From Lama guanicoe (lineage: Eukaryota), in assembly GCA_013239625.1 (NCBI GenBank), contig MU053934.1, forward strand, positions 9,939,352 to 10,003,351: a DNA stretch of 64,000 bases, read 5' to 3'. The position numbers and the translations under genes are program-made. Under the pieces are notes generated by a model. The model was not told the DNA's origin and searched no databases. It saw only the letters and a list, made by a program, of their open reading frames with translations. Positions 1 to 64,000 of this stretch are shown piece by piece; the stretch's first letter is position 1; every line of letters starts with the position of its first letter.

Positions 1-2344
1 TCTGATGGGCGACGAGTTGCTGAGACTGGATTCAGGCTGCTCTTGGGCCCAGGTGGTGGGGTTCTCTTGGCTGAGCCAGGGAGGGGCATGGCCTGGGGGC
101 AGGAGCCTGTGGGGTGGGAGAGGGTGGGGAGGCCCCGCGGTCTGAAGCTGGGGGGATGTGACTTAGCGGCGAGCTCCTGCCAGGGAAAGGTGTGCCTGAT
201 ACGGGAAACAGGAGCTGCTGAAAGCTGGTCCTCCCCCGCCCATCCGCCCCTTCGTGCGGGCACAGGAGGTGAGGGCTGAGCAGGCCTTGTGAGGGCCAGG
301 GGTCTTATCCTCCATGCCAACCATTCCAGGCCCCAGTGGAAAGGAGAGAAGTGAATGGGCCTGAGCCCTGAGCACAGGGAGGTGGTCCCAGGAAGGCGAG
401 AACTGCCCTCCCTCAAAGGCCAGTGGGGAGGGCCGCTGTGAGCTGGGCCAGGGGCACCACTAGAGCTTTGCAGCCCCTGGAGAAGGTCGGGGTGTCGGGT
501 GGGAAGGGGGCCCCGGGGTCTGTTACAGAGTCAGCACAGAAACAGGTGGACTGAGGTGGGGGAGTCAGGTCAGGACCTTCCTGACTTCGAGCGGATCCCT
601 AGCACACACGGAGATTTCTGGAACCCTTGACAACAGGTGGGGGCTGGGGCTGGACCCTTCCGCCGTGGAGCGGCCTGGGGCGTGGCTGGCGGGGCCTGCG
701 TGTGTTAGTGGTTGCGTTGTTAATCATGTAGAACACAGATGGCCACTGGCTTTTCAGACCTTGAGCCATTCTTTTCACAGTTGTGCTTTGAAATACTCTT
801 TTTTTTAAAGAGTGAGTATCACCTAGTTCCCTAACCTGCACTGTAGGTATCCGCTCAGTTCTCTGGAACGAGAGTCTCATTCTCGGTGGAGGATGGATGA
901 AAACGTTTCCACAGATCAGCCCCCTAACGCATCACAGCCACACAGGCCGATGGATTCCGCCACATCCGTGCTCCTGAAGCACGTGCCTCGTGTCTTAATT
1001 ACCCTTGCAGAAAAGTGGCTGCCCGAAGGCTCTCCCCACGCAGGGAGCTTCTGGAGACTGATCTGGGAGACTCCCAGGTGCATCTTGTTATCAGCGGTGC
1101 TTTCTCCCTGTAGAATTGCTGATAAAGGGGATGATTGCAAATCCAGTCTTCCCTTAAAGGCATCGCGACAGCTTGCTGTTTACAGACAGTTTGTCAGAGG
1201 GTCCTGCGGAGAGGGGGGTCCTTTAGTCACGCAGTCATTCTTTCCGGAATGTCTGTTTTGGGAAGGGGCTGTGGTACGCCTTGATTCCTCAAGGCTGGCG
1301 ATGCCTGCGCCCCCGAGAACCCTGCCACCAGCTTATAACCGGGGCCCACAGGTGTCACTTGGGAGCTGGCACCCTCCTCTTGTTCTCCAAGTGGCAGGGT
1401 GTCAGGCCACTGTCAAGGGTCTCCCCAAAGTCAAGATGGCTCAGGCCCTTGCCCCCCCATCGGCAGTGCCCTCTGCTGGTGCCCGGCCTCCAGTCCGTGG
1501 CCCGCCTCCCTTGTCCTCCATGCCCACGGGCGGGGCGGGGCCAGGTGTATGTGTGTCGGGTGCGCAAGAGCCCTGGGCTGTTCTCCAGGGTGTGCTGGGG
1601 GCTGGGCTGCTGCACACCCACGGCCGGCTCTCTGCACCGCAGCCCCCACTCGGGGTCTCAGGTTGTGCCCATGGACACAGCCTGCCCCCTGGGGCCCAGT
1701 TGCAGCTGCCCAAAGCCAGGGCCGGAGTCCTGGGGAGCCATGGGCTGACAAGGGTGCCCTCAGGACATGTGTCCAAGCCTGTCCCTGCACCCCTTCCCCG
1801 AATCACTGGAGTAGACCGGGGGTTCTCAGACTCTGGTCTCGGAACCAACCCCTTTAGCAGTGAGGTAGCGAGGTCTCCAGAGAGCCTCTTCACATGGGAC
1901 ATATCCCTTGCTCTTTACCGGTTAGAAATTAAGAAATTTACAACTATTTATTTATTGAAAACTGCCAACTCTAAACCCATTACATGTTAACGCAAATAGT
2001 GTATTTTTATTTTTTTTTATATCACTCTTTTCCCCCCAAAAGCGGGGAAAATTAGTGCAGGGGGCACTGGCAGTTCTGCGGGCCTTGGCAGGAGCTGGTT
2101 AATTGAAGACAGGTGGGTTCTCCAGCCCCAGTCACCCTGTGGGGCCTCGAGAGACGGCACGTGTGGAACACAGACGGCGTCTAGGATGGTTGTTAAGTGG
2201 ATCTGACCTCCTGGGTCCTCTGAAAGGGTCTTGGGGCCCCCAAGGGCTCCTGGACCACACTCTGAGGACTGGGAAAGATGTCCCTGCAGGGGTGAGGGCT
2301 TTTTTCAGTTTTTTTTCTGTTTTATTTGAGCCCATCCTGTTTCT

Positions 2345-2620
2345 TTATTTTAAATTAATTAATTTTTAAAAGCTGAAGTACTGTCAGTTGCAGTATGTCA
2401 GTTACAATGTGTCAGTTTCTCGTGTGCAGCATAATGTTTCAGTCATACACATGGATACGTGTATTCGTTTTCATATTCTTTTCCCTTATAGGTTACTACA
2501 AGATACTGAATACAGTTCCTGTGCTACACAGAAGAAATTTGCTTTTTATCTATTTTTATATACAGTAGTTAGTATTTACAAATCTTGAACTCTCAGTGTA
2601 TCCCTTCCCACCCCCTTTCC
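2345..2620 (-). mobile_element. L1 3'-end fragment (younger, lineage-type)
   Basis: Reverse complement of the L1 3' UTR seen at about 53830-54080 (tgtttcagtcatacac, ataggttact, gttcc(c)tgtgct, tacagtagttagtat). Confidence 0.85.
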
Positions 2621-2789
2621 CCACCCTCCTGTTTCTTTTATGTCCACCTTGAACTTGGTTGACATGACCTAGTCCACACATTCAGGACCCAGTGTTCAGA
2701 AGCGGTTGCAGCTGGTTCCCCTCTCCTGCCAGTCTCTGTCCCTCCCCACCTCTCCCTGGGATACGAGGGGCAGCCCACATGCGCACAGT

Positions 2790-3790
2790 CTCGCGCAGGC
2801 AGGTAGCAGTGTGCATGCTGCAATGAAGCAACCTTGCCTGGATGTCATTTTGCAAGTGTGAGTAGGAGAGATTCTTGGAAATGGCAGTGTGATTTTACTG
2901 GATTTTGCGGAATTGCCCTGCACTCCACTCTCAAGTGGGGGACCCCGGTTCCCTGTCCTGACACCCACACACCGCGTCTGTGCCCATCTGTCAGGGAAAT
3001 CGTTTCTTGACGTAATTTTAATTTGTGCTTTGTGCTTCCCTCTCCGTACGCGAAGGGAGCCAGCCGTCCTGTCACATGCTTAGGAGCTGTGTGTTCTCCT
3101 CTGCTGCAGGCTGGGTCTTTTGCCCACTTTTCTGCTGGGCGGCTTTTCAACATTAGACAAATTAATCCTTCGTAATCTGTGTTGCAAGTGTTTTTTCCTG
3201 GGTTGCCGTTTATCTTTGACTGTTGACAGAGGTTTTTGCCTGGCAGACGCGTGTTTGTAGTGTAACCTGTCTTCTCCTTTACCGTGTGTCTGGTCTTGCT
3301 TGGAAAGGCCCCGTCCGGCCCCAAGGTTCCGAACCCCCACCACCAAACCACCACGGCCCCCTCGGCTCCTCCCCTGCTGTCCTTATTCTACCTTCAAGTC
3401 TTTGGTCCACTTTGAATTTGTGTTGGGAAGGAGTGAGGTGTGGCCCCAGTGTCATCTTTCTCCACCAAGCTCTCACCTGTTGAATGATGCGGGTCTCCCC
3501 TCCGACCGAGAAGGCCCCTCGCCCCAGTGGGTCTGGGTCTGTTCGCTACATTCTAGCAGGTTCCATGGCTCTGCGTCGCTCATGTGCCACCGTCAAGCTT
3601 TTAACGTGACCACAGCTGCGTTGTGTTTTACCATGTGGCAGGGCTGGTCTCCCCTCACGCTGCTGGCTTTTCAGAGTTTTTCTGGCTCTTTGACTTATTT
3701 TTAACTCATAAACCTTAGACTCAGTTTGTCTTGCTTCCTCTAAAACCTTTTCAGGGGAATCACACTGGATGTGTAGATTATTTTAGAGTT
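2790..3790 (-). mobile_element. Old, degraded L1 (L1M-type) fragment
   Basis: T-rich antisense L1-like tracts (tttaatttgtgc, tcttttgcccacttttct, gtccactttgaatttg); boundaries approximate. Confidence 0.55.
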
Positions 3791-3884
3791 TCGTCTTCCC
3801 GCTCCCCTTCTGTGTAAACATGGCTAAATACACGTGTGTGCAGATAACACACTGCGTACGTATCTGATGTATACATAGGCCTTA

Positions 3885-4405
3885 GTGTTTTAAAGTGTAC
3901 AGTTCAGTGGCGTTAAGTACATTCACACTGTACTTAACGTGCAGTTCGTGGACACCCATCTCTAGAACTTTTCCATCTTCTCAAACTGAAACTGCCCCTC
4001 TCAGACCCCCGCTGCCCAGCCCTGGCCCCACCACCTGCTTTGTCTCTGGATTTGGCTCCTCTGGGTGCCTCGTGCAGGTGGGGTCGTGCGGTATTTGAAC
4101 GTTTGTGACCCACTTGTTTCACTGAGTTTGGCGTCCTCAAGGTCCACCTGTGCTGTAGCCCGTGTTAGCACCTTCTTCCTTTTTAAGGCTGGATTCTCTT
4201 CCCTTGTGTGTAAGAGACCACGTTTTGTGTGTTCCAAATGGGCCTTGGGTTACTTCCGTGCTTCAGTGATTGCGACTTGTGCTACTGTGAACACGGGTGT
4301 GCAGGTCTCCCTTCGAGTCCCTGCTTTCAGTTCGTTTGGGATTGCTGGATCCCATGGTAGTCCTACTTTTAATTTTTTTGAGAAATTGTGCTGTTTTCCA
4401 TGGTC
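3885..4405 (-). mobile_element. L1MA/L1MB-type 3' fragment
   Basis: ttttaaagtgtacagttcagtggcgttaagtacattcaca, ctagaacttttccatctt, gggattgctggatcccatggtagt. Confidence 0.8.
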
Positions 4406-4564
4406 CCCGTGGCTGTGATTTATGCTTCTGGTCGTGCGTGCTGAACATCAGGCCGGAGCGCTGGCTGAGAGTACAGTGCACCTGCAGCTCTGCGGCTGAC
4501 TGCGCCGGACCCCTGCGTGCCCGGTCCCTGGCGCCTGGGCCGCAGGGACGAGACGTCTGCCTCG

Positions 4565-4660
4565 GGTGGCTGTGACCTCCCTCACTGAACCTCAGTTTCC
4601 TCCTCTCATTGGAAGGGGAGGCACCGTAATAGTAGCAGCTGAGGCTCATTGAGTTCTTAG
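4565..4660. mobile_element. MIR-like remnant
   Basis: ggctgtgacct...ctgaacctcagtttcctc core. Confidence 0.45.
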
Positions 4661-6404
4661 TGCATGTCAGGCCCAGAGACAGGCTTGGGGGCGAGGATCC
4701 CCGGAGGCTGGCATGTGAGGATGAAGTGAGGTGAGGCCCGGGAGCAGCAAACGTGCTTGTTCTCTGTGCAGCGTGGCTACTAGTAAAGTGACCGTGGGTG
4801 GGTGCCCTGCCCTCGCCCCTCCCTCCAGTGCATCGGTGCGTCCTGCAAGGTCCACATCTGCCGGCCTGGCCAGGCCGCCCTCCCTCCCCTGCCCAGCAGC
4901 CAACCCCATGCTGTGACCCCGAATGGACCCCAGCGCCCGGTCTGCTCCTGCCTGTCTCAGTCATTTCCTTCTGGCTTGTTCTGGTGTGAGGGCTCTGTCT
5001 GGGGTGCCTGCCCCTGCAGGGCACGGCCGGCTCCGTGGTGCCACTGCCTGCGGTGTAGCCATCACCTCCTCAGAGCACTGGCCCTGGCCCGTCGCCTCCT
5101 CTGCATCCTGGTCCCAACTGCACCTGTATGTAGTAGGTGCTCATTAAACACTCGACTGGCTCGTTATTGTGACTCCTGGACGTGTGGTGCTCACTTCCAT
5201 TCCGTTCCTGATCCCTGCCGGATGGTGAGCCGCCGCCACGGTCCCCAGCACCGACGTGCGTTACAGGCGCTCGTCGAGCTTGTCTTGTTTAGCCGCAGCC
5301 CACTCTGCCTCGGCCCCGCCGGGGGCGCTCATGCAAGAACCGTCTGCCACACTGGGCGGCTGCCTGGGCGGCTGCCTGGGCGGCAGGTGCAGAGAGGACC
5401 CAGAGGTTTGTTTGTTTTTGCTGGTTTTTCCTTTTCACTGGACGTGAGCTCTGCAGCAAGGGCGGCCAGCCGAGCCCCTCTGCTGGCAGGCCCCGGGCTC
5501 CCTCCTTCCTGGGCCAGCCCAGTGGGAAGTGTGGGTTGTGCCCCGTCTGCGCGGGGTGGAAAGCCTTCGTGGAGACAACCCACACTGGGCTGGGAAACAT
5601 CCCGGGGATCGGTCTGCGGGTGAGTCCAGGGGGCCCCGGGAGGGAGCCCTGGGCCTCGGCTGGGCCACGTTTAAGAAAAGAAGAAAGCTACTATAGGCAG
5701 GGGGTTTGGAGGCAGCCCAGGGCTCTTTACCCCGGGAGCTGATTAAGGCCACGTGAGTGACTTTGGTGCTAGATTTCCTCGGGGACAGGATGGTCTTCAA
5801 AACACGCCTCCCTCCCACTGCTTCTCTCCCAGGCCGCGTGCTGGGCCCAGACGCTGAGGCGGGGCGGGTGGGGTCCCTGTTGTTGAGCTGAGTGCTCTGG
5901 GGACAGGGAGGGGGTAGGGGAGCCTTCCTGGGGGGAGCAGCAGTGCACAGTCTTGCAGGGTGGATTGGGGTGTTCCAGGCAGAAGATGGTGCTTAGGGCA
6001 GGCTCCTGGCTTAGTGGGGTCCTTTTCAGTGTGCTGTTTGTTTCTGCAGAGTGGGGGCCCTGCCCGGGACCTCAGTGTGGGTGGGGGCCTCCAGTGATGG
6101 GTTACTCAGAGCTGGCAGCCGGCCCTTCTGCCTCGGGTGGGGTGCAGGAGGTGGAGGGCGGGGGAGGCCCGGGCAGACCGCCCAGGTGGGACGGGCCAGA
6201 GTGGACTGCGGTGTGTGGGACTCCCTCACTGAGCCGCTGCTGGCCTCGCCGTGGACGACGCTGTGCCCTCACCCCTTTCCTAGAGAAGACGGGACGGTGG
6301 CGAGGCCACTGGAAGGGGGTCCCACGTGCTGAGCCTGTTAGGGGCCAGGGAGTGCTGGGACCTGCTCGAGAGTCCTTGTTCTGCCGGGCGCTTACTGCCT
6401 TGAG

Positions 6405-6603
6405 GTGAGGGACAGTAGACCACGGCCCATGGCCCAAACATAGCTCTCCGCTGCCTGTTTCTGTAAATAAGGTTTCATTGGCCCGGAGCCGCACCTGTTT
6501 CACAGCGCAGCAGAGCTGAGGAGTTATGACAGAGGCCGTGTGGCCTGCCGTGCCCGAGACATTCACCGCCTGGCCCATCACAGAGCAGGTTTGCCAAGCC
6601 TGG
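6405..6603 (+). mobile_element. MER58A-like hAT-Charlie element
   Basis: acggccc, gcctgtttctgtaaataaggtttcattgg, gacagaggccgtgtggcc, tggcccatcacaga, gtttgccaagcc. Confidence 0.75.
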
Positions 6604-9600
6604 TGCTGCGTCCTGGTGCATCTGGGGAACACCCTGCTTTCAAACAGCTGCGAGCTGCAGCCCTGGTCTGCTTTCAGGATCTGGGCCAGGGCGACGGCAG
6701 GAAGTCATGACTCTGGGAATCCGGAAGGCATTTCCTACCAGCTCTCTCCTGGCTGGATCCTCCAAGTCCTGAATGCTGAGAGTGATGGAGAGAGTTGAAA
6801 AAAAGAATGCCTTCCCCAGAAATGAGTTCTTGTGTTTCCGGTTGTTTAGTTTATTTGCTTAGACAACAGTTGGGCTTTTATCTACCTGCTCCTAAACGGT
6901 AGGCTTTCCTTTTAGCTTTGTTTTGTTTAAATAAACATCTGTGGCCAGTCTGCCAGGCTCCCCACTCAGTCTCCTAGGCAGAGGGGCGTGTGAGCTGTCG
7001 TGCAGCGTGATGGATGCATCAACAGAGGCATGTGCCGGGGAGGGTGGGAGGCTGGGAGGCTGGGGCTGTCTGATGTTGAGGCAAGTACAAGCTCGAGCCC
7101 AGCGAGGTTGGTTTATGTTCCTGATGGGGCCCTCCTCTCGCGCCCTGCCTCAGCGTCCACAGTCTGCCAAGCGGTGTAACAATAGCTGTCTCCTGTCCGC
7201 GCTGCAGCCAGGACGTGCGACCCCCGGAGCGGGGAGGCGAGCTTGTTGCCCGTGCCTGAGATGCGGGCCCCGGCAGGCTTCAGGGTGCGCGGGAGACCTG
7301 GGGGCGGTGAAAGCTCAGTGCCGGGGATCGTCCTCGCCGTGAGGGGGCCCCACGCTGCCGCCATAGTAGCACGTGGCACAGCCCCGACGTTCCTGTCGGA
7401 CCACACTTGCTTGTGGGTTGCAGCCCTGGCTGACTGTGGAGGGAGGGTTGCAGCAGGAAGCAGTGAGAGCGAGTATGAGGGCCGCTTGGCTGAATGGAAC
7501 GTACAGCGAAGAGCGAACGTGTTGCTGTTGTTTGTAAACTCGCTGCACATCTTCATCACTGAGATTTTTATAAATGTTTGTATGTCTGTGCCCAGAGGTC
7601 TCGGGGGGTGTTGCTAGATCGTTGCACGGTCCCAGTTTGCAGAGGAGGGGAGGGCGTCTCAAACCGGACCCCCTCAGCTCTCCTCTTCCTGACCTGTGCT
7701 CCCGGACCACCCTGGCCATCGGGGGGTCACGGAGCCCAAAGTACCCTGGGCAGCTTTCCTGTTACCACGCAGGAAACTCAGTACATGGTATCTGGCTTCA
7801 GCTGTGTAGGAGGGAAAGCCCCTGAGGAACGCAGGCCTCCTCCTGGGGAGACGTCCGGCTGCTGAAGCCGTGGAGTTAAGCTCTGTAGGCATTTGTGGGG
7901 CCAGGGACGCTGCTTCCCCGGGGCTTGAGGGGCAAAGTGCGACACTGGCCCTTTGAGGCATCTGTGGCTGAGTGGCTCTGAGCACATGTGGGCCTGGCCC
8001 TCCCAGCAGGGCACTCGCAGCCCAGCCCCGGGGACCCTGCCTTTGTGCACCGTCCCCTCCTTCCCCAGTGCCCTGAGCCCGCCGGCCCTTGGCACTGCCG
8101 GCTGTGCTTGCACCTGCCCTCGGCCATGTGTGCTGATGGGTGGGGCCGGGGGTGCAAATCCCAAATGAGGGGTTAGCTGGGGGTCCCGGGACGCCAAACC
8201 AGAAGGACTAGTGGAGCTTGAGGGGTACTGGGAGGAGAAGCAGCCAGCATGGGATGCCCCAGAACCAGAAGTGCTAGGCACTCCTGCAAAGGACCAGTTG
8301 TGGTGGCCGAAGGACCCTGAGGGGCTCAGGAGGGCTGGAGTCCAGTGTCAGGGAGACAGGAAGCCCCGGGAGGGGTTCCAGCCGCCGAATCTGGTTTCCT
8401 GCCACCTGGAGGAGGGGCTCTGTGAGCTGCTGTGGCTGCCCGGACCTGGCCGGCCGGGCAGGAGGGTGGGGTGGGGGCGAGGAGCACAGGTGCGGGGCCT
8501 GGTGTGGAGACGGGGCCGACCACCTGTAGGTGGCTGTGGGGTGATCACCTGGGCACCGGCTCCTTCCAGGGTTCTGTTTGATGGTCACAGATACCATCCA
8601 GGGGGAGGGTCTGCTGAGGCTCCAGCTGTGTGTGGCAGTCGAGGTTTTACTGACGGGACATCCCACTGGCAGTGGACACTGGGGGAGGCTGGTGGGCACG
8701 GAGTCAGCAGAGTCTCTGAGCATTTGGGGTCCCATTGACTGTGCCCAGCCCGGCAGGACCGAGGCGTCGATCCGGGGTGAGGGAGGGGCTCCCTGACAGG
8801 CCTTGAGCCTGGGGAGACCCACGGGTCATCGGGTGTGAACCAGAATCTTGAGCCTGGCATGAGTTGGGGGAGTAGTCTCATGTGCCTCCTGGGTCTCGGG
8901 CACCTGGACTGCTTCTGGGGGTCGCCCACTATGGGGACCCCAGGCGGGCCTGGAGCTGTGTGCGTGTTGGGGTCCTGGGGTTCACCTCGTAGGGCTATGG
9001 GCTTTGGGGTGTCAGTTAGGATCGGGCCTCTGGGGCTGTCTTTCCGGAGGACAGAGACCTGGCAGAGGGCTGGGTGGTTGGCTGGGACTGGCTTGGGGTG
9101 GGGAGGAGGGAGGGGCTCAGTCCTCGCCCAACATCTGTGACTCCCCGGGAGTGTGATTTAGGATAAGCATTTCTTCCTTTGGGAAAATGGACATAGTTTA
9201 TTCTGGGATCTGCAGAAGAGCCACCAGATAACCAGGGATGAAGCCAGGCCCTGGCTGGCCATCTGGGTGCACACGGCGGGTGGCGTGCACCGTGCATCGA
9301 GGGAGAATCCTGGGACCTGGGACATGGCAGGCGCTGGACCGGGACCCACTGTTCTCTAAATCTTGGGCTGGGAGGGGAAGTAAAGCCCTTTGTGGTTTCC
9401 TAGTCCAGGATTCCCTGAACACTGCTGCCTTTGTGTGTCCAGGGGCCTTTCAGCGGGTTTCCAGAGCAGTGTGCTTTGTGTCCTGGGGCCAGAGCTGGCC
9501 TCAGTCCTGCGTCCCGAGGGCCTGGAGCCCAGTGGGCACTGCCTGGAGCCGGGGGCCGCTGCCTGGGCCTCCGCACAGGTGCCCCACGCGGTGCCTGCTC

Positions 9601-11113
9601 TGTCTCGCTGCCTCCCTGGCCCTCGGTTGCAGATTTCTTGCAGGTGCGGCGGCTCTGAGCAGGGCTCTGGAGTAGCCACAGGGAGCGTGTCCCACGTGGA
9701 GGTACAGGGGCGGGGTCGGTCCCAGAGCTTCAGGGGCCAGGGCAGCAGATCCCACTCTGAGGGGCCGCTCCACCTTGAGGGGTGGGCGTGTAGGGCGCCT
9801 GTGGGTGCATGTAGAGGGGCTGGTTCTGGGGAGGCAGGCTTTCTCCCCGTGGGCCGTGGGGAGTGGGGGCTGGCTGGGGAAGGGGAAGGCTGGGTGGATG
9901 CTGGGGAGGGGGAGACGCATGGCAGCACCCAGAACAGACGGCGCAAATGAGATTCGTCGTGACGGCGTCTGCTGCCGCTGGCCCTGTGGGGAGGGCCCCG
10001 CTCCGGGTCACGCTTGGTGTCCCTTGCTGTCCGTGGACCACAGCCACGTCGGTTCTCTGTGTTCATCTGAAAGCTGGGGGTGACAGGGTTGAACGGTGTC
10101 GCTGAGATGGTGTCGTCCTGGTGTGAGGGAGCCCGGTGTGGGGCTGTGATGGGGAGGGCTTCCCCCCAACCCCGGACCCACCTGGGAGGGGCGGTCGGAT
10201 GTCCTGGTGCCTGGTCCTTATTGGAGAACAGATGGACTTCTCGCCTTTCCAGCAGCCCAGGAGTCTGGGGCAGGATGGGGGTTGGTGGGAATGGGAGTGG
10301 GCCCTTGGCACCCCCTGGCTCAGGTGGGCTGTGTGTTCGGATGGCTTCACTGGGGGCTCATGTGAGCAGGCATGGGGAGGGGTGGGGTGAGCTGGGGGCT
10401 GTGAGCTGGGGCCCGCTGGGTAGGGCAACGTGTGGGCCCCGTGCTGGGTGTGAGGAGCATTCTGATGGTAGCGGGTGTACACTCGGTGCTTTGTCCCCTC
10501 ACCCCTGGCGGCCTCCTTTGCTTGCTCGGCTGAATCGGGAAGGAAGACGGCCCCAGCCTGCAGGATCGTGAAAGCCCCAGACAGGGGGCCCTTCTGACCA
10601 GAGCCCAGTGTCGGAGAGGTGTGTGGCTGCGTGACACGGGCAGCTCCCCTCCCGGGAAGGCAGCCCGCCCCGGCCCGCCCCCCCCTCCCCCGGCTTAGGC
10701 CCCTCAGGTCCTTTGGAAAATGGAAGGAAGTAGATTTACATGCCAGCACTTTCTACCTGGTTTATTTTTATTTTTCAAGTTAGAAAAGCAATGGGAGCAT
10801 GAGTAAAACAGAAATAGCAGTGGGGAAGCGTGACAGGACATTTGGGGAGAAGTTTACGGCCTCCCACGAGCCTCCCTCAGGGTCCAGTGTCACCTGAGGT
10901 CTCTTTAGATGCCCGTTGGCCACCATGGTGACCACGGGGCAGCAGCATTTTATAACTGCCTCTGTGACCCCAGGGACACCCCGTGAGTCCTTGCAGTGCT
11001 CAGAGCCCCCGCTGTGCTGCCAAGACACTCGCCGTTGTTGGACTTGCTCCTGGGACGCGTCCCGAGACGGGGCATCACTGTCCGAAGGGCGTCGGTGCCA
11101 GTGTTGGTGCTTC

Positions 11114-11143
<30 letters not shown>
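11114..11143 (+). repeat. (CCG)10 trinucleotide repeat
   Basis: 30 nt of uninterrupted CCG. Confidence 0.97.
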
Positions 11144-11144
<1 letters not shown>

Positions 11145-12974
11145 GTCCCTGGTGCCGGTTTCCTTCCCAGGGAAGCTGCAGGGTTTTGCATGAGTGCTGG
11201 TAGCTTTCCTCCTGCCGGGACTCCTCTGCTCACGGAGTCTGTGCGTCGTCTGTGTCCCGAGGCCTCTAACTTTCACCACCCTGTTCAGGTTGTCCTACAG
11301 CAAATATGCTAGTTCTCATACACTCTGTTTGCTATAGGTGTCCTCTGTTTCATTGCATTTTTTTTTAAACAAATGGTAGTTGACAGTTAGAGGTTTGTTT
11401 TTTTTTTTAACTTTGATTAGTTTTTCAGTCTCTTAACATAGACCGTCATGCTCTCTCTAGGGACTTGATAAGTGCTCTCTCTCTTTTTTTTTTTTAAAGT
11501 TTACTTAACCTTTTAGTCCATCTGGAGTGCACAGCTCCTGTACTTGGATATCATTTCCAGGTGGCCAGCTGTGTGCCCCCTGCCTGCCACGCGAGCAGGG
11601 ACACTGCCTCCCCCAGCCCCATGGCGTTGCGCACTCCAGGGCCCCCTGGGTTCCAGGGGGTGGTGGGTTTCATGTGGCTTTTGCTCCAGGGCCACATTGG
11701 GCCACCTTAGTGTTCCACATGGGGCCCGAGAAGCGCCTGTCCCAGGGGCTACTGCGCTCTTCCTCTGACATGCCGCAGCCTCCGTTGTCCTTGGAGACCA
11801 GAGCGAGCCCTGGGTCTTCCTGACCGGGTTTCCAGAGCCCCCTCTGTGAGCAAGCTTTCTTGCCCTGAGCAGTGGTGTGGGTGGAGCGGAGGCCCCTTGG
11901 GGGCTGCAGACGGGCACCCTTACTTAGGCTGTGACTTAACGTGATTTAACGGTCTGAGCGCCTCCGAGCCTGCCCTATCCAAAACAGGACGTGCTTCTCC
12001 CGCCTTCGCGGTTCTCCGTGAAGTACCCCAGCTAGGCGGTGAGGGCCGAGCTGATGGGTTCCACCCTGCTCACCCCGCTTCCTGCCCGCCTCGCGTGGAC
12101 ATCATTGTGCTGTGTACTGAGTCCAGGGTGGGTGTTGGGCGCTCGTGCGTCACGTTAAAATCTCGGGGTGGTTTTGCCTGATCCCTGTGCTGCCCGCTTC
12201 AGAGGGGGAAGCTGAGGCTCAGAAAGGTGGGGAGTGGCGGGACGGGCTGTGAGCCCTGGCGCGTCCAGCGTCCCTGCCCTGTGGGGCCTCATGGAGGTTG
12301 AGGGCCAGGGTACGTGGGAGCTCCCTGACCTGCAGCCCCAGGCTGAGGGGCGTGTGACTGGGGGCTTCGGAGTGAGGCCGACTGGACAAGCAGCAGGGCC
12401 TCTCTCACCCTGCCCCTGAGCCTTCCTGGCCGAGTCGGGGCAGGGACGCGGGGAACGGGGGCCCCACTGCATGTCCGTCCTGGTGTGCACGTGTGTGTGA
12501 ACTTGTGTGTGTCCTCCACGCCAGCACAGCCACCCCCTCTGCTGAGCCAGCACCAGGGTCTGGCTGCCCTCCTGCTCCAGGCTGGGCCCACCTCTATGCT
12601 GGGAGGGCCCACCCAGAGATGTGGCTTCCTTCTGCCCTGCGGGGTGCACGGGGGAGTTAGCCTGGGTAGGTGATAGAGGTCCGAGGTCAGCAGCCAGCCC
12701 AGCCAGGTGGGGGTGACAGGGCCCGGGCCTGGTGGGCACAAGACGGGCACCTGTGGACCTTGGGTTCCCTGAGTAGTGGGACTGGCTGCTCCCTGAGGGC
12801 AGTGCTTGGTCTCAGCCCAGGGCTGCGGCCTGGGGCCGCGTGTGGAGGCTTGTGGGTGCATGGGCAGGTAGGCGGCCAGCAGGCAACTGACCAGGTGACC
12901 ACACCTCCCTCTTCTCCTCTTGCAGGGACCCCGACCGTCATGTTAAGGTAAAGCAGAGGGGCTCAGTGCTGAAC

Positions 12975-13136
12975 ATGCTAAGGAGACTGGACAAGATCAG
13001 GTTCAGAGGTCACAAGAGGGACGACTTCCTCGATCTGGCAGAGTCTCCAAACGCCTCGGACACCGAATGCGGAGACGAGGTGCCCCTGAAGACACCTCGG
13101 ACCTCGCCCCGGGACGGCGAGGAGCTGAGGGACCCT
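12975..13136 (+). CDS. GRAMD4: GRAMD4 coding exon 1 (exon itself starts at 12926)
   Basis: Acceptor ctcttgcag|12926; aacATG at 12975; MLRRLDKIRFRG...EELRDP; donor CCT|gtgagt; 162 nt, ends phase 0. Confidence 0.97.
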
Positions 13137-14747
13137 GTGAGTACGCCGTGCGGGCCCCTGGGACCGGAGCATCCCCCTCCTCCGCGTGACTGCAGACCCT
13201 GGGTCTCTCGCTGCAGAGTGGGGCTGTCCCCATCCTGGGGGCCAGTGGACTTGGGTGGACCGTGTCCTGCCTGGGCTGGTCTGACACCAGTGGGGCTTGC
13301 TCCCCCTCGGCCCCCGACCCTCCGTCCCCCAGCCTCTCGGGTGGGGGCTTGTCCACAGATCGGGGACAAAACAGCCTTTCCTTTACCCAGCATTTGTCCA
13401 GAGGCTGGATTTCTTTCCCTTCCTGGTTGGTTTTCTGGGTGGCTCGCAGACTTCTCATGCAGAAGTGAGGCTGCGGCCCCAGCCCGGCCCCTGGGAGGTT
13501 GACCCGGCGCGGCTGAGGGCGCTGTCTAGGAGTCGCTAGGTCCTCAAGCCTCTGGCTGGTCTGTCCGGCCGTCCAGGGTGCGCGTCACCGATCCCGGTAG
13601 CTGGCTGAGCCCAGGCTGCGTGTCCTCAGCCCACGAGGGGACAGTGGCCCCTGCGGGCCAGGCAGTGGCGCCCCTCGTTTGGACGGTGGGAACCCTCCAC
13701 AGGGCCGGGCCAGCCCTGCCTCCTGGGAGCTTGTGTTTGGTCAGCGGGTGTGTGGTAGGGAGGGCGGGCTCCCTGTGGCCCACTCCTGGCCCGATGTGAC
13801 CGCTGGGCTCTCTGTGCTGAGCACAGCTCCCTGAGTCCCCCGCGTTGCCACCGAGGAAGCCTGGAGCCGCCCCTCACCCATGGTGGGCGACCTTGGAGTG
13901 GACACTGGGTTTGGTGACCTGTCGGTTCCTCCCGAAGCACCTGAGCTAGGTTTTCTTTCCAGATGTGGCGGAACGCTCACCCTCCTGGCTCCCTGCGTCG
14001 TTAACGCTGTCCAGCAGGACGCACAGCTCTTGCTCTTGCAGGAATGAGTGGTGACAGGCGGGGCTGGGCTGCAGAGCCTGGCGGGGACCCCCGCCTGGGC
14101 TTCCTCTGTCCCCTGCAGCCGCAGGGCCCCGTGCTGGACCAGGGACCACTTGGTGTGACCCCCAGTGTAGTCTGGCAGCATCTACCTGCCCGCTGGGGCG
14201 TTGTGGGGGTCGCAGGCACTGTCCTAAGAAGAGGGGTGGGACCAGCTTTTCGGCAAGGGCCGAGGGCAGGACGTGAGGGTGGGGCGAGCCCAGGGTCACG
14301 TGTGTAAATGCCGGTCACACTGGCTCACTGCACACCCGCCTCCACCCTCGCTTCCTCCTGACGCTTCCCTGGCTCGCTTCTGTGATGGGGGATGGGCTCA
14401 GCATCCCACAGTGGAATGTGACGTCCTTCATTTAACCTCTGCCCCCAAGGGACACTTGGTGCCCTGAGCTCTTGGCGTTCGTCACTCTCGCAAGCCTTGT
14501 GCCCACGTGTCCCAGGTGGGTGGGCTGGGTCCAGGTGTCTGTCATCCTGGTGGCCGTCACCAGCCCCTCCTGTGGTGTGCGCTGCGCCCTCCCGAGGGGC
14601 CCGTGGCCCACGCCCTTGCCACCAGCACGGGGTGTCTTGGGTGTTTCTGGCTTGCCAACCCAAGGGGTGGGGAGTGGCAGCTCCGAGTGCTTTTAACTTA
14701 CGTGGTTTTTACGAGGAGGGAGGTGGGTCATCTTTGCCTGTGTTGAC

Positions 14748-15105
14748 TTTTTTTTTATTTTTTTTAAATTGTGGTAAAACACCCATAATGTAAAATCGAG
14801 CAGTTTAAATAGTTTTTAAGTGCACAGCCCGGTGGCGTTAAGCACGTCCACAATGTTGTGCAGCCGTCACCACCATCCGTTTCTGGAACTTTTTCATCTT
14901 CCCAGACTGAAGCTCTGTCCCCACCAGACACCAGCTCCCAGCCTCTGACCCCCACCACCTCCCTCCTGTCTCCGTGAATCGACTCCTCCAGGCCCATCAT
15001 GAGGGAGCCCGGGTGCTTGTCCCCTGTGATGGGCCTGTCTCAGCACCGTGTCTGCAGGGGCGGTCCTGCTCCAGTGTCAGGATTCATTCTTATTTCCTTT
15101 TTTGT
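14748..15105 (-). mobile_element. L1MB-type 3' fragment
   Basis: Poly-T then aattgtggtaaaa, tttaagtgcacagcccggtggcgttaagcac, gaactttttcatcttccca; similar to 3885-4100. Confidence 0.8.
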
Positions 15106-17239
15106 GGGCGATCAGTGTCCTGGGGCAAAGGCGGTGGGTGGACCCAGTGGTTGAGGGTAGAATCCAGCCCCCACGGTAAGAGGACAGAGGGAGGGTGGGG
15201 TCCCAGGAGGCGGGGTGTGCAGGGCGACAGTGGAGCAGGTGGAGTGATGTCCAGGTCAGGGTGTGGCTGGGTGGAGGAAGGGCCATTGAAGAGATAGATG
15301 GGGAGCCCCAGGCCACAGTCCACTGAGTGGTCAGTGTCAAGCCAGTAAGATGGGGGGGCGCAGCAAGGAGGAGGGGACTGGCGCCCTAGAGCTGGGGGCA
15401 GAGGCAGTGACCCCACGCACAGGGAGGCAGGGTGGCAGACGCCTCCAAGAGTCGGGGTGGGAGGGGCTGCCCTCCTCTGAGAAGCCGAGTTGAGACACGG
15501 TTCTCGGGAAGCTGGAGGACAGAGACGCGGCTGGACCCGCTCCCCAGTTCCATGGATGTGACCCTGCAGCCTTGGTGGGCTTGTTCATTCAGGTCCCTGT
15601 CCAGGCCCTTGACCCCCAGCTGGAGAGGGGTCTGAGAAGGGGTCAGCTGGAGAGACCCCAGGGGCGCACAGAGTGGTTCGGCCCCCAGAGTTTCAGAGCA
15701 CCACCCCGGTGCCTGCCGTCCCCATCGGCGTCTCCGCCAGCTGGTCGGCTGCCCAGAGCCAGTCCTCACCACCCCGGCCGTCCCGTGGGTCCCCAGCCAA
15801 GCTGCTATGGCTTTGGCACCAGGTCCAACTGAAGCCATGAGCGTCCCAGGCCCTTGTGGACCCGGGGGCCCCTGTGAGGGTTCCTTAAAGCTCTGGGGCA
15901 AGTTCCAGAGGAGCTTAGTTCCAGCAGCTAAGAGGCTGATGTGAGTTACAGCCATCTGAAGACGTGGATTAATATGTCCAGGCGGTGCCTGCAAACCGGG
16001 GGGCGCCCTCCTTGCTTTGGTGAAGAAGTTGCTAACAGCATGGAGCCCAGTGTCCTGCAACCGAATCAATGCAGACCCTCCTTTCTGGGCCAGCCTCTGC
16101 CCTCTGCTCTGGGGTCACCACCTTGGCCATTGCGGTGGGGGATGGGCAGGAGAGGGACAAACTCATCTGCTGGGGTGAGTGGACAAGTACGCGCCATCTT
16201 CCCTGCGTCAGGGCTGGGGGTACCCTGCCTTCCACCCGCTGCCCCAGTCTCCCCTTACCTGTCCTGCCAGGCCTGGGGGGCTGCCCGGTAAACAGAGCCT
16301 GGCCCCTGCCCTCTGGGAACCAGAGCAGCGGAAGTCCAAAAGGTCAAGTGTCAGGCAGGGCTGCTGTAGACTTACCAGCACCCGTCGGTTCCCCGGTGTC
16401 AGCTTCTCCGTCTTGGGCTGTGGCCTCAGAGCAGACGACATGTATATGGAGAGGTCACCAGGGCTGTCACGGGCCCTGTCCCGGCTGCGTGTCCCCTTCC
16501 ACCCTCACCCAGCCTTGGAGGGGCGTGGGGACCAAAACTAGGGAGTCAGACCCCCGTCAGAGGGCGGAGCGCTTGGGCGCTGCCCCCAGCCCGGTCAGCA
16601 GCGGGAAGTGGTGTGGGGTGACCGTGGGGGTGTCGGCTGTGAGCCGGTGCGCCCTGGCTCCTTTCCAGGGGCAGTGGTGGCCTGTAACCAGAGCCTGCCT
16701 GGGCCCGTCGGGACAGCGGGTGGTGGCTTTAATTAGCCCTCTGTGGGACAGGACAGGGCCCTGTTTGGAGTTTGCTCACCTTGGAGCCTGGCACGTGGCC
16801 GCGTCCTCGCCCACCTCCTGGAGTCCTGGTGCTCCCGGGGTGTGGGGCTCAGGCCCTGTCGCTGGGCCCACCCTCCTCCTGGGATGTGGCCATGCGGGCC
16901 CGCGCAGGTCTCTGTGGTTTCCCGCCCTCCGCAGCCTGAGAGCTGTAAGTGACCATCTGGAAGCTCGGTGTCACGCTTCTGGATTTAATTTATTATTTCT
17001 GAGAGCCGGGCTCGCCGGGGCTCCAGGATGCCCTTGTTGTGTGAGGTGCCCCTCCCACCGGCAGGTGGAGCCGAGGCAAACTGGCGTGGGTCTGAGGCAG
17101 AGGTGGTGCTCCTGGGCCAGGAGCCCTGTGGACCGGCCCTTCCGGACAGGGGTTCCCCGGGGTGCCCCTTAGAGACGCAGAATGTGGACGCAGAATGCAC
17201 CCAGGCAGTTGCTCTGAGCTGTTGGCGTCTTCCTTCTAG

Positions 17240-17360
17240 GCTGGTCCAGGGACCCTCATCATGGCTGCAGGAGTCCAGGACTTCAACCGGACGGAGTTTG
17301 ATCGATTAAGTGAGATCAAAGGTCACCTGGAAATCGCCTTATTGGAAAAACACTTCTTAC
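17240..17360 (+). CDS. GRAMD4: GRAMD4 coding exon 2
   Basis: ccttctag|AGPGTLIMAAGVQDFNRTEFDRLSEIKGHLEIALLEKHFL|gtgagt; 121 nt, ends phase 1. Confidence 0.97.
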
Positions 17361-19929
17361 GTGAGTACCGTTGGGGAGGGAGGGGCAGGGGGCGCCTCTC
17401 GGTCGTGACCGCTGTCACCGGGCTCACGGTGGGGACGTCCCCACATGGCCTCTTGCCTCCTGCGTCTGAAGCCCTGCGCTCCTGTCGGCACAGCTGTGAT
17501 GTCCTTACTCTCGAGGGGAGAGGAGCGTCCCGGGGAAGGAATGAAATGTCCCCTGGAAACTCTTGTTGCTTTAGTGAGTCTGGCGCATTGCAGCGGCTAA
17601 CTCGGGTTGTACCAGAGCTGTTGGGGGGGTCTGAATTTCGCTGTCCTGTTCTGTTCAGTTTGCACATCAAGCAGGGAGCTGGCGGGTTTCTCTGCCTGTC
17701 GGCCGCAAGCATGGAGTCCCAACATGTGTGCTCTGACCATCGGCCCTGCTCCTGGGGTCTGGCCTCTGGGTGGTGGGGACAGTAGAGATTGTTCTGGAAG
17801 GGCCGTGGAGCTCCTCACAGAGACAGTCTCATCTGACACAGTGTCTTTCTCCTCTCACCGCCCCCTGCGTCCTCTCGCTCTACAGCTGAGGAGGCAGAGG
17901 GGCCGGGGCTGAGGAGTGTGACCTGCTGTGAGGTTGAGTCGTCTGCCTTGTGGGGGCTTCCACCGCGCACGTGGCCTGCTGCGTGACAGTGTTTCAGAGC
18001 TAACACAAGGGTGCGGGCGATGCTATTAGGAAAAAAATACCAGGGGAAAGATGCAGCTTCGGCCCTGGATGCCCGGAGCCACCGGGAGAGCTGCCTGGGC
18101 CCAGGACGAAGGGCCCACGCGACTCACCTCCCTTCAGGTGCCACGCCCAGCTAGGGCGCCCCTCTGATGCTTGGGACCAAGCAGCCACACCCTTGCTTGC
18201 CCAGAGGCCCCATCCTCTGTCCCTACCTGAGTCCTTTCCTCCTGTGCCTCCCCCTTCCGCATGACAAGTGTTGTCTGAGCTCTAGCCGTGGGGACCAGCA
18301 CTGCCGCCCCTGCCACCCGTGTGGCACGTGGACCCTCGCCTGCAAACGGAGGCGGGTGTCTGAGCTGTGCAGGGAGGCCGCGGAGGTGGGCCTGCCTTCT
18401 TCTCCCAGGCGGGGGGCAGCGCAGCTCTCACGGCATCTCTGCACACCACCCGCTGCCCTGCCTTCCCCCAGACCCGTGCTTCCCTTGGCGAGTGTGCCTG
18501 GGCACGCACACGTGTCGGGGCATTGCCTGTGCGCGTGCCCGTCTGCGCCTCACCAGCCAGCGCTCACCCACAGGGTCCCGTCACCCATGGTTCTGAGGGT
18601 GGCGCAGTGGAGCGACTCGGTCCAAGGTGGCCACCGAGCTGGCTAGGGAGACAGGGCCAGGCTGGGTCTGCCCAGACTGCCCGGCGCTGTGGGTGGGGGG
18701 GGCCTGGTACCTTTGACCTGGGCCTGTGCTGAGCTTCTGCAGGGAGGCGCACTGGTACTGCTGGGGCCACTGTGTGGGGCAGCAGAGCTGGGCGGACCCT
18801 GCTCGAGGCATCCGTGGGTGCAGCCTCATGAAATTGCCTTTAGCGGGTCAAGCGGAGAATATTGGTGATTCGTGGGGCTCGAGGAACCAGCAGAGCCAGG
18901 TGCTCTCATGGAAAGGGGAAGGGTCTGAGAGAGCATCTAGCAGGGACCCCTCCCCACCCACCCCCCCGGCTGGGGAGGGCCAGAGTGGGGCCTCCAGGAG
19001 AAGGGGTACCAGGCAGAGGTGGGCAGCGGGTGTGTCCACCAGTGAGGTGAGTGGGCAGGACAGCTGTGACCCGCAGGGACCCGGTCTGGGGCCGACCTGA
19101 CCCGTGTTGAGAAGAGAAAAAGAGGCAAGAGGCTGTCTGTCCTTGGGTGGGCAGTGCTGGCGTCCCTGGGCTGGTCCTCACGGTTTTACCAGAACAGTGT
19201 CTCGTTTCACTCCTGGGGAGCTCGTGTCGTACAAGTGCAGAGTTCCACTCTGACAGCCCAGGGGGTGGTAATGATAGGCATTCTTTCTTAATTACGGGAA
19301 ATTTCAAGTGGATCAGAGTAGAGGAAGTCGTGTAACGAGCCTTCGGATTCGGCAGGAGTCGGCCCGCGGCCAGGCCAGTTTCCTCTGCGCTCCCAGCCCG
19401 GCCCTTCACCCGCAGGCCTTTTGAAGCAAATTCCAGGCAGCGTCCTGTGACTTGATCTGTAAATATTGCATTAGATGGCTCATCACATTTTAAAAACCGA
19501 AGTCCAGCATCTACTAGCACAACTGGAGGGCAAAAAGCCCCATGTTTTTCTGGAATATCACCAGGTACCCAGCTTAAGCCCCAATTTCCCCAAACGTCTC
19601 ATCATTTTTTGGCAGCTCCCTGGAGTCGCAGACAAGGCCCTACGCTGTGATGGGTGGGCGTGCCTCTTCTGTCTCCTACTCTGCCGGGTCTCCCCACTTC
19701 TCCCTTTGCTGTTTGTGGAGGCAGCCAGGCCATCTGTGGGGGACGTCCCCACCCTGGGCCTTGCTCAGGGCGTCCCCTTGGCTCCAGCACATGAGCCAGC
19801 GTGTCCCTCTCCCTCGGTGCTGCTAGAGGGGTGGTCTGTGGGGGGCGCCCTCCTTGGTGGTGGTGGCAGCTTTCCTGAGGTGGGCTCTCACTTCCGTGCC
19901 ACCACCCTGGACATGTGACTCCCACGCAT

Positions 19930-20900
19930 CACCACGTTAGCAGCTGCAATGGCCGTTTTCTGCTATTCTTTCTCCATTTATTAACCAGTGTATTTCTGAA
20001 AACCTAGCTGTTTGGTATAGTTCACATAGGAGACGCAGGGGACACGCTTGTTCCTCCCCTTTATATCCAGCTTTCAAAACAATGGCTTGGGTCTCTACTT
20101 GGAGCCCCCTCCAGGGGTGACCTGCACGGGGCTCTGGCTTTTGTGGGGGGATTTGGCGTCGTCATGATGAGACTGTGGATTTAAACGTTGTTAACGAGTC
20201 TCAGTCGCTATGGTCATGACCTCAGCGGGGCTCAGGTAGACCACCTGCGGGCTGCGACTGTCTCGCGTCTCCTAGTGATGAGATGCAGGGCAGGTGGGAT
20301 GCTGCGTCCTCAGGGCATCTGACCAGGGGGTCTGGGATGCCATGTTGTCCCCACCCGTGCTGTAGAGAGTTCTTTTAGAAATTAAATTTAGTTTTGTAGG
20401 TATCTAACATTGTTTTCAGGGTGTATGCGGAGAACTCGAGTTTCTCTTCCTGTCTGCCCCCAGCCCCCTCCCCCGTTGAAAACCAGGTGTCTTTTCATTT
20501 TACAGTTTATCTTTCCATTGAATTTTTGTAGAAGCAAATACAGATTTGTGCCTACCTTCCCGCTTAGATAAATATTAGCACGTTCTCACTTCCTCCACGC
20601 TGACGTGACGGGGTCCTCGGTATCCGGTGTTCCAGCTCCGCCTGCCGTGTGGCTGTGGCTGAGGGACCTGGCTGCCCCGCGTTCCCTGTTGCAGTCACGG
20701 GTTACAGTAGCTGCACTGCCTCCGACCTGTCACAGTTACAGGTGGCGCTTACGCGGCCGTGCCTCTAGTGCACGGACGGCCCTTGTTTCTATATGCTGAA
20801 CGTCTGGCGTGATGCCCGGGACCTAATTAACAGGAAGTCAGTGCCCAGAGGAGTGAATTCCAGGAAAACCTGGTCAGAGTTGGAATTTGCATGGGAGAGC
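19930..20900 (-). mobile_element. Very old L1 (L1MC/L1ME-like) remnants
   Basis: T-rich degraded L1 3' UTR-like tracts; boundaries uncertain. Confidence 0.35.
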
Positions 20901-23900
20901 CTGCCTGTCCCTTCCTCCACTGTCTCTTCTGTCCCAGTACCCAGGGGAATACCGTGTGTCAGAAAGGACGCCGTCGGCCCTGGGGACCACCGAGGGGTGT
21001 GAGTTGTCGCTGAAGCTGCCCCGTGTCCCGAGGTGGCTGCCCGACCCTGGTCTGCGGAGGGTGGGGCTGGCGTGGGGCGGGGAAGGAGCTTTGCCCTGGA
21101 GTCGGGACCCAGGCTTCTCGCTCCTGACCCGGCCCCAGCGCGCGGGTAGCTGTGGGCACTGAACCGTTCAGGGCCGGCGCACCCCCAGCTGTAAGACGCC
21201 TAAGTGGTCGGTGTTAAAATTCCATTCAGCTGTCTGTGGTACCTTCCCCCAGGAAAGCAGGCCATTACCCTTCACGGAGAAGCGGAAATAGCCCCAGTTC
21301 ACAGCGGCTCTCTTCAGTCATTAAGTATTGAAGAGCACAAATGGTCCCGACAGGAGACAGCGGAGCGCAGCGCAGAGTGGGGATTGAAAGGCGCCTGGCT
21401 CGGGACTGGAGGCAGGACCCTAAATCTGTTACAGCCGCACGTAAACAAGTGAAAGGCATCGTACGTTTGCATTAGCCTGAAACGCAGCCCAGCTGTCACT
21501 GCTTCCGGAGCACACGCACGCGCTGGTCCGGTTTCGGAGCGGGAGCGTGCGGCCCCCTCACCTGCTGGGCGCAGGCTCTGGGAAGGGAGATTCTCAGCGC
21601 CACCGGTTGCAGGCACAGGCCTTCCCCAGAATGACCTGGCGCAGTGTGGGTCATGGGGACGTGTGCAGGGGCCTGCTGGCCGCTAGGCTAAGCCTGAGGC
21701 TCCGGGCCCATCTTCTCCCTGCGCTGACGTGAAGGCATGGGCTCCTCCCCGGACACGCTGGAGGGGCCTCCCCTCAGCGCCTGCCCTCGGGTCTTGCTCC
21801 GTCGTGTCTGGGCCACCAGCACTGGTACTGGGCACACTGGTGGTGGTTCCTGGAGAGGGTGGCTCAGGGAGAGGGGCCCTTTGCTCCTGAGCCACGCCGC
21901 ACAGTGCAGGTCAGCAAGGCCGGCTGTGACCCCGTGCGAGGGCTTCCGGCAGCAGCTGGGCAGGGACGCGAGTGGGAGGCGGCCGTCTGCCTCCAGCGGC
22001 CTGGAGGGCCGCGCTCTGGATGCTGAGACTGGACAGAGGGGCCCGGAGGAAGGAAGTTTCTGGGCGCCAGCTGGGTGACTCAGGCTCACCATTGAAGTCT
22101 TCTGAAAACAGAATGGGGCGGCCGCTCAGAGCTGGCTGGTGGCAGGGTTCGGGGTGGGGGTGATCAGAGATACCTGGAGACCTGGCCCTTCGGACCTGGG
22201 CCTGCACATGCCCCTCGGTGGGAGATGGGGAGGCGGCCTGGGTTTTTTTTTAAACTCTGCTCCTCCTGCTTATTCAGTCAGCGGCGTCGAGCTGGGAAGA
22301 TGCAGCCGCAGTGCCAGAGACGGGTCGGCAGTTCTGCCCCGGCGTGGTGTGCTTAGGAAGTGGTTTCTGGCCTTTCGTGAGGACGGCAAGTGGGTGGCCC
22401 CTAGACGGGAAGGGGGCAAACAGATCAGATAACTGGCCGATGAAGACAGAGATGACCGTGTGTCCGTGTCATGTAGAATTTATCTAGGAGAAAAAAGGAA
22501 GTTGGCCCTTCAGAAAATTTCGCGTCTGACCCACTGGGCTGGCTCAGAATTTCGTATTTCTAGGTCACTCCTGCTGCCTGCTGAGAACCTGTTATTCACT
22601 GTGGATGTCCGGCCCTGCCTCCTGGCTGGACTGAGGTGAGCTGACCCCACCAGGCCGGCCTGGCTCAGCACCCAGCCGGGCACCTCCCCTGCCCAGGCCC
22701 TAAGTGCTGGGCTGGAAGGAGGGGCAGGAGTGGGGTGGGGCGCGGTTCCTGGCTCAGCGCTGGCCGGGACCCCAGAGCCCAGACTTTAGCCGTGCTCCGT
22801 GGCTTGCTGAAAGGCAGTCAGCGGTTCCCGAAAACCAGCTGTTCTGCATGAAGACGCTGGCTGGGATCTTGTTTCTTCCTATTTTACACAGGAAGCATTT
22901 TAACACACTCCTCCACCACCGAACCCCCATTTGGTTTCCTAAAATGTATCTGAAACCCGGTGGTCGGCCAGCAGCCAGCCAGCAGCCTGGCCTGCTAGCA
23001 AGTAAGAGCTTAAGCAGCTCTGGGTCCAGTGACCGAGCCGTCGGTGTGGTGCTGGACAGCGTGTTTGTCGTCCCATAGACATTTCCCCTGCACCCGGCGG
23101 CGGACAGCCCGCGGGGCGTCAGTGCTGGGGAGAGAGGCAGCAGACTGCGACGGCAGAAGCCTGGCCTTTCCTGTAATGGACCGTTTTCCCCAGGGGCTGC
23201 TGCGAGTGAGGGCTCGCCCTGGGCTCAGGGCCTGATACCCCCACGTTGGGAGGGCGTGGCTCTGCCTTCTAGAGAGGTCCGAGGTGAGGGCAGGGCTGGG
23301 GGTGGATTGGATTGGGAGGCTGGAAGAGTCTGGGGGAACTGCGCATGGAGGTGAAGCCACAGAGCCCGGGATCGGGGGGGCCTCCGGGGGTGCAGCCCTC
23401 CCGCCCGGCCAGGAGGCAGCATGGGTTTTGCGGGTGGTCCCTGCGTTTGTGCACCTGGCCGGTGGGAGGCAGTTTTATTTAAGGATTACCACTTGATTTT
23501 TATTTTTGGCTGTGGCTGGGCCTGTTGAATTCTGTGCCAAGAGGACTCCTCCTTGAGAGTTCTACTTTTTCAGGTTTAAAAATAGCCTTGAAGCCATCTT
23601 CCTTTTCCCAGTGACTGCCCTGGGGCTGTGGCCCTGTGGCTCGGGCGTAGGTGGGCACCAGCCAAGGCGTCCCCTCTGTCTTTCCTGCAAGTCAGGGTGG
23701 CCGTGGGCTGATGGGGGTGCCTGCTGCCACTGGTCAGCTTGAAGGCTGGGCCAGGCCGGGGGCCAGCCAGCCCTTCGTGGGCGAGTGCTTCCAGAAATGC
23801 TCGTGCTGCTTTCCTGGGGTCAGGGCTCCACGTCTGTAGCTCATTTTGCCTCGTCCCTCTGAAAGCAGTGGTTTGTGGAGCACCGTTGTTGGGGTCCCTG

Positions 23901-24977
23901 GAAGCTCCTGTTAGAGGGTAACCTGGCTTGTTTGGACCCCGGGCTGCACAAGGGGGCATTTTGGATGCAGAAACCAAACTTAGAAAGCCAAGACTGACAG
24001 CTGCGTGTCTGAAGGCCCCTCTGGGCTCACAAGCATCGCGGGCCTCCCCCACCTTGCCGTTACATCCTGTGGCCTGATGGCTCCTGTGGGAGGTGGGTGG
24101 GGACAGGCTGCATCTCCTGGAGCAGCCCTGGCCTGCGTTCCAGGCTGTGCACCCGGCTGCCGTGCTCGGCTCACACGGGGACCCTGCTGAGCTGGAGCCC
24201 AGGGAGGGATTCATGAATGACCATGCCAGCGTCTCTCTCCTGGGTGCACGCTCCACTCTTGGAAGCTTTGGGGGTTCTGAGTCGTATCTTGGGCAGGCAT
24301 TCTGGCTCCCCTGGCCTCCCGCGGGCCTCCTTACCATCCCCCGGCCGGCCCCGGCCGTCTGCCAGGTCAGCAGATGCCACAGCCGGCACCAGGCCTTGAA
24401 AAGGAGAGAGCCACCAGGCTGGGAGCTGCGCCATGTGACCCGGGCACAGCGGCCCCTCCCGCCCGGGGCTGTGACCCCTGGTCTGATGCTCTGGGGTGTG
24501 GCTCCCCCTGCTTGGGACCCCCGCCCATGAGTTAGCCATCAGCAGGTATGAAACAGCCTGTGTCCAGCCCACCCGCGTGGCTGCAGAGGAGCAGAGAGGC
24601 TCAGGAGAGCAGCCGTGAGCGTGCTTCCGCCAGGATGGCTTGTGGAAGGTCCCAGGCTCGTGCACACCTGACTCCAGGATGCCCCTCCACTGGGGCTTTT
24701 CAGCTGAGAGTTTGGAGAAGTCAGAGGAAGCATCGATGGGGGATGTCGCGAACCCGCTTCAGGGTGTTTGGGGATCAGCCAGAGGTGGGGAGGAGAGAGA
24801 AGGGAGGCAGGGGCCCCGCACGCCCCGGGGCCATTTGACCTGCTAAGGGAAGGCTCTCTGTTTCATGGCTTGGGCTCCCCCGGGAGTGCGAAGACCCTCT
24901 TCGGGCCATGTGGAAGGAGGGGGTGTCCCTCCCGCCCTCCCAGGGCCTGCTTGGCCCCCAGTCTTGTGCCGGGGGAA

Positions 24978-25385
24978 GTGTGGCGAGCAGTCATGGCTCC
25001 CCAGAATGCCCGCGTCCTGATCGCCAGAACCTGTGACTGCGGCTTCTTGCACTGGTAGAAGTGGCTTTGCAGGTGTGATTAGGGGTCTGAGATGGGAATG
25101 AGCCTGGGTTATCCAGGTGGATCCGGTATCATCATGAGGGTCCGTGTGAGAGGGAGACAGACAGTCAGAGGTCAGAGCGATGAGGTCGCCGGCTGGGGTC
25201 ACCAGCCAAGGAACACGGGCACCTCTAGAAGCAGGAGAGGGCCAGGAAATGGATTCTCCCCACAGGGAGCCAGCCCTGCCCGCACCTGGACCTGGGCCCC
25301 CATTTCAAACTCTGACCCCCGGAACCGTGAGAGGGCACGCGCTCACACTGTGCCTGCGGTCATTCTTCGTAGGAAGTTAATAGGG
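24978..25385 (+). mobile_element. MaLR LTR (MLT1-type) solo LTR
   Basis: ccagaacctgtga, ctttgcaggtgtgatta, tgagatggg, ttatccaggtgg, agccaaggaa, ctctagaagc, ggaaatggattctcccc. Confidence 0.8.
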
Positions 25386-28300
25386 GGGATGTTCGAGGTG
25401 CTCGCCACTGGCCCTGTGTGTGGCGTTGCACCCCCACCCCCGCCCTTCGTGAGACCCTCTCAGCCCCCGACAGATGGAACAGGAGCACACGTGGTCCAAG
25501 GTCCGGGTTGGGGGGGCGCTGCTCCGTCGCCGTGGCGTCTGCAGCAGGTCGGGATAGAGGGTCCTGTGCTGAGGCCTGGAGGGGCCAGTTCTGCAGCACA
25601 CGGCGTCCAGGACCCGCAGCCGAAGGCCGGGTAACTGCCGAAGAGGCCACGATTTAGACTCTAAGGTTGGAGGGCGTCCCAGGGGCAGGGGAGGCCTGCG
25701 TAGAGACCTGGGGGCCAGAAGCCAGCTGCCACTCGCCTTCACGGCCCCTGGACGCCCTGGGTCCTGCTGGAGGCTGGTCAGGACGCAGCCCCTTGAGCGA
25801 GCAGCTCGGCACTCTCCCCCCGGCAGGGGCTTGGCCTCCTGTTCTTCTCTGTCCGAGAGGAGGGTGAAGGTTGTGCAGAGTTGTGTTGTCTCTGCTCTGT
25901 GCAAGGAGCCGCCCGCGCCCTGCACTGTAATGACCTAATGTGTCACCGAGGGAGCGGGCCCGTGGCACCCACCGTAGTGGGGTCTCATTGGTGTTTCAGG
26001 CCTAGGGAGAGTCGGGTGTCCTCGCGGGAGCCGCTGCTCAGGGAAGAGACTTGGAGGTGAGAAACAGTCAGAATGCTGGTCGGTTTTATTTATGGAGCTG
26101 TCTCTGTGTCACCAGGAAGGGAGACACCTGGAAAAGGCGGGAAGTCTTCTTGTAGCTTTGCTGGGAGCTGGGACGAGTGGATTTGCCAGGCTGTGTCCAG
26201 AGGTCCTTGTCTGTGGGGTCACTGTCCCCTCACTGGGTTGGGTGCGGGGTGGCTGTGAGGAGTGCGGAGAGCAGGGCTGCGGGTCTCCTGGGAGGAGGGA
26301 GGAGCCTGTTGGTCTGGGTTCCGCAGAGCTCCCACCCCGGGAAGGCCCAGGAGAGGAAGGGGCAGCTTGAAGGGTGAAGGTACCTGTGGGCAGGGCCGAG
26401 GAGGCCTTGTCAGGGAGCCCATGGTAAAAGGACGCGGCCGGAGACCCCCTGTGTTCACGTGGTGGGACCCAGCTGCACCTGACCTTTCACAGGAGGGAGA
26501 TGTGGGGAAGGGGGTTCAGGGGCGTTGTGGAAAATGTGGTTTCCTGCTGACGACGCTGAGGATGGAGGAGGCATCTGGGGCTGACTTGACCTTCTGATGG
26601 AGCCAAGGTCCGCAGAGGCAGCTGGGGTGCGTGTGGGTGCTGGGGTTCAGAGGAGCAGACGGGAAAGCACCGAACACCCTGACTGCGGCGGTGTGGGATC
26701 CCTCACCTCTGTCCTCCGCACGTGAAGCTCCCTGGCCTGTGAGTCCAGCCAGGCTGGTCCTTGGAGGCAGCCAGCAGGGCTGCACGAACCCCCCTCCACC
26801 CCACAGTCGAGCCTGTGGCCGCTCCCCCCGGGACATGTCTCTGAGGAGGCTCCCTGGGACCTTCATGCACTTGCTCACCTGCTGAGCCTTGATTGAGCAC
26901 CTACTGTAAGCCAGGCCCTCTATGGTGGCAGGGGGTGGGCTCAGAAATGGGTCCCACGGGAGGGGGTCTAGCTACACCCTGCAGGCACTCAGGAGGGCAG
27001 AGGGTCTCCATGTGGTGCCAGAGCCCCGGCTCTCCCACTGCCAGGGGGTGTGAGTCCTTTTGGAAGAAGGCCCAGGGCCCCATCTGCTGAGGCCAGCTCT
27101 GGCCCCAGGACAGGAGAGCTGCCTCCCCAGAGTCCAGGGTCCCACAGGGAGCTGTGTCCCATCTGGCTCTGGGGCCAGTTCACCCACATGAGGTGGCTGG
27201 GGGGAGCCACGGACGCCCACTCTGGGCAGGGTGTAGCACTTGGTCAGTCTTACACTGCCAGGTTTAGTGTGGGGCCGAGTGGAGGTCCCCGTGGAGACTG
27301 GGGCTCCCGGGCTGATCACATGTTAGGGCTCTGGACTCCTGATTGCAGAGTGGCCGCTGCCACCTCAAAGCAGGTGTTGTGTGTGCAAGGACGTCACAGG
27401 TGGGGACTCTGAATGTCTCGACTCCTCAGGTCCCCGGGAGCCCCGGTGTAAAGGGGGAGGCCGGGGCCCGAGCTGTGGGGCTGGCGTGCCTGCTGTCCAG
27501 ATGACGATGTCCTTCAGGTGCTGATGACCTTGTCCTGGGCAGTGGTGCCGTTTGTTGAATCCCTGCTGTGGCCCTCCCCCACCCGGGTGTCCCCCCGCCC
27601 GGTCCTTGGCCAGCCTGGTGCGGATGTGCTGCCGACAACTTGCTGTGCTGCTCACCGCATCTTTCCTGGCTGCCCCCGAGCCAGGCTGGGTCCTGTGCTG
27701 TCACAAACAGGGAAGCAGACGGGCCGTCCCTCTGGGGCCTGAGTTGGGGGTCCTGCAGGTGAACGTGACTCGGGAGTGCGGCTTGTTTACCGGGGTCATG
27801 TTTGCTGAGCCCGCCTGTGGAGCTGGTCATCTCTAGGATTCTCCTCCCAGCACCCAGGGAGGCCCTCTGTTCCCAACAGGAAAGAGCAAGACCCATGAGA
27901 GAAGACGACAAAGGGCTTCGTTAGCTTGGCTGGGGGAGGAGTGTCAGCGGGTCTCCCTGGGGAAACGGCATCCAAGTCTGCACTGAAGTCAAGGGGCACC
28001 AGCAGGTGCAAAGGCCCTGGGGCAGGATCAGACTGGGGAGGCATTTGGAGACGTAAGAGGATTCCTGTGGTTTGACCCCAAAGAGGCAAGGTGAGAGGAG
28101 GCGCAGAGGGAGTCAGAGCCAGGAGTCGGGTGGGGCCTCGGGCTGGATTTGGGAAGCCCCGGCCCAGTGTCAAGCAGGGCCGTGTCAGGTTCTGATGATG
28201 TCTGCCTCCGGAACCTCTGACTGCTGTTTGGAGGCCGACTAGGGTGAGAGTGGAGCTGGGAGCCAGTTAGGAACCAGGGTGGGGCCAGAAGCGAGCAGCA

Positions 28301-31300
28301 CGTGTGGATTTGGGGGGGCATGGAGGAAGAATCCGGACGTGTGTGGGGGTGAGGTCCCCCCATCTGCACCTGGCTCAGGTCCTCTCTGCTGTAAGTTAGC
28401 CAGGCTGAGATGAGGGCGGGGCAGAGCCCCTTCTGTGGGCTCCAGCAGCCCTGGAGCAGGGGTCCTCCCTCGCTGCTTGGCCTGGGTGGACTCTGCTTCT
28501 GAGTCTTAACTCAGCAGTGTCCCCAAGGCCCTGGGCAGAGGCTGGCCCCTCCTTCCTGATCACCCTTTGTGTGGCCCCTTTACAGAGCCTGTTCTGTGCC
28601 CCCGGGAGGTGGGTGTGGAGGCCTTGTTCCTCAGGGAAGCAGCTCCACCTCGGGATTGAAGGGGTCTCTGGAGCCAGGCGGGAGGCTCCCTGTGGGGTCG
28701 GCATGGTGTCCACCCACACCCCCTGCCCGGAGGGTCTTCTCCCAGAGGGTCTGGGTGGGAGGGGCCCGCAGGGCACTGAAGAATGCAGGGTGAGCAGGGA
28801 GATCCTGCAGGTGGCGGAGAAGGGCCCGGGCACTCAAATATTTACCCAGCAGATAGGCCCCTGTGTTCAGCAAACCTAAACAGTTTTCACCGGTTAGTGG
28901 TGAAGCCTGGCGGGTCACGAACTCCCAGGTGTGCGGTGGGGCTGGGGACACGCTGGAGCCCCCTCCCTCCAGGCAGCAGGGTCTCCTGACCTTCGGCCTC
29001 TCCCGGTCTCCCCAAGGCCTGTCTGTCTGGGGCTGTGGCTGCCTACTGACCTTGGCCTAAATCTCAGGGTCTTGGGCTCAGCCCTATGTCCTCAGGTCTG
29101 GTAAGGCGGCCAGGACAGGAAAGGGAGCTGCTGGGTCCCACTGAGCCCCGTCCTACCCAGGAAGAAGGCACCAGGGCTGTGAGGATCTCTCTGCCATGAG
29201 GGCAGCGGAAGCCTGCCTGCAGCCCCAGGCACTTGTCAGACCCCCAGGGTGTCCCGGCCCCGGGGGCGCCAGTCCTCGCCTCTGATGCTGGCGGATTGAT
29301 GGGTCCCACTCCTAGGGCTCAGGGATGCCTTCTGGGACTCACACAGACGTGGCTGTTCCGTGGCTGTTCCCTACCTCCCGGACCACGGCCACAACAAGCC
29401 ACGCTCAGGGCCGACTCCTGGGTAGAGGCAGCGCTGAGATGACCCTTGGTCCTGGAACCCACTGCTGCCCTGAAAAGCAGCCTTGGTCCCATCGGACAGG
29501 TTACCCCGGGCTGTCACGGTGCCAGCACGGCCGGCTGCCGGCCTTCGGGCCGGGCCAGCGTTGTCCTTCAGAGTTCACGTTGTCCTGTCCTGGGGCGGCT
29601 CAGCCTGCTCCCCTGTGGTTTCTCCACGGCTGTGGGGAAGACCCCCTTGGAAGTGGCCGGTGGAGGCCGGGGGTGGGGTTCCTGGGGCTCATCATGCCTC
29701 CTGGCCGTGGGCTGATGTTCCCCGGGGGTCCTGTGCTCTGGACGCCGCAGGCCAAGCCCAGAAGCAGGTCTGCAGCTCCTGGAGCCCAGGAGGAGGCTGT
29801 GGCATCTGCGGCTGGGGGAGGGGCAGGCCCCTGTGCTCACAGGTGTGCTGGGGTTACACCCTGCAGAGCAGAGCTCGCGGGAGTCCGCACCGCCCCAGTC
29901 TGTGCCGCTGTCATCATCACCGAGGGCCTCAGGGGAGCTGGGTCTGGGTGAGGAAGCTCTGTCTGAGGGCGGTGGGCTGAGCTGCAGGTGGGGAGCAAAA
30001 TCCTGCCCTGTAGTGGCCTGAGTGGTCCCTTCCCTTGCTCGTGACCATCTCAGGGACTCTGGTGGGCGCTGCCCCCCTCGCCCAGACGCGTCCCCCGCCA
30101 GTCCCCGGGGCTGGATCCTTCTCCGCCACAGCCCGCTCACTCTGTCCTCCACTGAGGCTCACTGAGCAGGGCTGCTCTTGCTGCCCGACTCCCCCAGGGG
30201 GTGGCTCTCTGTCCTGCTCACCTCTTTATCGCGAGCGTCCAGAGCGTGACTGGCACACGAGACTGCCCCGTGCTCGCTGGCGGAGTGGCTGATGTGGACT
30301 CTCAGCAGCTCAGGTTCAGCCTGGCCAGGACACCGGGTTTGTCTTACAACTTGAGCTGTTTGCTGAAAAGGGGAAATGGGATCGTCAGCCCGGAGCAGCT
30401 GCCCGTGGCGGGGCTGTCAGCCTGGGAGTGGGTGTCTGATGAGGGTGTGACTCTCCACGTCCCCACTGCTCCTGTGTCCCATGTGCACCAGGGAGCCTCG
30501 CCCTAGGATGCTGGAAGGTCGAGGCGGCATCCGGGTCTGTGTCTCCGTCCGTGTCCATGGCCTGTCTGTCCCAGCAGGTGGTGGCTCCTCTGGGTGCCAT
30601 AGAGAGCCCTAGGAAGAGAGGGCTTACGTCCAGGGGATGCAGGAGGTGGGCAGCGAGGATGAGGACTGTGTCATCGTGGGGTTGTGACGAGCCAGAGTCC
30701 ACTCTGGACCCAGTTGAGAAACGAGAAAGTGATCCCTGGCAGGACTGGGGCCTCGTGTCTGCAGGCGCCATCGGGTGGCTTAAGGGCTTCAGGTGGGCTC
30801 GGTTCCACCTTGCTGTGATTTCCCTGGTGCAGCGGACTCGGGGCAGAATCCCCAGAGTCACAGGGTGCCCACCGCTGGCTGTCATCCCCTAAGCGCTTGT
30901 GGCATGACCGAGTGGGGAGGGGCTCTGCAGGACGGGGACCCGGGTGCAGCCGGGCTGTGCTCACTCCTGTGGGGGAGACCGGAGCTCCTTCCCTCGCTCT
31001 TGAGTCAGTGGGTGATAGTTCCACTACCTGGGGCTCTGGTCTGGAGGTGCAGCAGGACCATGACTCCCTCCCCTGCCTCTGCTTGTGACCTTGGGCTTCC
31101 TGCGTGGCGGGTGCCGCCCTGGCGTAGGTGTGGTAGGTGGTGCTCGCAAGCTTTCCTGAGGAGGGGGTGGTTCTCTCCCTGTGGGCACCTTGCTCCCATC
31201 GTCCCCACAGCCTGGCCAGGCCTCCCTGCCCCCCGGCAGCGTCCAGGTCAGAGGAAAGCTGGAATCTCCGCCCTGGATCGGAACTTAGCTCAGGAGCATC

Positions 31301-31923
31301 CACATCTCCCAGGAAGCTTTGCAGGACTTGCGTCAGGCTGGGTTGGGCCCCTTCGTCGGTTCATAACTCACTTCTTCAGCAAGATGAGCTGGTGTGCTTG
31401 AAGGCACAGAAAGTGCAGGATTGGATTGTGTACAAAGCGGCTGCTGGCACCCTCTGGCTTGCCCTCGTCCCCTCCTGCTCCCTGCGCCCAGCTGCCGGAG
31501 CCATGGCCTTCTGCAGCCCTGACCACCTCCCATGCACAGCTCTCTCCGAGAAGTCCAGGCAGCCCTGGGGAGGGCAGAGCCCAGGCCTGACCCAGATGGT
31601 CCGCATCCTCACTGCGGCCCTCGGCCTGGCCCTGGCTGCTCCCAGCCTGGAGTCGGAGGACTCCTGTCCTCAGGTGTGGGCGGGGTGGCTGCTCCCTGTC
31701 TCTGGTGACATGTGGCTGGTTCAGGCCATCTGGACACCGAGATCTTGCCCCATCTGAGTAGGAGAAGCCCTGATGGAGAGACTCCTGTAGGTGCTCCCCC
31801 CACCCCCGAAGGAGCAAGGGCGCTGCTGCCTGAGTGCTCGGCAGACCAGCCCTCCCTCGGCCCCTCTGCGGGGCGGCGGGGCGGTCCGCGGGACGCTCAC
31901 CTGGCGCTGCCCTTCCCTCACAG

Positions 31924-32044
31924 AGGAGGAGCTCCGGAAGCTGCGCGAAGAAACCAACTCGGAGATGCTGCGGCAGGAGCTGGACCGGGAGCGGCAGCGG
32001 CGGATGGAGCTGGAGCAGAAGGTCCAGGAGGTGCTGAAGGCCAG
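31924..32044 (+). CDS. GRAMD4: GRAMD4 coding exon 3 (coiled coil)
   Basis: ccctcacag|(Q)EELRKLREETNSEMLRQELDRERQRRMELEQKVQEVLKA|gtgagg; 121 nt, ends phase 2. Confidence 0.97.
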
Positions 32045-32182
32045 GTGAGGAGGAGGGGAGGCCGGGCGAGGAGGAGGCGAGGCCAGGCGAGGAGATGCTC
32101 AGGGCCAGGTGAGGACCAAGTGAGGAGTGGGACCAGGTGAGGTGCCCAAGGCCAGGTGAGGAGGGAGTGAAGGCCAGGTGAC
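32039..32182 (+). repeat. Degenerate tandem array of a (G)GCCAGGTGAGGAG-like unit
   Basis: About 8 variable copies starting at the GRAMD4 coding exon 3 donor. Confidence 0.85.
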
Positions 32183-34031
32183 ACCATCGCCCAGGCAGTG
32201 TTGCCCTGTCTGTAGTGGGGGTTCCCTGAGTCAAGATCTTGCTCAAATCCGGAAGTGGCCGGCCCCGGGAGCAGACACACCTCCAGCCCCCAGTGCTGTG
32301 TGGCTCCTGCTGGCGCCCCGTCTCTGCCCTCCTCAATAGGACGGGGCTGTCACAGTCTCTCCAGGAGTCCTGCTGCCCCTCCCCTCATCCTTTTGGTCTC
32401 AGCCGAGAACTCAGGTCCAGTCACCCTCCTGGCTCCTGGGCTGACGGGCCTGGTGACTGTGTGTACACGTGCCCCGGGCAGGGGGCCTGAGGTCTCTGCT
32501 GAGTGGGGGTGCCCCCCCCAGGCCTCCTCAGCCCTCACAGCCCCTCCTGGGCCCAGAGCATTATGAGGGTCAGAGGGTGAGTGGTGATTGTGGGCCTGGC
32601 CCAGACTCTCTGGGTCAAGTCCTGTCTGTGCCGGTCATGAGCTGTGATCAAGGTCAAGGTGCCTCGGGGCCTTTGTCTGGGGAAGAGGGGGTGGAGGAAC
32701 CCTGTTCCACAGCAGGAGGGATGGAGGAGTCACAGAGCCTGCCACGAGCGGCCTGGCCGGGCAGGGCTGCCTCACGTCCCCCAAGTCTTGGCCAGCAGTC
32801 ACCCCCCAGCTCCTGGCAGGGCCTTCCCAGGACCTGAGACCCTGCCCACCCTGCCTCTGTGCTTTCCCACGCTCACCGCCCTCCCCTGCCCCCACCGCCC
32901 ACCTGGACATGTCCCTGCCCCGAGCCCCCGACAGTAGTCCCGGCACCGCACCTGCGTCACCCTGCTGTACCCGTGACCTCGGGGTCAGCCTGCCCTGGAT
33001 GGTCACCTCTTTCCATTGGGGTCCTCCGTCCCCAGGCTGCCAGGTGACACCCCAGCTTCTGGAGGGGGTGACATGGACCGTGCTGCAAGATGGCACTCCT
33101 CTGGCACGCGGCCTCCTCCAGTGCCCCACACCTCTGCCTGCATGAACTTGGCCTCTGCCTCGGGGTGCCACCAGCGAGAGGCAGGTCATGCCAGAGGGGT
33201 GTTCCCGGATTCTAAGAGCTGTGCTCTTCCCGTTCTGATAAACCCTCACGAGTCTCTTCTTCTGTGTGGCATCCCAGCCAGCAGCCTGGTAGATGAGGCC
33301 ACCGAAGTCCCCACTGCCCCTTCGGTCCCCTCCGGCCCCACACCACCTTTGTCCAGGCCCTCTGCGGTCTGAGTGGACAGCTCTCTCCAGCTTGGGGCAG
33401 CCCAGCCAGAGCCGGCTTCTCTGTGAAGAGGCCGAGTGTCACTGTCCTTCTTGACATTTGTAACCCCGCAGCTGAGGGTTCCAGGAGAGGAACACGCAGG
33501 CCAGGACCAGGAAGTAGGAGCTGCAGGTCCGAGGAGCGTGGAGGGGCCGCTCCCCTGCTTTCAGGGTGGGGAGGTTAGGGTTTAGGAACCTTCTGGAAGC
33601 TGAGACCTGAAGGAGGAGGGGTGCAGGGAAAGCAAGTTCCGGGCAAGGCCTCCTCCTGCCTGGTCGACATCCTGGTGCCCATCTGGGTGGGCACGCATGT
33701 GGGGACCCCGTTCACGGCGGGGCACACACACATGCATCACACACACACAGGCTGGGAGTGGAACATGGTGACTATGTTTACACAAACCTCTGTTTTGTTT
33801 TTTAAGAAAATTCTGGGAAAATCACCTTGGTTTAAGCTTACTTACTTGTTAAGGTGAAGGTCGTCTCCAGTTAATGGGTTCAAAAGCACCATGGAGACAT
33901 TGCCCTTTGACCTCCACCAGCCTGTGGTCTGGTCTTGCCCGGAGCCCTGTCCTGGGGTTTGCTCGCAGAGGGCACCTCCTATGGCTCCTGTGCCCTCCTG
34001 GCCACATCGTGGCCTTGGCCAGGGGCGCAAA

Positions 34032-34207
34032 GTGTGACTGTCCCGTGCGCCCAGCCCACTCCCCCCCAACACGGGCCCCTGGCATCACGCTCCGTGTCGA
34101 TCTCCGGTGTCTGCCCGTGTGTGACCGTCCCGTGCGCCCAGCCCGCTCCTGCACTCGACACGGGCCCCTGGCATCGCGCTCTACGTGTCGGGCTCCAGCG
34201 TCTGCCC
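34032..34207 (+). repeat. Tandem duplication, about 87-nt unit x2
   Basis: gtgtgac(t/c)gtcccgtgcgcccagccc...acacgggcccctggcatc...gtgtcg...tctgccc starting at 34032 and 34119. Confidence 0.9.
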
Positions 34208-35175
34208 TGAGGCCTCGGGTCCTTGCCGGCAGGAAAACTAGACTTTAGTAAAGTGGTTCCTGACGCTCCACTCCAGATTGTGCGGCTGGTGGTTGGACAG
34301 CAGCGTAGGTGGCTCAGAGACGTCATGGAAGGCCCCCAGCTGTCAGGGATGCAAGGGCCCTTTTCTTGTGGCGTTGTGTTGCTCCAAGGCCACCGGCTCA
34401 CGTCTGCTCACCCTGGTCACCTGGAGCTGCGGGCCGGCCCCCTGCTGGGAGCGTTTGGGCTGCTGCAGGCCGTCTGCCTGTCCTCCTTTTAACTTGTAAA
34501 GCATTCACTGCTGCAGCTCTGTGCTCAGTCGGCTTCCTAAGAGGCAGTCGAGATTCCACACCTGGCGTGACCGGAGGGAGGTGAAGTCCCTGCCCCTGGG
34601 AGCACCTGCACCCGAGTCTCCAGGCATCTTTCTCCGAAGGCAGCTTGCAGCCCATGAGTACCTGAACACCTGCTCGTCTCTGGCAGGTGATGGGGCTGGA
34701 ACGATCACACAGCCTTTGTGCAGGATCAGCGTCATCAGGTGCCAGCCCAGCAGTAAACAGTAACACGCAGGACGCTCCAGGCAGCCCCAGCCTGCCTGTG
34801 GCTTAGCGAGCTGGTGTCCTCCAGGCCTGCGAGCCCTCAGTCACACGCCTGGGCCTGGGCCTGGGCCTGGGCGGGAGCCTGTTGTTGGTGCTTCCTGGGT
34901 GAGCCGCCTCTTCTGGGAATGTCCTGGTGCAGAGGCCTGGACGCCTGCCCAGGAACGGGGGGCACCCAGCCAGGGCACGGGAGTTGCCGGCATGCCCAGC
35001 TCCCCTCCTGTTCCTGAAATATCCTCACTGGTCAGCAGCTCTGGACGTGGACGGTCGCCTGGGCAGCCTGGCCACGGGGGGCAGGGGGTGTAGAGGCCCA
35101 GTGGCCTCCTCCTTGACTGTGGCTCCTTTCTCTGGGACCCCTCCCGGTCCACTGCTTCAGGAGGCTGTCAGACCT

Positions 35176-35309
35176 GAGGGGAGGGTTTAGCTTAAGTGGT
35201 TGAGTGCATGCTTAGCACATGTGAGGTCCTGGGCTCAATCCCCAGTACCTCCTCTAAGAATAAATGTAAGGAAACCTAATTACCTACGCCCACCAAAAAA
35301 AAAAAAAAA
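35176..35309 (+). mobile_element. tRNA-derived SINE (camelid Vic-1-like)
   Basis: ggggagggtttagcttaagtggttgagtgcatgcttagc...gaggtcctgggctcaatccccagtacctcc...aaacctaattacct then A15; degenerate TSD gaggctg..cct on both sides. Confidence 0.88.
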
Positions 35310-36306
35310 GAGGCTGCCGGCCTCACCCCCTGCCTGCCCTGCTCTGTCCTCTGTGCCTCCTGCACTAACACGACATGGCGGTGATGGGTTCCAGTTGCGG
35401 GTCACAAGCCCACGGACTGGGTGGGTTCACGGAGATGCTGGAGTGAAATCACGCTGTGTACACAAAACAGAATGCTGAAGGTGTGCACGTGGGGAGGGCC
35501 CCCCAGCCACGCTGTCTCTGCCCTGGGGGAGTCCTCTGTGCCCCCCAGCCCCCATGAAGGTTTGCCTGGGGTGCCGCTTTTCCCACGTTCTGGGGTCTGC
35601 TGGACGGGGGGCCGCGGGAGCAGTGTGGTGTATCAGCAGCCCAGGCCAGTGCCGGGCGAGGAGGGCAGGCGGACTGGCCAGTCAGTGACGGAGCACTGCC
35701 CAACGTATGGGGCCAGGCCTTTGGCTGGGGGCCAGTCTGTCAGGGCCTGTGGCTGGAAATCAGGCCCACTGTCAGCATCCAGCAGGTGGACAGGAATTCC
35801 AGGGAGGGCTCTGAGGCCAGGCGAGTCCTGTGGTCGGGGACGGCTGGGCTGCAGGGCAGGGAGCCGGGCAGGTGGCTGGCGTGGACCGAGCTGGGCCGTG
35901 TGTGCAGGGGGCGGGGGTCACTCAGCCTGCGGCTTTGCATGGTGCTTGCTGAATATGCGTGTTGATAAATCTTTTCCACTGGCAGGCTAGTTAATTAGTA
36001 CAAGAGCTAGTTGTTCCGAGCTGAGTAATAAGTAAAGACCCAAATGTGCTAAAAGTAACAGGAAAGAAAAGAGTTGTGTGCTTGAGACGCTGTTCATTTG
36101 GTCGGCAAGAACCAGCAGGCGCGCCCGTTAGGCGTGCAGCTCTGCGCCTGCCCTCGCAGCCGGCGTCTGAGCCGTCAGGAGCCCAGAGGGCTCCCGGTGG
36201 GTCGGAACAGGCACCGCTGTGTGCAGCACAGCTCCCGTGAGAGCCTTGCAAAGCCCAACACACCTTGAACTGACAGAAGTCTTGCTTCTTGTCTCCCCTC
36301 TTTAAG

Positions 36307-36368
36307 AACCGAGGAGCCGCCAGCTCAGCAGCCCGTGAGAGGCCAGGCCCAGGTCAATAACGGAGCAG
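36307..36368 (+). CDS. GRAMD4: GRAMD4 coding exon 4
   Basis: cctctttaag|(R)TEEPPAQQPVRGQAQVNNGA|gtaggc; 62 nt, ends phase 1. Confidence 0.93.
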
Positions 36369-37589
36369 GTAGGCCTGCAGGCAGCGGGTGGGTGGGCTCT
36401 GTCCCCGGGTGCCCCTGCTCACCTCCGGGGACCTCCTCCCTTGGGGACTGGGTTCGTGTCTCTAATTACGAGTTGGGGGGTCTTCATAGCAGATGCAAGT
36501 TGTTCAAGCAAAACACAACACTTTTTTCGTGAAAGTGCGAGGCAGCACCGGCCCGGCCCTTCCCCAAAGACAAGTCAGGTCGGGGTCACACTGGCTGCTT
36601 GGCCCCAGCCTGCTTGCCTGTTTCCAAAGGCTGGTTGTCCCAACAAGGGGGTGAGTGGGCAGTGGGGGTGCCCCAGCCCCCCAGTCGGAACCCAGAACCC
36701 CTTTCCGGGTCTTGTCTTTCCGCCCCAAGCTCGCGCCCTGTCTCACCCCACACTCTGCACGTTCTGAAGTTGTCATTCAGAGGGTGGCGTGGGAGCAGAC
36801 CGGGCTTCCATCCAGCTCTCGGGGGACCTGGTCCACGGTGGGCCCTGGGCCGCGTGGCCTCGCACTAGGGCCCCTGCAGGCTGATTGTGGGCGGGAAGCC
36901 CCCTGCCTGGGCCAGGGCTCAGAAAGCTACAGCAGAAGGGCCTTCGGTTAAACCCTGCCTGGCTGAAGATGTGGAACCCAGGTCCCGGAGGGAAGGCCTC
37001 TCCCAGGGTGACCCGCCATGGGGAGGCTGAGCTGGAACCAGAGCCGGATGCTCGCCCCGTTCCCGCCCAGTTCAGGGCCTTACTGCACCTGCCTTCCGGA
37101 GAGGAAGATGCCCTTCCTGGGGCCCCAGAGCTGGACATGCCACGGGCCAGGTTGTGTGCAGGATTGGCTGCTGCATCCAGTGGGGCAGAGTCCTCTCAGG
37201 TTCCCAGGGTTCATGACCACTGGCCCAGGTTCCAAGCCAGGAGCAGCACAAGGGAGCCCCCAGGACCCCTGCTATGGGTGGCAATTAGTGAGCATCCTGC
37301 ACTTGTGGGAAGTGTCAGAGGAGAGTCTTTCCACCCCAGCCCCTTGGGTCCCCACAGCCACCTGCTCTGAGGGCCAGTCCTTAAGCTGAGGTCCATTCTG
37401 ATAGCTGTGGTCACTGCGAAGCGGGCTCTGTGTGGGAGGCAGGGGGTGTGGTGAAGGGAGGGAAGGACCCAGCAAGTACAGCCCTGAGGATGTGGGGGTG
37501 GGGACGGGGGTCTGCGTGGTCCCGGGACGGGGCAGGGCTCAGGAGCGCCGTGAGACCTGTCCACTTGGGCAGTGCACCTGGCCCCGACC

Positions 37590-37830
37590 CGGGGTTGGCA
37601 AACCACAGCTCCGCATCTGGTTTTACATTTTTAAAATGCTTTTAAATCCTTTTAAACGATTGGGAAAAAAGCAAAAGAATCTTTGACAATTGAATGTTAC
37701 ACGAATGTCAGGTTTCAGCATTGTGAGTTGGGTTTCACGGGAGTGCAGCCGGGCCCGTCCACTGTCCACGGCTGCTCTCCAGGCCCTTGCAGTGCCGGCC
37801 CCTGCGTGGACTCTCACCCTAAAAACCCTG
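37590..37830 (+). mobile_element. MER58B-like hAT-Charlie element
   Basis: ggggttggcaaac terminal motif, ttttacatttttaaa, aaaaaagcaaaagaa, tttcagc, gtccacggctgct. Confidence 0.6.
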
Positions 37831-38591
37831 GCACGCGCCAGGCGGGCGGGGTGTGGGACCCCCCAGCCCTCCCCACCCGTCATCTTCTAAGCCTGAGTGG
37901 CCTCTGGGCATTTCTGAGCCTCATGGCCTCTGTGAGTGCAAACCCTGGTCCCTTGGTGCCAGCAGCACGTGACCACCTTCACGCCACTCCCTCTGGTTGT
38001 GGTCAGACAGCGCCCCCTGCAGGTGACTCCGCCACCTGCCCTCTGCAGAGACAGACTTGTTCCTTGGGATTTGGGCTGGTTTTCTTGAGTCTGATGTGGG
38101 TGGCTTTCCAAAGGCCTTGGCCATGAGTAAGCAGAGACCGCTTCACTCACGGGAGCCCCCACCAGGACACAGCCCTCGACACACAGGCCCACTGGCTGTC
38201 CCCCAGGGACACCTGGCCACTCCCCAGACAAACCAGTGTGCCCAGTTAGACATGGGGGGAGGCTGACACAGACCCCACGATGGGCTGAGAGCCTGCCTGG
38301 ACGGCGCCTGTGCTGGGGACGGCCTCCAGTAAGCCGGGGGCCGGTGTGAGAAACACGGGGAGCCCTGGGGTCTGCGTTGGTTGGTTTGCACCTTGTAGTG
38401 AGGTGGGCCAGGCTGTTTTCAGGGGCCCGAGCCCTTCAGAGGCCTGGCACGGACGGGTCCTCACCCAGCTCCCGGGGAGCCCTGGCGCACAGCGGCCCTG
38501 ACCCACCCCGCACGCACCCCCACACCTGCCCCTGCCTTCTGAGGCCCCCTCAGCCCACCGCCCTCACCGAGACCCCCGCCTCGTCCCACAG

Positions 38592-38724
38592 ACCGGCGGG
38601 GCCAGGGGCTGTGCCCCCGCGTGCAGAAGTGGTTCTGTGAGAGGTTCGGGGAGTATGTGGAGGACTTCCGGTTCCAGCCCGAGGAGAGCACGGTGGAGGC
38701 GGACGAGCCCCTCAGCGCCCGGAG
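38592..38724 (+). CDS. GRAMD4: GRAMD4 coding exon 5
   Basis: cccacag|(D)RRGQGLCPRVQKWFCERFGEYVEDFRFQPEESTVEADEPLSAR|gtgaga; 133 nt, ends phase 2. Confidence 0.95.
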
Positions 38725-39269
38725 GTGAGACCCTCGTGGGACTGGGTGGGGGCGCCCGGGGCAGGGAGCCCGGGGCCGGTGGGCCTGGTCCCTGCACCGA
38801 GGCTTGAGAGCCAGGCCGGGTCTCGGTACAGCAGCAGAGTGGGACGGCTGTCGGGGCGCCCTGGGCCAGCCGTGCGGCCGCCCTGGCAGGAAGGGCCTCT
38901 CCGGGGCCAGCAAGCTAGGCTGGCAGGTTTCACAGGGGCAGCCGCACAGCCGTGTCCCCTACTCAGGGTTCGGACTTGTGCTTTCGTGGGGTGGTGGGCT
39001 CACAGCGAGGGCCCACTCCCTGGGCCTCGCTCGTGGGGACGCACACCCGCTGGGTGAACCTCGGGCCCTAGGGACTCTGAGAGCCCCCTGCGGGCCTGGC
39101 CCTCCTCTCAGACACGGGCAGGGGCATGTGGGCAGGAGACGAGGGACCTGCCTCAACCGAGGGAGCAGCAGTCGGGTCCCGGGTCAGCTCGGGCTCCCCT
39201 GGTGCTGTGGGGCCAGTGACGCCGCTCCAGTTGAGTCAGGGCTGGCGCTCACCTCTCCCTCTCTCCTAG

Positions 39270-39295
39270 GCTGACCGAGAACATGAGGAGGCTCA
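39270..39295 (+). CDS. GRAMD4: GRAMD4 coding exon 6 (26-nt small exon)
   Basis: ctctcctag|(R)LTENMRRL|gtaagt; needed to restore frame between its neighbours. Confidence 0.94.
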
Positions 39296-39824
39296 GTAAG
39301 TACCTGTGTGTCTCCGTGGGGCCGTGCAGTCCTTGGGGCTAAGCTGCCTGTGGGTGTGGGTGGCCTGAGGAGTGACTGCGGTCTTGTGCGGACCTGGACT
39401 GCCCTCCAAAGAGACATTTGTCAGGAATTCCCACCCAGCCTTCTCCCTAAGGCCTACCCCATCTGTCCATCTGCCCCGGCCCACAGTTAGAAGCAGGTTC
39501 CCTCCAGGTCTGGAAGCCCTGGTGAAAAGTAGTTCTTCTCCAGACACTTGCCAGGCCCATGGCATGTGAACAAAGCCCCCAGCCCCGCTGTTCCCGCCTA
39601 GGGGCACTGGCGGGCCGCAGATGGCATCTCCCCGTGGGGGCGAAAGACAGCAGGCAGCACCGGCATGGCCTGGGGTTGGGGCACCAGGGGCCTGCGACTC
39701 CTCGGGTTTGCTCTGCTCGTTTTGGTTCTGCATCCCCCCCGTCAACTGGTGCAGCCAGTGGGGCTGGCCGGGTGTGTCCGAGGGCCGGGCGAGCCCTGGC
39801 CTGACTGCTCTGTCCTGTCCCCAG

Positions 39825-39916
39825 AGCGCGGTGCCAGGCCTGTCACCAGCTTTGTGAAGAACCTCTCTGCCTTATCCGACTGGTATTCCGTCTACACGTC
39901 GGCCATTGCCTTCACC
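39825..39916 (+). CDS. GRAMD4: GRAMD4 coding exon 7
   Basis: gtccccag|(K)RGARPVTSFVKNLSALSDWYSVYTSAIAFT|gtgagt; 92 nt. Confidence 0.96.
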
Positions 39917-41178
39917 GTGAGTGCTCCCCGCGGGGTGGGTGCCCTCCCCTTGGTTTCCCGGGGCCCAGCCTGGCTGTGTGGGCCAGCGCTCAGCATCCCC
40001 ACCTGTGCGGTGGGTGTGCCAATGCCACCCAGCCTCAGGGCTGGCCGGGAGTCTCCCTGCCTGCCCAGAGACAGCCCCACCGCAGCGTCCTCAGGAGAGG
40101 GCCCTGTGGGGCTTGCGGCTGGCTTTCCCCGGTGGGCTGGGGAGAGGGCTGTGGGGAGGCTTGTCTGCCTGTGTGGAAACCAGGGGTCCCTCCCATCAGG
40201 CACCAGGGGCTGGGGGTGGCTCCTGCCACTGGCCTAGGGACCAAGCTGGCCTCTGTGAAGCCACCAGTCGTGGGGAAGGTAGGAGGTGTCGGGCCAGCAT
40301 CCCGGGGGTACTTCGGGGAAAACAGGCCCTGCCGCCCAGCCTGAGTTGTCCTGCTCCCAGTGGCTGCTCCCAGCCCCGTGCAGGGAGACCCTGCCGTCCA
40401 GTGGGAGGAGGATGTAGGCTGCCTACTGGCCTGCTGGGCCCTGAGGCCAGAGAGGGACAGCCGCCACGTCGAAAGGCCCCATCTCTACAGAGACCGCTGC
40501 CCCCAGGTGGCCTCAGCCAGGGAGGGTTCTGAGGACCACCCTGAAGCCCCAGGGGCCCACCATCCATGGGAGAGATAAGCATTGCTCACCCTCACAGAGG
40601 ACAGGCCTTGCTCGCAGGGGCCAGCCCCCTTCACTGGGAGGTCACCTTCCACCACCCTTCACAAGCACTTTGCTGCTTCCGGTCCCCAGATCCTTACTTC
40701 CACCTGTGTTTCGTGGCTGGGGCAGCCCTACCCATTCAGACCCCCTGCCGGGCCTCCGCCTGAACCCACTGCTTCCATCCCCTGCCCGCACAGGCAGCCT
40801 GGAGGCCTGGTGCAGGGTAGGATGTTGGGGTGCTGGCTCCATGATGCCTTGAGCTCCCGCAGGTGTGGCCCCACCGACCTTCTGGGGTCAGCTCTCCACC
40901 CTTGCTCACGGAGGCGGCCCGCCCTGCCCTGCCAGCAGCTGCCCCACCCCGCCTCCTCCCCAGCTGGGTTCCATCTCCACTGGCAGCTATTAGGGAGGAA
41001 GCAGCCCTTCTCTGGTTTCTCTGGGGTGCAGGGTTCTTGGGCCTCAGGAGAGCTTCTGGGCTTGGTCTCCCCGCCTCCTCCGAGCCTACACCCGGTGGGG
41101 AGGGAGGGGTCTGGCCCACCCCGAGCCACACTGTCAGGTCGCTGACGTCTCCCACCCGCTTCCTCTCCGAACCTGCAG

Positions 41179-41270
41179 GTGTACATGAATGCCGTGTGGC
41201 ACGGCTGGGCCATCCCCATGTTCCTGTTTCTGGCGATTCTGAGGCTGTCCCTCAATTACCTCATAGCCAG
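41179..41270 (+). CDS. GRAMD4: GRAMD4 coding exon 8 (hydrophobic, transmembrane-like)
   Basis: cctgcag|VYMNAVWHGWAIPMFLFLAILRLSLNYLIA|gtgggt; 92 nt. Confidence 0.97.
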
Positions 41271-42290
41271 GTGGGTGCTGTACGTGCTGGCTGTGCCATC
41301 TCCCCACTTCACACACATGCGGCTCGGGCCATCGTCCTGGGTGGCTGTCCTCTTGCAGGCTCCTGAACCCCCAGCAGGATGGTCCACTGGGGCCGGCAGC
41401 TCTGACCTGCAGGTCCTGGCTGCAGGGTCATGCCAGCTCCCCCCACCATGTGCTGCTTTAGGGCAGGAAAGGTCCCCCCAGACCTCGGCAGTGACCTCCC
41501 AGTGTCGGGTTGCTGGAGCTGCGGTGGCTCTGAGCCCGGGAAGTCCCACTGGTGAGGGTGCAGGTGGCAGCAGGGCGGGGGCTCCGAGGGGCTAGTCAGG
41601 GGTCCCCAAGCCCAGGGTCAGGCTCTGCCTTTCCTTTGTGCTCTCCGAGCACCCTCTTTCCACCTCGAGGCTGGGGGCTCTGTTGGAAGCCAGCAGGCTG
41701 GGGTGGGAACCCCTTGTCCCCAGGCCCCTGGGTCTGTGTGGACCTGAGGGCGCCCCACGGGGGGAAGCCTCAAGCTCCCACCAGAACTCAGAGGCGGCCC
41801 CACCTGCCTCTGCTCAGCCTCCGGAAGTCAGGCTCACACGCCCACTCTCCTCCGTGCTCCTCTCTGCCCGCTTAGGTTGGTTCACTTGGAAACGTTTTCT
41901 GTAGAAAAGAAAACCTTTAAAGGCTTGCGAAGGGTCCTCCGGGCCCCGACTAGACATGCTTCACCGAAGTCCTCACCGCTGCAGCTTTGCTGACTTACTC
42001 TGAGAGGCCCAACCCCTCTGGGTACTTGAAGTCTGTCTCCCACCGAGGAGGGCCCCCGAGAGAGCGGCCGGTGGGGGTGACCGGGACCGTCTGCTCTCAA
42101 GGCCCAGGAGGGGCCCAGGCAGTCTCTGCAGGCGGCTGGGTGTTTCTGAAGCCCCTGTCCCCACGGCCGGCCAGCACTCCCCGGGGTGCCTCCCCTTGGG
42201 GAGCACAGGGTGGGTGATTTGATATTCTCTCTCTGACTCCATCACCTGCGGACTACGCTGTGTTGAAGGCCTGCTGTCTCTGTTTTCCAG

Positions 42291-42339
42291 GGGCTGGAGG
42301 ATACAGTGGAGCATCGTGCCTGAAGTGTCTGAAGTGGTG
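42291..42339 (+). CDS. GRAMD4: GRAMD4 coding exon 9
   Basis: tgttttccag|(R)GWRIQWSIVPEVSEVV|gtgagt; 49 nt. Confidence 0.95.
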
Positions 42340-42705
42340 GTGAGTCCCGGGAGGGGCGCCGTCTGCAGGCCTCAGGCCTTTGCCCGCCAGCCCTGTTCGG
42401 AAGGCCGCTGATTCCCAAGGCCTCCCGATGCAGCTGCGTGGACGCCCTCGGGGAGCCCTGCCTGGCGAGGAGAGGTCGGGGAGGAGGAGGCCAGCTGCCC
42501 CCAGCCTGGAGCCCCATGCAGCTGCACCCTGACCCCTCGCCAGCTGATGCCCGAGTGCCCCTCACTGGCCTGGGCTTGGCCTGACCCGACCCTCCTCAGC
42601 TGGGATGTGACGTAAGGTGGGGAGGCAGCGAGGGGGCCACCTCAGCCCCTCACAGACTCCTGTGTGGGGAGGTGAACCAGGGGCTGGACCAGTGGATGTG
42701 TGCAG

Positions 42706-42880
42706 CAGGGGTCAGCAGGCTACCTGTGGCCTGCTGCCTGATCTTGTAGATAACGTTTTATTGGCACACACTGTGCCCGTTCATTTACACCTGGCAGCCA
42801 CGCTGAGTTGCTGAGACACTGTCAGGCCTGCAGAGGCGCGTGTGCTGGCTGCGGGCCCGTGACAGAGAAGTTGGCCCAGG
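42706..42880 (+). mobile_element. MER58A-like element (degraded)
   Basis: caggggtcagca, gcctgctgcctg, gttttattggcacac, gcccgtgacagagaagttggcc. Confidence 0.6.
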
Positions 42881-43423
42881 GGCAGAGCCGCTGGGTGTGG
42901 CCAGGAGCGAGGCCATGGTGCCTCTGTGACCCGTGTCAGGTGTTTGAGTACCTACTGTGCGCACGGAACGTGCAGCAGGGGTGGGGGATGTCGGTGGTGC
43001 TGCAGGGGCCCCTTCAGGCAGGCCCTGGGGAGGGCGTCTCGGGGGAAAGAAGCCCGAGCCCGTTTGCGCCTGGTCCCTGGTGTGAGCTCAGGCAAGCAGG
43101 GCGAGGTCAGGCCCCTTCCTGCTGCGGCTTCAGTTTCTCTGCTGCAACGTGAGACGTGGGGGGCTGCGGGGTCCCAGGTGCACCTCTGATCTGTCTAAAC
43201 GTGAATCGGAGCTTCAGCGCTGCCTGCGGGGGGCACCCGAGGGGTGCTGCTGGAGCAGCTGCCTGTGCTGTCCGCTGGGCCTGCAGGGATGGCCGTCCCA
43301 CTGGCTGCGTCTGAGCAGCCGAGACCCTGGTGCTGGGGCTGGGAGGCCTCCTTGCTGTTTTTGTCAGTAATTTCTCTGACCTGTTGAATTTCAGTGGAAA
43401 TTCTCTTTCCCCTTTGACTGAAG

Positions 43424-43495
43424 GAGCCTCCAAAGGAAGACCTGACCGTGTCCGAGAAGTTTCAGCTCGTGCTGGACGTCGCCCAGAAAGCCCAG
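43424..43495 (+). CDS. GRAMD4: GRAMD4 coding exon 10
   Basis: tttgactgaag|EPPKEDLTVSEKFQLVLDVAQKAQ|gtactg; 72 nt. Confidence 0.95.
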
Positions 43496-43937
43496 GTACT
43501 GCTGCGGGCTCTGGCCGGGCGCCTCCGGGTGAGCCTGTCCGGTGGGGGGACCCAGCACCCCGGAACTCCAGGCCCGGCTCGTCCACTGTCAGCTCAGCAG
43601 TCACCCTGTCCACTGGTCCCTCGCTGGCACCCGAGACAACCTGGTTGGTGGAGAGGGTCCCCCTGGCTTCGCGTGACGGCCAGCACCCCAGTTGGTGGAG
43701 CCCCTCCCGACCAGAGTCAGACAGGCTCCCAAGAGAGTGTGGGCCCGGGGCCCCCGTGGTGATCAGCCTGTTAATCTGAGATTCAGACCAGACCGGTCAT
43801 CAGCCCTCAGGCTGAAGCAGCTGGGTGGGGCCACAGGGCTCTGGGCACCGGCTGTGGTCTCCCGGGTGCTGTGCATCCCCCCAGCATTGCCGTGTGGCCC
43901 TGGGGGTCTGTCGTGACCACAGCTGCTTCTCCCACAG

Positions 43938-43981
43938 AACCTCTTTGGCAAGATGGCCGACATCCTGGAGAAGATCAAGAA
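43938..43981 (+). CDS. GRAMD4: GRAMD4 coding exon 11
   Basis: cccacag|NLFGKMADILEKIK|gtaagt; 44 nt, followed by a 75-nt intron. Confidence 0.96.
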
Positions 43982-44056
43982 GTAAGTGGTCACTCCGGCC
44001 CTCCCGCCACGTCTGGGGTGCGGCCCCGCCCGGCTGACTGGCCCTCTCCCTTGCAG

Positions 44057-44166
44057 CCTGTTCATGTGGGTCCAGCCCGAGATCACGCAGAAGCTGTACG
44101 TCGCGCTGTGGGCCGCCTTCCTCGCCTCCTGCTTCTTCCCCTACCGCCTGGTGGGGCTGGCCGTGG
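44057..44166 (+). CDS. GRAMD4: GRAMD4 coding exon 12 (hydrophobic, transmembrane-like)
   Basis: ccttgcag|(N)LFMWVQPEITQKLYVALWAAFLASCFFPYRLVGLAV|gtaagg; 110 nt. Confidence 0.97.
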
Positions 44167-44844
44167 GTAAGGAGATGCCCGCCTGGCCAGAGCTGCCGCC
44201 CCATGGTGCGGCCCAGGGCCCAGGCGCCTGCCGCTCCCGCACGCCTGCCCCAGGCCTTGGCCCCCAGGAAGGAGGCATTCCTCCCTCCGTGCCTCTTCCA
44301 GGGGCTTTTTATCAAAATGTCTAAATTTGGGAGAAACAAAGGCCACGGCGTGTGGAGGCGCTGCTACGGTTTCTTAGGTCAAACTTGTTTTCTGCCGGCT
44401 GAGGGGGAGGGGCTGGTGGACCCGAGGCCCTGGGTGGGTGCCACGGTCACCTCTGAGCACTCGGGGGCTCATGGGCTCTCAGAGGACGGGCGTCAGAGAC
44501 GTGAGGGGTCAGGCGTGAAGGCAGGAGAGACCTGGGGTGGGAGATGGCATTGGGGGGGGCCTGCAGCATGAGCAGACTCAAAGTGTGTGCCAGGTGTGGG
44601 GGGCTCGAGGGGTCAGGGACAGTCGCGGGCCAGGGCAGAGGGCGTGTGTGGTGGGCCCTGGGGGTGGGCGGGTCCCGGGGGTTTAGGAAGCGGAGCCGGC
44701 AGGGTTTGTGGTGGATGGGGCGGGGGGAGGATCCGGGTCGGGGTTTGCCCTGAGCTGCTGGGCAGGTGGTACGGCTGCTGCTCAGCGTCACCAGGGAGGT
44801 GGGAGGAGCACTCGGGGGAACGGCACCTCGTTCTGCCCCTCCAG

Positions 44845-44999
44845 GACTCTACGCTGGAGTCAAGTTTTTCCTCATCGATTTCATCTTCAAGCGCTGCCCA
44901 AGGCTGCGGGCCAAGTACGACACCCCCTACATTATCTGGAAGAGCCTCCCCACCGACCCCCAGCTCAAGGAGCGCTCCAGCGCCGCCGTGTCGCGCAGG
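44845..44999 (+). CDS. GRAMD4: GRAMD4 coding exon 13
   Basis: cctccag|(G)LYAGVKFFLIDFIFKRCPRLRAKYDTPYIIWKSLPTDPQLKERSSAAVSRR|gtaggc; 155 nt, ends phase 0. Confidence 0.97.
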
Positions 45000-46034
45000 G
45001 TAGGCCCCGCGCGGGCGGGGAGGGACCAGGCCCAGCCCCGCCCCCTCGCACCCGGCCCGCAAGGGTGCTGGGGTCTCCCGATTCTGTGGGACCCTTGAGA
45101 CGGATGACTGTGGGGCTCTGCTGCTCCCAAGATCCCTGACGGACGTCCGGGGGCCCAGCCACCTGAAGGCCCCTCAGGGACCCGCCCACAGACTGGCTGG
45201 GGAGTAGCTCCTGCTGAGCCAGGCTGACCCCAGGCCAAAGGCAGGAGGGGGAGGGGCATTGGCCTTGACTGTCAAGGACCTGGGGGCCTTGGGACCAGGG
45301 AGCCCTGGGAGTGACCACTCTGTGGGTGGGTGCTGGGTCCCTGCTGTCCCCGGCTCTGAGGCTCTGGCAACAAGGCCAAGGTGGGCATGTTTTATGCTCA
45401 CAGGCTGGGACTGGGGCCCTGTTTCATTCATAGTGGAAGGCCAGGTGGGCGTTGGCACTGTGTCCAGAGCCGGGACGTGGTGGGCAGGCTGGCCTTGGTC
45501 CTCTTCTTGGGGTCTCAGACGAGTGGGGAGGTTCTGGGCTCAGTAGGACTCCCAGGGAGGTGTAGGAAGGCTTCCTGGAGAAAGTGGCATTGGCTTTCAG
45601 TCTGGTGTGTAAGTGATCCCTAAGGATAGAGTGTCCAGTGACCCGTCGATGTTTCTATCAGTGGAAGGGAAGCTCTGGGTCAAGTGTAGTTTCTTGGATA
45701 ACAAAGCTTGTTGAGGACCCGAACTCATAAGTCAGGTGTGCAGGTGGGCAGGCCGGAGCAGCCCGCACCTTGGTGAGCCGGCGGATGGCTCTGGTCATAC
45801 AGGCGGAGGTGGACCCGAGGGGTGAGGCACAGGAGCAGCCAGTCTGGCTCTCCCTAACAGTCACAGACTGGAGGGGGCTGGGCAGTGGGCTTCCTGGGGC
45901 GAGGGCGCCCCGCCAGGGTGTCGCAGGGCCGTGTCAGCACGCACAGCTCACCGAGCTGTTTATGACCTCATGTCACGTGGACCCCGCCTTTTCTTTTGTC
46001 TCGGTCACACATGTCTGTTGACCTTTCCGGCCAG

Positions 46035-46052
46035 CTGTCAGCGCATGACAAG
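46035..46052 (+). CDS. GRAMD4: Candidate alternative 18-nt GRAMD4 microexon (LSAHDK)
   Basis: ttgacctttccggccag|CTGTCAGCGCATGACAAG|gtacgg inside a phase-0 intron; frame-preserving with no stop; no transcript evidence available here. Confidence 0.55.
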
Positions 46053-46488
46053 GTACGGTGTCCGTGTGGGACCCCCTCTTCCTGCTGTGCCCTGATGCTG
46101 TGCGGTGCTGTGCCTTGACCCTGTTTGACTTACTAATGCTGCTTTTGGTGGCCTGTGCCATGGCCGGTTCTGGTTTCTGAAATTTTGGCATGAGCTGCTG
46201 GACCACATGTGCTGGGCTGGGCTCAGCACAGCGTCTGGGGGCAGTGACTTCGCCGGGGGAGAGGGGCAGCCCCCTCCCCAGCAGCTGGGCTTCTCTGCCC
46301 AGAAGGAGGGCTTGTGGGACGAGGACCAGGCACCAACGGGCCTTTTGGGGGGTGCGCACCCCACACCTGGGTGCCCCTGCCTCTCGCCTCGTCCACGCTT
46401 GCAGCTGGCCCCGGGGAGGCCGCGCGCACCCCGGCCCCCCTGCCCGCCACCGGGCCGTGGGGCTGACGGGCCTGTGCGCTCTCGGCAG

Positions 46489-46633
46489 CCACAGACCGCT
46501 GCCTCGCGGACCTACGCCTCCAGCGCGCCCGCCGGCCTGAGCAGGGACGAGGACCCTGGCCGCGTCCACGGCACCAGGAAGGGCAACTTCCATGAGATCT
46601 TCAACCTGACGGAGAGCGAGCGCCCGCTGGCAG
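46489..46633 (+). CDS. GRAMD4: GRAMD4 coding exon 14 (start of GRAM domain)
   Basis: ctcggcag|PQTAASRTYASSAPAGLSRDEDPGRVHGTRKGNFHEIFNLTESERPLA|gtgcgt; 145 nt. Confidence 0.94.
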
Positions 46634-47385
46634 GTGCGTGCGGGACACGTCCGCGTCCAGGCCAGGTGGGGCTGCCCTGCCCCAGGGCCAGGGGCCTGGC
46701 GGCGGGGACCCAGGAGAGCCGCCTGCCGTCTTCTTCCTGAACTTGCTGGGTGGGCGGGTTGGAGGGGCAGGCAGGCCTGCGGTGAGCGGTTTGACAGCAG
46801 AAAGGCAGGCAGCCTGCCCCCGAGCAGAGCCCACCAAGCGGGCATCCCAGCCTCAGGGTCACGCGTGCCGGTGCCGCCCAGTCCTGCTCTGGATAAGCTG
46901 GTGCACACTGGGGCTACCTGGAGAGCCAGGTGGTGACAGGCAGGTTGGAGTCCAGGGCCCCGGCCATCCTGTCCTCCCTGAAGTGCCCACCTTGCTGGGC
47001 TCTCGCTGAAGGGGCCTTCAGTGTTTTGGCACCTGCCGTGTGTGATACCAGCTACAGAAAGCAAACTTGGGAGAATTCCAGTCTTGATCTCCTGAACCCT
47101 CATTCTGCGGACCTGGACCACGAACCATGTGCTCTGAGAGCCAGGGCTGCAGTTTGATTTAAATCAAGCTCTTCTTTAAAAACCACACAAAGTCCTGTGC
47201 ATTCCCGGGGGAGGGGCAGCGCCTGCTGCCCAGGTGCTCTCAGTCGCCGCTTTGTGATCCCCCTTTCCTCCCACCCTGGGTGGAGGATGAACGTCAGTCC
47301 TTGAAAAGCCAGCACTGATGGTTCCAAGGTCAAACCAGAGAGGCTCTTCCCAGCGGGGAAGTCACGGCCATGTTGTCCCCTTCAG

Positions 47386-47479
47386 TGTGTGAGAACGGCT
47401 GGCGCTGCTGCTTGATCAACAGGGACCGGAAGATGCCGACCGACTACATCAGAAACGGGGTCCTGTATGTGACGGAGAA
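47386..47479 (+). CDS. GRAMD4: GRAMD4 coding exon 15 (GRAM domain)
   Basis: ccccttcag|(V)CENGWRCCLINRDRKMPTDYIRNGVLYVTE|gtgagt; 94 nt. Confidence 0.97.
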
Positions 47480-48160
47480 GTGAGTGAGGCGGGCGCGTCC
47501 CCGGGGTGGGCTGCGGGTGCTGTGACCCCCACGGTTAGAGGTCCAGGACGGCCCGGGGCTGGGGCCCCCCAGTCCTGTGACCGGCCTGAGCCGGCAGTGC
47601 CGTCCCTTCCCCAGGCCCCGGGATGGCCCTGGTCTGGGCTGCTCAAGCCGCGTGGCTGGAGCTGTGCGGTCCCGCCCACAGGGGTCCCAGCCCTAGGGCA
47701 GCAGGCAGGATCTTAGTTAGTTTCCTTTTGGGGCGTGGCAGCCAGGCGTGGGAGGTGGGGGAGCAGGTCCAGGGTGGGCTCTGTTCTCAGCATTGGGGGC
47801 CCTCGGCCACCTCATCCCCCACCCTCAGCCAAGGAGCCACCCCTCCCCCTCTACCCCTTCTTGGGGGGAACTGGCCGAGTAGACCCCTGGCTGGGCCTAC
47901 GGGACACTCGCTTCTCTGGTCAGGGTCTCAGTGATGTGCCTGTCGTAGGAACGTGAGTCAGGGTCAGCACAGAGCAGGGGGTTTTAAACTTGAAAAGCCC
48001 TGAGACCTTTGTAAAAGTAAAATCTTTCGTGAGAGGCCAGCACACTGTGGCAGGCTTGGGGGGCCTCTGTCTGGGGCTGGGGTGGCAGCAGCCGGCAGGG
48101 TCCCCTCTGGTTCACGTGCTGGGTTGGGCTCTGTCCTCCCTCCTCCCCTGCCCCGGGTAG

Positions 48161-48245
48161 TTACTTGTGCTTTGAAAGCTCCAAGTCCGGCTCCTCCAAG
48201 AGAAACAAAGTCATCAAGCTGGTGGACATCACAGACATCCAGAAG
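48161..48245 (+). CDS. GRAMD4: GRAMD4 coding exon 16 (GRAM domain)
   Basis: ccccgggtag|(N)YLCFESSKSGSSKRNKVIKLVDITDIQK|gtgggt; 85 nt. Confidence 0.96.
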
Positions 48246-49154
48246 GTGGGTGCAGCCCCTGCCCTGCCCTGCCCTCCCCAGGCTCAGGAACACGTGGTTG
48301 AGTTGGAGGTCGGGTGCGTTGAGAACGGGGGTGCCCTCTGGAGACTCCGGCGGCATCGCCCCTGCCCGCATCAGGGCTCCCTTTCCAGAAGGTGTTTGTG
48401 CAGAACCCCGCGGCGCTGCCAGGCAGTGTCCCTGCACCGTGGGCTTCCTCTCCTTTGCTGCCCCTCCCCGGGGACCAGCACCGGCATCCTCGCAGACAGG
48501 AAGGGAGGCGTGGCGAGGTGGGCCCAGGCCCTGAGCCCACTCCAACCGCTGTGCTGTCTGCCCCTGTCCCTGACCCTGTGCCTCAGGGCAGGCTGCCCCT
48601 GCTCCACTGTCTTCTAGCACTGTCTGTCCTGTCTGGGGCAGGCACAGGTGTGTGCAGTGCCCAGAAGAGGGGCCGACACACAGACTTGGCAGGGGAGCCA
48701 GGCCCACCTGTGCCCCTCTGAGCACCATGGAGGGGCCCTGTGGTCAGCTTGGTGGCAGCTGCTTCCCTCTAGTGGTGTGTCAGGGGCACCCACGCCATGG
48801 CTACGACAGATCCCTCCCACTCTCCGTCCATTCCTCCATTCCTCCATCCCTCCATCCCAGAGAGAAGGTGTGTGGATGGTGGGATCTGAGGAGCAAGACC
48901 ATGCAGGGGGGCCTGTTGCTCACACACAGTGCTCCTCCGGGGCACCCCAGCCCTGCCGTTAGTGATGGTGGGATGGGGTGCTTGGAGGCTTGGTTTCTGA
49001 GTCACAGTCAGTCCTTGTCCTCTTGCGGCTGGGAAGGCCCAGGCCCGCATGGGCCTTGCCATCTGGGGCTCCATGGAGAATACCCTGGGGTGTGTGGGGG
49101 GGTGGCTGGGCCACGTCCCTGTCCCCAGGTGATGCCTGTGCTGTTGGCTTTCAG

Positions 49155-49223
49155 TACAAGGTCCTCTCTGTCCTCCCGGGGTCGGGCATGGGGATTGCCG
49201 TGTCAACGCCATCAACCCAGAAA
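49155..49223 (+). CDS. GRAMD4: GRAMD4 coding exon 17
   Basis: gctttcag|YKVLSVLPGSGMGIAVSTPSTQK|gtaagt; 69 nt. Confidence 0.97.
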
Positions 49224-49488
49224 GTAAGTTCTGGGCGGGGTGGGGCGGGGCAAGGAGGGGGGTGGATGAGCACGGGGACATTCTTGGGGCGAGGTCAGAG
49301 CCCCAGGCTGGCCAGGTTTGCAGCTGGATGGAGCAGCCTGGGAAGCCCCTCCCCCCTGGGCAGCAGGGACCCTGAGGCTGAGCCCAGCGCAGGTGCCCAG
49401 GGAGGGAGGGGTGGCGCTGGAAGCCGGGCTTCGGGGCTGCGTGGACCTGGCCGAGGGCGGGCTCACCGACAGTGCGCCCTCCCGCCAG

Positions 49489-49593
49489 CCGCTGGTGTTC
49501 GGGGCCATGGTGCACAGAGACGAGGCCTTCGAGACCATCTTCAGCCAGTACATGAAGATTACGGCGGCGGCGGCGGCCGGCAGTGACAGCTAG
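49489..49593 (+). CDS. GRAMD4: GRAMD4 last coding exon (coding part)
   Basis: cccgccag|PLVFGAMVHRDEAFETIFSQYMKITAAAAAGSDS*; TAG at 49591-49593. Confidence 0.97.
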   Translation, partial: PLVFGAMVHRDEAFETIFSQYMKITAAAAAGSDS

Positions 49594-51590
49594 TGTCGGC
49601 TCCCGGACGTGGCTGGAAGCTTTTCTTTTTTCAGCAGTTTGGTAGTGGAGAAAAATTGGACATCCTCGTGATTTTTTGCAATAATCCCCCGATCTGTGGT
49701 TTCTCGTGTGTTGACCCTGCGTTTCACAGACCCCTCGCACAGGGGTGGGGCTCTTGAGGGAGGCCCGTCTCATGGACGTCTGTGGACACAGAGGGCAGGG
49801 GGGCCTCGGAGGCCACCTGGAAGGACGACGCACGGGACAGTGCGCGCCCGCCAAGCACAGCTGCTCCTCTGTTCCCGCCCGGGCGGAGCTGGCCGCACAG
49901 CCAGGCCTCGGGGCCAGCAGCTCTTCCGCACCAAAGCCATACCGAGGAGCACGTGTGGCCCCTCCCTGGGTGAAGGACGTTGGCGACGAGGGGTGCAGAG
50001 GGCCCTTAGCAGCCACCGTGAGCAGCCAGCCCTTGGGGGAGATCCCGTGTGTGTCCCAGCCAGGAGGCCTGTCCTGGGCACCCGACCAGGACACGGTGGT
50101 GTGTGGGGCAGTGCACCCGTTCAACACGCCGCACTTCGCAGGGGCCCAGGAGGGCAGCCGCGTCGGGGGCACTGGGCTTTGGGGCTCGCGCTGGCCTCCA
50201 GGCCGGGTCGGGGAGGGAGGGGCTCAGGGTGGGAGCGGACAGCCTGCCCCTGCGGGCTGCACAGGGGTCCTTAGGAGCCACCGGCTTTGGGGCACAGCCG
50301 TGAGCAGGGACCAGGGCTTTGGAGCCGCAGCCCCGGGGCCCCCACACACGAGTGAAGCCCCAGCCCTCATGGAGGCCGGAGCAGGTGTCTCCCAGGCCCG
50401 GTTCTTCCCGGTCAGCCCTTTAAGGTGACGGGGCGTGGGGACAGCACAATGGCCTCAGAGAGGGACACGGGAGGAGCCCGCTGGGCCAGCGAAGCCACCT
50501 TCCCGCTCAGCACATGTTCAGTGCAGGCCCCTCTGGTTCCTTGGCTTGTCCTGAGTCCTCTGGGTGTCGCTGAGGTGGATTTTTGAAGAAACAGATTATA
50601 TTTTTTACAGAGAGCAAGCTGTTTTTCTTATTTTTGTATCATTTTTCAGATGTAATTTTTACCTTTGCTCTGATCCTCATTTGCTGGTGGCATCGCTCTT
50701 GTCACCCCGTCACAGGGGGGGACCTGCCCACCAGCCAGACGAAGCACATGCCCCGGCCCCTGGGTGAGGTCCTGGAGCCCCAGGGCCCGCCCGGCTCTCA
50801 GTCACACGGCCATCGGCATTCGGGTGATTCTGCAGGTTGATCTTTAGTAGACGAAGGCAGAGCCCACCCTGACCCTGGCTTTGGCCCCATGGTCAGCGCC
50901 TGTGGACCGGTTTTCCTGGGCCCCGTGAGGCCCTGGGGACACACCCAGCCTGTGCCTGAGGCAAAGCAGAGGGGCTGAACTGGCCCAGGAACGGCTGCGG
51001 TGGGCAGGGAGTCCAGGATGCTGTTTAAATCCTCTCCCTCGGGGCTGCCGTGGGGCCAGCGCGTGTCCCTGTAAGGCCCCTGTCCCCAGGCGGGGCGGGT
51101 GGGCCCTGCAGCGCGGCCTGCCCTCTTCAAGCGGCGTGGTTGGCGGGAGTCCCTTCTGAAGATGGAGGGAGATGAAGGCTGACCACGCGCTGGGGGTGCT
51201 GCCCCCAGCTGTGCGGGGCCGCAGGCAGGCCCTTCCCGGGAGCCCAGGACCTTTGTCAGGAAGAGGGCGCACCTGTGCAGGCTCGGGGCTCCCCGTCAGA
51301 GGGGACCTGCAGCTTTTATTGAATTGTGTGAATCTGGGCAGATACTTAATTTCTGCGACTAATCACTGAACTAGAATGAATGTTAAATTTTTTATGTCTG
51401 AAGCTTGAGTCTATTTTGGATCTGTACATAATCGTTACCTGTGTAACTTTTGTTCAACAAAGGATTGTACTATATGAACTGATGAAAAAAAACACGCTGT
51501 AACTTTTTTTTTAAAGAAAACCTTGTTTAAAGAAAAAGTCTTGTATAAATTATAATTTTTATTTAAATAAACCTGAAATGCTTTGTGCTC
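49594..51590 (+). other. GRAMD4: GRAMD4 3' UTR (about 2 kb; 3' end approximate)
   Basis: Runs from the stop codon to an AU-rich terminal block with AATAAA. Confidence 0.75.
51566..51571 (+). terminator. GRAMD4 polyadenylation signal AATAAA
   Basis: AATAAA at the end of an AT-rich block with upstream TGTA elements; GC-rich sequence resumes just downstream. Confidence 0.8.
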
Positions 51591-52829
51591 AGGGGCGGGG
51601 GGCAGCTCGGTTTTCCTGGTAGGGTCCCCATGCACCGTGGGTGGCTGGACTGGGACAGGCTGACACCACTGGCCCCTTGGGGTGGCCCAGGACCCCTGTG
51701 GCCACTAGCACTGAAGGGCAGTAGGGATTTCAGCAACAAGGCTGAGGAGTGAGGTGGGCATCCAGGGAGGGCGTGTGGATGGCGAGAAGCTGGGAGGCTG
51801 GTGGCTGGTGGCCGGCAGGGAGGGGCATGCAGGGGCCAGTGCTCGGGGCAGCAGGGAGTGGCGGCGGGGGTGCCCAGAGATGGGGCAGAAGCAGCACCTT
51901 CAGTTTGGGTTCCAGGTCCTGGCCCCACCCAGAGGTGCCTTCCCTGGGGGCCGTGGGCATCTCTGGGACCAGGTGCTGCACTTGGCCCCCCCCCCCCGAG
52001 GTCTGAGGCTGAGGGGCCCTGCTCAGAGGTGGCCTTAGTGGCATGTGTGGCTCAGCTGTCCAGTCACTGACACTGGACACAGAAGGATGCAGGAACCCAC
52101 CTGGCTACTGCAACCACTGGGCTTGCACACAGACACCCGTGGGCACCCAGCTTCCTGCACCCTGAACCCCCGAGAGGCAGAGGACTGCCTGGGTCCCAGG
52201 GAGTGGCCAGAGCTGGATGGAAACCAGGTCCGGTGGGCCAGCTCCACTCTCAGAGCTGTGGCCTCGCACACCACACCTGTCCATCTGTCCACCTATCCTT
52301 TCATCCATCCATCCATCCACCACCAGGGCTGTTCCAGGGGCTGGGACGCAGCAGCGACGAACAACCCCTGGGGCCTGGCACACACCCAGCATCCCGGGAG
52401 GCTGCCCCTGCCTGGTGAATCCTGACAACACAGGAACGTACTGTTTACAGCAGCGCCGGTGAGTGGATCTGATGAACGTAGGGTAAATAGAGAAGGTCCC
52501 ACATTGACCACAGAAGGGTGTTCGTGGTGAACCAAGGGTTGTGGTTAATACCGTTCACCCCACGGTAACCAGCAGGCAGAGCCGACTCCACAGTTGTTGG
52601 CTGTAGCAGGGACTGGAGCGAGGGGGTGGCTACCAAGGTGTAGACCCTGGAGACCATAGGAGGCACGGGGCGCAGCCACTGCCCGTGGGCCAGGGCTGCG
52701 CATGGGCGGAAGGATCCAAGACCCTGTCATGTGCAGGAGAGCCTCCCAGCTGGCTGCGACCTGTCCCCAGAAGCCCAGCTCCTCCCTCCTCTGGGGCCCC
52801 ATGGCCCTCACTGTCCCAGGCTGGCCTCA

Positions 52830-53245
52830 CACCAACAACAAAACCATAGAGAAGAGCCTCAGAGATTCATGATCACAGAAGCCCCAAATCTACAAACCAT
52901 TTAAGAGGCACGTGTTCTGGACACAATCTGACAAATAAAAAACAACTGCATTTCTGTGCAAAAACACATTTTAAAGGCCAACAGATTGCAAACAGGAAGT
53001 TTTTAAGAACAAATCTAAACAGAGTTAAGAGACTGACGGGAAGATTGTCGACCTCTACTGAAGACACACAGCTTCATACAAATGGAAACACACGCGATGT
53101 TCACAGACATAGGAAACTCAGTTTTATGATAACAAGGTCTTCTCAGAGCACACAGAATGACAGTTACAGGAAATGACACGCAGTACAATGCCTTTAAATA
53201 AAGGGCAAAACCTGCAAAACTGAATACATCATCTGAGAATAAACA
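52830..53245 (+). mobile_element. Old L1 ORF2-region remnant
   Basis: A-rich; caactgcatttct, aaatggaaacacacgcgatgttcacagacataggaaactca. Confidence 0.5.
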
Positions 53246-53249
53246 TATA

Positions 53250-53468
53250 GGGCAGGGAAAAACCTTTCTCCTACCCTCTTAGATTCAGGAACTGAGGCCT
53301 GTGAATCAAACTGACAAAAGGCAAACTAGAAGAAAAGGCATACAATTTTTTAAATAACTAATGTGTAAATTTATTTTTCTGTGCCTGGAGGCTTTTTAGA
53401 GAAACAGTGGAGACCCAAAGAGGTGGTTAGGCCCAGAGCCTTAGGTACCATTTTAATAAAGGGCCATA
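53250..53468. mobile_element. ERV LTR-like fragment interrupted by an L1 (appears to continue after 54115)
   Basis: taccctcttag, aactgacaaaag, gacccaaagag motifs recalled from ERV LTRs; family not assigned. Confidence 0.45.
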
Positions 53469-54101
53469 CCCAGGCATATATCTGGAGGGAACTCTAATTG
53501 GAAAAGACACACACCCCCCAATGTTTATAGCAGCACTACTTAACAACAGCCAAAGCATGGAAGCAACCTAAATGTCCATCAACATATGACTGGAGAAAGA
53601 AGTTGTGGTTATATGTAGAATGGAATACTACTCAGCCATGAAAAAGAATAAAATTCGCAGCAACATGGATGGACCTGGGGACTGTCATACTAAGTGAAGT
53701 AAGCCAGAAAGGAAAAGAAAAATACCATATGCTATCACTCATATATGGAATAAAAATAAAAAGCACAAATGAACTCATTCACAAAATAGAAACAGGCTCA
53801 CAGACAGAGAAAACAAACTCATGGTTACCGGGGGGAAAAAGGGTGGGAAGGGATAAATTGGGAGTTCAAGATTTGCAGATACTAACTACTATATACAAAA
53901 TAGATAAACAACAAGTTTCAACTGTGCAGCACAGGGAACTATATTCAATACCTTGCAGTAACCTATGATGAAAAAGAACACGAAAAGGAATACATGTGTG
54001 TATGTGTATGACTGAAACATCATACTGTACACCAGCAATTGACGCAACACTGTAAACTGAATGTACTTCAATTAAAAAAACAAAACCCACCAACAACAGA
54101 A
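53469..54101 (+). mobile_element. 5'-truncated L1: ORF2 C-terminal end, 3' UTR and A-rich tail, with TSD
   Basis: aatgtttatagcagcacta, ggaagcaacctaaatgtccatc, atggaatactactcagccat, MDLGTVILSEVSQ; TSD aataaagggccata / agtgaagggccgta. Confidence 0.92.
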
Positions 54102-54669
54102 AGTGAAGGGCCGTAAATTCATCAGGAAGTGACAAGACAAAGGAAAGGCAGCTTGGACTTCTGGGGTAAAAGTAACCGCTGGGGAACTGCGAGTGGGGGA
54201 GGCTAAGGGCACAGGAGCGCGGACCCGCCTCAGTGCGGACGGTCTCCAGTGCTGAAGGGGTTCCGGAGAGCGGGGGCACCCCTCCCCCGGGGAAGGGCTG
54301 TCCTTTCGCGCAGACGGGGGAGGGCAGAGGGCTCCTTTTGCATCTGCTGCTTAACTGCCTTCTGCTCTAAGCAGTCCTTGTGCACAAGGGGCATATGTGG
54401 TGCCACGGTCTGGCCGTCTCGCACAAAACAGTGAGGGAGTGATACACTCAGCTTTCAAAACGGTCACCTTCCGGGAGGAGGCTGGGGAGGCTCGGTCCGC
54501 GCGGGACCGCGGGGAGCTCTGGGCTGAAGTCCGGGTTCCTGGCGCTGGGCCGGGGGTTGGGGCAGGGACACCATCATTCCCGTGTCTCTTGTTCTTTAAC
54601 TTGTACGTGTTTTCACAGAAAACACTCTGCTTTGAAAATAACAGGAACTTGTAAGAGGGGAAAAAAGCC

Positions 54670-56733
54670 AAATTCTGCCCAAAGTAACTTTATTTCTCTT
54701 CTCGAACACATCAGAGTGAATATGCCATTTTCTAACCTTGCATCCAACAAGATTAGAAGGGAAATTAAGACACCCCCCAACCCACACCGCCCAGGGACAG
54801 GAGACGGCGGGAGGGACAGTCAGACGCCCACCGACGCCCTCACCTCGGAATCCGGGTGACCAGGAAGAGGGCCTGGGTGTGGCTGCTGCCCCTTTTGCAC
54901 CGAGCCACGAAGGAAGTTAGAACCTAGACTGGTGCCTCTCCGTGATCCTGAGAGCTCACTTTCCAGCCATCGGTTCTGATTTTTCTCTTAAAAAATCAGA
55001 CTGCAGGCGATGTAGTCGCTGGGCCAGAGTCCTGGCGTGCAGGGAGGTCTGAAAGGTCTACGGTCCTGTGATGTGTCCTCCGCAACTCTGGGGGATGAGG
55101 GGGAAGGGCCCCAACAGTCACACGACCCCCAGGAACAGTTCCAAGGTTCACAATGTCCAAGGTCAGCACGTGGTCAGTGATTCTTGCCAAAGCCACCCGG
55201 GAGCCACGTGGTGCGACTTGGTTTCTTGCAGAACGTAAAGTCCTGACCCTCCAGCCTGCATGGCTTTTCTAGAATTGGCAGTGGATTCCAGGGCGGGCCA
55301 GTGACCGGCAACATTCACCAGGATGAGAAAGATGGAGACTCCCGGGGGGTCCCTCGCGCCCCCGTGCGGAGCAGCGGGCCCGGAGCGTCTCTTTACTCCC
55401 CACCCCCACCATCGTCGGCCCCTCTGACTTTCGTGATCACTCAACATGCTCTATCAAAACCGCTGTTGAAGCTGCCCTCGCATCCGGCCTGGGCGGGACT
55501 GAGGGAAGACGTGGGGACTCTCACGTGAACTGCAAAGCAGAAATCATTCCCAGCGATTCTGAGAACGCACGGCGTGCGCGGGCGGCCCGCACCACCGCCT
55601 GGCCCCGCCTGTCGCCTGGCCCCGCGCCACCGCCGGTCTCCGCCGCAGCCTCTCACGAAGCTTCCAGTGAAGGGCTTCAGGAGTTCACCCTTCCACGCAC
55701 ACGGGGAGCACAGACCAAACGAGGCCCGGCGGGAGCGCCCCGCCCCCGAGCGGGAAACAAATCGAAACATCGACAGTCAGGACCCCGCAGGCAGCCTTCC
55801 GGCTTAAAGGACAAAACTTGCAATAAATACAGAGAAGTAAGTGTGAAGATGAGAAAAGAACAAACCTGGCCCACGGACACAGCCTCGGGGCTGCACCGAA
55901 GTCAGCCCGGAGGGTGGGGCCCTCGCCCCAGGGGTGGGCCCTCGGCGTGAAGCTCACCCACCGCGCAGCTGCCCTCTGCCGTCCACCCTGCGCCTCCAGG
56001 GAGCACAGGTTTTCTATATTTAAAGCAGTAAGACACGTGTGAGGGCTTTACAAGCTGCCAGTCCCAGAGCTCCTGCCTTGGTCCTGCTCCCAGCTGGACT
56101 GTCTCAGAAACAGCCCTAGGATGAAAGCCAGAACCGAGGGCGTAAAGACACAGCGCCGTCACTGTCAGCGCCCTCCTCGCGCTAAATCGGGCTGCTCTGC
56201 AAGTGTGACCTGAAGCAGGACTGTTGCAGGGACAGGGAGGGCCCGGTAACGACGCCTGGCCACGAGCCAGGACGCAGGCAAAGACCACCAACTGCTCTCC
56301 AGGCCTGGCTCACGGCTACCAGAACGAGCCGGCGAATCCCACCTGCGGCCCTGCAGACGCCGCAACCCCGATGCAAAGCACTCATGTTGCACCGTCCCTA
56401 AGATCACAGCAACGGAGCCACTGACGGGCCGTGGTCAAATCTGCACTGGTGGCACGGCTGCAATCGCGAAGCTGGCGCCCCACACCCGCCAGTGCTGCCT
56501 GCTGACAATACGTTACAGGAGACGCAACCCTGGGATTCACACAGAACTGAAAATGCCAAACGCGGCCCCAAAACTGGTGACAGAAGGTATTTTTTCTAAA
56601 ATCAAGATTTAACTATCAAAAATAAATTTCTAAATTTAAAGGTATATCAGCATAATTGGTCTGCAGTAACCTTCTTAAGTAAGCGTCACGCTTCCCAAGC
56701 ACAGCAGGAAGGCGAGCGTTGCGAGGCGGCGTC
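54670..56733 (-). other. CERK: CERK 3' UTR (about 2 kb; 3' end approximate)
   Basis: Runs from the stop codon to a minus-strand AATAAA; AU-rich block just after the stop. Confidence 0.65.
54689..54694 (-). terminator. CERK polyadenylation signal AATAAA
   Basis: TTTATT on the + strand, followed on the minus strand by U-rich downstream sequence (ggcttttttcc, tgttattttc). Confidence 0.7.
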
Positions 56734-56791
56734 TCAGCTGCCTGGTTCCTCGATTCCTCGTGCAAAGAGCCGGACCAGCTGGCAGTGGACC
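56734..56791 (-). CDS. CERK: CERK last exon (coding part)
   Basis: Minus strand tctctgcag|(R)VHCQLVRLFARGIEEPGS*; TGA at 56736-56734. Confidence 0.95.
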
Positions 56792-58464
56792 CTGCAGAGA
56801 CAAAGGGCCGCCCTCACACCCCGCGCGTCCCCCGGCCCTCGGCCCCACAGCCGGCCCAGGGCGGAGGTGGGCCTCGTTCACCACGGACAGTGGGTCTCAC
56901 CGCGGCCGTCGGGTCCCACCCGGCAGTGACAGGTCAGGGGCGCAGAGTGATTCAGCTACGCGCCTGAGAGGCCCATCTTCAAAGGGCAGCTGGTGGCCAA
57001 GTGGAAACCCAGAGATCCAGAGACCCAGTTCTAATTCCAGCACCACACTTGCCAGCGAGTGACAAAGCCACAGGCCTCCACTGCCCCGACCTCATCAGCA
57101 CCGACCACACAGGCCCCGGGGAGGGTCCCACGAAGGGCAGCCCCACGCATGCAGGAGACGCAGGAAACTTTCAGTCATGGAAGACAAGCAGCCCCATGCC
57201 GGCCAGAGAGGAGGGCTGGGCTGAGGTCCCCGGGGACCCCCCTGCCTGCCACACCAGCTCCAGGACGTGACGAGTGAGGGGCTTGGAGGTCAGCGTCGGC
57301 TCTTGGGTGCCCTGCTGGCAGGGCGACCTTCCCACTTCATTAATGATGTCACAGCCTCCTTGGATCTTTAGCAACAAAAACCCCGTAACTGACTCACTCT
57401 TCAAGGCACCGTAGTATTTATCAAGTTAAGATATTTTTCACAAAAGAATGCCTTGCCTAATTTTAAAAAATTCATAAGCCAGTAGGAAAAGTAATTCCAT
57501 TTCCTTAACTCATAAAATGAGTCTACAGAAGCCGAATCCCTGCATGTACGACTGGTGTGGTGGGGTTTCCTGCCACCTCACAGCCCCTGGTCCCCAGACA
57601 TGAGCTGGGCAGCCACTGCCACACTGACCACATCCTGGTCACAAGAACAGGGAGCAGGGGGCGTGGGACTCAGGCCCCTGATGGCTTCGTTTGGACGCTA
57701 ATGGTAAGAAGACAAAGCTGGGACCAGCAGCTGGTCAGCTGAGAAGCCAGAAAGTGGGGACTTATCAACAGGGACACAAGTCATCTTCCACACCGTAACT
57801 GGACACGTGGAAGGGGACACCCACCACATCACTCATCCTTCCACGTGGCAGGCGGGTGGGCCTCCAGCTGCCCCTCACCTTCCTCATGTGATGCCCGCTC
57901 TGCTGTCATCAGGGAGTGTCCAGCTTGGTCTCCTTCAAGTGGACCAAGATCCTGAAGACATCTGTACCGGGGCAGGATCCTTCTGCAACTTTACCATTCT
58001 CCCTAATCTCATCTAATTTTTACACACACACCTCAACCAATAGCCTATTGCAAAAAAACAGCTTCCTTCACTGTATCTGTCCACGGGGAAGAAACTTGCT
58101 TTGCACTCGTATGGTTGTGTGATACGTGTAGTCAGACTACAAATTTCCAAGTCCAAGTGCAATGGGCCCAGCAGGCCCAGGACCAGGGCGTGAGCCTGGT
58201 GCCAGGCCCTCAGCAGGGCTGCAGCCAGGCTCCAGAACCGCCTCCTGGGGTCCAGTGAACCCAGGACTCGGAAGTGCCCACGAAGGCGGCTTGTCTGCTT
58301 AATTAGGAGATGGGAGAAAGAACGCCAGCGCTGGGGTGCAGGGCATGGAAGAGAAAAACAAAGTAGGGGACTTCTGAACCGGCAAAACCCCCAGTATCTT
58401 CCTGAGGCCCCCACGCCACGCGGCGCCGGGGACGGCGCGGCGGCGGCCTCCGAGCCCCGCTCAC

Positions 58465-58673
58465 CTGACGTCCACGGCGGGGCTGCGCAGGACCTCGCCG
58501 TCGCAGTTCCAGGAGCTGCTGGGCGCGGCGCAGCAGCAGGGCGGCTGGTCGCTGCAGATCTGCCCGAACCGCTTCTTCCCGCGGCCCCGGACGCTGCCGT
58601 CCTCGTCCTCCGCCGCCTGGGACACAAACTGGAACCTCTTGACGCGGTAAACTTCAACGAAAGTGAAGTCGAA
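58465..58673 (-). CDS. CERK: CERK penultimate exon
   Basis: Minus strand tcttggtag|FDFTFVEVYRVKRFQFVSQAAEDEDG...SSWNCDGEVLRSPAVDV|gtgagc; 209 nt; carries the DGE motif of the DAG-kinase/SPHK/CERK family. Confidence 0.96.
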
Positions 58674-58837
58674 CTACCAAGAGACGGCGAGACGGACCGT
58701 GTTCCTGGAGGCCGGGGCCAGGACCGCCTCCGAGCTGCCGTCCCACAGCTGGAGACGAGGAGTCCCCCAGGCCCGCGTCCCAGACTCTTAAAACCCGGCT
58801 CACCCGCAGGGACAGTGGCTTCTTAAAGAATTCTGTG

Positions 58838-58988
58838 GGGGGAGGTGTGCAGCTCAAGTGGGAGAGCACGTGTCTGATCAGCACACACAAGGGCCTCGGT
58901 CAATCCCCAGTACCTCCTCCAAAAATAAACAAACAAGGAAACCTAGCTACCTCCTCCCCTAAAAAGACTAAAAATAGAAAAAAAAAAG
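58838..58988 (+). mobile_element. tRNA-derived SINE (Vic-1-like) with exact TSD
   Basis: agctcaagtgg A-box, caatccccagtacctcc, A-rich tail; TSD agaattctgtg at 58827-58837 and 58989-58999. Confidence 0.88.
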
Positions 58989-59077
58989 AGAATTCTGTGC
59001 TTCCCGAGCACTGACTCGTACCATTGTTTATCTCCTGAACCACCTCTACTTAAAAAGCCACATAAAAACTCCACCGC

Positions 59078-59165
59078 GGGGAGGGTGCAGCTCAGCGCAG
59101 AGCACGCTTAGCACGCAGAGGTCCTGGGTTCAACCCCCAGGGCCTCCGTCAAAAAACAGCAAAAA
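59078..59165 (+). mobile_element. Short tRNA-derived SINE (Vic-1-like)
   Basis: ggggagggtgcagctcag...gcttagcacgcagaggtcctgggttcaacccccag then an A-rich tail. Confidence 0.8.
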
Positions 59166-59673
59166 CCATTATCAGACTAGATCTTACAAGCAATTCAAGT
59201 AAATAAGCCCACAAATCTTGCTGAGACCAGAGGCTGACCAGCAGCTGCACTTGTCCGGGCACCGTCAGACCCGGGGCCTCCCCTGGGTCACCACAAGGGT
59301 GCCGGGGACTAAGGAAAGGTTTGCTGGAAGGGTCTCCACAGAGCTCCTTTCTGGGAGCCAAGATTTTGTTGTAAGTGACCCGCCAGGGCAACACAAAATT
59401 TCACCGCATCGCTTTGCTCTGTTAATAGCAGGAGAAAGGACAGGAAGACATGTCAACATTCCCACCTCCTAGTTCCTGCGCTCAAGGACTTCACCTTCTT
59501 AAATGAGACTTTATAAGAAGTAGCTACGAAGGAGCGTTCAAAACGGGTGAAATGCAAACAAAAATCTCTCGCCCCACCCCCTGACCTCACAGTGGCTCCT
59601 ACGACACAGACGGGGTCACCCAGGCGGAAGCCGCCCGCCAGCCCGGCCCGCGTTGGGGAAACGCAGCCCTCAC

Positions 59674-59879
59674 CTGGTCGCCCTGGTTGGTGTGCCTGAC
59701 CAGGAACCTCAGGAAGTTGAACCTGGAGCATTTCCGGATGAGGATGAGGTCAGAAGAGCCGTCCCCCAGGTGGGCGGACGGGGAGAGGCCCCTCGGGCAC
59801 CGGGGACAGGCGCAGGACATGTTGGTGGCGTTGATGGCCAGGAACTGCCCGCAGACGACCTTCCACTCCTCCACCTCCT
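59674..59879 (-). CDS. CERK: CERK exon (third from the 3' end); includes the calmodulin-binding-type segment CSRFNFLRFLVRHTNQ
   Basis: Minus strand tgcttcag|(E)EVEEWKVVCGQFLAINATNMSCACPRCPRGLSPSAHLGDGSSDLILIRKCSRFNFLRFLVRHTNQGDQ|gtgagg; 206 nt. Confidence 0.97.
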
Positions 59880-60091
59880 CTGAAGCAGAAAGAATTTCAG
59901 ACACTGCATGGATCCTGAGCTGGCGGGTGGGGGTCCTGAGCTGACAGGGGCGGGATCACTGCCATGAACGCTCCCCGCAATCAGCCATCAACACAGAGAA
60001 AACTGTGTGGCTGCTGGGCCCTGAGGTCGCTCCCGAAAGTCAGAGCTGTTTCTTGGGTCCTCATCTGGGACTTCTGGACAATGATTCAGAG

Positions 60092-60350
60092 CAGGGCTCA
60101 CCAAATCTGGCCCACCACCTGGTTTTGTGAGGCCTGTGAGCTGAGAACGATTTGCACATTTTTAAATGGTGGTGGAAAAAAGATCAAAAGAAGAAGAGCA
60201 TTTTGTGACATATGAAAAATGACACAAAATACAAATTTCAGCGTCCGTAAGGAGTTGCTGGAGCAGCACCGAGCCCACTCCCTTCCAAGCGGCTAGCGAA
60301 GCCTGAAGACTTTACTCGAGCCCGGAGCAGAACCACTCGCTGACCCCGTT
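60092..60350 (+). mobile_element. MER58B-like hAT-Charlie element
   Basis: ccaaatctggccc, tgagctgagaa, acatttttaaatgg, aaaagaaga, ttttgtgacatatgaaaa, aaatttcagcgtcc. Confidence 0.75.
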
Positions 60351-60557
60351 CCAGAACATTCTAGAGACTGGCACCACAGTGGTATTTCAGAGGAACCTGG
60401 CAGGATGGGCGTGACCACAATATCCGGCAAAGGCCACCGCATGCCCTGCCTGGAGCTAAAGCGGGAGCAGGTACAGAGCTGTGGGGCGGACGGGGCAGGT
60501 GGGGGAACCCAGGCTGGATTGGGGTCCCGGCCAGGCCGCAGGCGGCCCGGGCCTTAC

Positions 60558-60634
60558 CGCCGCTCTCCAAGCCGTACAGCGACCGCTTCTGCTCCTCTTC
60601 CAGCTGCTGCCTGCTCTGCCTGCAAACGAAGCAC
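60558..60634 (-). CDS. CERK: CERK exon (fourth from the 3' end); completes the CxxxCxxC motif (CRAGCFVC)
   Basis: Minus strand cccccag|(G)CFVCRQSRQQLEEEQKRSLYGLESG|gtaagg; 77 nt. Confidence 0.96.
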
Positions 60635-61175
60635 CTGGGGGACGAGAGCCCTGCCTTCAACGCGGACGCACGCCTGAGTGTTCCAGTTCTCTTCACGCGA
60701 CAGAAAGTTCAAAAAGCTTTCCTTAAAAATACTTTGCTCGCATGTTGGGTTTCTAAAATTAGATCCACTTAAAAAAACTGCAGACATCAGGCCTTCCTCT
60801 GACATTTATAAACACTGCAAAGAGCAGAACATCTGTACGTCCATCTAGTCACAGTCCACAATGCCAAGTCCGCAGAGATGTGCGGAGGGGCTCCCACTGG
60901 CTGGCCCGCTCCCCTCACTCAGCCCCCAGGGGCTCAGGGTCTGGACTGGCCCCTCCTGACCGCAGGGTGGGCCCCCCAGCTGGTGGGGGCACAGGAGGCC
61001 CGTGTAGTCAGTCCCATGGCCGCCCGTAGCAGGACCCCGACCTCTGGACACGCTGAACCAGCACCCCCCCCCAGTCTACACTGCAAGGACTGTGCACCCA
61101 CTTCACAGCAGGAGCCCGAAGCCGGGTGGGCTCATATCGCATCATCTGACAAAAACACACAAGGGAGGTGCTTAC

Positions 61176-61281
61176 CCTGCCCGGCAGGGCTTCCCGTCCC
61201 GCGGAGAGCCCACTGTGTGCTGCGCCGGGAGGAAAGACACCGTCCCTTCGTAGCAGTGATGGGAGAGGAAGGTCTTCAAAC
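61176..61281 (-). CDS. CERK: CERK exon (fifth from the 3' end)
   Basis: Minus strand gttcttag|(G)LKTFLSHHCYEGTVSFLPAQHTVGSPRDGKPCRA|gtaagc; 106 nt. Confidence 0.96.
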
Positions 61282-61763
61282 CTAAGAACAGAGCGAGATG
61301 GAGAAACACATCCACACACGTCACTTCTCAGGGAGGAGGCCTCACCGTCGGCTGCTGCAGGGCAGGGGGCATGGGTGACCCGAGACACCTGGTGACAGGG
61401 CGTCCGCAGGAGGCAGGGCCCGCCCGCTTGTCTCAGCTGCTACCACCACCCCGGGGACTGCAGGCTCCCGGCCACCACGCTGCCTTCCACGCCGGCAAAG
61501 GGGACATCTCTGCCACCAGCGACCCCTTGTGGCCTCGACGACGTGGCACCACTGAGACTCCTGGCTTTCCTAAGTTCTTCATCATTCCGTTCCCAAGATT
61601 CAGGTTTTAATAAATATGTAGCTTTGCACTTCTTACGTTTTAATTTTAAAACCATGCTAGTTTTATTAAGTGGACATTTTTAATGGATAAAGTTCACCAA
61701 GGTACCATTCCTTTCTCTCCCAAAGGGTTTAGATTTTAATGTTCGGAATTATTCAACTTAACA

Positions 61764-63982
61764 CAGGCAGACCTGGCTTTGGGGTGCTTCGCAGAGACAG
61801 CATTTTTTCTTAAAACAAGTTGAACGTTTGCGGCAACCCTGCGCCACTCTCCCCACANNNNNNNNNNNNNNNNNNNNNNNNNNNNNNNNNNNNNNNNNNN
61901 NNNNNNNNNNNNNNNNNNNNNNNNNNNNNNNNNNNNNNNNNNNNNNNNNNNNNNNNNNNNNNNNNNNNNNNNNNNNNNNNNNNNNNNNGGGCGTGACTAA
62001 CCGTGCTTGTGTAAGACGGTAAACTTAATTGATAGACATCCCGTGCTCTGACTCCCCCGACTGCCGCTCCCCAGTCCCGCCCTCTCCTCGGGCCTCCCTA
62101 GTCCCTGAGACACAACAATATTGAAAGTAGGCCAATTAACAACCTCCAATGGCTCCTAAGCATTCAAGTGAGAGTCCCGCGTCTCTCATTTTAAATCAAA
62201 ATCTAGAAATGACTAAGCTTTGTGAGGCAGGCAGGCCGGAAGACAGAAGAGGCTGAAAGCCGGGCCTCCTGTGCCAGAGTCATCCAGGCTGTGGACGCAA
62301 AGGAAAAGCTCCTGAGGGAAACTGAACGTGCTGCCCCAGCGAACACATGATGAGAAACGATAAGAGAGCGGAACAGCCTAATCGCTGACACGGAGAAAGT
62401 CTGAGTGGTCTGGACAGGAGATCAAAGCAGCCCAACATCCCCCTAAGCCAAAGCCGAACCTGGGTGAGGCCCGAACTCCCTACAACTGTGTACAGGCTGA
62501 GAGGTGAGGCCACTGCGGAGGGAAAATGTGAAGCCGGCAGAGGTGGGATCACGAGGGTTCGGGGAAGAAGTCTCACAACTCAGCGCAGGAGCAGCAGGTT
62601 CTCCACAGGATGCAGCGCAGACCCCTCGTGAAGGCGGCCGCGCTCAGCCTCGCATTTTCAACGCAGACAAAACGGCCTCGTATTGGAAGATGCCGCCGAG
62701 GACTTTGATAGCTGTAGAGAAGTCAGCACCTGGCTTCGAAGCTTCGAGGGACAGGCCGGCTCTCTCGTGAGGGGCTCACGCAGCTGGCGGCTTTCAGCTG
62801 AAGCCAGTGCTCGTCGCCCATTCCGCAATCCCTAGGCCCTTACGGTTCACGCCAGACCCACTCTGCCTGCGCTCTAGAAAAGCACCGTCAAAGCCCGCTT
62901 GTAACTACTTGTTAGCAACACGGTTTACTGAGTATCTGAAGCCCACTGTTGAGACCTACTGCTCAGTAAAAAAGATTCCTGTCAGATACGGCTGCTCGCT
63001 GGCAGCGCCTGGTCACTCAGGAGCTGATGGGCACGGCCAGTGAGATCCGTGTTCTCACGCCTGCAACACGACAGCCGTTCCACGGTGACGTCAACTTTCG
63101 AGTCTTATTCTTTAAGAAATACCTTTCGTGAGGTGGTGGCTGCCACGGACAGTGGCTTCTTTGATGGATCTGAGCAACGTCCACTGAGAACTTTCTGGAA
63201 AGGGCTCACCATTCCAGATGCGGCTAAAAACACTCGTGATTCACGGAAAAGGTAAAAATACCAACATTCACAGGAAGTTTGGAAGAAGTTGGTCCCCACC
63301 CGCACGGACGACTCTGAGGGGCTTAAGACGTCGGTGGAGGAAGTGACTGCAGACGTGGCGGAAACGGCAGGAGAGCAGAACTAGACGTGGAGCCGGAGAC
63401 GAGACTGAGCCGCCGCAGCCTCGGGAGGAGACGCGAACGGAGGAGGAGCTGCTGCTGACGGGTAAGGAAAGAGGGCGGCTTCTAGAGGTGGATTCTATCC
63501 CTGGTGAAGACGCCGGGAAGACTGTTGAAATGACCGAGAACCGTGCGTAAACTTAGCAGAGGAAGCAGCAGCCGGGTCCGAGAGGACTGACTCCAAATTT
63601 GAAAGAAGTTCCACTGAGGGTAACGTGCTGTCAAACAGCACTGCCTGCAACGGAGAAACTGCTCACGGAAGCTACTCGAGGTGGCAAACTTCACTGCTGT
63701 CTTATTTTAAGACGTTGCCACCGCCTCGCCAGCCTTCAGAACCTGCACCCTGACCGGCCAGCGGCCTCCCCAGCGGGGCCAGACCCGCCAGCAGCGAAGA
63801 TGGCCGCTTCCTGAAGGCTCGGGTGGTGGCCAGCATTTTTAAACCAAGCTGGGCACCGTTTTTACACATAATGCTATGCACGCTTACTACACGACAGCAT
63901 AGTGTGAATGTTGCTTTATTTTGCTAATTGCTTTCTTGAGGAGCTCTGGAACGGAACCCGAAGTATCTCCCCAGTGTGTCTA
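61764..63982 (+). mobile_element. Tigger1 (TcMar-pogo) DNA transposon, near full length, inactive; lies in a CERK intron
   Basis: Left end caggcagacct...ggcaaccctgcg; right end ctggaacggaacccgaagtatctcc; broken transposase peptides IFNADKTASYWKMPPRTLIA, TEYLKPTVETYCS, LRTFWKGLTIPDA. Confidence 0.9.
61858..61988. other. Assembly gap (131 N)
   Basis: Run of n. Confidence 1.
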
Positions 63983-64000
63983 ATAAATTTACCCAAGAGT

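What the first reader, a model, noticed from the sequence alone, without database searches (positions are those of the whole stretch)
45985..46195. Candidate regulated 18-nt in-frame microexon (LSAHDK) in GRAMD4
Seen in sequence: the phase-0 intron 45000-46488 holds a U-rich island with a pyrimidine tract (ccttttcttttgtctc), an acceptor ttccggccag, 18 nt at 46035-46052 and a good donor AAG|gtacgg. Inclusion gives ...AAVSRR-LSAHDK-PQTAASR... (584 aa) with no stop. Downstream lie 8 YGCY motifs in 46083-46159 (including tgctgtgc x3), ACTAAT at 46132-46137 and a GCATG near 46188. Established: downstream YGCY clusters (MBNL), ACUAAY (QKI) and GCAUG (RBFOX) promote tissue-specific inclusion. Inference: a muscle-, glial- or neural-regulated insert in the linker between the membrane segment and the GRAM domain, absent from the 578-aa canonical form. 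No UGC next to the 3' splice site, so probably not SRRM4-type. It may already be annotated in some species.
Basis: partly seen in the sequence, partly recalled or inferred. Interest (0 to 1): 0.75.

Follow-up and report, generated by a model that had tools for sequence, protein, structure and literature searches.

The report
Conserved 18-base GRAMD4 microexon
A six-codon mini-exon hidden in an intron of the GRAMD4 gene of this camelid matches an insert already annotated at the same spot in turtle, lizard and fish GRAMD4, so it is almost certainly a real and very old alternative exon, although its use and its regulators in this mammal could not be tested here.

Summary

By splice-site strength alone the pair is ordinary. 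Thirteen AG..GT pairs in 36 kb of GRAMD4 introns score as well.

The deciding evidence came from public proteins. At exactly this exon junction, GRAMD4 models of a tortoise (RefSeq isoform X3), a lizard and a paddlefish carry LSGHEK. A shad carries LSGFEK and a goodeid fish LSCIEK. Only one other of 109,846 stop-free 18-mers in the window scores as close to LSGHEK as the window's 18 nt does. Among 442 AG-18-GT segments the next best scores 9 against 23.

So this is the orthologue of an ancient vertebrate cassette microexon, already present in other species' annotation.

Not shown:
- Conservation across mammals.
- Any regulator. The YGCY cluster does not exceed local dinucleotide shuffles.

Interest is modest.

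The parts
44845..44999 (+). Upstream constitutive GRAMD4 exon (GLYAGVKFF...AAVSRR). Its donor is AGG|gtaggc.
   Evidence: Read. It is 100% identical to P0019 over 84 of 84 residues at 44844-45095. The approximate donor score is 5.37.
45956..46032 (+). AG-free zone upstream of the candidate acceptor. The gap from the previous AG, at 45954, is 79 nt.
   Evidence: Only 14 of 2734 intronic AGs have a gap this long. The 10 real acceptors of the gene have gaps of 16-74 nt. This fits a distant branch point.
45967..45971 (+). CTCAT, a branch-point-like yUnAy 64 nt upstream of the AG and just upstream of the pyrimidine tract. A second one, TTGAC at 46018-46022, lies 13 nt upstream.
   Evidence: Motif scan. 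Branch-point use is inferred, not shown.
45987..46002 (+). Pyrimidine tract ccttttcttttgtctc, set 32-47 nt back from the AG.
   Evidence: It holds one TCTT, one TTCT and one TCTC.
46033..46034 (+). 3' splice-site AG (ttccggccag|CTG).
   Evidence: The approximate acceptor score is 3.41. That is better than 3 of the gene's 10 real acceptors, but 384 of 2733 intronic AGs do as well.
46035..46052 (+). 18-nt cassette microexon encoding LSAHDK. It is the orthologue of the LSGHEK, LSGFEK and LSCIEK inserts in other vertebrates.
46053..46058 (+). 5' splice site AAG|gtacgg.
   Evidence: The approximate donor score is 8.27, better than 4 of 10 real donors. Only 36 of 2248 intronic GTs do as well. The dromedary gene model P0001 uses the same donor.
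46083..46159 (+). T/G/C-rich stretch downstream of the donor. It holds 8 YGCY and 3 TGCTGTGC, and includes a 23-nt duplication (46083-46101 and 46106-46124).
   Evidence: The count is not above local dinucleotide shuffles.
46132..46137 (+). ACTAAT, a QKI/SF1-type core.
   Evidence: There are 2 ACTAAY in 36.3 kb of the gene's + strand.
46188..46192 (+). GCATG, an RBFOX core without the leading U.
   Evidence: The expectation is 0.14 per 200 nt.
46489..46633 (+). Downstream constitutive exon (PQTAASR...ERPLA).
   Evidence: tblastn of P0001 gives 95.9% identity over 46486-46632.

Best explanation
Window 46035-46052 is the camelid copy of an ancient alternative 18-nt cassette exon of GRAMD4, at least as old as the bony vertebrates. 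When it is spliced between the exon ending at 44999 and the exon starting at 46489, it adds six residues, L-S-A-H-D-K, without changing the frame. The insert falls in the linker about 35 residues before the GRAM domain, which appears unstructured. The acceptor is weak, with a set-back pyrimidine tract and a 79-nt AG-free zone that suggests a distant branch point. The donor is good. This is the usual anatomy of an exon that is skipped by default and included only where an activator is present or a repressor absent.

Shown here: the sequence features, the orthology with annotated inserts, and the position relative to the GRAM domain.

Inferred: that the exon is still spliced in this mammal, that inclusion is tissue-regulated, and that the T/G-rich downstream stretch acts as the enhancer. 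I take inclusion in at least one tissue to be about 75% likely. I leave the regulator open: a neural SRRM3/4-type factor, an MBNL/CELF-type factor or PTBP de-repression.
For: 1. At exactly this junction, 5 of the 22 GRAMD4 proteins carry a 6-residue insert.
- P0004, Chelonoidis, RefSeq isoform X3: LSGHEK.
- P0010, Phrynosoma: LSGHEK.
- P0013, Polyodon: LSGHEK.
- P0016, Alosa: LSGFEK.
- P0012, Goodea: LSCIEK.

2. The window's LSAHDK scores 23 (BLOSUM62) against LSGHEK.
- Only 1 other of 109,846 stop-free 18-mers on both strands reaches 23.
- Of 442 AG-18-GT segments in the window the next best scores 9.
- Of the 5 AG-18-GT segments in this intron the others score 1 or less.

3. Length (18 nt), frame, AG and GT are all intact.

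4. The donor is in the top 1.6% of intronic GTs.

5. The AG-free zone is in the top 0.5%.

6. The exon sits in a T-rich island that only 0.6% of 241-nt windows in the gene's introns match.

7. The dromedary model P0001 splices from this same donor to the next exon.

8. The insert lies between the hydrophobic region and the GRAM domain. Pfam places GRAM at 304-425 of P0004 and the insert at 265-270. The AlphaFold model shows coil at 241-303.
Against:
- None of the mammalian proteins I could reach shows the cassette between the two exons. The cat isoform X4 P0003 and the bat P0009 lack it. The tamarin P0002, whale P0020, cotton rat P0023 and alpaca P0019 have other junctions or tails.
- Only proteins of 152-483 aa could be searched, and clusters at 90% identity hide 6-residue isoforms. 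The absence is therefore weak evidence.
- By approximate site scores alone, 13 pairs in the gene's introns are as good.
- Camel-to-window identity here, 21 of 23 residues upstream of the exon, equals neutral intron identity. It adds nothing about selection.
- The AlphaFold model is poor overall (mean pLDDT 37.8).
Confidence: 0.8

Rival explanations
1. A conserved-looking relic. The exon was functional in the vertebrate ancestor and is still used in reptiles and fishes, but it is no longer spliced in mammals or in camelids. On this reading the intact signals are a recent leftover.
For: None of the 6 mammalian proteins shows the insert as a cassette. None of the three bird models without an insert (P0005, P0006, P0007) shows it either. 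The acceptor is weak (3.41).
Against: About 320 million years of neutral drift would have erased an unused 18-mer. Here 4 of 6 residues are identical and 2 are conservative replacements, with AG, GT and length intact. The retrievable proteins were only short or partial ones, and 90% clustering hides 6-residue isoforms.
Confidence: 0.12
2. The 3' end of an alternative first exon driven by an internal promoter, as in the dromedary model P0001. Transcription would start in the intron, and an in-frame ATG (46011 in the window) would give an N-terminally truncated protein without the membrane region.
For: P0001 starts in intron sequence and runs through LSAHDK into the next exon. The window's frame is open upstream and has an ATG at 46011.
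Against: In five other species the six residues lie between the two flanking exons, as a cassette. P0001 also reads through another intron (49369-49480), which is typical of an ab initio model. A stretch free of AG and of stops upstream is what a distant branch point gives. The CACGTG at 45973 is not unusual (16 in 36.3 kb).
Confidence: 0.05
3. A chance AG..GT pair in a GC-rich intron with no biological meaning.
For: Thirteen pairs of 3-30 nt in the gene's introns, and 28 in the window on both strands, score as well on both sites. Nine of the 28 have a length that is a multiple of 3. The YGCY count is explained by local composition.
Against: The peptide match to the insert annotated at the same junction in other vertebrates is about a 1 in 100,000 event per position. 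The long AG-free zone and the T-rich island point the same way.
Confidence: 0.02
4. This rival concerns regulation only. The exon would be a neural or endocrine SRRM3/SRRM4-type microexon, not the MBNL-, QKI- or RBFOX-driven muscle or glial exon that the reader proposed.
For: From recalled knowledge (Irimia et al. 2014), most deeply conserved 3-27-nt microexons are neural. The length of 18 nt, the weak acceptor, the set-back pyrimidine tract and the long AG-free zone fit. The MBNL reading loses its statistical support.
Against: There is no TGC in the 200 nt upstream of the acceptor, and an upstream UGC is the hallmark of that class. The insert appears in general-purpose gene models of five species, which suggests inclusion in commonly sampled tissues.
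Confidence: 0.3

Closest known systems
Annotated 6-residue insert of GRAMD4 in other vertebrates, for example GRAMD4 isoform X3 of Chelonoidis abingdonii (P0004). Also present in Phrynosoma (P0010), Polyodon (P0013), Alosa (P0016) and Goodea (P0012).
   Same: Same exon junction (after ...SRR, before xQT/xQP). Same length of 6 residues. L1, S2 and K6 are invariant and position 5 is acidic.
   Different: Positions 3 and 5 differ conservatively (A for G, D for E). In this genome the exon is seen only as DNA, and I could not see its inclusion or its annotation in this species.
Deeply conserved vertebrate microexons of the SRRM3/SRRM4 (eMIC) programme (recalled: Irimia et al. 2014; Gonatopoulos-Pournatzis et al. 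2018).
   Same: Size of 3-27 nt, frame-preserving, very old, and located in a surface or linker region next to a domain. Weak acceptor with unusual upstream anatomy.
   Different: There is no UGC between the pyrimidine tract and the AG. Neural specificity is unknown.
MBNL-activated cassette exons with downstream YGCY clusters (recalled RNA-map rule).
   Same: Eight YGCY lie 31-107 nt downstream of the donor.
   Different: The count equals what the local dinucleotide composition gives and is partly a duplication. Dependence on MBNL is untested.
Exons with distant branch points and long AG exclusion zones (recalled: Gooding et al. 2006).
   Same: A 79-nt AG-free zone, with the pyrimidine tract 32-47 nt from the AG.
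   Different: The branch point itself is not mapped.

Membership tests
Orthologue of the vertebrate GRAMD4 LSGHEK microexon | Lies in the intron between the exon ending ...SRR and the exon beginning xQT | tested here: met
Orthologue of the vertebrate GRAMD4 LSGHEK microexon | 18 nt (6 codons), in frame, no stop, bounded by AG and GT | tested here: met
Orthologue of the vertebrate GRAMD4 LSGHEK microexon | Peptide similar to L-S-x-x-[E/D]-K beyond chance | tested here: met
   Score 23. One other of 109,846 18-mers reaches it. The next best of 442 AG-18-GT segments scores 9.
Orthologue of the vertebrate GRAMD4 LSGHEK microexon | Included in mRNA of this species | not testable with these tools
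There is only a dromedary gene model that uses the donor.
SRRM3/SRRM4-type neural microexon | Length 3-27 nt | tested here: met
   18 nt
SRRM3/SRRM4-type neural microexon | UGC motif close upstream of the 3' splice site | tested here: not met
   No TGC in 45835-46034
SRRM3/SRRM4-type neural microexon | Neural-specific, SRRM3/4-dependent inclusion | not testable with these tools
   No reads
MBNL-activated exon | YGCY cluster downstream, above background | tested here: inconclusive
   Top 0.19% of windows genome-wise, but 842 of 2000 local dinucleotide shuffles reach the count.
MBNL-activated exon | Inclusion depends on MBNL1/2 | not testable with these tools
   This needs an experiment.
QKI-activated exon | Bipartite site: ACUAAY plus a UAAY half-site within about 20 nt (recalled) | tested here: not met
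   The ACTAAT core is present at 46132. I see no TAAY within 20 nt on either side in the sequence.
RBFOX-activated exon | UGCAUG downstream | tested here: not met
   Only GCATG preceded by G at 46188, and no TGCATG in 46053-46252. GCATG is expected 0.14 times per 200 nt.

The most novel reading that the evidence does not exclude
Inclusion of the microexon may build a switchable phosphorylation site. The upstream exon ends in R-R and the microexon begins with L-S, both invariant in all six insert-bearing sequences (and the window). Only the long isoform therefore has R-R-x-S, the classical motif of PKA and other basophilic kinases (recalled consensus), about 35 residues before the GRAM domain. 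GRAMD4's membrane or lipid engagement, or its pro-apoptotic action, would then be under kinase control only in tissues that include the exon. This arrangement would have been kept since the bony-vertebrate ancestor.
Probability: 0.2. Interest if true: 0.55.

Novelty: already known. Interest (0 to 1): 0.35.

Why it matters
GRAMD4 is a little-studied membrane protein with a GRAM domain. The papers I saw link it to p73-dependent apoptosis and, in mouse, to dendritic-cell homeostasis (PMC11726347, section 14 read).

A six-residue insert kept for more than 400 million years just before the GRAM domain marks a functionally important spot. It gives a simple handle for isoform-specific experiments, such as testing the R-R-L-S site.

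For the scan, the case shows that a splice-site pair that is ordinary by score can still be validated through annotated inserts in distant species. It also shows that motif-count arguments for regulators should be checked against local composition.

None of my five paper searches that named GRAMD4 or Gramd4 (with microexon, alternative splicing, Mbnl, Srrm4 or exon) turned up a description of this exon. For some searches I saw only listings, and one search listed 40 of its 75 papers. Supplementary tables, where exon lists usually sit, were closed.

Tried and rejected
- Reads: the look-up of sequencing runs listed 24 runs.
- Rfam on 44000-47500 gave 0 matches.
- RNA structure of 45930-46170 has a z-score of -0.65, and 54 of 200 shuffles fold as well. 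I dropped the idea that upstream GCACAGC pairs with the downstream GCTGTGC copies.
- Tandem Repeats Finder found nothing in 45900-46300. The repeat finder found a 23-nt duplication.
- Splice-site scoring used position tables recalled from memory and is approximate. It does not single out the candidate.
- The MBNL reading fails against local shuffles.
- An alternative first exon or promoter, suggested by P0001, is rejected in favour of a cassette because of the five cassette-type inserts. The CACGTG E-box at 45973 is not unusual.
- AlphaFold2 of P0004 with 13 sequences gave mean pLDDT 37.8, too poor for more than 'coil in 241-303'.
- Earlier scan notes held nothing near this place and nothing on GRAMD4.
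- Papers:
  - GRAMD4 with microexon gave 0 papers.
  - GRAMD4 with alternative splicing gave 26 papers, 25 listed. I read passages of PMC13592132, which reports an alternative 5' site event in human GRAMD4 without giving its place. I read passages and section 14 of PMC11726347, which reports a mouse Gramd4 splice-site variant without giving its place.
  - Gramd4 with Mbnl gave 6 papers, with Srrm4 gave 1, and with exon gave 75 of which 40 were listed. For these I saw listings only, and none is about this exon.
- Full-length (about 578-584 aa) isoforms could not be reached. I did not build or search the joined spliced model.

Full report
**What is there.**

One search shows the finding exactly as described.
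- The GRAMD4 exon 44845-44999 ends with codons for AAVSRR, followed by gtaggc.
- The next constitutive exon begins at 46489 (PQTAASR), so the intron 45000-46488 is phase 0.
- Inside it lie a pyrimidine tract (45987-46002), an acceptor ttccggccag ending at 46034, and 18 nt (46035-46052) that translate to LSAHDK.
- The donor is AAG|gtacgg.
- The listed motifs are all in place. There are eight YGCY between 46083 and 46159, three TGCTGTGC (46083, 46096, 46106), ACTAAT at 46132 and GCATG at 46188.
- There is no TGC in the 200 nt upstream of the acceptor.

I did not build the joined spliced model, so I did not check the totals of 578 and 584 aa.

**Which genome.**

The Vicugna pacos protein P0019 matches the window at 100%. 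That is 70 of 70 residues at 12927-13136 and 84 of 84 at 44844-45095, including a tail read from the intron. The dromedary protein P0001 is 91-97% identical over the pieces it shares with the window. The window is therefore from a camelid (family Camelidae). It follows that identity with the camel says nothing about selection. The 23 residues read from the intron just before and through the exon show 21 of 23 identities. The read-through of another intron shows 94.6%.

**Is the splice-site pair special by itself? No.**

I scored the sites with position tables recalled from memory, so the scores are approximate.
- The acceptor scores 3.41. That is better than 3 of the 10 real acceptors I could place in this gene (range -0.65 to 11.15), but 384 of 2733 intronic AGs do as well.
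- The donor scores 8.27. That is better than 4 of 10 real donors, and 36 of 2248 intronic GTs do as well.
- Thirteen AG..GT pairs of 3-30 nt in 36 kb of GRAMD4 introns, the candidate included, reach both scores.
- The figure is 28 in the whole window on both strands, of which 9 have a length that is a multiple of three.

Two other features are unusual.
- The acceptor is preceded by a 79-nt AG-free zone. Only 14 of 2734 intronic AGs have one as long, and the real acceptors have 16-74 nt.
- The exon sits in a T-rich island, 33% T against 20% for the intron. Only 0.6% of 241-nt windows in the gene's introns reach that.

**The deciding evidence.**

I searched exon by exon.
- The frame that contains the downstream exon found one protein (1 scored, 20 left out as unnamed). 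This was the dromedary GRAMD4 model P0001 of 234 aa. It begins in intron sequence, runs through LSAHDK, and splices from the same donor into PQTAASR.
- Searching with P0001 found only itself and a tamarin model, P0002 (2 of 4 scored, 32 left out).
- Searching with the two-exon part of P0002 found 22 proteins of 152-483 aa (30 scored, 77 left out).

At the junction after ...SRR, these 22 proteins fall into three groups.
- Five carry a six-residue insert: P0004 (Chelonoidis abingdonii, RefSeq isoform X3), P0010 (Phrynosoma) and P0013 (Polyodon) have LSGHEK, P0016 (Alosa) has LSGFEK, and P0012 (Goodea) has LSCIEK followed by further, probably intronic, residues.
- Nine go straight on: P0003 cat, P0005, P0006 and P0007 birds, P0009 bat (two residues shorter), P0011 frog, and P0014, P0015 and P0017 fishes.
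- Eight have something else:
  - P0002 has an 18-residue insert of another kind.
  - P0008 has a 7-residue insert that begins with V.
  - P0018 is divergent.
  - P0019 reads through the intron.
  - P0020 has another tail.
  - P0021 and P0022 jump to a later exon.
  - P0023 ends LSKLTSTNSPK.

**How far this is from chance.**

The window's LSAHDK shares L1, S2, H4 and K6 with LSGHEK, and has A for G and D for E. Its BLOSUM62 score is 23, where a perfect match scores 32.
- Of 109,846 stop-free 18-mers on both strands of the window, only one other reaches 23, and it has no AG/GT flanks.
- Of 442 AG-18-GT segments the next best scores 9.
- Of the five AG-18-GT segments in this intron the other four score 1 or less.

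The window's 18 nt are therefore the orthologue of an exon that predates the split between ray-finned fishes and tetrapods. Unused sequence would not have kept frame, length, AG, GT and four of six residues over that time.

**What it does to the protein.**

In P0004 the insert is residues 265-270. The hydrophobic helices end near residue 237, and Pfam places the GRAM domain at 304-425. The AlphaFold2 model is poor overall (mean pLDDT 37.8). The stretch 241-303 is coil with the lowest confidence, 23-30 per block. That fits a flexible linker but does not prove one.

An inference of mine follows. The upstream exon ends R-R and the insert begins L-S in every insert-bearing sequence. Inclusion therefore creates R-R-x-S, the classical basophilic-kinase motif (recalled). 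The short form has no serine there.

**Regulation.**

- Across the whole window the YGCY cluster is rare (0.19% of 77-nt windows).
- Dinucleotide shuffles of the local 200 nt give 9.14 +/- 1.85 YGCY against 10 observed, and 842 of 2000 shuffles reach the observed count. Eight in 77 nt is reached by 132 of 2000.
- Part of the cluster is a 23-nt duplication.
- The signal is thus a U/G/C-rich composition. It could serve MBNL, CELF or other factors, and it is not a specific MBNL signature.
- GCATG is a single core without the leading U and is expected 0.14 times per 200 nt.
- ACTAAT is rare (2 ACTAAY in 36.3 kb), but no TAAY half-site lies within 20 nt (read).
- The region is not unusually structured (z = -0.65) and matches no Rfam family.
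- The weak acceptor, the set-back pyrimidine tract and the long AG-free zone fit a regulated exon with a distant branch point.
- The lack of an upstream UGC argues against the classical SRRM4 type.

I cannot decide among the regulators.

**What could not be done.**
- No collection of animal genomes was available for aligning the intron.
- Full-length isoforms were beyond the length range of the three protein searches.
- Clustering at 90% identity would hide a six-residue isoform. The absence of the insert from the six mammalian proteins seen is therefore weak evidence.
- Five paper searches that named GRAMD4 or Gramd4 brought up no description of this exon. Searches were seen as listings only, and one search listed 40 of its 75 papers. 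Supplementary tables, where such exons are usually listed, were closed.

**Verdict.**

The microexon is real in the evolutionary sense and is already present in the public annotation of other vertebrates. Its use in this mammal is likely but not shown. The proposed regulators are unsupported. It is an ordinary, if neat, member of the class of ancient microexons. The most interesting open point is the R-R-L-S site that inclusion would create.

Noticed in passing
window 45000-45098: The alpaca RefSeq-type protein P0019 ('isoform X1', 471 aa) reads through the donor at 44999|45000 for 32 codons of this same intron and then stops. It is 100% identical to the window. It is an annotated isoform that would lack the GRAM domain, through intron retention or an alternative 3' end.
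   Followed up: partly
window 45973-45978: A CACGTG E-box (gtCACGTGga) lies inside the AG-free zone upstream of the microexon. It is not unusual, with 16 in 36.3 kb of the gene's + strand.
   Followed up: partly
window 46083-46124: A 23-nt direct duplication (46083-46101 and 46106-46124, 84% identical) supplies two of the three TGCTGTGC copies.
   Followed up: yes
P0003, P0004 and P0013 (hydrophobic region, for example P0004 residues 149-216): The membrane region of GRAMD4 gives a sub-threshold Pfam match to PRT_C (PF08372, E = 4.5e-5 to 8.7e-4, below the curated cut-off). This hints at a hairpin-type membrane anchor like that family's.
   Followed up: no
window about 52000-64000: AT skew changes sign near 52 kb, from negative to positive. 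This suggests that the neighbouring gene lies on the minus strand. There is an N run at 61858-61988.
   Followed up: no
P0021 and P0022 (sturgeons): These gene models jump from ...SRR directly to YKVLSVLPG. They skip the three exons that encode the first part of the GRAM domain. This is either an annotation artefact or a GRAM-less isoform.
   Followed up: no
P0023 (Sigmodon hispidus): This rodent model ends ...VSRRLSKLTSTNSPK. Like the insert it begins with L-S after SRR, but it then diverges. It comes from a 2.2-kb contig and I could not interpret it.
   Followed up: no
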